Positions 1-64,000 of a stretch of DNA of 64,000 nucleotides are shown here, in pieces. This DNA comes from Spirochaetia bacterium. GTDB taxonomy: Bacteria; Spirochaetota; Spirochaetia; SZUA-6; Bin103. Position 1 is the stretch's first letter. The number at the start of each line of letters is the position of its first letter. Both the position numbers and the translations under genes were made by a program. The stretch is from contig CBDBDQ010000005.1 in assembly GCA_965203905.1 (NCBI GenBank), forward strand, positions 2,080,001 through 2,144,000, read 5' to 3'. The notes beneath the pieces are model-generated. The model worked only from the letters and a program-made list of their open reading frames with translations. It did not search any database and was not told the DNA's origin.

Positions 1-248
1 TCACGGGCAACCTGGGCTACGATCTGGACGCCATGGGCGGTACGTTGACGCCGAGCGCGGAGTTGACCCTCAGCCAGATCGACGGCGCGGATGCAACCGT
101 CGGGCTGACCGTCAAGGCGGTCCTGGCCAGTGCGGTTCCGGCCACCGAATTCGGCCTGCAGTGGGCGACCGATACCCTGTTCGACGTGGGTGACATGGCT
201 TCCGAGCAGGGCGCCATCTCTGCCTGGGCCAAGATCACTTACGGCTAA
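1..248 (+). CDS. 3' end of a probable outer-membrane/outer-sheath beta-barrel protein (partial, starts before window)
   Basis: Frame open from the window edge to TAA at 246-248; alternating hydrophobic pattern, ends AWAKITYG; followed by an intrinsic terminator. Msp-like identity is only a guess. Confidence 0.4.
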   Translation, partial: TGNLGYDLDAMGGTLTPSAELTLSQIDGADATVGLTVKAVLASAVPATEFGLQWATDTLFDVGDMASEQGAISAWAKITYG

Positions 249-286
249 GGCGCCAACGACAGGGTCTCGCACCCTCGCTACCAAGG

Positions 287-320
287 CGGCGCATCCCTCG
301 CGGGGTGCGCCGTTTTTTTT
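287..320 (+). terminator. Rho-independent terminator
   Basis: Stem CGGCGCATCCC (287-297) / GGGGTGCGCCG (302-312), then T8 (313-320). Confidence 0.9.
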
Positions 321-336
321 GGTGCCGAGCCGGCGC

Positions 337-365
337 TTGACCACTTGCATCTGCTTGCGTATCAT
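337..365 (+). promoter_or_regulatory. sigma70-type promoter of the trp operon
   Basis: TTGACC (337-342), 17 bp spacer, TATCAT (360-365). Confidence 0.75.
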
Positions 366-372
366 CCGTTCC

Positions 373-420
373 ATGATGTTGGCTGAAACGAGCCGCCTCT
401 GGTGGTGGGCCTCGGGGTAA
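373..420 (+). CDS. trpL: trp operon leader peptide MMLAETSRLWWWASG
   Basis: 15-aa ORF with three tandem TGG codons directly upstream of trpE and an attenuator hairpin. Confidence 0.9.
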   Translation: MMLAETSRLWWWASG

Positions 421-509
421 CCGGGAGCCGCCACGTCTACGGGCGCCACGCGCCCAAGAGCCGCGGGTTCTGGTTGCAGGGAGTGACCAGGGCCGGCGGC
501 TCTTTATTT
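421..509 (+). promoter_or_regulatory. trp transcription attenuator (terminator hairpin with alternative pairing)
   Basis: AAGAGCCGC (456-464) pairs with GCGGCTCTT (496-504); inner stem GGTTCTGGTT/GACCAGGGCC; T-rich tail. GAGCCGCC at 425-432 and 390-397 can also pair with GGCGGCTC (495-502). Confidence 0.75.
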
Positions 510-577
510 GCCGATCCGTCCGTGAGCCGCTCCCCCGGCGACCCGCCCCGGCGTACCACTCGATGACGAGGAGCACC

Positions 578-2011
578 ATGAGTACGACCACTGCCGGCGC
601 CACGGCTGGGCGCCGCCAACAGGACACGGTCCTGCGCACCATTCCGGGCGAGCGCTTCACCCCATACACGCTGGCGCGCAAGCTGGATGCCAGCGTGCTG
701 CTGGAGTCGGCATCCTTCCACCGCGGCCGGGAGCGGTACAGCATCCTCCTGCTGCAACCCGCGTTCACCGTGTCGGAGCGGCGCGGCGAGGTGATCATGA
801 CCCGCGCGGGCAGGCGCTTCCGGCTGCGCAGCAGCGGGCGCGACATCCTCGACGTGCTGCGCTACTTCGCCGATCAGCACGCGGGAGCACAGCACCCGTT
901 CCCGTTTCCGGCCGGTGGCATCGGTTACCTGTCCTACGAGTACGCCGCCCGCTTCGACAGCGTGCGCCTGGAGCCGAAGGCCGATTCGCTCGACCTGCCC
1001 GACGCCTGCTTCGTGTTCGGCCACGTGTTCGTGGTGTTCGACCACTATACCGACACCCTCACCCTGCTGGGGGTCAATTACCGTGAGCACCGCATCGACC
1101 TGGAACGCGCGCTCGACGAGACCGAGCGGCGCATCGACGACCTGGACTTCAACTTCATGGTCGCACCGCGCTCGCGGCCGGAGGCGGCGGTCGTGGGGAG
1201 CGGCGACGAGGGCTGGTACCTGGACGGCGTCGAGTTCCTGCGCGGCGAGATCATCAAGGGCAACCTGTTTCAGGCGGTGCTGTCGCGGCGGCTCGTCATC
1301 GAGACGGCGCTGCCGGCGCTGGAGGCGTATCGCAACCTGCGCTCGACCAATCCCTCTCCCTACATGTTCTACCTGGACTACGGCGAGTTCCAGCTCTTCG
1401 GCGCGTCGCCGGAGGTGCACGTCAAGGCTTCCACCGGCGGCCGCGCGCTGCTGCGCCCGATTGCCGGCACCCGGCGCCGCGGGGCCGACCATCGCGAGGA
1501 CCTGGCCCTGCAGGAGGACCTGCTGTCCGACGAGAAGGAGCTGGCCGAGCACCTGATGCTGGTGGACCTGGCGCGCAACGACCTGGGGCGGGTGTCGCAG
1601 CCGGGCAGCGTGGAGGTGACCGAGCGCAACGTGATCGAGCACTACTCCCACGTGATGCATATCGTGTCGCAGGTGGAGGGGAACCTGCGGCCGGGACTGG
1701 GCGGCATCGACGCGGTACGCGCCACCTTCCCGGCGGGTACGGTGACGGGGGCGCCGAAGATCCGGGCAATGGAGACCCTGGACGCGCTGGAGAGTGAAAC
1801 CCGCGGCTTCTACGCCGGCATCGTCGCCTACGTGGAGCCGGGCGGATCGCTGGACTCCTGCATCTCGATCCGCTCGGCGGTCAAGAAGGGGGAGCGGCTG
1901 GTGCTGCACGCCGGAGCCGGCGTGGTGTACGACTCGGTGCCGAAGCGCGAGTACGAAGAGACGCAGAACAAGCTGCGCGCCCTGGCCGTGGCAGTCGGCG
2001 TGGAACTGTAG
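578..2011 (+). CDS. trpE: anthranilate synthase component I
   Basis: LLES, NPSPYM, ASPE, PIAGT, AEHLMLVDLARNDLGRV, FPAGTVTGAPK motifs; GAGGAG RBS before ATG 578. Confidence 0.96.
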   Translation: MSTTTAGATAGRRQQDTVLRTIPGERFTPYTLARKLDASVLLESASFHRGRERYSILLLQPAFTVSERRGEVIMTRAGRRFRLRSSGRDILDVLRYFADQHAGAQHPFPFPAGGIGYLSYEYAARFDSVRLEPKADSLDLPDACFVFGHVFVVFDHYTDTLTLLGVNYREHRIDLERALDETERRIDDLDFNFMVAPRSRPEAAVVGSGDEGWYLDGVEFLRGEIIKGNLFQAVLSRRLVIETALPALEAYRNLRSTNPSPYMFYLDYGEFQLFGASPEVHVKASTGGRALLRPIAGTRRRGADHREDLALQEDLLSDEKELAEHLMLVDLARNDLGRVSQPGSVEVTERNVIEHYSHVMHIVSQVEGNLRPGLGGIDAVRATFPAGTVTGAPKIRAMETLDALESETRGFYAGIVAYVEPGGSLDSCISIRSAVKKGERLVLHAGAGVVYDSVPKREYEETQNKLRALAVAVGVEL

Positions 2012-2023
2012 GAGCGCAGCACC

Positions 2024-3736
<1,713 letters not shown>

Positions 3737-3748
3737 CGGGGGTAGCGG

Positions 3749-5224
3749 ATGGCCTACCTCGAGGAGATAGTGGCCGGGCGGCGGCGGCGGGTACGGGCCG
3801 AGGGTCCGGAACTGGGGGAGACGGTGCCGTTGCGGCGGGAGCAGCCTCTGGTGCCGCTGCTGGCGCCCGAGGCAGGCACCGCGCCGCTGCTGGTGTGCGA
3901 GATCAAGCGCCGCTCTCCGTCGCGTGGCGCGATCTCCCCCGGGCTGGATGCGGTGGAGCAGGCGCGGCGCTACGAGGCCGCGGGAGTGCGTGCGGTCTCG
4001 GTGCTCACCGAGCCGGACCACTTTGGCGGGACGCTGGCGGATCTGATTGCCGTCAAGGCGGCGTTTCCGCAGCTCAGCGTGCTGCGCAAGGACTTCCTGC
4101 TAAGCGCGAGCGATCTCGAGGTCTCCTGGCGCGCGGGAGCGGATGCGGTGTTGCTGCTGGCCGCCTGTTTGTCCGCGCGGGAGCTCGCCGCTCTGCACGC
4201 ACATGCCGTGGCGCTGGGCATGACACCCCTGGTGGAGGTGCATGACGCGGCGGATCTGGCCAAGGCGCGCGCCGTGCGACCGCCGCTGACCGGCATCAAC
4301 AGCCGCGACCTGACCACCTTCGAGGTGGATACCACGTTGCCGGCGCGGCTGCGGCCGGCGGTCGACTGGCCCACCACGCTGCTATTCGAGTCGGGCATCC
4401 ACTGCGCCGAGGACGCGGCCTTCGCCCGCGCCGCCGGTTTCGACGGCGTGCTGGTCGGAGAGGCCGTGGTGCGGCGGCCGCAGTTGGTGGCCGAGTTGCG
4501 CCAGGTGCTCGCCGCCGCACCTGCCGCGGGTGGGCGGCGCCCGTTCTGGGAGCGGGTGTTCGCGGCCCGCCACGCGCGCCGCGACGGCCAGCTCCCGCTG
4601 GTGAAGGTGTGCGGCATCACCAACCGGCAGGACGCCGAGACCGCGGTGGAGCTGGGCGCCGACCTGCTCGGGTTCATCCTGGCGCCGTCGCCGCGGCGGG
4701 CACGGCCGGAGGTGATTGCCGAGCTCGCCGACCTGCCGGTAGCCAAGGTCGGCGTGGTGGTGAACGATACCGCCACGGCGCGCCGGTTGCTGGATGAAGG
4801 GCTGCTCGACGCGGTGCAGCTGCACGGCGATGAGGGGCCCGAGGAATGCTACGGACTGGCCTTTCCCTACTATAAGGCGCTGCAGGTCAGCGCCCCGGAA
4901 GACCTCGACCGGGAGCGTGGCTACCGCTGCCCGCGGGTGCTGCTGGACGCTTTTTCCGCGGCTGTCCGTGGCGGCAGCGGGCGGCGCGTCGATGCCGGTC
5001 TGCTGCAGCGGCGTGCCGCGGCGCTGCCGGCGGCTCCGCCGTTGTGGCTGGCCGGTGGCATCGGCCCCGACAACGTGGCAGCGATCGTGGAAACGCACCG
5101 GCCCGAGCTGGTCGATGCCTCCAGCGGCCTGGAGGCCGCCCCGGGTCGCAAGGACCCCGACAAACTACGGGCGTTCTTCCGCCAACTCCCCGCGGACGGC
5201 GCCACCGTACGGAGCACCGCATGA
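3749..5224 (+). CDS. trpCF: indole-3-glycerol phosphate synthase / phosphoribosylanthranilate isomerase fusion
   Basis: EIKRRSPS, SVLTE, LRKDF, GINSRDL, ESGI followed by VKVCGIT, VQLHGDE, LAGGI, DASSGLE. Confidence 0.95.
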   Translation: MAYLEEIVAGRRRRVRAEGPELGETVPLRREQPLVPLLAPEAGTAPLLVCEIKRRSPSRGAISPGLDAVEQARRYEAAGVRAVSVLTEPDHFGGTLADLIAVKAAFPQLSVLRKDFLLSASDLEVSWRAGADAVLLLAACLSARELAALHAHAVALGMTPLVEVHDAADLAKARAVRPPLTGINSRDLTTFEVDTTLPARLRPAVDWPTTLLFESGIHCAEDAAFARAAGFDGVLVGEAVVRRPQLVAELRQVLAAAPAAGGRRPFWERVFAARHARRDGQLPLVKVCGITNRQDAETAVELGADLLGFILAPSPRRARPEVIAELADLPVAKVGVVVNDTATARRLLDEGLLDAVQLHGDEGPEECYGLAFPYYKALQVSAPEDLDRERGYRCPRVLLDAFSAAVRGGSGRRVDAGLLQRRAAALPAAPPLWLAGGIGPDNVAAIVETHRPELVDASSGLEAAPGRKDPDKLRAFFRQLPADGATVRSTA

Positions 5225-6465
5225 TGAGCTACCAGGATTACTTCGGCCAGTTCGGCGGCCGCTACGCCGCCGAGGTGTTGCGCACGCCGCTCGACGAGCT
5301 GGAGGCCGCCTACCGCGCCGCCATCGCCGATCCGGAATTCCTCGCCGAGTTGGATCGGGTGGCACGTACCTACACCGGACGTCCCACGCCGCTGATGCAT
5401 GCCGCCAACCTCAGCGCGGAGTGCGGCGGCGCCCAGATCCACGTCAAGCTGGAGGGGCTAGCCAACACCGGCGCCCACAAGATCAACCACGTGGTCGGCC
5501 AGTGCCTGCTGGCCCGGCGCATGGGCAAGCGCCGCATCATCGCCGAGACCGGAGCCGGGCAACACGGACTGGCCACGGCCGCCATGTGCGCCAAGCTGGG
5601 GCTGCCGTGCCGCGTCTACATGGGCGAGGTGGACATGCGGCGGCAGAAGCCCAACGTGTTCTGGATGGAGCTGTTCGGCGCCGAGGTGGTGCAGGTGGAC
5701 AGCGGCTCGCGCACCCTCAAGGACGCGGTCAACGAGGCGCTGCGGGACTGGGCCGGCTCGTTTGCCGACACCCACTACCTGATCGGGTCGGCGCTGGGAC
5801 CTTCGCCCTATCCCGCGATGGTGCGCGAGTTTCAGGCGGTGGTGGGCCGCGAGGTGGGAAGCCAGTGTGCGGCCGCCGGTTTCCAGCCGACGGCGCTGAT
5901 TGCCTGTGTCGGCGGCGGCTCCAACTCGCTGGGCATGTTCGCCCCGTACCTGGAGGCGGCGACCCCGGAGCTGATCGGGGTGGAAGCCGGCGGCCGCGGC
6001 CTGCAGCCGGGGGATCACGCCTCGCGCATGAGCGGCCACGGGCGTCCGGCCATCGCCCATGGCTACAAGTCCCTGTTCCTGACTACCGACGACGGCCAGA
6101 TCGCCGATACCCACTCGGTATCCGCCGGCCTCGACTACCCGGGGGTCGGCCCGCAGCTCGCCGAGCTGGGCCGCAGCGGGCGGGTGCGGTTCACCACCGC
6201 CTCCGACGCCGACGCGCTGGCGGCGGTGCAGCGGTTCGCCCGCCACGAAGGCATCGTGATGGCCCTGGAGTCGGCCCACGCCGGCGCCGTGGCACTGCAG
6301 GAGGCGCGCCGCAGGCCGGCACAGGAGCACCTGGTGGTGAACATGTCGGGGCGTGGCGACAAGGACCTGTTCATCCTGGCGCGGGAGCTGGACCGCGACC
6401 GCTGGCGTGAGTTCCTGGAGCGGGAGGCCGCTTCTCTCGCCGCCACGCCGGGGGCGCCGTCATGA
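5221..6465 (+). CDS. trpB: tryptophan synthase beta chain
   Basis: TGAHKIN, AETGAGQHG, CVGGGSN, SAGLDYPG, NMSGRGDKD; ATG overlaps the trpCF stop. Confidence 0.97.
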   Translation: MMSYQDYFGQFGGRYAAEVLRTPLDELEAAYRAAIADPEFLAELDRVARTYTGRPTPLMHAANLSAECGGAQIHVKLEGLANTGAHKINHVVGQCLLARRMGKRRIIAETGAGQHGLATAAMCAKLGLPCRVYMGEVDMRRQKPNVFWMELFGAEVVQVDSGSRTLKDAVNEALRDWAGSFADTHYLIGSALGPSPYPAMVREFQAVVGREVGSQCAAAGFQPTALIACVGGGSNSLGMFAPYLEAATPELIGVEAGGRGLQPGDHASRMSGHGRPAIAHGYKSLFLTTDDGQIADTHSVSAGLDYPGVGPQLAELGRSGRVRFTTASDADALAAVQRFARHEGIVMALESAHAGAVALQEARRRPAQEHLVVNMSGRGDKDLFILARELDRDRWREFLEREAASLAATPGAPS

Positions 6466-7208
6466 GCGCGCCGCGCATCATGGCCCACCTGGTGGCGTCG
6501 TTCCCCGATTGGGAGGCGTCGCTGGAGGCGGGCAAGGGGCTGGTGGATGGCGGCGCGGCGTTCCTGGAGGTGCAGTTTCCGTTCAGCGACCCCACCGCCG
6601 ACGGGCCCCACATCCAGGTGGCCTGCGACCTGGCGCTGCAGGCGGGCTTCACGCGCGAGCGCGGGTTTGCCCTGGTCGCGGCGCTCCGGGACTATACCGA
6701 GGTCCCGATTGCGGTGATGAGCTACGCCAATCCGATCTTCCAGAACGGCGTCGCCGGCTTCGTGCAGCGGTGCCGGGACGCCGGCGCCAACGCCGTGATC
6801 GCTCCCGACCTGCCGCCCGACTACGACGAGGGCCTGTACGCGGCCGGAGCTGAGGCCGGCATCGACGTGATTCCGGTGGTAGTGCCCACCACCCTGCCGG
6901 ACCGGCTGCGCATGATCGTCGCCGGCGCGCGCACCGAATGGGTGTACGCGGCGTTGCGCAAGGGCATCACCGGCAGCTACACCGAGATCGGGGAGGACAA
7001 TCTGGCCTTCCTGCGGGAGATACGCGCGCTCGGCGGCGAGCCGCTGGCCGGCTTCGGCATTCGCGACCGCGCCCAGGTCGATGCCCTGGCCCCGCACGTG
7101 GCCTACGTGGTGGTCGGCACCTGGTTCGTGCAGTTGCTGCGGCGCCACCCGGACGCGGCGCCACGGCCGCTGATGGCAGATGCCCTGGCTGCGCTGTTGG
7201 CTTCCTAA
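6462..7208 (+). CDS. trpA: tryptophan synthase alpha chain
   Basis: LEVQFPFSDPTADGP, MSYANP, PDLP, GITG, GFGI. Confidence 0.95.
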   Translation: MSAPRIMAHLVASFPDWEASLEAGKGLVDGGAAFLEVQFPFSDPTADGPHIQVACDLALQAGFTRERGFALVAALRDYTEVPIAVMSYANPIFQNGVAGFVQRCRDAGANAVIAPDLPPDYDEGLYAAGAEAGIDVIPVVVPTTLPDRLRMIVAGARTEWVYAALRKGITGSYTEIGEDNLAFLREIRALGGEPLAGFGIRDRAQVDALAPHVAYVVVGTWFVQLLRRHPDAAPRPLMADALAALLAS

Positions 7209-7274
7209 AAGCGCGTGCCAGTCAGTATATTGACAGTGGCGCGCCCCGCTACTACTTCCAAGGAGACACCGATA

Positions 7275-7598
7275 ATGTCAGCCGAAGTGACAATCAGCCA
7301 GGACAACTTTACCGACGAGGTGGTCCAGTCGCAGGTCCCCGTAGTGGTCGACTTCTGGGCCGAATGGTGCATGCCGTGCAAGATGATTGCCCCGGTCCTG
7401 GAGCAGATCTCGCAGGACTACGCCGGCAAGCTGAAGGTGGCCAAGGTCAACGTCGACGACAACGGCGAGATCGCGCAGAAGTTCAACATCGTCAGCATCC
7501 CCACCCTGCTGCTGTTCAAGGATGGCGAAGTGGTCGGCCAGCAGGTGGGGGCGGTCCCGCGCGAGACCATCGAAGGGATGTTCAAGGCCTACGTGTAG
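7275..7598 (+). CDS. trxA: thioredoxin
   Basis: VDFWAEWCMPCK CxxC site, SIPTL; AGGAG RBS; 107 aa. Confidence 0.95.
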   Translation: MSAEVTISQDNFTDEVVQSQVPVVVDFWAEWCMPCKMIAPVLEQISQDYAGKLKVAKVNVDDNGEIAQKFNIVSIPTLLLFKDGEVVGQQVGAVPRETIEGMFKAYV

Positions 7599-7797
7599 CT
7601 ACTTTGGCCCGCACTCGCGCCACACCGGACCACGGCGCGCCGACCTGCTCGCCCGGCTCGGCTTCACCACCATGCCGGTCGTGGGCGGCAAGGCGGTGAC
7701 CAGAGAAAAGCGGTGGAGCTTGCCCCGCAGCAAGGGGTGTGGCAACTGTTTGACGGCAGGCCGGTAGCCCCGGACGCGGCCGGCGAACGCGGATAGC

Positions 7798-7835
7798 GCT
7801 CCGAAACCGCCGCCTCGCGGCGTCGCTTTCGGAGC
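7798..7835. terminator. inverted repeat between convergent genes (probable terminator)
   Basis: GCTCCGAAA...TTTCGGAGC with inner CGCCGC/GCGGCG pairing. Confidence 0.45.
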
Positions 7836-7841
7836 CTGCAG

Positions 7842-8873
7842 CTAACCGTGAACCTCGTCGCTGTTGACGCTGCCGAAGCTCGCCTTGCGGGTGGGTACCG
7901 TGTGCCAGTCGGCGGCGCGGTCGGTGTCGGTAGCGGAGCTGTCCCGGTTCAATGAGCGCGTGGAGGTGGTGGCGGCAGAACTGATCGCGTCTTCCGGAGC
8001 GATCAGTTCGCCGGCGAACTTCCAGCCGCCCAGTTCTGCGAGACGGTCGGCGCGCAGCATGGTCGCCTTGCTGCCGAATCCGCGGTAGCGCTCATCCGAG
8101 TCCGAGGTCCGGTTGCTGTAGAGCACGCCGTCGAGGAGCGCGCCGCCGGGTGCGACGTGGACGGTCAGTACGCCGTTCTTCCCCGACAGGCCGGTGCCCT
8201 CCTGCATCCAGAAGTCCCACACTCCCGGCAGTGCCAGTGCATGGTCCGACTGATCGGGGTCGGCGTGCTCGTCCTCGCCCAGACCGTGGGCGGTGGCGTG
8301 AATTACCACGTAGTCGCCGGTGGCCACCTCGACCGCCGGCAGTACCACGTGGTCGCGGTAACTGTCGGCACTGCCGTCGTACACGGTCACGCCGCCGAGG
8401 TTGCCGTCGCGGGTGACGTACAGCTCGATCGCGTCCGGCTTTTTCTTGGATCCCTGGGTGGTGAACTCGTTGATCACCAGGCCGGGCGGCCGCGGGTTGT
8501 AACCCCAGAAACGAGCCACGAAGGTGGTGCTGTTGCCGCGCTCGTCGCGCACCGTGGTGTGCAGCGTATAGCTGCGGCCGGCAGTCAGCGGCGTCGCCAC
8601 GGTGATCACCACCTCCTCGCCCGAGCCGACCTCGGTCACCGTAAGGTCGGGCTCGACGGTCACCGCTTCCGGCGCCATCGTGACCGGCTCGTCGAAGCGC
8701 GCGATGACGGTGGTGGCGGAGGTAACCGTAATCCCGTTGAACACCGGTGGCAGGAGATCGACATCCTCCACCAGCGCATGGCCGACCGGCTCGCAGCCCA
8801 GGAAGCCCCATGCCGCCAGAGCCAGGGAGAAGACTCGCACCCCGCGTGCGGTCCGGTATGAAAGGGGTCGCAT
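7842..8873 (-). CDS. lipoprotein with Ig-like and lamin-tail-like (LTD) domains
   Basis: Lipobox-like FLGC; beta-rich N-half; VINEF...IELY motif typical of LTD domains. Confidence 0.6.
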   Translation of the reverse strand: MRPLSYRTARGVRVFSLALAAWGFLGCEPVGHALVEDVDLLPPVFNGITVTSATTVIARFDEPVTMAPEAVTVEPDLTVTEVGSGEEVVITVATPLTAGRSYTLHTTVRDERGNSTTFVARFWGYNPRPPGLVINEFTTQGSKKKPDAIELYVTRDGNLGGVTVYDGSADSYRDHVVLPAVEVATGDYVVIHATAHGLGEDEHADPDQSDHALALPGVWDFWMQEGTGLSGKNGVLTVHVAPGGALLDGVLYSNRTSDSDERYRGFGSKATMLRADRLAELGGWKFAGELIAPEDAISSAATTSTRSLNRDSSATDTDRAADWHTVPTRKASFGSVNSDEVHG

Positions 8874-8918
8874 ACCCCTGTCAACGGCGCACCGTCCGGC
8901 ACGCTTTCGGGCGCGGGA

Positions 8919-9359
8919 CTACTGCGTTTCCGAGGCGGCCGCCACCGGGTCCAGCTCGGTGATGACTCGCAGTGCCAGAACGCGGGGGCCGGCTGGGTAT
9001 TCGGCCGCGACCGGCTGTTCGTAACTGCGCACGAGTGCGCGCAGCAGCCGGAGCGCGGTCTCGTCGTCGCCCATCTTGTGGTACAGGAATGCGGTCTCGT
9101 ACTCGGCCCAGAGCAGGCGCGCCATCTGCGGTGGAGAAGGATTGTCCGCAAACCGCTCGCGGAACGCGGCATACCACCGCAGCGCGAGTCCGTAGTCGTG
9201 CTGTGCGGTTGCTTCCTGCGCCCTCTGGAAGTACTCCGCGGGGGTAAGGCCCTCCGCCCGTTCGGGCGAGGCGGTGACGCAGCCTGCGAGCACCACGGCA
9301 CCGACCAGGATCGCGGCCGCGTATGCGCGCGCCGACGCGGGAACCATGCGCTGTTTCAT
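8919..9359 (-). CDS. small TPR-like (BamD-like) lipoprotein
   Basis: GGAGGG RBS before MKQR; lipobox LAGC; helical pattern EYFQRAQEA...WAEYETAFLYHK. Confidence 0.65.
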   Translation of the reverse strand: MKQRMVPASARAYAAAILVGAVVLAGCVTASPERAEGLTPAEYFQRAQEATAQHDYGLALRWYAAFRERFADNPSPPQMARLLWAEYETAFLYHKMGDDETALRLLRALVRSYEQPVAAEYPAGPRVLALRVITELDPVAAASETQ

Positions 9360-9388
9360 CGTCCCTCCTTCCCGGGCGCCGATTGGCA

Positions 9389-11731
9389 TCAGCTTCCTGT
9401 CCCGGAGTGACCGTGCTGACTCAGGTAGGGCCGCAGGGGCTCGGTGACCATATAGTACCGGTTCGATGCGTTCCACAGGGTAAAGCCGGTGCCGCCCGCG
9501 GTGCGGTTGCCCTCCAGCTGCAGTCTCAGGTAACGGCCGTACTCCTCCTCTTCCATGCGCAGCTCGCCGCCGATGAGGAAGGCCTGGACGTAGGGGCGGA
9601 TGTAGCTCCGTCCCTGCACCAGTTGGCGCGCGCGGCGCACCCCCTTCTCGTAGATGTCGTGGGCCCGTTCCAGATAGCTGCGGTCGCTCAGAAAGTCGTT
9701 CGGGAAGTGCGACGGATAGAACATGGGACTGATGACGTCGACGTACTCCGACAGGACTTCGATGTTCTGGCCGATCCAGTTGCCGCTGCGATACCAGGAG
9801 TTGAATCCAAACAGGTCGGTGCTGATTGGCACTCGCACCTGCTCCCGGGCCATGGCCAGGAACGACTCGATGGCGTCGATCTTGGTCATTCCGGGACGCC
9901 GGTGGCGGTATCCGGCACGCTCGACCGGACCGTCGGAGGGGAAGCGAATGTAGTCGAACTGAATCTCGTCCACCCCGCGCCCCGCTACCTCGGCGGCCAC
10001 TGCAACGTTGTATTCCCAGACCTCGGCCGCGTGAGGATCGACCCAGAACTCGCGCTGCTCCGTGGCCGGCTCCGGGTCGGGGGCGGTGTCCTTGGCCGTG
10101 CCGTCGGTGTCGGCGGCACCGCCCTCCTCCGTCGCGGTGGCTCGCGCCGGCGCCACCGGGACGAGATGGCGCCAGGGAGCGTCCTGTTCCCGGTCCCAGA
10201 CCGCCAGACGATGGTCCTGCCACCGGTACAGGAACCGGTCCTTGAACACCACCAGCCGCGCTATGACGTAGATGCCCGCGGCGTGCGCCTCAGCCACCAG
10301 CTCGTCCAGCCTGATGGGCCCATGTACCGCGCCCAACTCGTGGGCCAGCGCCAGCTCCGAATCGTAGGTCAGGTAACCGCTGTCGTCCTTGAGGTCGACC
10401 ACGAACGAGTTGAGGCCGTGCTGCTGCAGGAACTCCAGGAACTCCGGCAGCCGCGCCGCCGCGCTCCACGCGCTCAGGTAGATTCCGTGGCGTTGCGCGG
10501 CGTGGGCCAGCGGGCGGCGCGTGGAAACGTGTTGTGTAATGACGACGCGCGCCGACGGGGTAGCCGCGGGCTCCGGGTCCTCCGGTGACGTCGTGACCGG
10601 CTGCTCCGGTTCCCGTGCTGGCGGTGCCACCGGGCGCTCGGGCTTCGGCGCCGGCGTGGCTGCCGACTGCACCGGCTCCGGCTCCGGCGTTGGCGTTGCG
10701 ACCGGGCGCTCGGACTCCGGACGTGGCGCAGCGGGTATACCGGGAGCCAGCTCGGAGTGGGGTCGGTCCCGTGAACCGGCGGCGTGGGCTGCGGGCAGCT
10801 CGCCCTGCTGCGGCCCGGCATCGGGCGCACCGGACGCCGCCTGCACGCTGCGCCGGTCCTGTTGCGTGCCGGCGTCCATCGCGGCCGCGCTGCGTTGCGG
10901 CGCCGGTACCGGTTCTCGCACACCTGCGGTTGTCCAGGTGCCGTCGGCGGTGAGCCACCACCGCGAGTCGCGGGTACCCGTCTCCAGGACCCACCCATCC
11001 GCCGCCGGCACGTAGGCCAGGTGCGTGGCAGTCGGCGCCGGGAGCGGGAATTGCCGCCACCAGTCCGCGTCCGCGGCGTCGCGCGGCGCGTGCCGGTCGG
11101 GATTGACGAAGACTCCGCCGTCGAAGCCCGCCAGCACGGCGATCGCGTCCGGCAAGGCCGGATCGTAGCTGAGTGCCGCCACCTCCTCGTAGTAGAGGGC
11201 GTCATGGGTGAGGAAGCGCACCGCGGAGGAGAGATGTTGCCAGTTGGCGCCGCGATCGGTGGTCTCGTATACCCCGTTGAACGAGGTGCCGAGCAGCAGG
11301 CCGTCGGCGTGATGCGGCGACGGCGCCACGCTGGTGAAGTAGGCATTGGGGCGTATCGGCGCGGCGATGGGGATCGCCTGCCACGACCCGCCGCCGTCCT
11401 CGCTCAGGTACAGGCCGCGGGCGGTGGTGGCGGCCACCCGCAATGGATTGCGCGGGTCGACCCCGAGGGCGGTGATGAAGCGGAATTCCGGCGGATGTGG
11501 GAACGGATGGACCACGCGGTAGGGCAGGCCCGCGTTGCGCGGTTCCCAGGTGCGTCCCCCGTCCAGGGACGCGAACACGCCGGCGCGGCGGGTGCGAGCG
11601 TAATCCCGGTCCCCTGCCGGCACCAACTGCTCGATATCCTGGCCCCACACGGCGGCCACGGTGCCGGCACCCAGGAGCAGTGCCCACAGCCAGCGCCGGC
11701 TCGCGGGCCATCTACGAACGGTCGGCGTCAC
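9389..11731 (-). CDS. secreted putative glycoside hydrolase (DUF4015-like) with N-terminal BNR repeats and Pro-rich linker
   Basis: Signal peptide; [24 protein letters not shown] Asp-boxes; [36 protein letters not shown]. Confidence 0.8.
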
Positions 11732-12945
11732 TCGTCAGCGCGGATGTGGGCGATGATGCGGTCGGCAAATTCGCTGGTGGCAACCTGCGTGGCGTCTTCC
11801 ATCAGGCGCGCGAAGTCGTAGGTAACGTAGCGCTCGCCGATGGTGCGGGTCAGGGCGCCGTCGATCAGGCGCGCCGCTTCGTTCCAACCGAGGTACTCGA
11901 ACAGCATCACACCGGACAGGATGACCGACGACGGATTGATCACGTTCTTGCCCGCGTACTTGGGTGCCGTGCCGTGGGTCGCCTCGAAGATGGCATGACC
12001 GGTCCGGTAGTTGATGTTGGCGCCGGGAGCGATGCCGATGCCGCCTACCTGCGCTGCCAGCGCGTCGGAGATGTAGTCACCGTTCAGGTTCATTGTGGCT
12101 ACCACGTCGAACTCCGCCGGGCGGGTGAGAACCTGCTGCAGGAAGATGTCGGCGATGGTGTCCTTGATCAGGACCTTGCCGGGAGGAATCTCGCCGTCGA
12201 CCTGGTCCCAAGTGAGCGTATGCTCCGGGAAGTGCTCGGCGGCCACCTGGTAGCCCCACTCGCGGAATGCCCCCTCGGTGAACTTCTGGATGTTGCCCTT
12301 GTGGACCAGGGTCACACTGTGGCGCCGGTGCTCGATGGCGTACTCGATCGCCGCCCGCACCAGGCGTTCCGTACCCGTGCGGCTGATCGGCTTGATGCCG
12401 ATGCCGGAGTCGGCGCGCACCGACCAGCCCAGCTCCTGCTGCAGAAACTGCAGCAGCTTGTCGGCCTCGGGGCTGCCGGCCGCCACCTCGAATCCGGCGT
12501 AGACATCCTCGGTGTTCTCCCGAAACACCACCATGTCCACCCGTTCCGGCGTCCGCACCGGCGACGGTACGCCGGGGTAGTACTTCACCGGCCGCAGGCA
12601 CACGTACAGGTCGAGCCGCTGCCGCAGGGCCACGTTGAGACTGCGGATGCCGCCACCCACCGGCGTGGTGAGCGGACCCTTGATGCCCACCAGGTGATCG
12701 CGAAACGCGTCTTCGGTCGCCTCCGGCAGCCAGCTGCCGGTGCGGTCGAACGCCTTCTGGCCGGCCAGTACCTCGACCCACTCCACGCCGCGCCGGGTGC
12801 CGTACGCCTGGGTCACGGCGGCAGCGAATACCCGCACCGCCGCGGCCCAGATATCGGGTCCGGTGCCGTCCCCTTCGATGAACGGGATGAGGGGGCGGTC
12901 GGGGACCTGCAGCCCCGCACTGGTCATGGTTATGTAATGGCCCAC
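11728..12945 (-). CDS. icd: isocitrate dehydrogenase
   Basis: [52 protein letters not shown]. Confidence 0.97.
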
Positions 12946-13129
12946 GCGTCCTCCACTTGACGTCTCCTGACGCTGGCCAGAGTGTAGCCGCGCGCCTGCC
13001 GCCGCTCAACCGACCGCGGTGCTGCGGCGCGGCTCGGGAGGCAGCATGTGTGCCCGCCAGCGCGTCCTGGAAGCGGCGCCGCGTCAAGGTTTGTGTTAAT
13101 CTCGCGCTGATCCAGGTCCGGAGGCAAAC

Positions 13130-14206
13130 GTGCTGAAAAAGTTCGAGGTTCCCAGCGAGATCGCGGTGCGGGTGACGCTCGCGGACGTCCGCCGTACCAC
13201 CGAGGAGCTGCTGCAGGCGGTCGGCATGCCGGAGGCCGGCGCGCGGCAGACCGCAGACGTGCTCATGTACGCCGACCTGCGGGGCATCGACACCCATGGT
13301 GTCAGCAACATGCTGCGCGGCTACCTCCGGTCTCTCGCGAGCGGCGCCATGAATCCGACTCCGCGGTGGCGCATGGTGCGCGACAACAAGGCCACCTGCG
13401 TGATCGACGGCGACGGCGGACATGGGATGGTGGTGTCCCCGGCAGCGATGAGCGAGGCGATCAGGCGCGCTGCCGAGTTCGGCATCGGCTCGGTGTCGGT
13501 GACCAACTGCCGCCATCTCGGCCCCTGTTCCTACTACGCCGAGATGGCCCTGGAGCACCGTATGCTGGGCCAGGTGACGACCACCGGCGGCGTAGGCATG
13601 GTCCCGACCTTCGGTACCCGGCCGCTGCTCGGGCTCAACGCCATGGCGTTCGCGGCGCCGACCCGGCGCAACCCTCCCTTCGTGTACGACGCATCCCCGA
13701 GCGTGGTGGCGGGCAACAAGCTGGCCCTGGCGCGGCGTCTGGGGCAGACCGTGCTGCCGGGATGGATCACCGACGAGCACGGCAACCCGATCATGGAGGA
13801 GGTTCCGATACCGGAGAAGTACATGCTGCTGCCCCTCGGCTCGACCCGCGAGGGCGGATCGCAGAAGGGCTATGCCCTGTCGGTCATCGGCGAGATCCTG
13901 ACCAGTGTGCTGGGCGGCGCCGGCGCGGGTCCCAGACGCCGCTCCGGCTCCGTCCATCATTTCCTGGCATACGACATTGCGAGCTTCTCGGAGCCGGAGG
14001 AGTTCATGGCCGATCTGGACCGGTACCTGACTGACCTGCTTGAGTGCCCCACGGTCTCCGGCACCGGCAGGGTGCTCTACTCGGGGTATCCCGAGGCTCG
14101 TACCGAGGCGGAACGGCGCGAGAACGGGATCCCGTACCACCCGGAGGTGATCGAGTGGTTCAGAACCGCCACCACCGAGCACGGAGTCGCCTGGCGATTG
14201 ACATGA
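13130..14206 (+). CDS. Ldh_2 family (malate/L-lactate/sulfolactate-type) oxidoreductase
   Basis: ADLRGIDTHG, DGDGGHG, HLG, KGYAL motifs. Confidence 0.85.
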   Translation: MLKKFEVPSEIAVRVTLADVRRTTEELLQAVGMPEAGARQTADVLMYADLRGIDTHGVSNMLRGYLRSLASGAMNPTPRWRMVRDNKATCVIDGDGGHGMVVSPAAMSEAIRRAAEFGIGSVSVTNCRHLGPCSYYAEMALEHRMLGQVTTTGGVGMVPTFGTRPLLGLNAMAFAAPTRRNPPFVYDASPSVVAGNKLALARRLGQTVLPGWITDEHGNPIMEEVPIPEKYMLLPLGSTREGGSQKGYALSVIGEILTSVLGGAGAGPRRRSGSVHHFLAYDIASFSEPEEFMADLDRYLTDLLECPTVSGTGRVLYSGYPEARTEAERRENGIPYHPEVIEWFRTATTEHGVAWRLT

Positions 14207-14328
14207 GAAGATGCGTCGCAGTTCGTGCTTCGCGAACCTCGTCCGGCGCCGGTAACCGGCTGCGAGTGTGAGCGACGGTGCGGGCGGGGCTTGACGAGGC
14301 TGTTTCGGCCGTGCTAGCAAGGCCCGCG

Positions 14329-14913
14329 ATGCAACGACGAGCTCTCTACCTCAGCTTGGCAGTATTGCTGGCCGGCGTGAGCCCGGCCTGCGCCCAGTCC
14401 GACGAGCGCGATACCCTGCTCGGGGTCAACCTCGCCGGGCCTCTGTTCGGGGTTTACAGTGGATCCTTCCAGCAGCTTCTCCAGAACGATCTGAGCATCT
14501 TCGTACGCGCGGCGTACTTCGCTCCCGAATGGAGCGTGGTGTATCGCGATCTCGTGCCCGAGGACTGGACCTACTGGGCGGTCGATGGCGAGGTCGGTGC
14601 CAATTACTACCCGCAGGATATTGCTCCCAGCGGATTTTATGCGGGGGTGGGACTGGCCCCCAGCTACCTCTTTCTTCGAGACCAGGATGGCAACGAGGCG
14701 GCGGGCCTGCGCCTGGGAATGGTAACCCAGGTCGGCTACCAGTTCGTGTGGGGCCCGATCGCGGTGGGACCGCGAGCCAGCATGGGGTACCATTGGGTGT
14801 TGGCCGAGCTTTCCGCTCTGGAAGACGCCGATGTACAGAACGAGAACGGCATAAAGGGCGTCGTTTCCGGGTTTTGGCTTGGAGCAGGTCTCGACCTCTC
14901 GGTAGCCTTCTAA
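14329..14913 (+). CDS. outer-membrane beta-barrel protein (DUF3575-like)
   Basis: Signal peptide, amphipathic beta strands, terminal Phe (LSVAF). Confidence 0.55.
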   Translation: MQRRALYLSLAVLLAGVSPACAQSDERDTLLGVNLAGPLFGVYSGSFQQLLQNDLSIFVRAAYFAPEWSVVYRDLVPEDWTYWAVDGEVGANYYPQDIAPSGFYAGVGLAPSYLFLRDQDGNEAAGLRLGMVTQVGYQFVWGPIAVGPRASMGYHWVLAELSALEDADVQNENGIKGVVSGFWLGAGLDLSVAF

Positions 14914-14945
14914 CCCCGAGCGGGTCTTGCGATCGTCGCTGCACA

Positions 14946-16034
14946 GTGCTGCACGAGGCAGAGCACGGAGGGTACTACAATCCGATCACGCGGAATCGGT
15001 GCGGCACGGCCACCGCATTGCTGGTCCTCGTCGCGGGCGCGACGCTTCTCGGATGTGCCGGGGATTATCCTGAATACCGGATCGGGAACCGCCAATACGA
15101 TCGCCAGATTTCCGAGCTGCTCGCATTGCTGGAGCAGGAGACCGGTGGTGCGGAACGGCGCTTCATGATCGTACAGGAGATTTCCAAGGTGCTGCGCGCC
15201 GCTGGAGCGCCGCGGCGTCAACTGCTGTTTCTCACCACCTACGTCGAGACCCATCCTACGGACCTCTACAACGCCTTCTACCTGATGTCCGTGGCGGAGG
15301 GATATCGGGAAATGGACTCGGCTCCGCTGGCGGCACACTACTACGAGCGCACGCTCAACTATCCGGATGCCCTGGTCCGGGGGCGCTCGATTCACTTGGC
15401 GGCCCTCACCGAGCTGATAGCGCTGGAGCGCGATTCCCAGCGCCTGGTGGAGCTGTACAAGCAACTGATAGGCCGCTTTCGCGATGCCATAGATCCCGGT
15501 CGCAGCCACTTCTTTCTGGCCCGCTCCTATGAGGCACTCGGAGAATGGGAGCAGGCGGTCCAGGCCTACCGGGTGTATCTGCAGCACGCGACCACCGACA
15601 TCCCGGGATTCCCCAACGTGCACCGCGAGGTCCTCGACAAGGTGAACTTCCACTTCTCCGACAAGAGCTGGGTGATGCAGGATCTGGATTCGCTGGTAGC
15701 GGAGATAAAGGGTGCCATCAGCCGCCGCGATCAGCGTGCACTGCGCCGGTTGCGTTCCCAGTCCGGCTTCTTCACCATGTCGTGGGAGCAGCAGGTAGCT
15801 GACGAGAGTGCCGCGCGGGTGTTCGACCTGTCGGCGTTCCCGCTGTCGCGGGTCCGGTTCGACGACCAGTTGGACCCCGACTCCAACGCCGGTGAGGCGT
15901 TTCTGCGGACCACCGGCTGGTCGCACCGGGTCAAGACCTGGTACCTGTACTTCCGCCGCATCGACTTCAAGGCAGACCCCGAAATCGATGGTCGCTGGGA
16001 GTGGGCGGGGATATTTTTCGGCGAGAAACTATGA
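14946..16034 (+). CDS. tetratricopeptide-repeat lipoprotein
   Basis: Lipobox LLGC; TPR-like segments (FFLARSYEALGEWEQAVQAY); start codon uncertain. Confidence 0.7.
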   Translation: MLHEAEHGGYYNPITRNRCGTATALLVLVAGATLLGCAGDYPEYRIGNRQYDRQISELLALLEQETGGAERRFMIVQEISKVLRAAGAPRRQLLFLTTYVETHPTDLYNAFYLMSVAEGYREMDSAPLAAHYYERTLNYPDALVRGRSIHLAALTELIALERDSQRLVELYKQLIGRFRDAIDPGRSHFFLARSYEALGEWEQAVQAYRVYLQHATTDIPGFPNVHREVLDKVNFHFSDKSWVMQDLDSLVAEIKGAISRRDQRALRRLRSQSGFFTMSWEQQVADESAARVFDLSAFPLSRVRFDDQLDPDSNAGEAFLRTTGWSHRVKTWYLYFRRIDFKADPEIDGRWEWAGIFFGEKL

Positions 16035-16162
16035 CGGTGCGCCGTGCAGGCAGTCTTACCATACGTGAACTTGGCGCGCATCCCGGCGCGTCACCGGTGC
16101 CGGCGGTGCCGTGCCGCGGGCGCAGCCCCACCGTAGTGCGCGCGACGCCGCGGTGGCGCGCC

Positions 16163-17578
16163 ATGGCGGTGGCGACGCTGCTGGCGGCAGCAGCGCTGCC
16201 GGCGCCTGCACAGCACCTCCTGGACATCGTACCTGCATCCCTGACCATTCCCGACCAACCTCGCGTGGCATATTGGGCCGACAGCTACGGCAGCGCCGCG
16301 CTGCGGTCGTGGATGCAGAAGGTCCTGCTGCGAACCGCTTTCTACGCCGATCACATTCTGCAGCAGCTGGAGGAGCGCGGCATGCCGGCGGAGCTGGTGT
16401 TCCTGCCGGCGATCGAGTCCGATTACGACGGCTGGGCCACCTCGCCGGCCGGCGCAGTCGGCCTGTGGCAGCTGATGCGCGGCACGGCACAGCTCTACGG
16501 GCTGGTCACCGACGAAATGATCGACGAACGGCGCGACTTCTGGAAGGCTACCGACGTGGCCCTGCGCATCCTGGAGGCCAACCGTCGCGAACTGGGCAGT
16601 TGGGAGCTGGCTCTGGCGGCCTACAACGCCGGGAAGGGCCGTGTGCGCCGCGACGTGCGCAACGGGGGCACCAGTGACTTCTGGGAGTTGCGCCGCAACG
16701 GCCTGCTGCCGCGCGAGACCAGGGACTTCGTGCCGCGCTTCTACGGTCTGGTGCTGGCGCTGCGCCGCTACGCCGCCAGCGACTCGCCGGCGGTGGACGA
16801 TCTCTACCGCTGGCGGCGGGTGACGGTGCCCGATGGCGTCGATCTGCACCAGCTCGGCGCGCTCAGCGGCGTGGCGAGCGAGGTCCTGGAACGGGCCAAC
16901 GCCGAGCTGAACTTCGGCCTGGCTCCCGCCGGTGGGGAAAGCGATCCGTACCTGCTGAAGGTTCCGGTAGACTCTTATGAAGAGCTGACCGCCGTGCTGG
17001 AGGATCCTTCCATCACGCTGGTGCGGTTGCACCGGCACGTCATTCGCAGCGGCGACACATTGTCCGAGCTGGCCGCGGCGTTCGAGGTCAGCGTGCCCCT
17101 GATTCGCCGCTTCAATACCCGCGTGAATCCGCGCCGGATGCAGATCGGGGTGGGGCTGTTCATTCCGTTGCTGGGCGACTTGGATCCCACCACCGTACGG
17201 TTTCCCGAGTTGGGCGATCCCCGCCCCTTCGAGTTCGACTACCGGGTGGTGGCCGGCGATTCGCTGTGGCGCATCGCGCGCCTGCATGAGACCACCGTGG
17301 AGGCGCTTGCCGCCGCCAACAGGCTGCCCCCGAGCGCTGTGCTGCAGCCGGGCCAGATCCTGCAGGTGCCGGACCGACTGAGCGATCCGGGACGCTTCGA
17401 GTTCGACTACCGGGTGGTGGCCGGCGATTCGCTGTGGCGCATCGCACGCCTGCATGACACCACCGTGGAGGCGCTTGCCGCCGCCAATGGGCTGCGGCCG
17501 AGCGCCGTGCTGCATCCGGGCCAGATCCTGCAGGTGCCGCACCGCGCGCTGCCGCCCACCGTCGCGTCGCGGGCGTGA
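16163..17578 (+). CDS. lytic transglycosylase (MltD-like) with three LysM domains
   Basis: IES, GLWQLM, AAYNAG, ETRDFVP SLT motifs; GDTL and 2x GDSLWRIA LysM motifs. Confidence 0.92.
   Translation: MAVATLLAAAALPAPAQHLLDIVPASLTIPDQPRVAYWADSYGSAALRSWMQKVLLRTAFYADHILQQLEERGMPAELVFLPAIESDYDGWATSPAGAVGLWQLMRGTAQLYGLVTDEMIDERRDFWKATDVALRILEANRRELGSWELALAAYNAGKGRVRRDVRNGGTSDFWELRRNGLLPRETRDFVPRFYGLVLALRRYAASDSPAVDDLYRWRRVTVPDGVDLHQLGALSGVASEVLERANAELNFGLAPAGGESDPYLLKVPVDSYEELTAVLEDPSITLVRLHRHVIRSGDTLSELAAAFEVSVPLIRRFNTRVNPRRMQIGVGLFIPLLGDLDPTTVRFPELGDPRPFEFDYRVVAGDSLWRIARLHETTVEALAAANRLPPSAVLQPGQILQVPDRLSDPGRFEFDYRVVAGDSLWRIARLHDTTVEALAAANGLRPSAVLHPGQILQVPHRALPPTVASRA
17228..17539 (+). repeat. tandem duplication of a LysM-coding unit (period 168 bp)
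   Basis: 17228-17371 and 17396-17539 are near-identical (TTCGAGTTCGACTACCGGGTGGTGGCCGGCGATTCGCTGTGG...). Confidence 0.9.
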
Positions 17579-19200
17579 GGCTGCTAGGGCTCGCCAGGAT
17601 CGGAGGAGTCGCCGGCGCCTGTGCGCTGCTGCTCGCCGCCTGCGGGCAGGCAGCGCGCGGCTCTGGCGTGGTGCTGTGGAGTGTTGCCGGTGCACCGCCC
17701 ACGGGAGCCGTCATCCACATCATCGAGGAGTCCTCCATCGAGGACCGCTACCTGGTTCTCAGCGCCGGCGCTGATCGGGATGAGGAACCGGTAGCGGTGG
17801 AGCGCTGGCGCGTGCGGGTGTATCCCGACACCGAACAGGCGACCGCATTCGCCGCGCGCTACGCGCCCTTCACCGACAGCTATGGGTACGCCGTTCGCAG
17901 CGGTCTCCCGGTACGCGCCGAGGCCTCGGCCACCGCTGACATCGTCTACAAGCTGCGCGAGGGGCAGGTGACCAAGGTGTTGGAGCGAGGCGCACAGCCG
18001 GAGCGGGTCGGAGCGTACGAGAACTACTGGTACCAGGTGCTCACCGAAGATGGCGTCGCGGGGTATACCTTCGGGGAGTTCCTCCCGGTGTTCCAGACCA
18101 GCGGCGACCCGCATGCGGAAGCCGCCCGGCTGCGCGCCGACGATCCCACGCTCGAGCACCTGTTGGCCACGGTGTGGCGTCCCGATTACTTCCGCGCCAT
18201 GCTGATCACCGGCCGTTACGACCTGCGCCGGTTTCGGGCCGAGTACGGCCTGTTCCCCGATCCCGTAGCGCGGGTGTTCCGCCTGGTCACGGAGACCGGC
18301 ACCCGGGAGTTTCGCTACCGCACCGTGGAGCGGGTCGGTGAGGGCCGCTACGTGTTCCATCTGGAGGATGACGCCAGTCAGGCGCGCTTCACCGTGCACA
18401 GCTCGCACCGGGTGTCCATGTCCTACAGCGCCGCGGGACGCCAGGTGACGCGGGTGTTCGTGCAACTGTCGCGCGACGTCGCGGCGTCGATCGTCGCGGA
18501 GCAGGAGCGCCGCGACCGCCTCTACCGCGGCCTGGTGGAGCGCGGTGCGGTGTTGCACAGCAGCGGCTACGGCACCATCGAGCTGGGGCCGGAGCGCCGC
18601 TTTCGCTGGCAGCGGTTCCTGGCCCTGGTCCCGGAGCTGCTGCCGCCGGGACTGCGGGGCACGGGCCGCGTGGACTTTCGCTACGCGCCGGCACCGGAGC
18701 TGGGCGGCGGCTACGATACCGTCATCAGCTTCCTGTTCGACGGCGACGAGCCGGCAGCGGCGGCCGGCAGTACCGGAGGCCCTGCTCCGGCCGCTTCGCC
18801 ACCCGTCTCCGAGGAGGGCGGTACCGCCACCGAGGAGCAGCCTGACGGTCCCGCTGCCGCAGCGGATTCGGCGCGGCTGCCGGCGGCCCGAGCGCCGGGA
18901 GCCGCGGGCACAGGGGCCGATACCGACGCCGGCGCGGCGCCCGGCGACTCCGTGGACTCGGTGGCCGACGCCGCCGCCCCGGCCGCCGCCCCGGCCGCCG
19001 AGCCACCACCCGTCGAGCCACCACCCGTCGAGCCGGCGGCGGAACTCACGCTGCTGGCGGAATACGACCACAACGGCATCCGCCTCACCCCGGCGGAGCC
19101 CGATCCGGTCACCCTGCTCGTGACCCACGTCAGCCGCTCCCCGGTGGTGATGTACTTCTCGTTCGTGGCGGCCGGCGGCTCAGCAGCGGACGATGGCTGA
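17575..19200 (+). CDS. SH3-domain-containing lipoprotein with Ala/Pro-rich insertion
   Basis: Lipobox LAAC; SH3b-like segment LPVRAE...VYKLREG...WYQVLTEDGVAGY. Confidence 0.7.
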   Translation: MRLLGLARIGGVAGACALLLAACGQAARGSGVVLWSVAGAPPTGAVIHIIEESSIEDRYLVLSAGADRDEEPVAVERWRVRVYPDTEQATAFAARYAPFTDSYGYAVRSGLPVRAEASATADIVYKLREGQVTKVLERGAQPERVGAYENYWYQVLTEDGVAGYTFGEFLPVFQTSGDPHAEAARLRADDPTLEHLLATVWRPDYFRAMLITGRYDLRRFRAEYGLFPDPVARVFRLVTETGTREFRYRTVERVGEGRYVFHLEDDASQARFTVHSSHRVSMSYSAAGRQVTRVFVQLSRDVAASIVAEQERRDRLYRGLVERGAVLHSSGYGTIELGPERRFRWQRFLALVPELLPPGLRGTGRVDFRYAPAPELGGGYDTVISFLFDGDEPAAAAGSTGGPAPAASPPVSEEGGTATEEQPDGPAAAADSARLPAARAPGAAGTGADTDAGAAPGDSVDSVADAAAPAAAPAAEPPPVEPPPVEPAAELTLLAEYDHNGIRLTPAEPDPVTLLVTHVSRSPVVMYFSFVAAGGSAADDG

Positions 19201-19209
19201 TGCTACAAT
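19201..19209 (+). promoter_or_regulatory. extended -10 element upstream of the ABC-F gene
   Basis: TG-c-TACAAT, 15 nt before ATG 19225. Confidence 0.45.
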
Positions 19210-19224
19210 CGCGGCGCAGCGGGC

Positions 19225-21188
19225 ATGGTGACACTCAGCGAAATCTCGGTGACCTACGGCGAGCAGGTGGTGCTGGAGGACGTCAGTCTGACCGTCGACC
19301 GTGGTGCCCGCATCGCGTTGTGCGGGCCAACGGCAGTGGCAAGTCCACCCTGATGCGGATCATCGCCGGGCATGGCAGCGCCGACCGCGGGCGCGTCATC
19401 GCACGGCGTGACGTCAGCATCGCCTACCTGGTGCAGTCCGGAGTGGAGCATAGCGGTCACACGCTCCACGAGGAGCTGTCCCTGGCGTTCACCCACGAGC
19501 TCGCCGCCGAACGGGAGCTGCGCCAGGTGGAGGAACAGATGGCTGCCACGGACGACGCAGTGCAGCTTGATCGGCTGTTGCAGCGCTATGCGCAGCTCAC
19601 CGAGCGGGTGAGTCCCGATGGTGCCGCCGAGCGCGCCGCCCGTCTCGACCGGGTAAGCAGGGGCCTGGGGTTCGGTCCGCGCGACGCGGACAAGGAGACC
19701 AGCACCTTCTCCTCTGGCTGGCAGATGCGCATCGCCCTGGCCAAGCTGCTGCTGCAGGGATCTGATCTGATGCTACTCGACGAGCCATCCAACTACCTCG
19801 ACCTGGACGCGCGCCAATGGCTGGAGGGATATCTGCGTTCCTATCGCGGTGGGTTCCTGCTGGTGGCCCATGACCGGATGTTGCTGGATCGTACCTGCGA
19901 CCGGGTGGCGGAGATCTATCGCGGCAAGCTGCGTACCTGGCCCGGCAGCTTCTCCGAATACCTGCAACGCCGCGCGGCCGAGCTGGAGCAGATGGCCGCC
20001 GCCTACGAACGCCAGCAGGAGGACATTGCGCGCATGGAGGCGTTCGTACGCAAGTTCCGAGCCAACTCCTCCAAGGCGCGCCTGGTGCAGAGCCGCGTCA
20101 AGCAGCTCGAGCGCATGCCGCGACTGGAGCCACCCCCGGTGCAGTCGCACATCACGTTCAGCTTTCCGCCGGCGCCAAAGGGCGGGCGGCGCGCCCTCGG
20201 AGTGTCGGGACTGAGTCTCTCCTACGGCTCGCAGCAGGTAATCCGCGATCTGGATCTGGAGCTGGACCGCGGCGACCGCCTGGCCCTGGTAGGCGACAAC
20301 GGCGTCGGCAAGTCCACCCTGATGCGCGCCCTGGCCGGGGCCATGCCGGTTCCGGCGGGACAGGTGATACTGGGCACCGGAGTCACGGTGGGCTATTACG
20401 CGCAGGACCGCGCCGAGCAGCTGACCGGCAGTCGCAGCGTGCTGGAGGAGATGGAGGCGGTGGCGCCCACCGAGATGGTTCCGCGCCTCAGAAACCTGCT
20501 CGGCGCCTTCCTGTTCAGCGGCGACGACGTGTTCAAGTCGCTCGGCGTGCTCAGCGGCGGCGAGCGCAGCCGCGTGGCGCTGGTACGGCTGCTGCTGGAG
20601 CCCGCCAACCTGCTGCTGCTCGACGAGCCCACCAGCCACCTCGACCTGAGCGCCATCAGCGTCCTCACCCAGGCGCTGCGGGGCTTTGCCGGGACCCTGG
20701 TGTTCGCCTCTCACGATGAGTACTTCATCGCCCAGCTCGCCACCAGGGTGCTGGAGGTGACGCGCGATCGGGTGTGGCTCTATCATGGCGGCTGGGACTA
20801 CTATCAGTGGAAACGGGCCGCGGTTGCTGCTGATGGGGCGCTACTGGAGCGGGCACCGGGCGCGACCGGGCTGGCGGCGGATCCGGCGCCGGCGCAACGG
20901 CAGCGGCGCGACGGCGGCCGCCGTCGTGCCGGGCGCGAGCGGGGCCAGCGTTCGCCCGAGGCCCTGCAGCGGCGCCAGCAGGCGTTGCTCGACGAGCTCG
21001 ACCGGTTGCAGCAGACCGAGCGCCGGCTGCAAGATCAGCTCAGCGATCCCGCGGTCTATACTGACGGCAGCCGGGTGCGGGACCTGAAGCGCCGGCTCCG
21101 CGACAACGGCAACGCGCAGCAGGCAACCACGGTGGCCTGGGAGGAGGTAGAACGGACCCTGCAGGGGACCGGACACACGGCACGATGA
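19225..21188 (+). pseudogene. ABC-F family ATPase (YheS/Uup-like), frameshifted at Walker A as sequenced
   Basis: ATG 19225 reads MVTLSEISVTYGEQVVLEDVSLTVDRGARIALCG; the continuation ANGSGKST is in another frame (one G missing at 19324-19326); two NBDs follow. Confidence 0.8.
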
Positions 21189-22534
21189 ATCCGTTCAAGG
21201 CGTACGACATCCGCGGCACCTATGGACCCGAGATCGACGACACCCTGGCATTCCGGGTGGGGCGCGCCTTTGCCCGCTTCACCGGTGGCGTGGACCTGCT
21301 GGGAGCAAGCGACGCCCGCATCCACTCGGCCGAGTTGCTGCGCGCCTTCGGCGCCGGCGCCGCCACTGCGGGCAGCACGGTGCACGACGCCGGCTGTACC
21401 AGCACCCCGGCGCTGCACTACCTGCAGATGGAGCGCGGTTACGGTGCCGGCGTGATGGCTACCGCGTCGCACAATCCGCCGCAGTACCACGGCTTCAAGC
21501 TCTACGACGGCAGCGGCGGCTCGGTGGGTTACGCCAAGGGCCTGCGCGAGATCGAGGCCGCGGTGGCCGGAGACAGCAGTCTGCCGCCCGCGTCACCGCC
21601 GCCGCTGCCGGCGTTGCCGGCAACCGCGCTGGACGCCTACGTGGAGTTCGCCACCGCCCACGTACGGCCCGAGGTGCGCGGCATGAAGGTGGTGCTGGAC
21701 GCCTCCAACGGCTCCTCCGGCGCGCTGCTGCAGGCGGCATCGGCGCGCCTGGGGCTGGACGCCACCGTCCTCAACGCCACCCCCGACGGCTCGTTTCCCG
21801 CGCACCTGCCCAACCCGCTGGAGCCGGACAGCCAGCGCCAGGTGGCGGCCGCGGTGCCGCGGACCGGAGCGGTGCTGGGCGCCGTGCTGGATGGGGACGG
21901 CGACCGCATCCTGTTCTTCGACGAGACCGGGCGGCCGCTGGAGAGCTACTTCGCGGGCGCCCTCATCGCCGGTGCGCTGCTGGAGCGGCATCCCGGCGCC
22001 GCCATCGTCTACGACCTGGTGTCCTCGCGGGTGTTCCCGGAAGCGATCGCGGCCGCCGGCGGCATCCCGGTCAAGGCGCGCGTCGGATACAGCTTTCTCT
22101 ACGACGAGATGGTCCGCACCCGCGCTCGGTACGGCAACGAGACCTCGGGCCATCTCTACTTCCGGGTGAGCGATTCCTTCTACACCGAGTCTGCGATCTA
22201 CGGGCTCGGCGTGCTGCTCAACCTGCTGCTGCAGCGCGGGCGGCCGTTGTCGGAGCTGGCAGCGCCGCTGCGTGCCCGCTACGTGCAGCAGGAGGAGGTG
22301 AACATCCGCATCGAGGGATTGGATCCCAAGGCGGCGCTGCAGCGGGTGCGGGCGGCATTTGCCGACGGCCGGCAGGAAGAGCTGGATGGGGTGAGCGTGA
22401 GCTACGACCGCTTCTGGTTCAATCTGCGCTCCAGCAACACCGAGCCGCTGCTGCGGCTGCGCCTGGAGGCGGTCGATGAAGAGGCGGTCGCGAAAGCCAC
22501 CGCCCGCATCCTGGAGCTGGTTGGAGGGAAGTGA
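21185..22534 (+). CDS. phosphomannomutase/phosphoglucomutase
   Basis: [30 protein letters not shown]. Confidence 0.93.
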
Positions 22535-23112
22535 TGAGAATCCGTTACAACGCGCCCGCGGTACTCTCCTACGCGCTGCTCAGCGTGGCGGTGCTGGTGG
22601 CGGACCTGTTCGCCAACGGCCAGGTTTCGCGGCTCTACTTCGCGGTGCCGCCGACCTTCGACGGACAGTCGCTGCTGAGCTACTTTCAGGTGTTCTCCCA
22701 CATCGCCGGTCACCACGACTGGACCCACCTGGTGGCCAACTTCTCGCTGATCCTGCTGATCGGGCCGATCCTGGAGGAGAAGTACCACTCGGGACCGTTG
22801 CTGATGATGATGCTGGTCACCGCGCTGGTTACCGGGGTGATCAACATCCTGTTCCTCGATACCGGCCTGATGGGCGCGAGCGGCGTGGTGTTCATGATGA
22901 TCCTGCTCAGCTCCTTCACCAACATCGCCAGCGGCGAGATCCCCCTCACCTTCATCCTGGTGGTGGTGGTCTACCTCGCACGCGAGGTGATCGGTGCGTT
23001 CTCGGAAGACAGCGTGGCCCAGTTCGCGCACATCGCCGGCGGCGTCTGCGGCAGCCTGTTCGGATTCCTGTTCCAGCGCCAGCCCAAGGGCCGTTCCAGG
23101 GCGGAAGCGTAA
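22534..23112 (+). CDS. rhomboid family intramembrane serine protease
   Basis: Hydrophobic; HLVAN, GASG, AHIAG. Confidence 0.9.
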
Positions 23113-23114
23113 CC

Positions 23115-24205
<1,091 letters not shown>

Positions 24206-24206
<1 letters not shown>

Positions 24207-25132
24207 TGGCCGCGGCCGGCGCGGCGGCCGGCGCCGCTGCCCTGACGCCGCCGCGGGAGCTGGTGCCGGATGCGCCGCTCACCGTGCGCGCCGCGCTGGG
24301 CGCGGCAAGTGCACGACTGCAGGCCCGCGGCATGGCCACCCCGTGGCTGGATGCCACGGTGTTGCTGGCCCACGCCCTCGGCGTATCCAAGGAATGGCTG
24401 TTCGCGGCCTATCCGGAGCCCCTGCCCGAGGTTGCCCGGCTCCGCTTCGAGCGGTTGCTGGCACGCCGCGAGGCGGGCGAGCCGGTGGCTTACCTGCGCG
24501 GCTACAAGGAGTTCTACGGCCGGCCCTTCATCGTGGACCGGCGCGTATTGATCCCGCGGCCGGAGACCGAGCTGCTGGTGGAGGCGTTGTTGACGTGCGG
24601 CGACGCGCTCGCGGCCGAGCGCGGGTCGGTGGCGCTGCACGACGTCGGGACCGGATCGGGAGCGATTGCGGTTACCGTCCAGCTCGAGCGCCCCGCATGG
24701 CGGGTGAGCGGCTCCGACCTGTCGTCGCCGGCCGTGCTCGCCGCGCTGCGCAACCGCGACGGCCTGGGCGCCGGCCACCTGCGGCTGCGGGTGTGCGACC
24801 TGCTGCCGCCGGCGCCGGCACGCTGGGATCTGATCGCAGCCAACCCGCCCTACCTGACCAGTGCGGAGGTCGCGGACCTGCGCCGCCGGGGCTGGCCGGA
24901 GCCGGCGCTCGCGCTCGACGGCGGTGACGACGGCCTCGGTCCGAGTCGCCGCCTGATCGCGGCGGCACGAGGGCGCCTGCGGCCGGGCGGCGCACTGATC
25001 GTGGAAACGGGTGCCGAGCGGGCCGCCGCGCTGGCGCGTTGCCTGGAGCGCCACGGCTTCGCCCCGCCGGAGTTGCGGCGCGACCTGGGAGGCCTGCCGC
25101 GGGTACTGATCGCGCGCCGGAGAGCGCCGTGA
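24206..25132 (+). CDS. prmC: release factor glutamine methyltransferase
   Basis: GEPVAY, LIPRPETE, DVGTGSG, NPPY; directly after prfA. Confidence 0.95.
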
Positions 25133-27312
25133 GCGCGCCGCGCTCCAACGGCGCCGCCGCGGCAACCGGTACCAGGGCCCGGCGCGGTTCCGCGGCCGGC
25201 GGCAATGCCGCGGTAGCGGTCCGCGACAGCGGTCCGCATGCCGGCTACCCGCGGGTGACGCAGGCGTCACGGCGGCTCGTGAACCGCTTCTGCGAGCGCC
25301 TCGAGGCGCTCGCGGAAGAGTACGACGAAGCGTCGTACGACGAGGCCGCGCGGCGCAAGATCGTTGCCGCGGCGCGCTGGGCCAACGCCCGCCACTCGGG
25401 CCAGTTCCGCGCCAGCGGAGATCCCTTCATCATCCACCCCCTGGAAGTGGCGTCCATCCTGCTGGAGACCCGTCTCGACACCGCGACGCTGATCGCGGCG
25501 CTGCTGCACGACGTGGTGGAGGACACCGGGTCCACCGTGGACGAGATCACCGACACCTTCGGCGAGGAGGTCGCCGGCCTGGTCCAGGGAGTCACCAAGA
25601 TCTCCATCATCAAGGGGCAGAGCCATTGGGCGCGGGCCGCGGAGTCGATCCGCAAGATGCTGTTCGCGATGGTGCGCGACGTGCGCGTGATCCTCATCAA
25701 GCTGGCCGACAAGCTCCACAACATGCGCACGCTGGAGTTCGTCAACCCCGAGGACCGCACCCGTATCGCGCACGAGTGCATGGACATCTACTGTCCCCTG
25801 GCGGGACGGCTGGGCCTCTACCGGATCCGCACCGAGCTGGAGGACCTGGCGATGAAGTACCTTTATCCGCGGGCCTACGAGCAGCTCAAGGAGTTCGTGG
25901 CGGCGACCCGCGCCGAGCGCGACGCCTACCTGCGGGACATCACCGAGCAGCTCTCCGCCGCGGCACGGGAAGCCGGCGTGCGGCTGCGGGTGGAGAGCCG
26001 CGCCAAGCACTTCTACTCGATCTACCAGAAGATGAAGGATCGCGGCCACTCCGCCGGGGAGATCCACGATCTGCTGGGCGTGCGCATCATCTGTGCCTCC
26101 ACCGGGGAGTGCTACGAGATTCTGGGCCTGGTTCACCGCCTGTGGCTGCCGATCGAGGGGCGCTTCAAGGACTACATCGCGATGCCCAAGTCCAACCGCT
26201 ACCAGAGCCTGCACACCACGGTGATGGGCCCGCGCGGGACCACCATCGAAATCCAGATCCGCAGCGACCAGATGCACGAGACCGCCGAGAACGGCATCGC
26301 CGCCCACTGGCTGTACAAGTCGCGCCGCACCGGGGACGCGGACGCGCTCGCCGGACAGCTCTCGATCATCCACAAGCTGCGCGACTGGCAGGGGGCGCAG
26401 GCGGCGTCCAGCGAGTTCCTCGACGAGATCAAGCGTGAGCTGTTGCGCGACTCGATCTACGTGTTCACCCCGAAGGGGGACATCATCGAGCTGCCGCGCG
26501 GTTCCACGCCGATCGACTTCGCCTACCACATCCACACCGAGGTCGGGAACCACTGTCAGGCGGCCAAGGCCAACGGCAGCATCGTGCCGTTGAGCGCGGA
26601 GCTCAAGAACACGCAGGTGATACAGATCATCACCAGCACCCGCGCCCACCCCCACGTCGGCTGGCTGCGCTCGGTCAAGACCTCCCGCGCACGCTCCAAG
26701 ATCCGCCACTGGCTGACCCAGGAGAACCCCGACCTGATCATCCAGCGCAACATCGTGGCGCAGCCGGCACAGCAGACCCAGACGCCGGCCCCTGCCCGGC
26801 ACCGGCGGCGCGCCGCGGAGGAGCGTACCGACCAGGAGCCGCGCAGCGACGACGACGCGGCCTGGCGGGTGGGATTGCGCGACGGCAACGACGCCGGCCT
26901 GCTGATCCGGCTGGCGCGCTGTTGCCGGCCCAGTCCCGCCGACGAGATCGTCGGCTACATCTCACGCGGCCAGGGCATCACCGTACACCGGGCCAGTTGC
27001 GCCAATGTGCGCAACATCCGCGACTTCAACGAGCGTGGCGTGGAGGTGGCCTGGGAAATGCCGGCACCGCGGCAGAACTACAGTTTCACCGTCGCCGCCG
27101 AACCCGACGCCCGGCTCTACTCGGAGATCGAGCGCATCATCCACGAGGACGGCGGCACCCTGGTGTCCGGCAACCTCGACACCGACAGCCAGGCGCACGT
27201 GACCGGACGCTTCACCGTGGCGGTGAAGAGCAAGCGCGACTACGGGCGCGTGATCAAGCATCTGAAGAGCCTGAAGGCGGTGAAATCCCTGCACCGCGAA
27301 TCGGGCCCATGA
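25129..27312 (+). CDS. relA: (p)ppGpp synthetase/hydrolase
   Basis: HD motif LLHDVVED, KLADKLHNMRT, RFKDYI, YQSLHT, TGS (DFAYHIHT), CC zinc motif, ACT-like C-terminus. Confidence 0.95.
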   Translation: MSAPRSNGAAAATGTRARRGSAAGGNAAVAVRDSGPHAGYPRVTQASRRLVNRFCERLEALAEEYDEASYDEAARRKIVAAARWANARHSGQFRASGDPFIIHPLEVASILLETRLDTATLIAALLHDVVEDTGSTVDEITDTFGEEVAGLVQGVTKISIIKGQSHWARAAESIRKMLFAMVRDVRVILIKLADKLHNMRTLEFVNPEDRTRIAHECMDIYCPLAGRLGLYRIRTELEDLAMKYLYPRAYEQLKEFVAATRAERDAYLRDITEQLSAAAREAGVRLRVESRAKHFYSIYQKMKDRGHSAGEIHDLLGVRIICASTGECYEILGLVHRLWLPIEGRFKDYIAMPKSNRYQSLHTTVMGPRGTTIEIQIRSDQMHETAENGIAAHWLYKSRRTGDADALAGQLSIIHKLRDWQGAQAASSEFLDEIKRELLRDSIYVFTPKGDIIELPRGSTPIDFAYHIHTEVGNHCQAAKANGSIVPLSAELKNTQVIQIITSTRAHPHVGWLRSVKTSRARSKIRHWLTQENPDLIIQRNIVAQPAQQTQTPAPARHRRRAAEERTDQEPRSDDDAAWRVGLRDGNDAGLLIRLARCCRPSPADEIVGYISRGQGITVHRASCANVRNIRDFNERGVEVAWEMPAPRQNYSFTVAAEPDARLYSEIERIIHEDGGTLVSGNLDTDSQAHVTGRFTVAVKSKRDYGRVIKHLKSLKAVKSLHRESGP

Positions 27313-28361
27313 CGCAGACCATGAACGACGACCGTACCGGTACCTTGACACGGATTTACCTCGAAGGATTCACCGCATTCGAGCGCTTGGAGCTGGATCT
27401 CAATGCCGGCATCAACGTGTTCCTGGGATCCAACGGAACCGGTAAGACGCATCTCTTGAAAGTAGCTTACACTGCTTGTGAACTTACCAGAGTGAGTCCC
27501 GAAACGATGACTGAAACGTACGTTCATGACAAGCTGCGACGAGTGTTTCTTCCGTCCGGTGACTCCGTGGGACGTTTGATCAGGTATCCAACCGACGACC
27601 CTGTCGCGATCATGGAAGTCTGTCAGGAGGAGCGTAAGGTTCGCGTTCCTATTTTCGTTAGTGGAGAACGGTTCCGGTCCGTTGATGACGTTGGCTGGTC
27701 GGGCAATACCATCCGGAGCGTGTTCGTTCCCGCTCAGGAGATGCTCTCGCACGGGCCGGGATTTCGTTCACTTTATGCCTACCGCGAGATACACTTCGAG
27801 GAGGTCTATAACGACATTCTCGACCGTGCGTATCTACCACCGCTACGGCAACCTCTGGATGGCGCACGCCAGCTTGTTCTGAAGGAACTGGAGAACGTGC
27901 TTGGCGGCAGGATAGTCGTTGAGAACGAAGAGTTCTTTCTCAAAAAAGAGCATCGCGAAGTGGAGTTCAACCTACTGGCGGAGGGCCTGCGAAAGCTCGG
28001 TCTTCTTTGGCTGCTGGTGGGCAACGGAACACTACCAGATGGATCGGTGCTATGCTGGGATGAGCCCGAGGCCAATCTCAACCCGAAACTTGTCTCCGTG
28101 GTCGTCAAGGTCCTGTTACAGCTTCAAAGGCAGGGTGTACAGATTCTGATCGCTACCCACGACTACGCAGTTCTGAAGGAGCTGGAGCTGCTCAAGGACG
28201 AAAACGACGACGTTTGCTTCCATGCGTTGTATCACGACGCCAACGGCGAATTGATGTGCGAGTCCGCAGCGCGTCCGTTTGAGCTCGCGCACAGTCCGAT
28301 TGCCGAAGCATTCACGTCGCTCTACGACCGCGAGATCGAACGTTCGCTGGGCCGCCGATGA
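27309..28361 (+). CDS. ABC-type AAA ATPase (AAA_15/AAA_21-like)
   Basis: GSNGTGKT Walker A, AEGLRK signature, WDEPEANLNP Walker B/D-loop, ATH; visibly more AT-rich than flanks. Confidence 0.85.
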   Translation: MTQTMNDDRTGTLTRIYLEGFTAFERLELDLNAGINVFLGSNGTGKTHLLKVAYTACELTRVSPETMTETYVHDKLRRVFLPSGDSVGRLIRYPTDDPVAIMEVCQEERKVRVPIFVSGERFRSVDDVGWSGNTIRSVFVPAQEMLSHGPGFRSLYAYREIHFEEVYNDILDRAYLPPLRQPLDGARQLVLKELENVLGGRIVVENEEFFLKKEHREVEFNLLAEGLRKLGLLWLLVGNGTLPDGSVLCWDEPEANLNPKLVSVVVKVLLQLQRQGVQILIATHDYAVLKELELLKDENDDVCFHALYHDANGELMCESAARPFELAHSPIAEAFTSLYDREIERSLGRR

Positions 28362-28537
28362 CGACCCTCGAAGAAGGAGCACTTCGCTTCGCATTTGGCG
28401 ATCCATGGCGCGCCGAGCGGCTCGGAAGGGAGACCGACACGGCGTGGAAGCGCAACTACGTATCGGACTGCAACGTGGTCCCGGTCGCGGACTTCGGTAA
28501 AGCACTTCCGGGCTGTTCGGCCCGCCGTATCGCGTAG
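28358..28537 (+). pseudogene. 59-aa remnant of the ATPase partner gene (probably internally deleted)
   Basis: ATG overlaps the ATPase stop (ATGA); MTTLEEGALRFAFGDPWRAE...WKRNYVSDCNVVPVADFGKALPGCSARRIA. Confidence 0.5.
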
Positions 28538-28637
28538 TGCAGTTCTATGCCAGTCGCCAAGCCGTTCGCCGGCAGGCGTCCTCCTGCGCGCCGCCGTTCG
28601 GACCCGATGGGTCGACCGTGCGCGGGCAGGGGCGCGG

Positions 28638-29618
28638 TCAGCGCAGCCAGCCGTGGGCGAGGTACCACCGCGCGGTGCGCCGTACCCCGTCTCGGGTGCT
28701 GACGCGGGGCTGATAGCCGAGTTCGGCTTGGATGCGGCGGCTGGCGAGGACCCAGGCCGGTTGCGCGATCTCGCGCAGCTTGTCGCGGCTGAGCAGCAGG
28801 TCGCGGCGCAGCAGGCGGCCGGCCGCGGCCAGCGGCATCCCGGCCACGGCCAGAGCTGCCTGAGGCACCGGCAGCCGCCAGGTGGGGCGGCCGTAGGCGG
28901 CGGCGATCCACCGCGCCACCTCGCTCATGGTCACCACGCCGCGGTCGGCGACGTGGTAGACACGCTGCCCGGCGTGCTGCGGCCGTTCCAGCGCCAGCAG
29001 CAGCGCATCCACCAGGTTGCCGACGTACACCATGCTGAGGCGGCCGGCAGGCACCAGCTCCGGGCGTACCCCGGCCCGCACCAGGCGAAAGTAGGCGAAG
29101 ATGTCCCGGTCCCCCGGACCGTACACGGCCGGCGGGCGGATGACGGTGATCGGCAGCTCGGGATGGCGGTGGCGGATCCGCTCGGCGGCCAGCTTGCTGC
29201 GGCCGTAGGCGGTTACCGGGGCCGGCGCATCCTCTTCGCGCCGCGGCCGGCCCCGGCTGGAGGGACCAACGGCCGCCTGGCTGCTGACCAGGATGAGCTG
29301 TCCGACCGCGGGATTGGCCCGGGCCAGAGCCGCGCACAGCGCCGCGGTGCCGCCGCGGTTGACGCGGTACAGTTCCCGCGGCGTCCACGACCGGGTCAGC
29401 CCGGCGAGGTGCACCACGGCGTCGCAGTCGCATACCAGCCGCTCCAGGGCGGCGCCATCGCCCAGATCCGCCGCCAGCACCGGCTCCACCTCGACCGGGA
29501 GCAGCGAGCGGTCGCTTGCCGGCCGCAACAGGCAGCGCACCCGATCGCCGCGCGCGGCGAGGGCGGCTACCAGGTGCGCACCAATGAACCCGCTGCCCCC
29601 GGTGACCGCTACCCGCAC
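28638..29618 (-). CDS. NAD-dependent epimerase/dehydratase (extended SDR)
   Basis: TGGSGFIG, HLAG, YGRSK (YxxxK), RPPAVYGPG. Confidence 0.9.
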   Translation of the reverse strand: MRVAVTGGSGFIGAHLVAALAARGDRVRCLLRPASDRSLLPVEVEPVLAADLGDGAALERLVCDCDAVVHLAGLTRSWTPRELYRVNRGGTAALCAALARANPAVGQLILVSSQAAVGPSSRGRPRREEDAPAPVTAYGRSKLAAERIRHRHPELPITVIRPPAVYGPGDRDIFAYFRLVRAGVRPELVPAGRLSMVYVGNLVDALLLALERPQHAGQRVYHVADRGVVTMSEVARWIAAAYGRPTWRLPVPQAALAVAGMPLAAAGRLLRRDLLLSRDKLREIAQPAWVLASRRIQAELGYQPRVSTRDGVRRTARWYLAHGWLR

Positions 29619-29692
29619 CGGCGCCGTCCGTAGTGCGGGCGCAATCGCCGGCTCGCTTGCCGATTGCTCGGCAAGCTCGTAGGCTGCGGTCC

Positions 29693-30838
29693 GTGGCGGC
29701 TACCTCTGCCATTGAAGGCGACGCGATCACGGTGGCACCGGTGCGCAGCGCTGCCGACCGGCGCCGCTTCATGCGCTTTCCGTGGTCGGTGTACCGCGGC
29801 AACTCGGCGTGGGTGCCGCCGCTGCTCTCGGACTTCAAGAAAAAGCTCGACACCGAACGCAATCCGTTCTATCGGCATGCTGAAATCCAGCCCTTCCTGG
29901 CCTATCACAACGGCGCGGTCGTGGGAACCGTCGCCGCCGTCATCGACCACGAGTTCAACAGCTTCCACGACGAGCGCACCGGCTTCTTCGGTTTTTTCGA
30001 GGCCGAGGATCTCGTCGTGGTGGCGCGCGCGCTGCTGGACACGGCCGGCGCGTGGTTGAAGGCGCGCGGCATGACCCACCTGCGCGGGCCGGTCAACCCG
30101 TCCACGGCGGAGTCTATGGGCACGCTGCTCGATGCCTACGATCTCCCCCCCGCCATCCTCATGGCCTACAACCCCTCCTACTATCCGCGCCTGCTGGAGG
30201 CCGCGGGGCTGACCAAGGCCAAGGATCTGGTGGCGCTGTACATGGACTCGCGCGAGACGCCGGTGCCGCCGCGGGCGGCGCGGCTGGCGGAGCTGGTGCG
30301 GCGCCGCCACAACGTCACCATCCGCAGCGCGGACCTGCGCCAGCTCGACCGCGAGATGAAGCTGCTCAAGCTGATCTACAACGACGCCTGGACCAGGAAC
30401 TGGGGGTTCGTGCCGTGGAGCGACGAAGAGATCGAATACAGTGCCGCGGACCTGAAGATGGTGATCGATCCCGACCTGGTGTTCTTCGCCTTCGTCGACG
30501 GCGAGCCGGCGGGATTCTCGCTGGCGCTGCCCGACTTCCACCAGGTGCTGCGGCGCATCAACGGCCGCCTGTTTCCCGTCGGCGTGCTCAAGGTGCTGTG
30601 GTACCGGCGCCGGATCGACCTGTTGCGGGTGGTCATGGCCGGAATCCGCCACCGGTACCGCAACCTGGCCCTGGATGCCGTGTTCTACTACGAGACCTAT
30701 ACCCGCGGCGTTGCCAAGGGCTATTGGCACGGCGAGTTCTCCTGGGTGCTGGAGGACAACCACGCGATGCGCAACACCCTGGAAAAGATGGGCGCCCGGG
30801 TCTACAAGCGCTACCGCATCTACGAGCGCACGCTGTAG
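29693..30838 (+). CDS. GNAT-fold N-acyltransferase, bacterial ceramide synthase-like
   Basis: WVPPL, NPFY, GFFGFFE, RGPVNPS, YNPSYY, YNDAW..NWGFVP, SWVLEDN; start uncertain (29633 or 29693). Confidence 0.75.
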   Translation: MAATSAIEGDAITVAPVRSAADRRRFMRFPWSVYRGNSAWVPPLLSDFKKKLDTERNPFYRHAEIQPFLAYHNGAVVGTVAAVIDHEFNSFHDERTGFFGFFEAEDLVVVARALLDTAGAWLKARGMTHLRGPVNPSTAESMGTLLDAYDLPPAILMAYNPSYYPRLLEAAGLTKAKDLVALYMDSRETPVPPRAARLAELVRRRHNVTIRSADLRQLDREMKLLKLIYNDAWTRNWGFVPWSDEEIEYSAADLKMVIDPDLVFFAFVDGEPAGFSLALPDFHQVLRRINGRLFPVGVLKVLWYRRRIDLLRVVMAGIRHRYRNLALDAVFYYETYTRGVAKGYWHGEFSWVLEDNHAMRNTLEKMGARVYKRYRIYERTL

Positions 30839-30850
30839 CGCGCGGGCGGG

Positions 30851-33217
30851 TCAGCTGCGCCCGGCAGCCGAGTCGTTCAGCACGGCGAGCGCGGCGCCGT
30901 CCGGCGCCAGATCAACGGTAACCACGCCGCGCAGGCGCGCGCCGGCGAGCAGCAGGTCGGTGATGCGGTCGGCCACCTCGCGCTGAAACAGGCGTCCCAG
31001 GGGGCGCGCGCCGTAGCGGGGGTCGTAGCCGCGTTCGGCCAGCCAGCGGTGGGCGGCCTCGGTGAGCTGCACCGTGGCGCGGCCGCCGGGGCCGCCCCGG
31101 GCGCGCAGCTTGGCGTTGAGCTGCCGCAGGTGGGCGGCCACGATGCGGCGCATGCTGTCGGGCTGCAGCGGCCGGAAGGTGACGATGGCGTCCAGGCGGT
31201 TGATGAACTCGGGCCGGAACAGCCGCTTCACGGCGGCCTCTGCGGCAGAGGTCGGCACCGGCATTGCGTCGTGCTCGAAGCCGATGTGGGCGGCGCTCAT
31301 CTCTTCCCCGCCGGCGTTCGAGGTCATCGCCAGCACCGTGTGGTGGAAGTCGGCGCGGCGCCCGTTGCCGTCGGTGAGGGAGGCGTGGTCCATGATCTGC
31401 AGCAGCAGGTCGAACACGTCTGGATGGGCCTTCTCGATCTCGTCCAGCAGCACCACGGAGTAGGGTGCCTTGATCACGGCATCGGTCAGGTAGCCGCCCT
31501 CCTCGTAGCCGACGTAGCCGGGCGGCGCGCCGATCAGCCGCGACACGGTGTGCTTCTCCTGGTACTCGCTCATGTCGATGCGGATCAGCTCCACCCCGAG
31601 CAGGTCGGCGAGCTGGCGGGTGAGCTCGGTCTTGCCGACGCCGGTGGGGCCGGTGAGCAGGAACGCCCCGATCGGCTGGTGCACCTCGCCGAGGCCGGCG
31701 CGGTTGCGCTTGATGGCGCGGGTGATGCGGTCGATCGCCTCCTCCTGCCCGAAGATCCGCTCACGCAGCTTGCCCGGCAGATCGCGCAGCGACCGGCGCC
31801 CGCCGCTGGAGACCGCCGCCACCGGCCGCCCGCTGATGCCCGCCACCACCGCCGCCACCTCGCTGCTGGTGATCACGTGGCGCCGCGCGGTGGCGGGGCC
31901 GGCAGCGCCAGCGACGCCCGCCGCCGCACCGTCGCCGGCAGCGTCCGTGAGTTCGCCCGGCGGCGCAGCGGCACCGTTCCCGGCGGCCCCCGCGCGCAGC
32001 TTCCAGCGCGACCCCGCCTCGTCGATCACGTCGATCGCCTTGTCGGGCAGGCGCCGGTCGTGGATGTGGACCGCCGCCAGCTCGGCGGCGTCGCGCAGTG
32101 CGCGTTCGCTGTAGCGCACTTCGTGGAACGCCTCGTAGCGCTCCCGGAGACCGCGCAGTATCAATACGGTGTCATCCACCGACGGCTCCGCCACCACGAT
32201 CTTCTGGAAGCGCCGCGACAGGGCGTGATCCTTCTCGAAGTGGCGCCGGAACTCCTCGTAGGTGGTGGCCCCGATGCAGCGCAGCTCGCCGCTGCCGAGC
32301 ACCGGCTTGAGCAGGTTGGAGGCGTCCATGGTGCCTCCCGAGGTGGCGCCGGCGCCGACCACGGTGTGGATCTCGTCGATGAACAGTATCGCGTCGCGGC
32401 GTTCGCGCAGGGCGCCGAGCACGCCCTTGATGCGCTCCTCGAAGTCGCCGCGGAACCGGGTGCCGGCCAGCAGCGCACCCAGATCGAGGGCGATGATGCG
32501 CATCTCGCGGAACATCGCCGGCACCTCGCCGGCGGCCATGCGGCACGCGATCCCTTCGACAATCGCGGTCTTGCCGACCCCGGCATCGCCCACCAGCACC
32601 GGGCTGTTCTTGTGCCGGCGTCCCAGGATCTGCAGGGCGCGGTCGACTTCCGTGCCGCGGCCGATCAGTGGATCGAAGGCCCCTTCGGCGGCGCGCGCCG
32701 TCAGATCGGTGGTGAACCGTTCCAGCATCTGCGCCCGTGAGCCCTTGCGGGTTTCCTCGCGCGGCTTTGCCGCCGTGGAGCCGGCGGGGGCCACTTCGCC
32801 GTGGGAGATCACCTCCAGCACGTCGACGCGGGAAACACCCTGCTCCTGGAGGAAGTAGGCGGCGTGGGAGTCGGCTTCCAGCAGCAGCGCGGCGAGCAGG
32901 TCGCCGGCATGCACCTGCTCCCGCTCCGCGCTGCGCGCCTGGTGGATCACGCGCTGCAGCAGGCGCCGAACGGTGCGCGTCATCTCCAGCTCATAGGGAC
33001 TCTCTCCCGGTACCGTCTGCAGCCGGTCGCGGAAGAAGGTCTCCAACCGGGTGCGCAGTTCGCGCGTCTCGCCACCGCAGGCACCGATGATCGCAGCCCC
33101 GTCGTCGTTGTGCAGCAGGGCGTACAACAGGTGTTCCAGGGTGACGAACTCGTGGCGCCGGACTTCCGCCTCCCGGAACGCCGCGGCCAGGGACAGCTCC
33201 ACGTCACGACTCAACAT
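30851..33217 (-). CDS. clpA: ATP-dependent Clp protease ATP-binding subunit
   Basis: Clp-N (HEFVTLEHLL), GDAGVGKT, GPTGVGKT, RLIGAPPGYVG; no ClpB M-domain; downstream of clpS. Confidence 0.95.
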   Translation of the reverse strand: MLSRDVELSLAAAFREAEVRRHEFVTLEHLLYALLHNDDGAAIIGACGGETRELRTRLETFFRDRLQTVPGESPYELEMTRTVRRLLQRVIHQARSAEREQVHAGDLLAALLLEADSHAAYFLQEQGVSRVDVLEVISHGEVAPAGSTAAKPREETRKGSRAQMLERFTTDLTARAAEGAFDPLIGRGTEVDRALQILGRRHKNSPVLVGDAGVGKTAIVEGIACRMAAGEVPAMFREMRIIALDLGALLAGTRFRGDFEERIKGVLGALRERRDAILFIDEIHTVVGAGATSGGTMDASNLLKPVLGSGELRCIGATTYEEFRRHFEKDHALSRRFQKIVVAEPSVDDTVLILRGLRERYEAFHEVRYSERALRDAAELAAVHIHDRRLPDKAIDVIDEAGSRWKLRAGAAGNGAAAPPGELTDAAGDGAAAGVAGAAGPATARRHVITSSEVAAVVAGISGRPVAAVSSGGRRSLRDLPGKLRERIFGQEEAIDRITRAIKRNRAGLGEVHQPIGAFLLTGPTGVGKTELTRQLADLLGVELIRIDMSEYQEKHTVSRLIGAPPGYVGYEEGGYLTDAVIKAPYSVVLLDEIEKAHPDVFDLLLQIMDHASLTDGNGRRADFHHTVLAMTSNAGGEEMSAAHIGFEHDAMPVPTSAAEAAVKRLFRPEFINRLDAIVTFRPLQPDSMRRIVAAHLRQLNAKLRARGGPGGRATVQLTEAAHRWLAERGYDPRYGARPLGRLFQREVADRITDLLLAGARLRGVVTVDLAPDGAALAVLNDSAAGRS

Positions 33218-33220
33218 CGC

Positions 33221-33547
33221 TCAGGCCTCTTGTAGTGAGCAGCGTAGCGGGAATTCATGCTCGCGCGCCAGCCGATGTACGTGCTCGATCTTCATCTCCG
33301 CCGTCTCGCGCGTGTACACCCCGCAACGACCCGCGCCGTGGCGATGAATCGCGAGCATGATCTGCGTCGCCTCGGAGGGCGACTTGTGGAACACCCCTTC
33401 GAGCACGCTCACCACGAAGTCCATGGTGGTGTAGTGGTCGTTGTGCATGATCACCTCGAACAGCGGCGGCTCGCGCACCTCCACCCCGGTGCTCGGGTCG
33501 TCGAATACCTCCGGAGACCAGGGAGCAGTGTGTTCCGCGTCGCTCAT
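33221..33547 (-). CDS. clpS: Clp protease adaptor
   Basis: VIMHNDHYTTMDFVV...IH..G.G.CGVY..E.AE.K...FPL. Confidence 0.95.
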   Translation of the reverse strand: MSDAEHTAPWSPEVFDDPSTGVEVREPPLFEVIMHNDHYTTMDFVVSVLEGVFHKSPSEATQIMLAIHRHGAGRCGVYTRETAEMKIEHVHRLAREHEFPLRCSLQEA

Positions 33548-34656
33548 GGGGCAGGGTCGAATTCCGCGAACAGCGGGAGCTGGGCGGCGTCGGTCCGGGG
33601 ACGGCGAAACAGGTCGGTGCGCAGGCGCAGGCGTTCGGCAGTGACCCCGTGGCGGCGGCAGGCGCCGGCGAAGAGCTGCTCGATCAGCTTCGCGAACGGC
33701 CCCTGGCCGCGCATGCGGCTGCCGAACGCGGCCTCGTTGAGCGCCCCGCCGCGCAGGTTTCGCACCCGCTCCAGCACCTTGCGCGCCTGGTTGGGCCGGT
33801 GTTCCTGCAGCCAGGCGCTGAACAGCGGCGCCACCGCCAGCGGCAGCCGCAGGGTGACGTAGCCGGCATGGGTGGCGCCGGCCCGGCTCGCAGCCGCGAT
33901 GACATCGGGAATCTCGTGATCGGTGAGCCCGGGGATGACGGGCGCCACCAGGACGATCACCGGAACGCCGGCCTGCGTGAGCCGCGCTACGGCGTCCAGG
34001 CGCCGCTGCGGTTGACTGGTGCGCGGCTCCAGCACGCGGCTCAGCGCGGCGTCGATGGTGGGCAACGACACGCATACCGCCGCCAGCCCCTGGCGTGCCA
34101 GCTCCCCCAGCAGGTCGACGTCGCGCGTCACCAGGTAGTTCTTGGTGATCACGTGCACCGGGTTGCGCGCCTCGCACAACACCTCCAGGCAGCCGCGGGT
34201 GAGGCGCAGGCGGCGCTCGACCGGCTGGTAGGGATCGGTCACCCCGCTCAGTCCGAGTGCCTGCGGACGCCAGCCGGGCCGCGCCAGCTCCCGGCGCAGC
34301 AGTTCGGGAGCGTGCTCCTTGACCAGGATCCGGGTCTCGAAGTCCAGTCCCGCGGACAGGCCCAGGTACTCGTGGGTGGGCCGCGCGAAGCAGTAGGCAC
34401 AACCGTGCTCGCAGCCGCGGTAGGGGTTGATGGAGGCGTCGAAGTTCACGTCGGGGCTGTCGTTGTAGGTGATGATGCTGCGCGAGCGGTCGCGCAGCAG
34501 CTCGGTGCGCGGGCGCTCCGGCGCCTCGCCGGCATCCGCCTGCGCCTGCAGCGCCTCCGGATCGGGCACGTAGTCGATGCCGTCGAAGCGGTTGCCGGGA
34601 TTGGCTACCGCGCCACGCCCCCGCACCACGCGCCGGCTCAATGCGTCCCTCCGCAC
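33544..34656 (-). CDS. radical SAM protein (PA0069/SplB-like)
   Basis: NPYRGCEHGCAYCFAR CxxxCxxC; TDPYQP; LEPRT. Confidence 0.9.
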   Translation of the reverse strand: MRRDALSRRVVRGRGAVANPGNRFDGIDYVPDPEALQAQADAGEAPERPRTELLRDRSRSIITYNDSPDVNFDASINPYRGCEHGCAYCFARPTHEYLGLSAGLDFETRILVKEHAPELLRRELARPGWRPQALGLSGVTDPYQPVERRLRLTRGCLEVLCEARNPVHVITKNYLVTRDVDLLGELARQGLAAVCVSLPTIDAALSRVLEPRTSQPQRRLDAVARLTQAGVPVIVLVAPVIPGLTDHEIPDVIAAASRAGATHAGYVTLRLPLAVAPLFSAWLQEHRPNQARKVLERVRNLRGGALNEAAFGSRMRGQGPFAKLIEQLFAGACRRHGVTAERLRLRTDLFRRPRTDAAQLPLFAEFDPAP

Positions 34657-35266
34657 GCGCGGCCTGCGCCGGTCGCCAACGCGGCGGCCGCTTGCTCTAC
34701 GGCGCGCCAGTAGGTGTCATGCTCGACCGCAAGCACGCGCCGCGCCAGGGTTTCGGGCGAGTCGTCGGCGTGCACCGCGACCTCGCGCTGCAGCAGGATC
34801 GATCCGGCGTCGTACTCCTCGGTGACCCAATGCACCGTGACCCCGGTCTCGCGCTCGCCCGCCGCCAGCACCGCGCGGTGGGGTGCCAGGCCGTACATGC
34901 CGGCACCGCCGTGGCGCGGCAGCAGCGCCGGGTGGATGTTCAGAATCCGGCCCCGCCAACACCGTACCAGCTCCGCCGGCAGGCGCTTCAGATAGCCGGC
35001 CAGCACGATCAACTCGACGCCGTGGCCGCGGAGGATCTCCCGCAGGCGGGCGGAGAGCATCTGCGGCCGGGGATGGGTGCGGCTCGACACGTGGTAGCAC
35101 GGGAGCCCGCGGCCGCGCGCCAGCGCCATCACTCCTGCGCCGCTGTTGTTGCCGATCAGGCAGCGGTAGTCGGGCCGTACCGTGCCGGTGTAGCGGTGAT
35201 CCAGCAAGGCGGCGACGTTGCTGCCGGAGCCGGACGCGAACAGTGCCACCGGCAGCGTGGAGACAC
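34638..35266 (-). CDS. purN: phosphoribosylglycinamide formyltransferase
   Basis: ASGSGSN, LAGY, NIHPALLP, GVTVHWV, YDAG. Confidence 0.93.
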
Positions 35267-35295
35267 CGCGTCGCCCGTCCACCGTCGCGCTCCGC

Positions 35296-38001
35296 TCAGG
35301 TGCGGGCGGCGAACTCGGCGGCCCGTACCTGGAACTGTCCGGCGGCCAGGGACTCATCTTCCACCAGCTCGAAGCCCTCGGCCCGCACCGCGCTGATCAC
35401 GTCGCCCGCCACCGCCTCCGCGACGCGGACTGTGCTCGGATGGGCGGCGAGCCGGATCGAGTCGACCGCCCGCGCCACCGACACGGCGGCCTGCGTCTTG
35501 TGCCGGTGGATCGCCGCCAGGCACGCCTTGGCGACGGCAAAACTGTCGCCGTCGGCGGGCTCCCCGAGGGGGCCGAATTCGGCGGCCGCGGGCCACGCGG
35601 CACGATGCACCGAGCAGGCGGCGGGAAGCGGGCCGGCCCCGTCGCTGCCGTCCTGTTGCGCCACTATGCGCGGCGCGTAGTCCCACGACCACACCTCCTC
35701 GGTGATGTACGGCAGCACCGGCGCGAACAGGCGCACCAGCACGCGCAAGGCGAAGTCCAGGGCGGCCACGGCCGAAGCGCGCGCCGCTGCGCTCACGTCG
35801 CCGCTGCCCTTGGCCCGATTCTTGGCCAGCTCGATGTAGGAGTCGGTGAAGTTGTCCCAGAAGAACTCCTCGGTGTGGGCCAGGGCGGTGGCGTAGTCGA
35901 AGTCGTCGAACGCCACGCTCGCCCGCTGCACCAGGGCGCGGAGCTGTTGCAGGAAGGCACGGTCCAACTCCTCGCTCACCGCTTCCGCAACGGGGCGCTC
36001 CCCCAGCTCGGCGTGGGCGGCGGCTACGATGGCGGTCACGAACTTGCCCGCGTTGTACAGCTTGGTGACCAGCCGGCGGCCGATCTTGAACACCGACTCG
36101 TCGTAGGCGGTATCCACCCCCAGCCGGGCGCTGGCCGCCCAGTAGCGCGCCGCGTCGGCATGGTGGGTGTCGATGATCTGCTGCGGAGTGACCGTGTTGC
36201 CGCGGCTCTTGGACATCTTCTTGCGGTCCGGGTCGAGGATCCAGCCGGAAATCAGGGCGTGACGCCAGGGGATGGTGTCGAAGTGCAGGTGCGCCTTGGC
36301 GATGGTGTAGAACGCCCAGGTGCGGATGATGTCGTGCGCCTGGGGCCGGATGTCCATTGGCGACAGCCGTTCGTGGCGCTCCGGATCGAGGATCCAGCCG
36401 CTGCCGATCTGCGGGGTCAGGGAGCTGGTGAACCAGGTGTCGAACACGTCCGCCTCGGCGGTGAATCCATTTGGCCGGTCGCGTTGCCCGGGCTCGTAAC
36501 CGGGCGGCGTGTCGCTCAGCGGGTCCACCGGCAGCGCCTCCAGTGGCGCCAGCAACGGCCGCTCGTAATTCGGCGTACCACGCTCGTCGAGGGCGTACCA
36601 CACCGGAAACGGTACGCCAAAAAAACGCTGGCGGCTGATGCACCAGTCGAACTGCAGGTTCTCGGTCCAGTTGACGTAGCGGCTCAGCATGTAGCCGGGG
36701 TGCCACTGGATCTCGCGGCCGCGCTCGATCAGCTCCCGGCGCTTGTCGGTGAGGCGCACGAACCACTGCCGGGTGGTGATGAACTCCAGCGGCCGGTCGC
36801 CCTGCTCGTAGTAGCGCACGGTGTGCTCGATGGGGCGCGGCTCGCCGCGCAGGGGCGGCCGGTCGCCGGCGGCGGCGGCGCCCGCGTCGCGGAGCTGGGA
36901 AACGATGGCGGCGCGCGCCTGGCGCAGGTTCTTGCCGGCCAGCTCGGAGTAGTAGCGGTTGGCTGCGTCGGGGTCGGCGCTGTCCCACACGCCGCTGCCG
37001 AAGGTGACCGGCTGCAGGCGACCGTCGCGGCCGACGACCTGGCGCAGCGGGAGCCCCTGCTCCTGCCACCACTGCACGTCGGTGGTGTCGCCGAAGGTGC
37101 ATACCATCAGGATGCCGGTGCCCTTCTCGGGGTCCGCCAGCTCGGTGGCGAAGATCGGCACGCGGGCGCGAAACAGCGGGGTGACGGCGCGTTGCCCGAA
37201 CAGATCCCGGTAGCGGGCGTCGTCGGGGTGGGCGGCGACGCCGACGCAGGCGGCGAGCAGCTCCGGGCGGGTGGTGGAGATCACCAGTTCCCGTCCGCTG
37301 CCCTCCGCGGCGAAGGCGATGTCGTGGTAGTGGCCGGCGGTGGGCCGGTCCTGCACCTCGGCCTGGGCCACGGCGGTACGGAAGTCGACGTCCCACATGG
37401 TGGGCGCCTCGGCCGAGTACAGGTGGCCCTTGCGGTATAGGTCCAGGAAGCTGTACTGGGCCAGGTGGCGGCTGGCGTCGTTGATGGTGGCGTACTCTTC
37501 GTTCCAGTCCACCGACAGGCCGATGGTCTGCCACACGCCCATGAACGCACGCTCATCCTCCCGCGTGACCAGCGCGCACAACTCGATGAAGTTGCGCCGC
37601 GACACCGGCCGCGGCGGTGACTTGAACGCCTTGCCGGTAGCCATCGACAGCTCCAGGCCGGGCTCGTAGGGGTGGCTCGGGTCGCAGCGCACGTGGAAGT
37701 AGTTCTGCACCCGGCGCTCGGTGGGCAGCCCGTTGTCGTCCCAACCCATGGGGTAGAACACGTGCTTGCCGAGCATGCGCTGGTAGCGGGTGACGACATC
37801 GGCCTGGGTGTAGCTGAACACGTGGCCGACGTGCAGCGAGCCGGACACGGTGGGCGGCGGCGTGTCCACCACGAACGCCTGGTCGCGGCGGTGGTTCGGA
37901 TCGTAGCGGTACACGCCGGCGGCCTCCCACCAGCGGCGGAAGTGCTGCTCCCGGCTCGCGGCGTCGTAGTGGCGGGGTAGCTTGCTGGGGTCGAAGGACA
38001 T
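35296..38001 (-). CDS. valS: valine--tRNA ligase
   Basis: DTPPPTVSGSLHVGH, GWDDNGLPTE, DWCISRQ, KMSKS. Confidence 0.96.
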   Translation of the reverse strand: MSFDPSKLPRHYDAASREQHFRRWWEAAGVYRYDPNHRRDQAFVVDTPPPTVSGSLHVGHVFSYTQADVVTRYQRMLGKHVFYPMGWDDNGLPTERRVQNYFHVRCDPSHPYEPGLELSMATGKAFKSPPRPVSRRNFIELCALVTREDERAFMGVWQTIGLSVDWNEEYATINDASRHLAQYSFLDLYRKGHLYSAEAPTMWDVDFRTAVAQAEVQDRPTAGHYHDIAFAAEGSGRELVISTTRPELLAACVGVAAHPDDARYRDLFGQRAVTPLFRARVPIFATELADPEKGTGILMVCTFGDTTDVQWWQEQGLPLRQVVGRDGRLQPVTFGSGVWDSADPDAANRYYSELAGKNLRQARAAIVSQLRDAGAAAAGDRPPLRGEPRPIEHTVRYYEQGDRPLEFITTRQWFVRLTDKRRELIERGREIQWHPGYMLSRYVNWTENLQFDWCISRQRFFGVPFPVWYALDERGTPNYERPLLAPLEALPVDPLSDTPPGYEPGQRDRPNGFTAEADVFDTWFTSSLTPQIGSGWILDPERHERLSPMDIRPQAHDIIRTWAFYTIAKAHLHFDTIPWRHALISGWILDPDRKKMSKSRGNTVTPQQIIDTHHADAARYWAASARLGVDTAYDESVFKIGRRLVTKLYNAGKFVTAIVAAAHAELGERPVAEAVSEELDRAFLQQLRALVQRASVAFDDFDYATALAHTEEFFWDNFTDSYIELAKNRAKGSGDVSAAARASAVAALDFALRVLVRLFAPVLPYITEEVWSWDYAPRIVAQQDGSDGAGPLPAACSVHRAAWPAAAEFGPLGEPADGDSFAVAKACLAAIHRHKTQAAVSVARAVDSIRLAAHPSTVRVAEAVAGDVISAVRAEGFELVEDESLAAGQFQVRAAEFAART

Positions 38002-38162
38002 GATGGCTATCAAGATACCACCACAGGTGGCGTCTCACGGTCGCGGAAAAGCGCGACCCTTGTCAATTCCCGCAGCGCGGCAGCGAGTCACGGGAGCAAG
38101 GGCTGGCTACCACTGATCGGTTGGCCACCGTATCATGGCGCGTGATACAGGTTGCTGCGCCG

Positions 38163-38916
38163 GTGAACGAGGCTCCACCATACCGGATCACCCCGGAAAT
38201 AGTGTCCCTGATCGAACGGATCGGCGAGGGAATCGGGCGCGCCGAGGCTGCCGGCGTCGCTCAGGACCTCCGGCTGCGGCGCATCAACCGCATCCGAACG
38301 ATCCAGGGCTCACTGGCGATCGAGGGAAACACGCTGAGCGAACGGCAGGTGGCCACCCTGCTCGACGGCAAGCCGGTCGTGGCCCCGTTGCGGGAGATCC
38401 AGGAGGCGCGCGACGCCATCAAGGCATACGACCGGTACGAAGGATGGGCGCCGGACAGTCGGAGCGACCTGCTGAGTGCGCACCATGTTCTGATGGCCGG
38501 TCTGCTGGATGCGTCCGGGCCGCTACCGCCGTGGCGAGGTGATGGTCGGGGGAGCTGAAGGGGTGCAGCACATCGGCCCTCCAGCCGCCCGTGTACCGGA
38601 GTTGATGGCCAACCTGCTGCAATGGGTTGGCAGCACCGAGGAGCATCCGCTGATCGCCGGTTCGGTGTTCCACTACGAGTTCGAGTTCATCCATCCGTTC
38701 GAGGATGGGAACGGGCGGATGGGGCGGCTGTGGCAGACGCTGATCCTGACCCGCTGGCGGGACCTGTTCGCCCATCTTCCGGTAGAGAGCATGGTTCATG
38801 CTCATCAGAGCGCGTACTACGACGCCATCCGGCAGAGTTCGGCGGCGGGCGAGAGCACGACCTTCATCGCCTTCATGCTGGAGATGATCCGGCTGGCCGT
38901 AACCGAGCAGACCTGA
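38163..38916 (+). pseudogene. Fic family protein, frameshifted
   Basis: N-half (NRIRTIQGSLAIEGNTL) and C-half (HPFEDGNGRMGR Fic motif) are in different frames; extra base near 38514 (GCG T CCG GGC CGC TAC). Confidence 0.85.
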
Positions 38917-38946
38917 ACCGGCTGGGTGAGCGGGATTCCGATAACG

Positions 38947-39149
38947 ATGACCTTTTCCGAGTGATCGAAGCGATCGATCGGTTGTCCCACGATGAACAGG
39001 AAGCTCTCCTGGATATTGTACGGCGCCGCGTGTCCGAGGCACGTCGATCGCGTCTGATCCGGGCGGTCCGGGAAGCTCGACGAGATTATTCCGCGGGCGA
39101 CTTCCGCGTCGCCACTCCCAGTGAACTGGCACGTGATATATCCGAATGA
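38947..39149 (+). pseudogene. small helical antitoxin-like gene, frameshifted
   Basis: ATG ACC TTT TCC GAG TGA; adding one G gives MTFSEVIEAIDRLSHDEQEALLDIVRRR...; stop overlaps the toxin ATG. Confidence 0.6.
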
Positions 39150-39370
39150 ACCATGTGCTGATCAGCACAAGGAGATTCGAACGAGACGCCAGGAACCTGA
39201 CCACGAGACGTCCACAGGTTCGTGCTGACTTCGAGTTCACCTTGGGCTTGCTGGCGGAGGATGCGTTTCACCCCGGTCTCAAGACCCACAAGCTGAAAGG
39301 AGCGCTCGAAGGATCGTATAAGCCTGCAGCGTCTATTGACAGAACAGACTCTCACCAAGAATCCGGCTAA
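39146..39370 (+). pseudogene. RelE/YafQ-like toxin, broken after about codon 58
   Basis: STRRFERD...FHPGLKTHKLKG.LEG; the expected ACSV continuation is out of frame at ~39320 and then stops. Confidence 0.7.
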
Positions 39371-39388
39371 GCCATCGGTACAGCCGGT

Positions 39389-39446
39389 TCAGATAGTGCC
39401 TGACAGGATCGGATGGAGCGGATGGTCCCACGGGCCGCCGACCGTC
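39389..39446 (-). repeat. orphan copy of the phyH-like gene 3' end
   Basis: 39404-39446 matches 44040-44082 at 38 of 43 nt; both encode TVGGPWDHPLHPIL; this copy ends SGTI-stop. Confidence 0.85.
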
Positions 39447-39462
39447 TACGAGGTTCTTCGGA

Positions 39463-40088
39463 TCACCGTCCCGGCCGGTAGTCCCTGGGATCAAGACAAG
39501 CATCGTAGAAGTGCTGGCCCATCGGGAACCAGTCAGTGCGGTCGATCCCTCGTGTCGAGGTCGCGCCCGGCCCGCGCGGAAACGCAGACGCCACCTTCAG
39601 CCATCGGGCGACGCTCCGCGAGATATCGCGGACTTCTCCTGCGACCTCGGACAGATCCTGGTCCTGACTGAACATGATCGCCACATCCAACTCGGCGTTG
39701 CGGGCCATGCGTACAACATCAAGCCCGAGCCACAGGTCGATCCCCTTCTCGCGATCCACGGGGATCTCGTGGACCAAGCCGTCGGGCAGCCGCACACGTT
39801 CCACCCGATAGCGCAGACACCGGATGGTGACGACGATACCGGCCCGTCGCATGGCCGTCAGGCGACGTGTCCAGTAGCCGTGCCACATGGGAGCCCTGTC
39901 CACGGTTGGAGTGCCGGTGTAGAAACGGACACCGTGATTGACCCAGCCTCGATCGGCGCACACGGCGTCGGCGAGCTTGCGCGGATCGTAGTTGGGATGG
40001 TGGTGGCCGAACGCGTCCTTTGCGTGTCGGAAGGTTCTGCCCGTCGATGAACGAAACGGCACGCTTGATTTCGGGGCTCGGCGGGCAT
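39463..40088 (-). pseudogene. NYN (LabA/DUF88, PIN-like) ribonuclease, two frameshifts near the 5' end
   Basis: Reconstructed MPAEPEIKRAVSFIDGQNL-FRHAKDAFG...EKGIDL...FSQDQDL; breaks at ~40073-40076 and ~40031-40034. Confidence 0.85.
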
Positions 40089-40093
40089 GTGGG

Positions 40094-40144
40094 AAAAAAA
40101 ACCCCGCCGGGGCCTTCCGGCAAGTCCGACGGGGGCTTATTGTC
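40094..40144 (-). ncRNA. candidate ~50-nt leader RNA: hairpin plus U8 terminator upstream of the NYN gene
   Basis: CCCCGUCGG/CCGGCGGGG stem, bulge, GCC-GGAA-GGC apical hairpin, U8 ending 5 nt before the NYN ATG. Confidence 0.55.
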
Positions 40145-40148
40145 AAGT

Positions 40149-40178
40149 AGTATAGACGCGCCGGAGGCGGGCTGCCAA
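40149..40178 (-). promoter_or_regulatory. sigma70-type promoter for the leader RNA/NYN unit
   Basis: Minus strand TTGGCA (40178-40173), 18 bp spacer, TATACT (40154-40149). Confidence 0.6.
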
Positions 40179-40312
40179 TCTGCTGTGCGTGCGTGGCAGG
40201 ACTATCCCACGCTACGCGACAAGCCGGCTGCAATCGCTACTCCCGTTGCCCTCGACCGACGCCCAACTGCCCAACCGCACAACCGAGCAACTCGCACCCT
40301 GGCGAGCGCCGA

Positions 40313-41899
40313 TCACGTGGCCCCGTCTGGCGGCGACCCGTCCTCCCGATGCCGGAAGCGGTGGTGGGCTCGACAGCGTAGGCGCAAGTTCCCGGGCTCG
40401 GCGCTGCCGCCGAGCGCAAAGGGAACGATGTGGTCGAGCTCCAGCAGGAAGCGGGACCCGCAGCGCCGTCCGCTGTGCGGATCGACGTAACTGCAGCGGC
40501 CACCGTCGCGGCGCCACACCTCGCGCTTCACTGGTGCCGGGATGTAGCGGGATCGACGCGCCCGGTGGGGCGGCTGCGCACTGCCTCCGGACGGGCCGGA
40601 TGCCTCGCGCTGCGGCCGCGAACGGCCATCGAGTTGGGCTGCTCCTGCCCGCAGCGCCGCCCCTGCCCGCTTCGCCGGCGAAGGAGCGTGGCGACCGCGA
40701 TCCGCCGCTCCCGGCGCGGTCGGCATGCTCTGGTCCGCCGGCGGCGTCGGTACGGAGGCGCGGGACCCACGATCTGTCACCGACTTCGCTGCCGAAGTAG
40801 CGGTACCGGTCGCCACCGCTGCTGGCTTGGCACTCACCGGCGTGCTGCTGCCGCAAGTCTCGCACCCCGACGGCGGCGCGGGCGGCGCTGCCACCGCCGA
40901 GGTGCCGGCGTGGCCAATCCCGCGCGCGGGTTCCTCTGCGGACAGCGCTCCCGGCGCCGGGGTGCTGCCACCGGCGATCGTGCCCTCCGGCGGCGGCACT
41001 GCGGGGTGCTCTTGCGCGCCCCGCTTCGCCGGCGAAGTCGTCCCGTCTGCCGGCCCTTCCTGTTCCTTTGGCTCCGGCGCCTGGCCCGCTTTCGCCTCCC
41101 GGCGCCCACCTCTGCGCCCGCGCGGCGGCCGCCCCGGGTCGTAGCGCTGCAGGCCGTCCTGCACCAGCCGCTCCACCAGTTGCCCCAGCGTCAGGTGCGG
41201 GTCCACGTGCGACAGCAGTACCCGTAGCTGCTCGATCCCGCACTGACACGCGGCGTCGATCACTACCTTCAGCTCCCAGCGGCCCTCGCCCAGCGCCCGC
41301 ATGCGATCGGCCGGTGGCGCCAGCTCGGGAGCCACCCCGGCCAACAACTGCTTCACCTCGCGGGTGCTCTTGCCGCTCGCCTGCGCCACCAGCTCCTGCC
41401 GCTGCGCCGCGTCCAGCGCCGGCAGCGGTCGCGCTGGCGCCGCTGCCCCGGGCCCGGAAGCCCCCGCCTCCAGCGTCGTCCCCGTGCCGAGCGGCAGCAG
41501 CTCCGGTGCCGCGGGTGCCGCGCCGTAGTCCGCGGCGGCGGTCGCCGTGCGCTGCAGGAGATCGAAGGTGTTCTGCAACTGCGCCGCCGCGCTCAGGGAG
41601 AGCGAGCCGTCCTGCAGCCGCTCGCGTGACCCGGCGGTCTCGGAGCACAGGCGCATGGCCTTTATGCGACGCCAAGCGGCACCCTCGCTGTAGCCCAGCT
41701 CGCGGACGGCGTAGTCGAACAGGCTGGAGAACCCGAGGCGCAGGTGGAGGTGGCGGGCGTGGATCTCGCGCAGGTGGTCGAGGACGGCGAGCTGCAGCGC
41801 CTGCTCGTGCAGGACGAGGGACTTGGTGTGTGCCAGCAGCACCTGGTCGGGGAGCCCGGAGAGCGCGGAGGCGAAGCCGGAAGCGGTCGCGGCATCCAT
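40313..41899 (-). CDS. large HNH endonuclease with helical N-terminal domain and low-complexity linker
   Basis: C-term VWRRDGGRC...C...LELDHIVPFALGG...NLRLRCRAHH; N-term LGFSSLFDYAVRELGYSEGAAWRRI. Confidence 0.88.
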   Translation of the reverse strand: MDAATASGFASALSGLPDQVLLAHTKSLVLHEQALQLAVLDHLREIHARHLHLRLGFSSLFDYAVRELGYSEGAAWRRIKAMRLCSETAGSRERLQDGSLSLSAAAQLQNTFDLLQRTATAAADYGAAPAAPELLPLGTGTTLEAGASGPGAAAPARPLPALDAAQRQELVAQASGKSTREVKQLLAGVAPELAPPADRMRALGEGRWELKVVIDAACQCGIEQLRVLLSHVDPHLTLGQLVERLVQDGLQRYDPGRPPRGRRGGRREAKAGQAPEPKEQEGPADGTTSPAKRGAQEHPAVPPPEGTIAGGSTPAPGALSAEEPARGIGHAGTSAVAAPPAPPSGCETCGSSTPVSAKPAAVATGTATSAAKSVTDRGSRASVPTPPADQSMPTAPGAADRGRHAPSPAKRAGAALRAGAAQLDGRSRPQREASGPSGGSAQPPHRARRSRYIPAPVKREVWRRDGGRCSYVDPHSGRRCGSRFLLELDHIVPFALGGSAEPGNLRLRCRAHHRFRHREDGSPPDGAT

Positions 41900-42480
41900 G
41901 GCGTAAATATAATCATGGTTGAGAAATGACCGGTTGCGGCAAGTCCCGGGACGGGCACCTGGAAGGGCTCAGGCCGGCGCTGGCGGGGTGCTGACGGGCC
42001 TGGAGGGCGTGGCGGGATGTTCGAAGGGTCGGAGGGGCCGGAACGTGCGGCAGGAGGCCGTTATGAGCAGCGCCAAACCCGTCAAGTGCTCAGCGAACTT
42101 TTTTTGGCACTTTTTCGCAGAATCCTGCGAATCCTGCCCCGCGGCGCCGACGTGGCAGCAATGCAGCGGCGGAGACCGGCGTTGCGGGGAGGCGGCTCCC
42201 CGTTCATTTCTGGACACATCGTACAGCGAACGAGCCACGCATCCTGAAGGCCGCGATCTGGCAGGCACCAGGGCCATCACCGCCGCTCGGCCACTACCCT
42301 CAGAACGTTCCTGCCTACACGGGATGCAGACGGTTCAGCATGGGATGGCCCTGGTGCGTGGACGTGCGTGGGCGTGCCAAGCAACTCGTGATGACTTCGA
42401 GTTTGATTCTATTACGACGCGCCCGCGCTGGCGTCATAATACTTCAGCCGCTTCGGGTCAGCGATCTCCCGCCAGGATTG

Positions 42481-44038
42481 GGGTGCATTCCGCCAGTGTG
42501 GTGCGGTCAGGCAGCCTCGAGCTGGGTCTGGGTGGATTCTGGGGTGGGCGATGAGGGAAGCAGGCTTGCGTAGTCGTCCCAGAAGCGACGGCTCACCACG
42601 GAGGCGCGGAGCTGGAGCATCTCCTTGGCTCCGTCCAACGACCACGACATGCCACTCTGCTTCATGCGCTTGGCGACCACGTTCTTGCAGGCTCCCTCGA
42701 CTACCCCGCTGCCGATCGGCAGACCGCACGACCGATACAGCGGGTAGTCCATGCGCTGCTGGTTGGCCGTGAAGTAGTTGATCTCGCCCTGGAGCTCGTA
42801 GCACTGCTGCTTGCTGTAGCGCCCACTGGCGTGCAATTCCTGCAGTTCCTTGATTACGGCGGCCACGCACCCCTGGCGCAGCAGGCTGCGCCAGCGCTTG
42901 AAGGATCTCTTGAACTGCTCGCTGCCCTCGCCGTACAACAGCCTGCTGATCTTCCCCAAGTGATCGCAGGCATGCCAGAAATCGAGGATCTGCCACACCT
43001 TCTGCCCGGGTTCGGCCAACTGTGAGATCCGCTCCCATATCCAATGCGCTCCATCGCCCAGAATCACCAGCACCAGCGCTGCCGGGTGAGCGCTGCGCCG
43101 GCTCATTTCCACCTCGATCCGGGGGAAGAACTCGTCAGCATGTTCGATCCCGGTGACATAGGAGGTCTTGGTGCAGTGCGCTACACCCTCCCGGTCCACC
43201 TTCACGGCTGATACCGTGGCTACCTTGGAGTCCCGAAACACGCGATCGTAACTCTTTTTCCCATCTTCAGTTACCCGCTCGTTCGCGCGCGTCGCCACCT
43301 TCCCCGCGTCGATGCCCATGACCATCGTCTCGGTGATCTTCTCGCGCGCCGCCACCGGCTTGTCGGCACGCTCGGCAATCTCCCTCTGGCGTTGCTGCTC
43401 CAACCCGTCAGCGACCGCCCGCACCATCTCGAACGCCTTGTTCATCGATACCAACTCGCGCCCGTCGGGCCGCAACACCTCGTGAAATTGCTCCAGCCCC
43501 TGCTGGTAGGAGTGTTCGGCACAGAACCGCGCCATGAAGTACTGGCACCCAGGCGTGTACCCGCCCGCGATACCCAGTTGCTCTGCCCGCGGCACCCACC
43601 CCTTGCCGCTGCCACCGAGCGGCGCATAGTAGGCGCGCACCAAGGTGATCAGACCAAACAGCCCGTGGATCGCCTTCTGCCGTTTCCCGACAAAGCGGTA
43701 CCGCACCTCGCCGCGGGTGGCCCGCGCACCGACATACCCATCACCGAGTTGCTTACCCCAGCGCTGCATCGCGGCGCGCCCCAGCTCGATCAGCGACTTC
43801 AGCAAACACAACTCGGCCGTCAGCAGGTCTCGGTCCCTGCTGTCGGGGCTTAGATCGACTCCGTACGCGGTCTTGCAAAAACGGAGCAACTCCGTTACCA
43901 AGGTCTCACTCATTTTAGTCCCCTCCCAGAGACGGGTAGATGCTTACCACATCATCGAATCTCTGGGAGGGGGTCTCTCTATTAACTCTATTTCCCGTAC
44001 CACAGATGCCGCAGGTGCCACAGAGAAAGAATGCACCC
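42481..44038 (-). mobile_element. ISKra4-like insertion sequence, 1558 bp, 9-bp target duplication
   Basis: Terminal IRs GGGTGCATTC (42481-42490) / GAATGCACCC (44029-44038); direct repeat CCAGGATTG at 42472-42480 and 44039-44047. Confidence 0.92.
42507..43913 (-). CDS. ISKra4-family DDE transposase
   Basis: LGDGAHWIW, ILDFWHACDHL, YFTANQQRMDY, PIGSGVVEGACK, KRMKQSGMSW. Confidence 0.92.
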   Translation of the reverse strand: MSETLVTELLRFCKTAYGVDLSPDSRDRDLLTAELCLLKSLIELGRAAMQRWGKQLGDGYVGARATRGEVRYRFVGKRQKAIHGLFGLITLVRAYYAPLGGSGKGWVPRAEQLGIAGGYTPGCQYFMARFCAEHSYQQGLEQFHEVLRPDGRELVSMNKAFEMVRAVADGLEQQRQREIAERADKPVAAREKITETMVMGIDAGKVATRANERVTEDGKKSYDRVFRDSKVATVSAVKVDREGVAHCTKTSYVTGIEHADEFFPRIEVEMSRRSAHPAALVLVILGDGAHWIWERISQLAEPGQKVWQILDFWHACDHLGKISRLLYGEGSEQFKRSFKRWRSLLRQGCVAAVIKELQELHASGRYSKQQCYELQGEINYFTANQQRMDYPLYRSCGLPIGSGVVEGACKNVVAKRMKQSGMSWSLDGAKEMLQLRASVVSRRFWDDYASLLPSSPTPESTQTQLEAA

Positions 44039-44831
44039 CCAGGATTGGGTGCAGCGGATGGTCCCAGGGGCCGCCTACCGTCATTTCGTCCTGGGCGCCG
44101 GCGGCGTCCTTTTCGCCGGTGAAGGTCACGTAGTCCGGGATGTAGATGATCGCGAAGGCGCGCCGCGGACCAGCCGTGCGGTTCGGCCCGGCGTAGTGGA
44201 AGGTGCAGCCGTGGTGGAAGGTGACACTGCCGGCGGCCATCTCCATGGACACCGGCTCCGCCACCGAGAACCCCCGCTCGTGCATGCGGTCGATGATGCT
44301 TTCCCCCTCCACGGTGAGCGAGATCGGTTCCTGGCGGCCGTAGCGGTGCGAGCCCGGCACGAAGTGCAGACAGCCGTTGTCCAGGTCGACGTCGTCCACC
44401 GCGATCCAGGCCGAGAACGAGCCGACCGGGTCCATGCACCAATACGGCGCGTCCTGGTGCCAGTTGGTTGCCCGGCTGGTCTGACCCGGCGGCTTGACCA
44501 TGGCGTGATCGTGGTAGATGCGCACGTGGCGGCAGCCTGACAGGCGCCGGCCGGCCTCGGCGAGCTGCGCATGGAACGCGAACCTCTTGGCGGCGGGATA
44601 GTCGGTCCACAGGTTGACCATCTGATTGAACACGCGTTCGTATTCCTGCGAAACCCGCCCGCCGCTCTCCGCGCCCCTGATGCGCTCGCGCTTCCGTGCG
44701 ATCGCGTGATCGATCACCTCGCGCAGCGCGCTCATCTCGGCGCCGGAGAAGAAGCCCTCGTACCGGATGTAGCCCTGCTCCTGGAAGAAGGAGATGTCCT
44801 GCGCCGTCACCCGGTCCGACCGATCCGGCAT
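43944..44831 (-). CDS. phytanoyl-CoA dioxygenase (PhyH) family protein; C-terminus altered by the IS
   Basis: WHQD HxD motif, NGCLHFVPGSH, FHH...H..GPN...RRA; native stop lies beyond the IS at 42458-42460. Confidence 0.9.
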   Translation of the reverse strand: MPDRSDRVTAQDISFFQEQGYIRYEGFFSGAEMSALREVIDHAIARKRERIRGAESGGRVSQEYERVFNQMVNLWTDYPAAKRFAFHAQLAEAGRRLSGCRHVRIYHDHAMVKPPGQTSRATNWHQDAPYWCMDPVGSFSAWIAVDDVDLDNGCLHFVPGSHRYGRQEPISLTVEGESIIDRMHERGFSVAEPVSMEMAAGSVTFHHGCTFHYAGPNRTAGPRRAFAIIYIPDYVTFTGEKDAAGAQDEMTVGGPWDHPLHPILGVHSFSVAPAASVVREIELIERPPPRDSMMW

Positions 44832-46180
44832 CAGCGCTGCGGCAGATGGCGCAGAGCGGCGCCGACTTCGTCCAGCAGGCGCTCGACGTGGCGGTCCTCC
44901 ATCGGCAGCGGAACGTTGCCGCCGCGGCGGGTCACGATGCCGCGGTTCACGAGCCGGAAGTAGAGCCAGCGCTGGAGGCCGGCGTCGTCTTGCGCCGCCT
45001 CGCGGTAGTTGCGCGGCGGTTGCGGCAGGAAGTAGAACTGGAACAGCGACCCGGCGGTGACCACGCAGCCGGGCACGCCCGCCGTGTCGAACACCTGCTG
45101 CAGCCCGTCGCCGAGCCGGCTGGTGCGCTGGTGGATGGAGCGGTAGGCGGCGTCGGTCATGGTGCGCAGCGTCGCCAGGCCGGCGGCCATGACGATCGGA
45201 TTGCCGTTGTAGGTGCCGGACTGGGGAATCGCCGGCGCCCCGGCCGTGGGATCGTACAGCGCCATGATGTCGGCACGGCCGCCGAAGGCGCCGCCGGGGG
45301 TACCGCCGGCCACCACCTTGGCCAGGCAGGTCAGGTCCGGCTGCACCCCGAAGGTCCCCTGGGCGCCCCCCGAGCCGGCGCGGAAGCTCACCACCTCGTC
45401 GAAGATCAGCACGATGCCCAGCTCACGGGTGAGGCGGCGCAGGGTCTCCAGGAAGCCGGGCGCCGGCAGAGTGAGCCCGGCCGCGGTGGACAGTGGGTCG
45501 ACGATCACCGCCGCCAGGCGATCGGCGTGCTCGCGGATCAGCGCGGTGCACGCCTCGCGGTCGTTGAACGGCAGTACCAGCACGTTGGCGGCGGTCCCCG
45601 GGGCGAGTCCCGCTGAAGCCGGGACCGGCAGCGGCCGCGCGGCCGGTCCGAGCGCGGGACCGACCGGAGGCAGGTAGCTGATCAGCGCCGGATCGTCGAT
45701 ACCGTGGTAGGCGCCCTCGAACTTGGCGATTATCGGCCGCTCGGTAAAGGCGCGCGCGGCGCGCAGGGCACCCAGCACGGCCTCGGTCCCCGAGCTGCAG
45801 AAGCGCAGCCGCTCCAGCGAAGGGATGCGCTGTGCCAGCAGTTCCGCCAACTCCAGCTCCAGGGGACAGGGCGCGAAGTAGGCGCTGCCGCGGCCGGCGT
45901 GCTCCGCGATCGCCGCCACCACGGCGGGATGGGCATGGCCCAGAATCAGGGCGCTGGCGTTGTTGACGAAGTCCAGGCGGCGGTTGCCGTCGACGTCGAC
46001 CAGCTCCACCCCCTGCGCATGGTCGATGTAGACCGGAAACGGATCCACGAACACGCCGGTCCTGGTGTTGCCCCCGGGCAGCACCGACTGCGCGCGCCGG
46101 AACAGGTCGTGGGACGCGGCGTTGCGGGCACGGTACTCCGCGACCAGAGACTCGAGGGTAACTGCGGTGGCGGTGGGCAT
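44831..46180 (-). CDS. class III PLP aminotransferase (glutamate-1-semialdehyde aminomutase-like)
   Basis: GGAGG RBS; LGHAHP, SGTEA, FEGAYHG, LIFDEVVSFR, PDLTCLAK, SGTYNGNP. Confidence 0.9.
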   Translation of the reverse strand: MPTATAVTLESLVAEYRARNAASHDLFRRAQSVLPGGNTRTGVFVDPFPVYIDHAQGVELVDVDGNRRLDFVNNASALILGHAHPAVVAAIAEHAGRGSAYFAPCPLELELAELLAQRIPSLERLRFCSSGTEAVLGALRAARAFTERPIIAKFEGAYHGIDDPALISYLPPVGPALGPAARPLPVPASAGLAPGTAANVLVLPFNDREACTALIREHADRLAAVIVDPLSTAAGLTLPAPGFLETLRRLTRELGIVLIFDEVVSFRAGSGGAQGTFGVQPDLTCLAKVVAGGTPGGAFGGRADIMALYDPTAGAPAIPQSGTYNGNPIVMAAGLATLRTMTDAAYRSIHQRTSRLGDGLQQVFDTAGVPGCVVTAGSLFQFYFLPQPPRNYREAAQDDAGLQRWLYFRLVNRGIVTRRGGNVPLPMEDRHVERLLDEVGAALRHLPQR

Positions 46181-46309
46181 GGACACCTCCTGGCTCGGTG
46201 CCGAGCATGGCACGCCGCAGCGGCGGCAGTCTACGCCGTGGCGCGGCCGGCAGCGGCCGGCCGGCGGGACGCCGCTGCACGACCGGCAGCTTCGTGGCAT
46301 GATTGCCGC

Positions 46310-48370
46310 ATGATCGATCCGGGGAAACTGCAGAACGATTTCTCGGCCTACGTCGGCCGCGGCCGGGAGGAGGCGGCGGCGCTGGAGGAACGGCGCGCCG
46401 AGCTGCGGCGGGAGCTGGACGGGCGCCTGTTCGAGCGTCCCGGCGGAGAGTGGTACCGGGGCGCGTGTGTGGAGGCGTTCCTGTTCATGTTCGACACCCG
46501 CTTCTACGATCGCGTCGCGCGCCACTACCGCATCGAGGAGATCCTGGACGACGGCGAGCGCGAGTTCGGCGGCTACGACTTCGTGCTGCTGTGGCAGTCC
46601 TATCCGCGGCTGGCGATCGACGGGCGCAACCAGTTCGACCTGTATCGCGACATGCCCGGTGGACTGCCGGCGCTGCGCGAGCTGGTGCAGCGTGCGCACT
46701 CCCGCGGGGTGCGCGTGTTCGTGAACTACAACCCGTGGGACACCGGCACCCGGCGCGAGCCGAAAGGACGTTCCGACGGCGAGGCGCTGGCCGGGATCAT
46801 CGCGGCGATCGGCGCTGACGGGGTGTTCCTGGACACCATGGCGATGGATCAGCCGGGATTCCGCGAAGCGCTGGAGCGGGCCAATCCCGACATCGTGTTC
46901 GATCCCGAGGGGGTTCCGCCGCTCGGCGGGCTGCACTCGGTGGCCGGAAGCTGGCTGCAGCGGCGCCTGGTGGCACCGCCGGAGCTGATGACCATGCGCT
47001 GGCTGGAGCCGCGCTTCTCGTTCCGGGCGATCCTGCGCACCGCGCTGGACCGTCAAGAGGTGGTGCAGGCGGCGTTCTTCCACGGCTGCGGGCACGTGGT
47101 GTGGGAGAACATCTTCGGTTGGTGGAATCCGTGGTCGGCGCCGGATCGCGCGCTGCTGCGGCGTTGCACGTGGCTGTTGCGCGAGCACGCGGCGGCGTTC
47201 CAGGACCTGCAGTGGCAGCCCTACGTGGCGACGTTGGCCGCGGACGTGTACGCGCACCGCTGGCAGGACGGTGCGACCGTGGTGCACACGCTGCTGAACA
47301 CCGGCGCGGACACCAGCAACGGTCCGGTGCTGGAGGTGGCCGCCGCCGACGCGGCCGGCGCCCCCCTGCGCCACTACGACGTCTGGAACGGACGCGAGCT
47401 GGCGCCGGCCGAGCGCGACGGCGCGGGGGTGGTCTCGGTCCCGCTGCCGCCCGGCGGGGCCGGCTGCATCGTGTCGGCGCCGGAGGGAGTCGCGGTGCAC
47501 TTTCCTCCCGCGGAAACGGCCGGGCAGGCGCGCGACGAGGACTACCGCGCGCGCGTCACCGTCGCCGATCACCGGCCGCGTCCGGTGGCGCCGTCGGCCC
47601 CGGTCACGGCCGGGTCCGAGCCGGCCGACATGTGCCGGCTGCCGGGTGGCCCGTACAACATGCACGTGCGCCACAATGTCGCCGCGGTGATGGAGGGGGC
47701 GTGCTACGGCGGCCAGGACAATCACCACAACACCTACCACCCGCCGCAGTCGTTCGACCTGCGCCCCTACTGGATCGACCGCACCGAGGTCACCAACGCC
47801 CAGTATCGGGCGTTTCTGGAGGCTGCCCGCTACGTTCCGATCGAGCCGCACAACTTCCTGCGGCACTGGCAGCGCGGAGACGCGCCTGCTGCAGAACCGT
47901 GGCGCTGGCAGATACCGGCCGGCAAGGAGCGCCATCCGGTGGTGTGGGTGGACCTGGAGGATGCCCGCGCCTACGCCCGCTGGGCGGGCAAGCGGCTGCC
48001 GCGGGAAGAGGAGTGGCAGAACGCCGCCGGCCGCGGCCTGTGGCCGTGGGGCGACCTGTTCGACCCCGCCCGCTGCAATGGCGACAGCGGCGACACCACC
48101 CCGGTGGACCAGTTTCCCGCCGGCGCCAGCGACTGCGGCTGTCTCGACCTGTGCGGCAACGTCTGGGAGTGGACCGAGAGCGAGCGCGACGACGGGCATA
48201 CGCGCTACGCCATCGTGCGTGGCGGCTGCCACCTGGTGGTGGTGGGCAGCAAGTGGTACCGGGCCAGTGGGGCGCAGCCCAATGACGTCCACGAGAAGGT
48301 GCTGCTGCTGTATCCCGGCATCGACCGTTGTGCGACCGTTGGCTTCCGTTGCGTGAAAGATGAAGCCTGA
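46310..48370 (+). CDS. protein with N-terminal putative glycoside-hydrolase-like barrel and C-terminal FGE-sulfatase (SUMF1) domain
   Basis: DRTEVTNAQY, HPVVWV, RLPREEEW, WPWG, GNVWEW, RGG, GFRC; N-term NYNPWDT, DGVFLDT. Confidence 0.8.
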   Translation: MIDPGKLQNDFSAYVGRGREEAAALEERRAELRRELDGRLFERPGGEWYRGACVEAFLFMFDTRFYDRVARHYRIEEILDDGEREFGGYDFVLLWQSYPRLAIDGRNQFDLYRDMPGGLPALRELVQRAHSRGVRVFVNYNPWDTGTRREPKGRSDGEALAGIIAAIGADGVFLDTMAMDQPGFREALERANPDIVFDPEGVPPLGGLHSVAGSWLQRRLVAPPELMTMRWLEPRFSFRAILRTALDRQEVVQAAFFHGCGHVVWENIFGWWNPWSAPDRALLRRCTWLLREHAAAFQDLQWQPYVATLAADVYAHRWQDGATVVHTLLNTGADTSNGPVLEVAAADAAGAPLRHYDVWNGRELAPAERDGAGVVSVPLPPGGAGCIVSAPEGVAVHFPPAETAGQARDEDYRARVTVADHRPRPVAPSAPVTAGSEPADMCRLPGGPYNMHVRHNVAAVMEGACYGGQDNHHNTYHPPQSFDLRPYWIDRTEVTNAQYRAFLEAARYVPIEPHNFLRHWQRGDAPAAEPWRWQIPAGKERHPVVWVDLEDARAYARWAGKRLPREEEWQNAAGRGLWPWGDLFDPARCNGDSGDTTPVDQFPAGASDCGCLDLCGNVWEWTESERDDGHTRYAIVRGGCHLVVVGSKWYRASGAQPNDVHEKVLLLYPGIDRCATVGFRCVKDEA

Positions 48371-49289
48371 GGTCGTCGTAATCGGCAGCTACCTGGTGGC
48401 GCTGGTGATCGAGGTGGAGCGTTTCCCCACGGTGGGCGAGACGGTCCACGGCCACGGCTACTTCGAGACCCACGGCGGCAAGGGTTCCAACATGGCGGTG
48501 CAGGCGGCGCGCCTGGGGGCGCGCACCAGCTTCGTGGGACGGGTAGGGGACGATGCCCGCGGCCGGGCGTTCGCCGACCTGCTGGCCACCGAGGGCGTGG
48601 CCGCGGAGCACCTGCAGGTCCAGGCTGACACCGCCACCGGCGTCGGCTTCATCCTGCTGGGGAGCGACGGCCAGAACATGATCGCCATCGACAGCGGCCC
48701 CAACGCCCTCTTCTCGGCCGCCGACGTGGAGTGTGCCGCGGGCCTGATGCAGCCGCCGGCGACGGTGCTGACCCAGCTAGAGATACCGCTGCAGACCGCC
48801 CTGCGCGCCATGCAGGTGGGGCGGGCGGCGGGTTGCATCACGATCCTCAACCCGGCCCCGGCACAGGACCTTTCGCAAGAGGATCTGTCCAGCGTGGCGG
48901 TGATCACCCCCAACGAGACCGAGGCACGGGTCTGCCTGGGGCTGGGTGCCGCCGAGCGCGCCGACGAGGAAGAACTCGGCCGCCGGCTGCTGGAGCGCGG
49001 CTGCGGCGCCGCGCTGCTCACGCTCGGGGAGCGCGGCTGCCTGTGCGTCACCGCGGACGGCGCCGAGCACGTGCCCGGCTTCGCGGTGTCCCAGGTCGTG
49101 GACACCACCGGAGCCGGCGACGCCTTCAACGCGGGCCTGGCGGTGGCCCTGGCCGAGGGGCGTCCGCTGGCGGAGGCGGCCCGCTTCGCCAACGCGGCCG
49201 CCGCGCTCTGCTGCACCGCACTCGCCACCCTGCCCTCGTATCACACCCGCCAGCAGGTCGAAACGTTCATGAAACGCTGGACAGGTTAA
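48360..49289 (+). CDS. ribokinase-like PfkB sugar kinase
   Basis: GGKGSN.A, LNPAPA, PNETEA, DTTGAGDAF. Confidence 0.9.
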   Translation: MKPEVVVIGSYLVALVIEVERFPTVGETVHGHGYFETHGGKGSNMAVQAARLGARTSFVGRVGDDARGRAFADLLATEGVAAEHLQVQADTATGVGFILLGSDGQNMIAIDSGPNALFSAADVECAAGLMQPPATVLTQLEIPLQTALRAMQVGRAAGCITILNPAPAQDLSQEDLSSVAVITPNETEARVCLGLGAAERADEEELGRRLLERGCGAALLTLGERGCLCVTADGAEHVPGFAVSQVVDTTGAGDAFNAGLAVALAEGRPLAEAARFANAAAALCCTALATLPSYHTRQQVETFMKRWTG

Positions 49290-49348
49290 GTCGATTGGCG
49301 GGCCGGTCCGAGTGTCGGCACTTCCGCCGCGTTCCTGTTACAGATACG

Positions 49349-49678
49349 TCAGATGGAGCCTGATGCGACGCCGCGTTGGACCTTCCGGGCGGCGACATGG
49401 ATCGTTACTTCAAGGCTCCGGTCCAGGCCCCCCAACATCCTGATCAGCCGGTCCAACGTAAAGCGGGCGAGATCCGCGTTACGCACGCGCGAGAAATCGG
49501 CCGCGGCAAAGCCGGTCCTGTCGGCTGCCACCCGCACGGAGATCCTGCCCTGATCCAACACCGCGATGATCCTTGCCGCAAGGACTGCCTTGGCGTGCTT
49601 GAGATCGGCGTCCGGATCATTCAGGTCGCGGAACAGATTCCCGCTGCCTTGAACCAGTTCGTAGTCAGATTCGCTCAT
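49349..49678 (-). CDS. XRE/HTH antitoxin (HigA-like)
   Basis: GSGNLFRDL...HTH...FTLDRL; ATG overlaps the toxin stop. Confidence 0.85.
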   Translation of the reverse strand: MSESDYELVQGSGNLFRDLNDPDADLKHAKAVLAARIIAVLDQGRISVRVAADRTGFAAADFSRVRNADLARFTLDRLIRMLGGLDRSLEVTIHVAARKVQRGVASGSI

Positions 49679-50025
49679 TGCTCCATGTTCCTTCTGAGCC
49701 AAGCTATTCGATCGCGGATGAGGCTGATATCCGCTTTCGGAGTTTTGATTCCGCTCTTCGACTTCTTGAGGAAAGCGTGCACGACCCACAGCGCTCCCGA
49801 AATCTCAGATACGTAAACTGTGCGATAGGCGTCGGTCCGGTAGCGCACGGCAATCTCCATCACGCGAGGTCCAAGACCCTTCATTGGCTTCGCGATGTCC
49901 GCTTTTTCACCTTCGGCGGCAATCGTGAGTGCCGTACTGATGCGATCCCGGACACCTTCCGGAAATCTCTCGAAATCCTTGCGAGCTGCCCTGATCCACC
50001 CTATGGGCCGCGTGTCGGGGACCAC
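49675..50025 (-). CDS. RelE/HigB (Gp49-like) toxin
   Basis: ARKDFERFP, KPMKGLG..VMEI, YRTVY, VVHAFLKKS..GIKTP; start uncertain. Confidence 0.85.
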   Translation of the reverse strand: MVPDTRPIGWIRAARKDFERFPEGVRDRISTALTIAAEGEKADIAKPMKGLGPRVMEIAVRYRTDAYRTVYVSEISGALWVVHAFLKKSKSGIKTPKADISLIRDRIAWLRRNMEQ

Positions 50026-50030
50026 TATTG

Positions 50031-50058
50031 ACAGTGTTGTCAGATTTAACAACACTGT
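50031..50058. promoter_or_regulatory. palindromic operator of the TA operon
   Basis: Perfect 10-bp IR ACAGTGTTGT-N8-ACAACACTGT next to a minus-strand TTGACA (50063-50058). Confidence 0.7.
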
Positions 50059-50143
50059 GTCAAGCCAAGACCTGCCAAGCCCAGCCCAGCCTGCCGGTCT
50101 TTCGCTTCTTGCATAGCACTGGATGCTTCAACGGAGGGACTGC

Positions 50144-50980
50144 ATGATGAAACTTGGATTCACTACCCTCGGGTGCCCGGACTGGCCCTACGCGACGATC
50201 GTGGCACGGGCGCGGGAGTACGGCTTCGACGGGTTCGAGATTCGCGGGATGATGGGGGAGATGGACTTGCTCAAGGTGCCGGAGCTGCAGCCGGGGCGGC
50301 GCGGGGAGACGCTGCGCATGGCCGCCGACGCCGGCCTGGAGATCATGATGTTGATGACCGGCTGCCAGTTCTCGTCGGCCACGGCCGGCGAGCGGCAGGC
50401 CAACATCGACGAGGCCAAGGCGAACATGGATATGGCAAGCGCCATGGGGATCGACAAGATCCGCCTGTATGGCGGCCGCATCGCACCGGAGGTGGATCGC
50501 GATGCCGCCTACGGCTGGGTGGCGGAGGGCCTGTGCACGGTGGCCGAATATGGCGCCACCGTGGGCGTGGCGGCGGCGGTGGAGACCCACGACCACTTCG
50601 TGGACACCTTCCTGGTCAAGGAGATCGTCGCCCGCGTGGATCATCCCTTCCTCAAGGTGCTGTGGGACGTCCATCACCCGTGGCGCCTGTTCGGGCAGAC
50701 TCCGCGGCAGTGCTGGGACAACGTCGGGCCGCAGGTGGTGGACACCCACTTCAAGGACTCCTACGTCACCGACGGCGAGCAGGACGGCTACCGCTACTGT
50801 CTGCTGGGAGAGGGGGACGTGCCGGTGCCCGACACGCTGCAGGTGCTGCACGCCGGCGGCTACGACGGCTACCTGACGCTGGAGTGGGAGAAGGCGTGGA
50901 AGGATTACCTGCCCGATCCTTCCGTGGGGTTTCCGCAGTACGTGCAGCAGATGCGCCGCTACCTGGCGCAGCTCGACTGA
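50144..50980 (+). CDS. sugar phosphate isomerase/epimerase (xylose-isomerase-like TIM barrel)
   Basis: GFTTLGCP, GFDGFE, VETHD, WDVHH, HFKD, LEWE. Confidence 0.88.
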   Translation: MMKLGFTTLGCPDWPYATIVARAREYGFDGFEIRGMMGEMDLLKVPELQPGRRGETLRMAADAGLEIMMLMTGCQFSSATAGERQANIDEAKANMDMASAMGIDKIRLYGGRIAPEVDRDAAYGWVAEGLCTVAEYGATVGVAAAVETHDHFVDTFLVKEIVARVDHPFLKVLWDVHHPWRLFGQTPRQCWDNVGPQVVDTHFKDSYVTDGEQDGYRYCLLGEGDVPVPDTLQVLHAGGYDGYLTLEWEKAWKDYLPDPSVGFPQYVQQMRRYLAQLD

Positions 50981-50988
50981 GGGCGGCC

Positions 50989-51852
50989 ATGCGACTGGGT
51001 GTAGTGGGAATCCTGCCGGGCGACCCGCGCGAGGTGCGCCGCGAGCACCTGGAGCGGGTGCGCGCGCTGGGGGTGTCGGCGGCCTGCTTTCATGCGCCCG
51101 GCGAGGTGCTGTTCGCCGTGACCTCCGCGGAGCTCGGCGCCTGCCGGCAGCGCTACGCTGACGCCGGCCTGGAGCTGGCGCAACTCGGCGTCGGCTACGG
51201 CGAGTGCCTGTTCGATCCCGACGCCGCGGTGCGCACCGGGATTCAGCGCAAGATCGCCCGCGGCCTGGAGGCGGGGCGCGAGCTGGGCGCGGGGGTGGTG
51301 CTGATCCGCACCGGCAGCCTGAGCCCCACCGGCTCCTACAGCCCCTCGCCGCGCAACCACGAACCGGAGTGCCTGGAGACCTTGATCGGCGAGTTGCGCA
51401 CGGTGGCCGCCGCCGCCGAGGCCGCGGATTTGACGGTGGTGGTGGAGACCCACAACCTGACCATCCTCGGCACCCCGGAGATCAACCGCCGGGTGATCGA
51501 CGCCGTCGGCTCGCCCCGGCTGCGCGTGGTGATGGACTACGTCAACCACTTCCAGTCATGGGCGCAGGCGTGTTCCAGCACCGCCCGGATCGACCACATC
51601 TTCGACCTGATGGGGCCGATCTCCGCCGTTGCCCACATCAAGGACCTGGCGCCCGTCGACGGCTTCGTGGTGCACCTCGACGAGGCCGCTCCCGGCGAGG
51701 GATGCCTGGACCTGGCCACCGCGGTACGGCGTTGGCAGGCGCTGCGCCCCGACGGCTACATGCTGGTGGAGCACTTGCCGGACGAGCGCATCCCCGGCGC
51801 CGTGGCCAACGCGCAGCGCATCGCCGCCGCCGCCGGCGTGCCGATCAATTAG
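50989..51852 (+). CDS. sugar phosphate isomerase/epimerase (TIM barrel)
   Basis: VETH, MDYVN, HIKD, PGEG.LD, VEHL. Confidence 0.82.
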   Translation: MRLGVVGILPGDPREVRREHLERVRALGVSAACFHAPGEVLFAVTSAELGACRQRYADAGLELAQLGVGYGECLFDPDAAVRTGIQRKIARGLEAGRELGAGVVLIRTGSLSPTGSYSPSPRNHEPECLETLIGELRTVAAAAEAADLTVVVETHNLTILGTPEINRRVIDAVGSPRLRVVMDYVNHFQSWAQACSSTARIDHIFDLMGPISAVAHIKDLAPVDGFVVHLDEAAPGEGCLDLATAVRRWQALRPDGYMLVEHLPDERIPGAVANAQRIAAAAGVPIN

Positions 51853-51864
51853 CGAGTCGCCGGC

Positions 51865-52983
51865 ATGCGCATAACCTCCGTCACGCCGATCCTCAGCGAC
51901 CAATTTCTCCTGGTGCGGGTCGCTACCGACGAAGGAATCACAGGCAACGGCGAAGCCGGGCTGTGGGCCAGCCACGAGGTGGTGGCGCGCGCCATCGATT
52001 CGCTCGCCGAGTACTTCGTGGGCCAGGATCCGGCCCGTATCGAGCACCATCACCAGGCGGTCTCCCGCGCCAGCCACTTCATGGGCTCGGTGTCGAGTGC
52101 CGCCCTGAGCGCCATCGACGTGGCGCTGTGGGACATCGCCGGCAAGGTGGCGGGACTGCCCGTGCACCGCCTGCTGGGCGGGCCCTGCCGCGATCGCATC
52201 AAGGTGTTCGAGAACGTGGCCGGCGACAGCGTGGAACAGCGCGCCGACCACGCCCGCGCGCTGGTGGAGCAGGGCTTCGTCTCGCTGCGCACCCAGCCTT
52301 TCTTCACCGGCTGGGAGGCGACGGACAGCTCCAGTGCCGTAATCGGGACGGCGGTGGCGATCGTGGCGGCAATCCGCGACGCGATCGGCGACCGCGCCGA
52401 CCTGGGGGTGGAGATCCACCGCAATCTGACGCCCGACGAAGCGATCACGCTGGGCCGCGAGCTGGCCCCGTTTCGCCTCACTTACTACGAGGACCCGTTG
52501 CCGCCGCAGAGCGAGGACGCCCTGGAGTACGTCGCCCGCCACGTTGACGTGCCGCTCGCGGCCGGGGAGCGCAGCTACAGCCTGTACCAGTTCGCCGAGC
52601 TGCTGGAGCGCGGCATTGTCGCATTCGTGCGCGCGGACCTGTCATTGGCCGGAGGCATCACCCAGGCCCGGAAGATCGCCGCGCTGGCGGAAGCGCGCTT
52701 CGTGCGCTACTTCCCGCACCTGATGGGCAGCGCGGTGAACACCATGGCCTTCGCCCAGATCGACGCCGCCATCCCCAACTACTTCGTGCAGGAGGCCAAC
52801 ATCAAGCAGGGGCCGGCGCTGGAGTTGGTCGACGAGCAGCCGCGGGTGGTGGACGGCTACCTGCAGCTACCGCAGCGTCCGGGGATCGGCATCGAAATCG
52901 ACGAGGCGGCGGCGGCCCGGCTGCCATTCCAATCACGGACGGTGCTCGCGGCGCGACACGCCGACGGCTCGGTGCGCCACTGA
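51865..52983 (+). CDS. mandelate racemase/enolase-superfamily dehydratase (galactonate dehydratase-like)
   Basis: SAIDVALWDIAGK, LLGG..R, YEDP, GER, GGITQ, PGIGIE. Confidence 0.88.
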   Translation: MRITSVTPILSDQFLLVRVATDEGITGNGEAGLWASHEVVARAIDSLAEYFVGQDPARIEHHHQAVSRASHFMGSVSSAALSAIDVALWDIAGKVAGLPVHRLLGGPCRDRIKVFENVAGDSVEQRADHARALVEQGFVSLRTQPFFTGWEATDSSSAVIGTAVAIVAAIRDAIGDRADLGVEIHRNLTPDEAITLGRELAPFRLTYYEDPLPPQSEDALEYVARHVDVPLAAGERSYSLYQFAELLERGIVAFVRADLSLAGGITQARKIAALAEARFVRYFPHLMGSAVNTMAFAQIDAAIPNYFVQEANIKQGPALELVDEQPRVVDGYLQLPQRPGIGIEIDEAAAARLPFQSRTVLAARHADGSVRH

Positions 52984-53073
52984 GCGCACCGTCCACCGGC
53001 GCGGCCACGCCCGCAACGGCGTCGATAGCGCGGCTATCGAGCAGCCTTCCCGGAGTCGACCAGTCCGAGTCAG

Positions 53074-53493
53074 CTATCCGGATAATGTAAACGACCCATC
53101 AGTGCCGTTATAGATCAGGACGAGCTGTTTCAATACGTCTCGCCCGATCAAGGCGACGATTCCCTGTGTCTCGAGGTTGGCTCCAAACGCGCGGTGAGCA
53201 TTGATTTCTCCAAGACCTTGCACCTGGATCTGCCCGGCAAAAATCGGCACGATCTGTTCCGCGTGGGTGGCCGACGCCATTTTTCCGCTGCCTACCGTCG
53301 GCAGTAGCGCCTTTTCCGCGGCCGCGCGATCGATACACGTTGTCCTTGCTCCGGTGTCGATCAGGGCGAGTCCTGCAACTGGCGTCGCTTGATGTGCTCC
53401 TTTCGTCTGAGCTATTGGATACAAGACGACCGGGATAACCGGGCCCCTGTGCTCTAAGCTATCAATGGATAATCTAGCATTGAAGACAGGCAC
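53074..53493 (-). CDS. retropepsin-like (clan AA) aspartic protease
   Basis: ALIDTGA catalytic motif and ALIGRDVL; 139 aa; AT-richer than flanks. Confidence 0.85.
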   Translation of the reverse strand: MPVFNARLSIDSLEHRGPVIPVVLYPIAQTKGAHQATPVAGLALIDTGARTTCIDRAAAEKALLPTVGSGKMASATHAEQIVPIFAGQIQVQGLGEINAHRAFGANLETQGIVALIGRDVLKQLVLIYNGTDGSFTLSG

Positions 53494-53751
53494 TCAGAAC
53501 AACCCAAGTGTAAGCGCAGGAACAACCAGTGTCTCGTCGTCGTCGGGCCGGTGGACAGACCTCACGAGAAAAGGGCCTACGCCAAGCGCCTCAGCACCAG
53601 CTCGAACACCATCGTCGTACGTCTCGAACGCACCGATCACACTCTCACCCTGGATTACCAGGTACTTACCGGGGTACTTTGCGGCTAGCTCGGCTTGGTT
53701 GGTTCTCAGGAATTCTTTCTCCACCCTAAGCGGATCCTGCGTTTCGCTCAT
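53494..53751 (-). CDS. small protein (DUF5678-like)
   Basis: GGAGG RBS; ELAAKYPGKYLVIQGESVIG pattern; stop abuts the protease start. Confidence 0.7.
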   Translation of the reverse strand: MSETQDPLRVEKEFLRTNQAELAAKYPGKYLVIQGESVIGAFETYDDGVRAGAEALGVGPFLVRSVHRPDDDETLVVPALTLGLF

Positions 53752-54067
53752 GGTCTCGTCCTCCAGCGTACTCCCTAACCTATTACAATCGTATGCGGTG
53801 TCAACATGCGCGGCGACGCAACGTAGCGTCACGCGCCAAATCGCCATTAGGCGGTTCTCTGGCTATGCCGTTGTCTGCGTAAGGTCAAGCCGTTAAGCGG
53901 CACGCTCGCCCAGAGTCCAGCACGTTTATGACATACCAGAACCCTGTGGCGAGTAGGCGAGCGACGAGCAAGGGAAGCCCGCCGGTGGACGCATGGGCCC
54001 GTGTTATGAAAACGCCGGCGTACCGCGGGAGCCGCCGCACGCCGGCATGGTGTGCTCTACGCGACTC

Positions 54068-56416
54068 TCAGCGGGCGGTGACCGGCTCCGGTTCCCGTTC
54101 CGCTGCGGCGGTGCCGTTGCCGGAGGCGGCGACCTGGCGCGTGGCCTGTGCGTCGTGCAGCGCCTTGAGCACCCGCGGCGGTGACATCGGCACGCTGTAC
54201 AGGCGCACGCCGACGGCGTCGTAGATGGCGTTGGCGATTGCCGCCAGCGGCTGCACGATGGCGTTCTCGCCCACGCCGCGCACGCCGTAGGGGTGGCGTG
54301 GGTTGGGGACCTCGACCACCACCGTGTCGATCATCGGCAGGTCCAGCGCCACCGGCATGCGGTAGTCCAGGAAGCCGGCGTTTTCCATCACGCCGTTCTC
54401 GTCGAACAGGTACTCCTCGTTGAGCGCCCAGCCGATGCCCTGCACGGCGCCGCCCTGCATCTGGCCTTCCACGTAGCTCTTGTGGATGGCGCGGCCGGCG
54501 TCCTGCGCCACGGTGTAGCGGATCACGTCCACCTTGCCGGTTTCCGGATCCACCTCCACGTCGCAGATGTGGGTGCCGAGCGCCGGCGCCGCGCCCTTGG
54601 CATTCACCGAAGCGTCCGCAGCCAGCGGTCCGCCGGTCTGCGATGCCTTGTCCGCCAGGTCCTTGAGGGTGAGCGGCGCCTCGGTGCCGTTGACCCCCGC
54701 CTTGAGATGGGCGGCGCCGTCGCGCCACTCGACGTCGTCGGGCTGCACGTCCCAGATCTCCGCCGCGCGGCGGCGGGCGTCGGCAATCAGGTTCTGCGCC
54801 GCGTCGTGCACCGCCACCGCGGCCGCGTAAGCGGTGCTGCTGCCGCCGGTGACGCCGTTGAAGCCGATGGCGTCGGTGTCGCCGATCGAGGGCCGCACGC
54901 TCTCCACGTCGATGCCCAGCTCCTCGGCCAGCACCATGGCGTGGCCGGCGCGGGAGCCGCCGATGTCGGGGCGGCCGGTCACCAGCGTCACCTTGCCGTC
55001 CGGCAGCACCGCGATGTGCGCGGTTGCGTCGCCGCCGCCGTTCATCCAGAAGCCGGAGGCGACGCCGCGGCCCTGGTTCGGTCCCAGCGGCGCCTTGTAG
55101 TGGGGGTGGTCGATGCACGCCTGCACCGTCTCCACCATGCCGATCTCGGGGAACACCGGACCGTAGGGCGCCTTGGTGCCCTTCTTGGCGGCGTTCTTGA
55201 GGCGGAACTCCAGCGGGTCCATGTTGATCTGCTCACAGATCTCGTCGATCACGATCTCGCTGGCGTGGGCGGCGTTGGGCGCGCCCGGCGCGCGGTAGGC
55301 GTGCGACTTGGGCTTGTTGACCAGCACGTCGTAGCCGACGATGCGGAAGTTGGCCACGTCGTAGGGGGCGATGAGCGCCATCATGGCGGCGCCCACCGCG
55401 GAGCCCGGGAAGCCGCCGGCCTCGAACCACAGGTCGCAGTCGACCGCGGTGATGCGGCCGTCGCGGGTAGCGCCCATCCTGATGCGGGTGTGGCTGCCGG
55501 GGGCCGGGCCGGTGCCGCGGAACACCTCGTCGCGGGTCATCACCATCTTCACCGGGTGCCCGGTGCGCTGCGCCATCAGGATCGCCATCGGCTCCAGGTA
55601 GACCGTGGTCTTGCCGCCGAAGCCGCCGCCGATCTCGGCCGGGATCGCCCGGATCTGGGAGGGTTCGAGGGCCAGCACCTGGGCCGCGGCGTCGCGGATC
55701 GAGAAGTGCCCCTGGCTGGATACCCACAGGGTGATCTCGCCGCTCTCGGTGGCGCGCGCCATGCAGGCGTGGGTCTCGATGTAGCCCTGGTGCACGGTGC
55801 CGCTGTCGAACTCGTGCTCGATGATCACGTCGGCGGCGTCGAAGCCCTGCTCCAGGTCGCCGCCCTCGAAGGTGTTGGTCGAGGCGACGTTGGAGGGCGC
55901 GGCGTCGGCCTCGCCGTTGGTGCGTTGCGATTCGTCGATCAGCGGCGCGTCGGGGGCGCACGCCTCCATCACGTCCAGCACCACCGGCAGCGGCTCGTAC
56001 TCCACCTTGATCAGCTTGAGCGCCGCGTCGGCCACCGCCGGGCTGACCGCGGCCACCGCCGCCACCGCGTGGCCGTGGTAGCGCACCTTGTCGCGCGCGA
56101 TCACGTTGTGGGCGGTGTCCTTGATGCTGGCCGGCGCCTCCGCGTCGATATGACCGTCGCCGTCGCTGACCTCGGGGAAGTCGGCAGCGGTGATCACGTC
56201 CTTGACCCCTTCCAGGGCGCGCGCCGCGCTGGTGTCGATCGACTTGATGCGGGCGTGGGCGCAGGTGCTGCGCAGCGCCTTGCCGTGCAGCATGCCGGGC
56301 AGGGAGAAGTCAGCGCCATACTGGGCGCGTCCGGTGACCTTGTCGACGCCGTCGTGGCGGACCGGGCGCTTGCCGATCCAGCGGTAGTCGGGCTTGGAGG
56401 TGGTGGTATCGCTCAT
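54068..56416 (-). CDS. xanthine dehydrogenase family molybdopterin-binding large subunit
   Basis: KVTGRAQY, HQGYIE, IGGGFGGK, AYRAPG, GGS, EGQMQGG, GVGE. Confidence 0.92.
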   Translation of the reverse strand: MSDTTTSKPDYRWIGKRPVRHDGVDKVTGRAQYGADFSLPGMLHGKALRSTCAHARIKSIDTSAARALEGVKDVITAADFPEVSDGDGHIDAEAPASIKDTAHNVIARDKVRYHGHAVAAVAAVSPAVADAALKLIKVEYEPLPVVLDVMEACAPDAPLIDESQRTNGEADAAPSNVASTNTFEGGDLEQGFDAADVIIEHEFDSGTVHQGYIETHACMARATESGEITLWVSSQGHFSIRDAAAQVLALEPSQIRAIPAEIGGGFGGKTTVYLEPMAILMAQRTGHPVKMVMTRDEVFRGTGPAPGSHTRIRMGATRDGRITAVDCDLWFEAGGFPGSAVGAAMMALIAPYDVANFRIVGYDVLVNKPKSHAYRAPGAPNAAHASEIVIDEICEQINMDPLEFRLKNAAKKGTKAPYGPVFPEIGMVETVQACIDHPHYKAPLGPNQGRGVASGFWMNGGGDATAHIAVLPDGKVTLVTGRPDIGGSRAGHAMVLAEELGIDVESVRPSIGDTDAIGFNGVTGGSSTAYAAAVAVHDAAQNLIADARRRAAEIWDVQPDDVEWRDGAAHLKAGVNGTEAPLTLKDLADKASQTGGPLAADASVNAKGAAPALGTHICDVEVDPETGKVDVIRYTVAQDAGRAIHKSYVEGQMQGGAVQGIGWALNEEYLFDENGVMENAGFLDYRMPVALDLPMIDTVVVEVPNPRHPYGVRGVGENAIVQPLAAIANAIYDAVGVRLYSVPMSPPRVLKALHDAQATRQVAASGNGTAAAEREPEPVTAR

Positions 56417-56476
56417 CTGGTTGCTCCTTCAGCGCGCACAGTGTAGGCAAATCCGCTCACAACGACAATCCTGCAA

Positions 56477-57310
56477 TCACCAGCGGATGATGCGGCGCCG
56501 GCGCTGTTGGAACACGGTCTCGCCGGCGAAGCCCATGGCCTGCAGGCGCGCTGCCACCGCGGCGAATCCGTGGCCGATCTCGTGGCTGCGGTGGGCGTCG
56601 CTGCCGATGCTCACCTCGCGCCCGCCGAGCTCGCGGTAGCGCTGCAGGATCGGCCAGTCGGGGTAGGCCTCCGCCTCTTCGCGCCGCAGCCCGGCGGTGT
56701 TGATCTCGGGCACCACGCCGGCGCTGATCACCGCCTCAAGGATCGGGTCCAGCAGTGCCGGCTCCACGGCGCCCAGCGGCGTGTCCCAGTAGCTGAGCAG
56801 GTAGCGCTTGACGTAGTCGAGGTGGCTGATGATGTCGAACGGACAGCTCCCGGCGGCGGCCAGGTCGCGGCACAGCTCGGCCACTTCCCGCAGTGCGGCC
56901 AGGTAGTGGCGGCGCATCTCCGCGACGCCGAGCTGCTGCCAGCGCCGCCGCAGGTGCAGCGGCCGGCCGCCGCACCAATGCACGCTCAGCAGCACCACGT
57001 CGAAGGGGTGCCGGTCGAGGTAGTCCAGGGTCTCCTCCACCAGCGTCGGCTGGTAGTCCACCTCGATGCCGAAGCCGATGGTCAGCGGCGGCGAGAAGCG
57101 GCGCCGCAGGTCGGCGATCGTGGCCGCGATGGCGTCGTAGTCCCATTGGCACTGGTCGCGCTCGCTGGGGTGCATGTCGTAATGCTCGGTAAACGTGAGA
57201 CCGGTCAGGCCGGCGGCCAGGGCCTGTTCGCAGTTGGCCGCCGGATCCGCCTTGGAGTCGACCGAGTGGCGCGAGTGCAGGTGCTGGTCGTGAAGCTTCA
57301 CCATTTCCAA
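56477..57310 (-). CDS. histidinol-phosphatase, PHP (HisJ/HisK) family
   Basis: DQHLHS, TEH, GIE, SVH, SHLD, EINT, GSDAH. Confidence 0.85.
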   Translation of the reverse strand: MEMVKLHDQHLHSRHSVDSKADPAANCEQALAAGLTGLTFTEHYDMHPSERDQCQWDYDAIAATIADLRRRFSPPLTIGFGIEVDYQPTLVEETLDYLDRHPFDVVLLSVHWCGGRPLHLRRRWQQLGVAEMRRHYLAALREVAELCRDLAAAGSCPFDIISHLDYVKRYLLSYWDTPLGAVEPALLDPILEAVISAGVVPEINTAGLRREEAEAYPDWPILQRYRELGGREVSIGSDAHRSHEIGHGFAAVAARLQAMGFAGETVFQQRRRRIIRW

Positions 57311-57377
57311 TCCTGGAGTATATTACCCGGACACGGTGTGCCGGCGCCGAGCGGGACGGCGCGGGCCCGCGTTTCCA

Positions 57378-59654
57378 ATGAAGGTAGAGCACTACAGCCT
57401 GGTCTGCGACATCGGCGAGCTCAGCGCGCTGTTCCACGAAGCGCTCGACCTGAGCACGTTCCTCCAGCGCACCGCCACGATGGTAGCGGAGCATGTCGAT
57501 GCCGAGGTGTGCTCGATCTACCTCTACGACCCCTCCAGCCGCGAGCTTACCCTGAGCGCCACCCACGGGCTCAACCGCGAGCTGGTGGGGAAGGTGCGCC
57601 TTAAGCTGGGCGAGGGGCTCACCGGCGTGGCGCTCAAGGAGCTCCGCTACATCGTGGAGCCGGTGGCCAGCGCGAGTCCCTTCTACCGCCACGTACCGCA
57701 CCTCAGGGAGGAGGAGTTCGATTGTTTTCTCGCGGTGCCGCTGCTGCGCGGCATTACCCGGGTCGGCGTGCTCGTGGTGCAGCGCCGCAAGAACCGCCAG
57801 TTCACCCGCATGGACGTGCAGGGGCTGCGCGCGGTGGGCGCCCAGCTCACCGGTGCGATCGAGAACGCGCGCCTGCTGCTGGGCTCGGCGCCCACTCCCA
57901 GCGAGGGCGACGACTCGCCGCTGGAGTCGATTGCCACCTTCGAAGGCCAGGTGGCTTCCGGAGGGTTGGCGCGCGGCCCGAGCCTGCGGCTGGACCGTGA
58001 AGGCCAGTACGATTCGCTGGCCGTCGCCGAGTACCCCCCAAACCTGACCCTGGATGATTTCCGCGCCGCCATCGGCGCCACCGAGGAGCAGTTGGAGGAG
58101 ATGCAGGCGCAGGTGGGCGAGCGGCTGTCCGACGTCGCCTCCCTGATTTTCTCCTCCCATCTCCTGATTCTCAAGGATCCCGGCTTCACCGAGGCCGTCG
58201 AGCGCCTGATCGGGGAGGGCGTTCCCGTACCCCAGGCAGTGCTGAGGATCTCCAACGAATACATACACCGGTTCCAGTCCAGCAACGTGGGTTTCGTGCG
58301 CGAGAAGGCCAACGACGTGAAGGACCTGGTCACCCGCCTGCTGCACAACATCAGCGACGCCGAGGCCGAGGCCACCGAGTGGCGCGGGCGCATCGTGATC
58401 GCCCGCGAGTTCTTCCCGTCGCAGCTCCTGCGGCTGTCGTCGCAGCAGGCGGCCGGCGTGGTGCTGGTCACCGGTGGGGTCACCTCCCACGTCGCCATCC
58501 TGGCGCGTTCCCTGGTGGTGCCGCTGGTGATCGTCGACGACCCGCGCCTGCTGGCGCTGGCGCCCGGAACCGACATTCTGCTGGATGCCGACCACGGCCG
58601 GGTGTACGTCCGTCCGAGCGAGGCGGTGCTGGCCCACTTCGGCGCCCGGCTCGCCGCGCAGCAGGCGCCGGAGCCGCGCGGCACCATCGAGCCGCAGACC
58701 GCCACCGCGGACGGCACCGTGGTGCGGCTCATGGCCAACGTCAACCTGATGAGCGACGCCGACCTGGCGCGCCAGCTCGGCGCCGAGGGGGTCGGCCTGT
58801 ACCGCACCGAGTTTCCGTTCATGGTGCGCCGCGAGCTGCCTACCGAAGAGGAGCAGTACGCCCTGTACCGCGACCTGGTGGCGCGCTTCCCGCACGGCGA
58901 CATCCTGTTCCGCACCCTCGACATCGGCGGCGACAAGGTGCTCTCCTACTTCCCCGACATGCGCGAGCAGAACCCGTTTCTGGGGGTGCGCTCCATCCGC
59001 TTCAGCCTGCGCAACCGCGACATCTTCACCCAGCAACTGCGCGCCATGCTGCGCGCCAACCGCGGCCGCAAGCTGCACGTGATGTTCCCCATGGTCTCCT
59101 CCATCGAGGAGTTGCGCGCCGGCCGCTCCGCGGTGGAGCAGTGCGCCGCCGAGTTGCGCGAGGAAGACCATCAGATCAGCACCGAGGTGGCGGTCGGCGC
59201 GATGGTCGAGGTACCCTCCATGGTACCGATGATCGACGACTTCGCGCGCGAGGCGGACTTCCTCTCCATCGGCACCAATGACCTGATCCAGTACCTGCTG
59301 GCGGTGGACCGCACCAACGAGAAGGTGGCTCACCTCTACCTGCCGCACCACCCGGCCGTGCTGCGCACCCTGCATGCGCTGGTCACGGCGTGCACCCGTC
59401 ACGGGGTGGAGGTGTCGGTGTGCGGTGACATGGCGCACCAGGCCCAGTACCTGCCGTTCCTGGTCGGCATCGGGGTGCGCAGCCTGAGCGTGGAGCCGAT
59501 CTACCTGCCGGCGGTGCAGGCGGCCATCTCCGGCATCGAACTGGTGGCCGCCGAAGCCCTGGCCGAACGCATGGTGGCCGCCACCACGGTGGAGGAGGTG
59601 GCACAACTGCTCCCCGTCGAGGAGCTGGACACCGAAAACCTGCTGTGGGTGTAG
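57378..59654 (+). CDS. ptsP: GAF-containing PEP-protein phosphotransferase (EI-Ntr type)
   Basis: N-terminal GAF (CSIYL, GEGLTG), TSHVAI phospho-His, GLYRTEF, RTLDIGGDK, SIGTNDL, CGD. Confidence 0.93.
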   Translation: MKVEHYSLVCDIGELSALFHEALDLSTFLQRTATMVAEHVDAEVCSIYLYDPSSRELTLSATHGLNRELVGKVRLKLGEGLTGVALKELRYIVEPVASASPFYRHVPHLREEEFDCFLAVPLLRGITRVGVLVVQRRKNRQFTRMDVQGLRAVGAQLTGAIENARLLLGSAPTPSEGDDSPLESIATFEGQVASGGLARGPSLRLDREGQYDSLAVAEYPPNLTLDDFRAAIGATEEQLEEMQAQVGERLSDVASLIFSSHLLILKDPGFTEAVERLIGEGVPVPQAVLRISNEYIHRFQSSNVGFVREKANDVKDLVTRLLHNISDAEAEATEWRGRIVIAREFFPSQLLRLSSQQAAGVVLVTGGVTSHVAILARSLVVPLVIVDDPRLLALAPGTDILLDADHGRVYVRPSEAVLAHFGARLAAQQAPEPRGTIEPQTATADGTVVRLMANVNLMSDADLARQLGAEGVGLYRTEFPFMVRRELPTEEEQYALYRDLVARFPHGDILFRTLDIGGDKVLSYFPDMREQNPFLGVRSIRFSLRNRDIFTQQLRAMLRANRGRKLHVMFPMVSSIEELRAGRSAVEQCAAELREEDHQISTEVAVGAMVEVPSMVPMIDDFAREADFLSIGTNDLIQYLLAVDRTNEKVAHLYLPHHPAVLRTLHALVTACTRHGVEVSVCGDMAHQAQYLPFLVGIGVRSLSVEPIYLPAVQAAISGIELVAAEALAERMVAATTVEEVAQLLPVEELDTENLLWV

Positions 59655-60608
59655 TTACCCGCTGACCACGTTGCGCGGCGTGCCGGCGATGAAGGCGCGG
59701 ATGTTCTCCACGCTCTCGTCGATCAGCGTCTGCCGCGCCTCGCGGGTGGACCAGGCGCTGTGCGGGGTGATGATGATGTTGGGCGCCTCCAGCAGCGGGT
59801 TGCCGGCGCTGGGTGGCTCCTCCGTGAGGACGTCGAAACCGGCCCCGGCCAGGCGGCCGGCGTGCAGCGCCGCGGCCAGCGCCGCTTCGTCGACGATGCC
59901 GCCGCGCGCCGTGTTGATCAGGTAGGCGGAAGGCTTCATCCGCGCCAGCGCCGCGGCGTCGATCAGGTTGCGGGTCTCGTCGGTGAGCGGGCTGTGGACG
60001 GTCACGAAGTCGGACTCGGCCAGCAGCTCGTCGAGCGGGGTGTTGGCGTAGGGGCTGTCGTGGATGGGAAAGGCGTCGTGCGCCAGGATGCGCATGCCGA
60101 AGCCCTCGGCGATGCGCGCCACGCCGCGGCCGATCACTCCGAAACCGATGATGCCGATGGCCAGCCCCTTGAGCTCGAAGGTGGGGTAGCGCAGCAGCGT
60201 GAACGAAGAGCTGCGCTGCCAGTCGCCGCGGGCCACGTCGGCGGCGTAGCGGTACGCCTTGGTGGCGAGGTTGAGGATCAGCGCAAAGGCGTGCTGCGGC
60301 ACGGTGTCGCCGGCGTAGCCGGCAACGTTGCTCACCGTGACGCCGGCGCCACGGGCGGCTTCCAGGTCGACGTTGTTGTAGCCGGTGGCGCTCACCGCCA
60401 CCAGGCGCAGGTCGTCCAGCGCCTCGAACACGGCCGCGGTGATCAGCGCCTTGTTGACCACGATCACCTCGCTGGCGGCGCCGTGCTCGATGATCTCGGC
60501 CACCGAGCCGTTGGGCAGGCTGTGATACTCGCCCAGCGCCTGGAGACCGGAGAAGTCGATGTCTCCGTTCAGGCTGATGTCGGTATCATCCGCGAACAGG
60601 ATGCGCAT
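59655..60608 (-). CDS. D-2-hydroxyacid (glycerate-type) dehydrogenase
   Basis: ATGYNNVD, GFGVIG, INTARG, TPHSAW. Confidence 0.9.
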   Translation of the reverse strand: MRILFADDTDISLNGDIDFSGLQALGEYHSLPNGSVAEIIEHGAASEVIVVNKALITAAVFEALDDLRLVAVSATGYNNVDLEAARGAGVTVSNVAGYAGDTVPQHAFALILNLATKAYRYAADVARGDWQRSSSFTLLRYPTFELKGLAIGIIGFGVIGRGVARIAEGFGMRILAHDAFPIHDSPYANTPLDELLAESDFVTVHSPLTDETRNLIDAAALARMKPSAYLINTARGGIVDEAALAAALHAGRLAGAGFDVLTEEPPSAGNPLLEAPNIIITPHSAWSTREARQTLIDESVENIRAFIAGTPRNVVSG

Positions 60609-60664
60609 GGGTGGCGATCCTCCTGTATCTCCTGCTTCCGGTCAACGAGCCCGCATCAGTCGCA

Positions 60665-61714
60665 TCAGTCGTCAAAAATCACCTCCCTGCCGCTGGCCGC
60701 CGAGGAGTAGATCGCGTCCAGCACCCGCTGCACGGTCAACGCCTGCTCCAGGGTGACGCAGGCCTCCTCGCGCCCCAGGATCAGGTTCACGAAGTGGTGG
60801 AAGCGGTTGGCGTGCGGGTAGGTGAGCGCGCCGGCGTCCGGTGAATCGATGATGTGGTAGCCGTCGGCCTGCTGCCGGTAGAGCCGTTCGCCGTAGGTGT
60901 CGACGGCTCCCTCGGTGCCGTAGAGCTCGACGTTCATGGCACTGCGCTGCTCGGAGTGCATCGCCCACACTGCGTCGAGCACCACGCTGGCGCCGCTCTT
61001 GAGCTTGATGATGGCGGTGGCGAAGTCGTCCACGTCGAAACGTGCGTCGGGTCGCTCCGAGAGGCCCCAGCCGCCCTCGCCCCTGCCGCGCGGCCCGAAC
61101 TCGGCGTACGTGGCCCCGGATACGGAGTGCACCGCGAAGTCGCCGAGCTCGTAGAGGGCGTCGTCCAGCATGTGCACGCCGATGTCGAGCAGGCCGCCGC
61201 CGCCGGAGTGCTGCTTGCGGGTGAACCAGCTCCCGATCCCGGGGATGCCGGTGCGCCGGCGCCAGTACGCCTTGCAGTGGTAGGGCCGGCCGATGCGTCC
61301 CTGCTGCACCAGTTGTCGGGCGCGCTGCACCGGCGGCGCGAAGCGCTGGTTCATGCCCAGCATGAAGTGCTTGTCCGACTGCCGCGCCGCCGCGGCCAGC
61401 GGCGCCGCGTCCTCCAGGCTGAGCGCCAGCGGCTTCTCCTGCAGCACGTGCTTGCCCGCCTCCAGCGCCAGGGTGCTGATCGGCGCGTGCAGGTAGTTCG
61501 GCACGGCGATATACACCGCATCCACGGTATCCAGCGCCACCAGCTGCTCGGCACTCTCCAGCACCGTGCTCACCCCGAAGCGGGCCGCGAACGCGGTCAC
61601 CCGTTCGCGGCTGGGGTCGGCGACGGCGACCAGCTCCGCGTCGGGGTTCTCGATGATGGCGGCGGCGCCGCCGGCGGCCACCCCACCGGTGCCAATGATC
61701 CCAAACCGAATCAT
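60665..61714 (-). CDS. Gfo/Idh/MocA oxidoreductase
   Basis: GIIGTG, PNYLH, EKP, GGGLLDIGVH. Confidence 0.9.
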   Translation of the reverse strand: MIRFGIIGTGGVAAGGAAAIIENPDAELVAVADPSRERVTAFAARFGVSTVLESAEQLVALDTVDAVYIAVPNYLHAPISTLALEAGKHVLQEKPLALSLEDAAPLAAAARQSDKHFMLGMNQRFAPPVQRARQLVQQGRIGRPYHCKAYWRRRTGIPGIGSWFTRKQHSGGGGLLDIGVHMLDDALYELGDFAVHSVSGATYAEFGPRGRGEGGWGLSERPDARFDVDDFATAIIKLKSGASVVLDAVWAMHSEQRSAMNVELYGTEGAVDTYGERLYRQQADGYHIIDSPDAGALTYPHANRFHHFVNLILGREEACVTLEQALTVQRVLDAIYSSAASGREVIFDD

Positions 61715-61805
61715 GCCGCTACGTTAGCCGCCGTTGCCCACCGTGCCTACCATGGTGGCTCGCCTTTCGTCCCCGGCGTAGTACTATGGGCCCGTGCTCG
61801 GGGTG

Positions 61806-63047
61806 ATGAAGCTGGAGAACAGCGTTCGGCACTACGCCTGGGGCTCGAAGACCGCGTTGGCGCGACTGCAGGGGCGGCCGGCGGCGCAGGAGCCGGAGGC
61901 GGAGCTGTGGCTCGGGGCGCACCCCCAGGGGCCGTCGGCCGTGAAGGTGGCGGGGCGCCGCGTGACGCTCGACCGGCTGGTGGCGGAACGGCCCGCCGAG
62001 ACGCTGGGGCCGGTGGCGCAGCCCTTCGGGGGTGTGCTGCCGTTCCTGCTCAAGGTGCTGGCCGTGGCCGAGCCGCTGTCGATCCAGGCGCATCCGACGC
62101 TGGCGCAGGCGGCGGCGGGATTCGCCCGCGAGGAGGCGGCGGGACTAGCCGTGGATGCGGAGCAGCGCAGCTACCGCGACCGCAACCACAAGCCGGAGGT
62201 GGTGGTGGCGCTGGAGCCCTACTGGCTGCTGAGCGGTTTTCGCCCCTACGAGGTGATTGCGCGCCGCCTGGGCGCGATCGGCGTGCCCGCGCTGCAGGCC
62301 GCCGTCAGCGCCCTGCAGGCGACCCCGGGGGCCGCAGCGCTACGCGCGCTGGTGGCCGCGGCGCTGCGCCTGGACGCCGGGCGGCGGGCCGACCTGGTTG
62401 CCCGCGCCGTGGCCCATGCCGGCGGCCCGGCGCAGGAGAGCGCCGCGACCGCGGCCGGCGCCGCGCCGGCAGCCGACGCGGCGGCCGCGGCGCGCTGGGT
62501 GCAGCGGCTGGCTGCTCAGTACCCGGATGACCCCGGCGTGCTCAGTCCCTGGCTGCTGAACCTGGTGCCGCTGGCGCCCGGCGAGGGGTTGTACACCGGG
62601 GCCGGCACGTTGCACGCGACCCTGCGCGGCACCGGAGTAGAGCTGCAGGCCAGTTCGGACAACGTGCTGCGCGGCGGTCTGACTCCCAAGCACGTGGACG
62701 TGCCGGAGCTGCTGCGGGTGGGATCTTTCGCGCCCGCCGACGCCGCGGTGCTGCGGCCGCCGCCCGTGGCCAACGGCGAGCGCCACTATGCCACGCCCAC
62801 CGCCGAGTTCGCGCTGTCGTCGGTCGCTCTCGGCCAGTTGCCGCCGGAGACCCCGTTCGCCGTTGCCACCGGCGGACCGGAAATCCTGCTGCTGCTGCAT
62901 GGCGACGGCGTGGTGCGTGACCCTGCCGGGCGTGAGGTTTCGTGCCGGCCGGGCGAGTCGCTGTTCGTGCCTGCCGCCGTCCCGCGTTATGAGGTGCGTG
63001 GAACGGGGCTCATGTTCCGGGCCCGGGTACCCCAGCCGAGACGGTAG
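61806..63047 (+). CDS. manA: mannose-6-phosphate isomerase, class I
   Basis: YAWGS, ELWLGAHP, LPFLLKVL, LSIQAHP, HKPE, SDNVLRGGLTPKHVD. Confidence 0.94.
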   Translation: MKLENSVRHYAWGSKTALARLQGRPAAQEPEAELWLGAHPQGPSAVKVAGRRVTLDRLVAERPAETLGPVAQPFGGVLPFLLKVLAVAEPLSIQAHPTLAQAAAGFAREEAAGLAVDAEQRSYRDRNHKPEVVVALEPYWLLSGFRPYEVIARRLGAIGVPALQAAVSALQATPGAAALRALVAAALRLDAGRRADLVARAVAHAGGPAQESAATAAGAAPAADAAAAARWVQRLAAQYPDDPGVLSPWLLNLVPLAPGEGLYTGAGTLHATLRGTGVELQASSDNVLRGGLTPKHVDVPELLRVGSFAPADAAVLRPPPVANGERHYATPTAEFALSSVALGQLPPETPFAVATGGPEILLLLHGDGVVRDPAGREVSCRPGESLFVPAAVPRYEVRGTGLMFRARVPQPRR

Positions 63048-63053
63048 TAGCGC

Positions 63054-64000
63054 TCAGCCCTCGGCCAGGCCGGCGACCGTCTCCGGGTTGACGCAGTAGC
63101 GCGGGCGCCTGCCCGCCAGTACCGCCGCCATGTCCTGCGCCATCGACACGTAGATGCGCTGCATCGCTCCCGGCGTGAGGCCGAGCACGTGCGGCGAGCA
63201 GATGCAGCGCTCGTGGCGGAAGATCGGGTGGCCCAGGTCGGGCGGCTCCGGCTCGAAGGTGTCCAGGGCCACCGCCCGCAGGCGCCCGGACTCCAGCGCC
63301 CGGTGCAGGATGTCGAGGCCGTCGATCAGGCCGCCGCGGCCCAGGTTGATCAGCACCGCGTCCGGTTTCATCAAGGCGAGGGAGGCGGCGTCGATCAGGC
63401 CCTCGGTTTCCGGGGTCAGGGTGGCGTGCAGGCTCACCACGTCCGCCTGCGCCAGCAGCTCCTCCAGTGGCAGCAGCGTGACGCCGGCGGCGCGCGCGTC
63501 CTCCGCGTGCACGAACGGGTCGCTGGCCACCACCTTCAGGCCGAGCGGCAACGCCAGCGACGCCAGGGTGCGGCCGATGTTGCCGAAGCCTACGATCCCC
63601 AGGACCGTGTCCTCCAGGTCGCGGGTGATCAACTCGTAGCGGGCGCCCCAGTTGCCGGCACGCACCTGCCGGTCCCAGTGGAACACCTCCTTGAGCAGCA
63701 CCAGGGCGAAGGTGAGGGCGCCCTCCGCCACCGAGCGCGCGTTGGCACCGGGGGTGTTGATCACCGGGATGCCGCGCGCGCTGGCCGCACCCACGTCGAT
63801 GCTGTCCACGCCAACCCCGGTGCGGCCGATCACCCGCAGCTCCGGCGCGGCGGCGATCACCGGACCGGTGATCCTGGCCTCGCCACGGCAGACGATGGCC
63901 ACCGCGTCGGCGGCCAGGCGGACGAAGGTCGCCTCCTCGATATCGGGGGTAACCACCAGCTCGCCGAAGGGACCGAGCTCCCGTTCCACGACTTCCCCGA
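63054..64000 (-). CDS. D-isomer-specific 2-hydroxyacid dehydrogenase (SerA-like), 5' end probably beyond window
   Basis: GVGVDSID, PGANARSVAE, GFGNIG, NLGRG, EP, SPH. Confidence 0.85.
   Translation of the reverse strand, partial: GEVVERELGPFGELVVTPDIEEATFVRLAADAVAIVCRGEARITGPVIAAAPELRVIGRTGVGVDSIDVGAASARGIPVINTPGANARSVAEGALTFALVLLKEVFHWDRQVRAGNWGARYELITRDLEDTVLGIVGFGNIGRTLASLALPLGLKVVASDPFVHAEDARAAGVTLLPLEELLAQADVVSLHATLTPETEGLIDAASLALMKPDAVLINLGRGGLIDGLDILHRALESGRLRAVALDTFEPEPPDLGHPIFRHERCICSPHVLGLTPGAMQRIYVSMAQDMAAVLAGRRPRYCVNPETVAGLAEG

Follow-up and report, generated by a model that had tools for sequence, protein, structure and literature searches.

The locus described here lies on the minus strand of the window, by which we mean the whole 64,000-nucleotide stretch of a Spirochaetia bacterium contig that was analyzed. 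Its gene is a broken copy of a NYN nuclease gene (PF01936, LabA/COG1432-like; 39463..40088), as assigned from its homologues, from Pfam, and from the fold match of an intact homologue. Upstream of the gene, a promoter scan detects a sigma70-type promoter with the −35 hexamer TTGGCA (40173..40178) and the −10 hexamer TATACT (40149..40154). This TTGGCA-N18-TATACT site is the sole promoter-like site in the region 38500–41500 (1 versus 0.2 expected). The predicted ∼50-nt RNA (40094..40143) is placed by the promoter and by a covariance model match, and it comprises a bulged hairpin of 33 nt (40102..40134, from RNAfold and covariation) and a U8 tract that is a predicted intrinsic terminator (40094..40101). 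The hairpin is organized in a 9-bp basal stem P1 (40134–40126/40110–40102), an ACUU/C internal loop (40125–40122/40111), a 3-bp stem P2 (40121–40119/40114–40112), and a GGAA apical loop (40118–40115). The U8 tract is followed by five bases and then by the NYN ATG at 40088, with no Shine-Dalgarno sequence between tract and ATG at this locus. All of these elements, including the ATG spacing and the missing Shine-Dalgarno sequence, had been described in the first-pass annotation, and we found each of them in place. Because the −10 hexamer ends 14 nt before the stem, the RNA likely begins with the conserved A at 40141 or close to it, which would make it ∼50 nt long. The word TTGACA at 40146–40141 was rejected, as homologues do not conserve it.

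By itself, the window locus offers just a fair promoter and a terminator-like hairpin. The hairpin alone has a fold z-score of −1.87, with 9 of 200 shuffles equally stable (RNAfold), and the scanned region of the window contains one terminator-like site, versus 1.2 expected by chance. The hairpin stands above chance because it is conserved and covarying, not because of its fold energy. A covariance model of the RNA matches the window at 40146–40092 with 58.3 bits and has no other match in the genome. The Rfam search that had been proposed together with the annotation returns no family for the window RNA (best E-value 1.8, far under gathering level).

Compared with its homologues, the NYN gene of the window carries two frameshifts that flank the first aspartate motif: a C run behind codon 5 that is longer by one base (40073..40076) and two missing bases just past the DGQNL motif (40030..40031). 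This copy is thus a pseudogene by its sequence, in agreement with the earlier suspicion that two frameshifts had probably killed it. Both frameshifts, without other differences, are also found in a Logan contig of run X1, which may be the window's own source sample. As this contig carries both, the frameshifts are no consensus slip, and their reading as an assembly artefact is unsupported. The intact state is seen in related contigs of the four runs compared.

The main frame of the window copy has 994 relatives among 1,135 candidates. Its closest relatives are 208–211 amino acids long, share 81–85% identity with it, and are nearly all labeled PF01936. An intact homologue passes the PF01936 cut-off and matches no other Pfam family, and the longest single frame of the window copy has no Pfam match. 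Searches with the NYN protein gave nothing significant against PDB sequences and nothing over the cut-off in NCBIfam. The AlphaFold model of the intact homologue (pLDDT 93) has VPA0982 (PDB code 2qip) as its best structural match (E-value 2.6e-7), and Asp-15, Asp-118, Asp-143, and Asp-145 are invariant in all 25 aligned homologue rows. According to this model, the intact homologues possess a PIN-like fold with a conserved acidic active site. NYN and PIN folds are RNases, and from the active site we infer RNase activity for the NYN subfamily of the window.

The module has a multicopy HNH element on one side, and a convergent YafQ-like pair and a split Fic gene on the other. The HNH element consists of a 528-amino acid ORF with a C-terminal HNH domain (40195–41899, minus strand) and a conserved ∼125-nt 3′ tail. 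ORF and tail form a dispersed repeat with 58 BLAST hits of at least 500 nt and 40 tail hits in the genome. The repeat resembles an uncharacterized HNH-encoding mobile element, with 17 nt separating its end from the NYN promoter. A link between the HNH and NYN genes was rejected, since the HNH gene belongs to this dispersed repeat and the NYN promoter lies behind none of the 13 other copies listed. On the plus strand, a small ORF is followed by a 74-amino acid YafQ-like ORF (38919–39370; weak Pfam match, E-value 0.007); the two are likely a type II toxin–antitoxin pair, judging from their sequences, and converge with the NYN gene. Next to this pair, two overlapping frames together make up a Fic-family gene that is probably another frameshifted pseudogene (38121–38916, plus strand). 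A 468-amino acid ORF with a weak UPF0236 hit (42507–43913, minus strand) is probably a transposase, in keeping with the role of that family.

To follow the RNA across homologues, we scanned species-representative genomes and analyzed the best 80 of 432 relatives of the NYN protein. A hairpin script found the hairpin in the upstream regions of 78 of them, and a covariance model, aligned from 52 homologous loci and the window, matched upstream of all 80 (28 of them outside the training set), with a single match per locus in 78. These loci carry 13 phylum labels. The RNA adjoins the NYN gene in 79 of the 80 loci; in the remaining one (L025:2507–2885), an ORF of ∼125 codons is inserted between them. 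The model also matched 12 of 13 loci from viral contigs, the 13th having no upstream DNA. The proteins behind this conserved RNA are only ∼50% identical. In the basal stem, 96.4% of the alignment cells are paired, with 40 two-sided changes that affect seven of the nine pairs. None of 500 shuffles reaches this value, and slid registers are only 36–58% paired. The hairpin is conserved and covarying upstream of homologues, which bears out the main prediction of the first-pass annotation.

The promoter is conserved as well. Of 77 distinct upstream regions, 60 have a TTGAC-like −35 word in the corresponding position, and the −10 hexamer lies 13–19 nt from the stem (mode 14) in 33 of the 37 homologues with a strict-scan promoter. 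In this strict scan, 71 of 79 homologous loci show hairpin and U-tract, and 37 of 79 show the promoter in addition, compared with 26 and 0 of 1,500 control ORFs from the window genome. The NYN gene thus stays linked to the promoter, hairpin, and U-tract across loci, and the structure covaries.

Within the RNA, conservation is concentrated in the 5′ strand, the basal stem, and the internal loop, as judged by the alignments. Among 156 distinct RNAs, 147 retain an A at a distance of seven bases from the start of the stem, and 143 retain a U at position −4. The G–C pair under the internal loop is invariant (53 of 53), and the next A is found in at least 90%. Of the bulge and tetraloop, which had earlier been described as more elaborate than a plain terminator, the GNRA loop is not a key element: it occurs in 132 of the 156 RNAs, 24 have another loop, and in some RNAs the apical arm is 19–37 bases longer. 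The U8 tail of the window is atypical, as 128 of the 156 RNAs have a UUA tail and most homologues a tail of the UUAUUU type. The highest mutual information is found between positions −4 and +3 (UA in 126, AU in 11, UU in 17, and CA in 2 RNAs), with the AU cases coming from few clades and thus from few independent events. The conserved structure is nested and leaves few bases unpaired, as seen with folding tools that do not predict pseudoknots. Taken together, the alignments show unpaired and invariant positions that are kept beyond the needs of a terminator.

The reverse search, starting from the RNA, used a degenerate pattern. It returned at least 120 stretches from metagenomes, 80 of which came with flanks, in addition to 9 viral ones. 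The resulting 89 loci reduce to 85 distinct ones, 6 of which are undecidable, leaving 79. Behind the RNA, the NYN frame is open over its full length at 45 of these 79 loci, although a motif residue is altered at five of them; 18 have a broken NYN gene, 7 only the first codons of one, and 9 no NYN gene, the split between the last two classes being read by eye. Thus, 70 of 79 loci retain the gene or a remnant, and no other gene family recurs behind the RNA in this set. The motif is tied exclusively to NYN genes, as had been surmised for the RNA of the window. The NYN gene is broken or lost at 34 of the 79 loci; a NYN gene of this family without the RNA was never seen, whereas the RNA without the gene was seen often. 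These counts show an RNA that is dedicated to the NYN family and often outlasts it. Part of this asymmetry could stem from target size, 50 nt versus 630 nt, and from the search itself, whose pattern picks up only RNAs that are intact. Damaged NYN genes also occur in 8 of the 80 protein-selected loci, and the breakage counts may include errors in metagenome-assembled genomes (MAGs). Two loci carry additional copies: L074 has a second, orphan RNA 142 nt upstream (L074:300–355), and in L079 the whole module is duplicated with the first NYN gene broken (L079:1794–1851).

The family is patchily distributed. It was found in 9 of 251 genomes in a sample of one phylum and in 4 of 301 genomes of the phylum to which the window belongs, of which two are distant. 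Identical NYN proteins occur in two MAGs, one actinobacterial and the other gammaproteobacterial, although mis-binning may account for this. On a quick tree of 71 proteins, the RNA variants follow the proteins, as three variants require 3 changes, versus 29 when shuffled, with hosts from 13 phylum labels; 7 of 78 rows lacking an open frame were left out, L025 and L046 are absent, and the clustering reflects kinship and is no sign of co-evolution. There was no match in 50,697 cultured phage records or in the E. coli genomes, and one close match in 72,556 plasmid records. Intact modules are present in cultured strains of Blastochloris (L036), Nitratireductor (L037), Novosphingobium (L042), and Brevifollis (L061). 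The nearest ORFs at 59 loci belong to no fixed family. At 16 of them (19 with three softer cases), the nearest ORF encodes a restriction–modification, toxin–antitoxin, defense, integrase, or transposase function, a raw count without background rate. The module is thus sporadically distributed and, judging from these sequence comparisons, probably mobile.

The order of promoter, RNA, terminator, and RNase gene is that of the type III toxin–antitoxin systems ToxIN, CptIN, and TenpIN, with which the module also shares horizontal spread and truncated toxin genes behind an intact RNA. A terminator between RNA and gene under one promoter is present, going by sequence features alone. The type III-like layout originally suggested stands in this respect, but membership in the ToxIN/CptIN/TenpIN class does not. 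These systems have tandem repeats before a separate terminator and pseudoknot antitoxins (PMC3401426). As repeats before a separate terminator are required, their layout is ruled out here: there is no repeat array at 39300–40400, and the single-copy RNA is itself the terminator. No pseudoknot was seen with folding tools that do not predict them. The protein also differs. ToxN has a Kid/MazF-like fold, whereas the window family is NYN/PIN-like, with PF01936 as its only Pfam match and 2qip as its best fold match, and it does not fall into the ToxN, CptN, or TenpN families. Type I systems differ in their antisense RNAs; here, the RNA lies on the strand of the gene, and its complementarity to its own mRNA extends over 7 nt at most, a consequence of hairpin symmetry.

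Closest in design is AbiF/RCd22, in which a terminated noncoding RNA represses in cis and neutralizes AbiF in trans (10.1101/2025.04.15.648962). Both systems have one promoter, a short terminated noncoding RNA, and a single RNase gene that has no promoter of its own and is expressed from read-through mRNA. The AbiF toxin is a HEPN (Abi_2) protein and RCd22 has 98–132 nt with two motif copies and a separate terminator, whereas the NYN module has a PIN/NYN protein and one ∼50-nt hairpin that is motif and terminator at once. The abiF motif (RF03085) does not match the window RNA, and the locus has no Abi_2/HEPN protein. On this comparison, we regard the module as one that would work like an AbiF-type RNA-antitoxin module and falls into no described family.

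The protein itself resembles NYN.COG1432/LabA-like nucleases in its PF01936 match, its 2qip fold, and its four conserved aspartates. NYN.COG1432 comprises 8,754 sequences and is listed as of unknown function, and the passages on it in the source mention no upstream RNA or antitoxin role (PMC5499597). HEC-09, a PADLOC candidate defense family, shares with the window family an NYN protein in defense islands but represents a different subfamily, its profile scoring only weakly against the window family (25–47 bits). When cloned with its native promoter region, HEC-09 gave no phage protection, and the text available from that study reports no RNA (10.1101/2024.01.29.577857). For DUF3800, several unrelated structured RNAs, some with terminators, have been tied to one uncharacterized protein family (PMC5737381). 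Those RNAs occur on both sides of the gene and in both orientations; the NYN RNA, in contrast, is always upstream in sense, and the proteins differ. In keeping with the initial statement that no described NYN system of this kind was known, the literature searched describes no NYN gene for which an RNA acts as antitoxin or leader; this search largely excludes subscription papers, and supplements may list motifs.

We favor, with somewhat better than even confidence, the interpretation that the locus represents a new RNA-antitoxin module in which the conserved ∼50-nt structured RNA is the antitoxin of a PIN-fold NYN toxin. With most transcripts ending at the U-tract, the small RNA would be made in excess, while leaky read-through, owing to the interrupted UUAUU tail and a weak or hidden ribosome site, would provide little enzyme. 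The RNA would contact the enzyme with the 5′ strand, the basal stem, and the internal loop. Once host transcription stops, upon phage infection or loss of the element, the RNA would decay and the freed nuclease would cause growth arrest, as in AbiF/RCd22. This antitoxin interpretation draws on the presence of the RNA at every protein-selected locus and all but one viral locus, its covariation, the conservation specific to the RNA, the asymmetry of gene loss, the agreement of RNA variants with the protein tree, the sporadic spread, the neighboring genes, the small number of promoter-hairpin-U-tract sites in the genome, and the AbiF precedent. Against it speak the lack of tandem repeats, the absence of a visible pseudoknot, the negative result with HEC-09, and the scarcity of the module in phage, E. 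coli, and plasmid records.

RNases that control their own expression in feedback loops provide the model for a different reading. Here, NYN would act purely in cis, by binding to or cutting the hairpin carried on its own read-through mRNA; the terminator would limit expression, and the short RNA would be a by-product rather than an antidote. We consider such a leader the main rival, though less probable than the antitoxin interpretation. It accounts well for the strict sense position of the RNA immediately upstream of the gene, and it also predicts family-specific conservation of the RNA and its co-transfer. Moreover, none of the 25 loci with a spacer of up to 16 nt between RNA tail and start has a Shine-Dalgarno sequence after the tail, so that a ribosome site may be hidden in the G-rich 3′ arm of the stem. 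Homologues do not conserve a pairing of this arm with the start of the reading frame (median rank 0.46; top-ranked in 2 of 74). Overall, however, spacers range from 8 to 85 nt in length, and an SD-like site is present within 21 of the 49 longer ones, so that coupling to translation is loose. The exchange of UA for AU at positions −4/+3 suggests a closed, end-paired RNA product, albeit from few events, and a costly gene would account for the frequent gene decay and the defense-island neighbors better than a housekeeping RNase would. The antitoxin and autoregulatory functions can coexist, as they do in AbiF.

It is improbable that the RNA is just a constitutive attenuator that lowers expression of a mildly harmful gene without any RNA–protein contact, or a generic leader of accessory genes. 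The terminator anatomy would fit this, as would the short segment of 7–9 nt before the stem and the P1 probability of at least 0.9 in all three examples. The short segment leaves no room for an antiterminator, and together with the stable P1 it precludes a switch; likewise, with no Rfam match at gathering level, nothing points to a riboswitch or switchable attenuator. But terminators need no conserved internal loop, invariant pair, or 5′ strand, the tail is conserved as an interrupted UUA, and the near-exclusive association with NYN genes does not suit a generic leader. Least probable of all, and quite improbable in our view, is a functional RNA (a trans-acting small RNA, decoy, or cofactor) that NYN processes or uses for targeting: its persistence behind broken or lost genes and the extra copies in L074 and L079 would fit, but the RNA has no variable guide-like segment and hardly any complementarity to its own mRNA, and its small target size explains the persistence.

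Leaders of this layout precede other NYN genes. In clades at 25–30% identity (L236, L237, and L258–L264), the base of the stem is related, and the internal loop is a different one. The window genome contains seven other NYN genes, and by eye six of them have a promoter, a structured RNA, and a U-tract just upstream; the seventh, a NYN-OST-HTH fusion, has no such leader. The layout was found at none of 15 parsed loci (30 fetched) among the top-scoring PF01936 loci that resemble the fusion type. Two of the paralogues score 147 and 134 bits with the HEC-09 profile, and both have promoter-RNA-U-tract leaders. The leaders of four different NYN paralogues of this genome (L096, L097, L099, and L100) end in a similar short GC-rich hairpin, capped by UUCG in three of them, with different hairpins upstream of it. 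For prophage relatives of the paralogue L098, a script detects hairpin and U-tract at 12 of 15 distinct loci, and their own stem covaries in six of seven pairs (11 sequences, with weaker slid controls). By eye, leaders are also seen in an E. coli phage and at three plasmid loci (IncN, ColRNAI, and Eleftheria), and none at a Paenarthrobacter plasmid NYN locus. The E. coli phage EC.P3 carries a distant NYN family with a promoter-hairpin-U-tract leader (L315), and an equally scoring NYN protein occurs in 48 records of Stx2a-converting phages. Viral scans with two NYN paralogues found nothing, and Rfam matched none of the leaders of 20 NYN loci from other families (elsewhere only plasmid RNAI).

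The 8-Mb window genome has 17 promoter-hairpin-U-tract sites in total, four before NYN genes and one before a DUF3800 gene, where a 60-nt structured RNA lies directly upstream (L322:110–1097; G000:C5:1185709). Four promoter-hairpin-U-tract sites (G000, C3:56266, C5:1372030, C5:1933270, and C5:1934012) share a GCCGC-based stem and a pyrimidine-rich motif and form a repeated small-RNA-like element.

As a tentative extension, for which we see somewhat less than an even chance, stand-alone bacterial NYN/LabA-like nucleases may as a class be toxins under structured small RNAs of their own, with a different RNA family for each subfamily and a role in phage defense or maintenance of mobile elements. 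They would then form a widespread but overlooked set of RNA-antitoxin systems based on the PIN fold. If the antitoxin interpretation is true, a large nuclease family of unknown function would gain a toxin–antitoxin role. Cloning such a gene with its native leader would then mask the activity of the nuclease, which bears on the negative result for HEC-09. The RNA-antitoxin systems compared here use toxins of the ToxN type or HEPN toxins, and the RNA motif is absent from Rfam; a PIN-fold toxin under a single 50-nt hairpin that doubles as terminator would thus represent a minimal new architecture.
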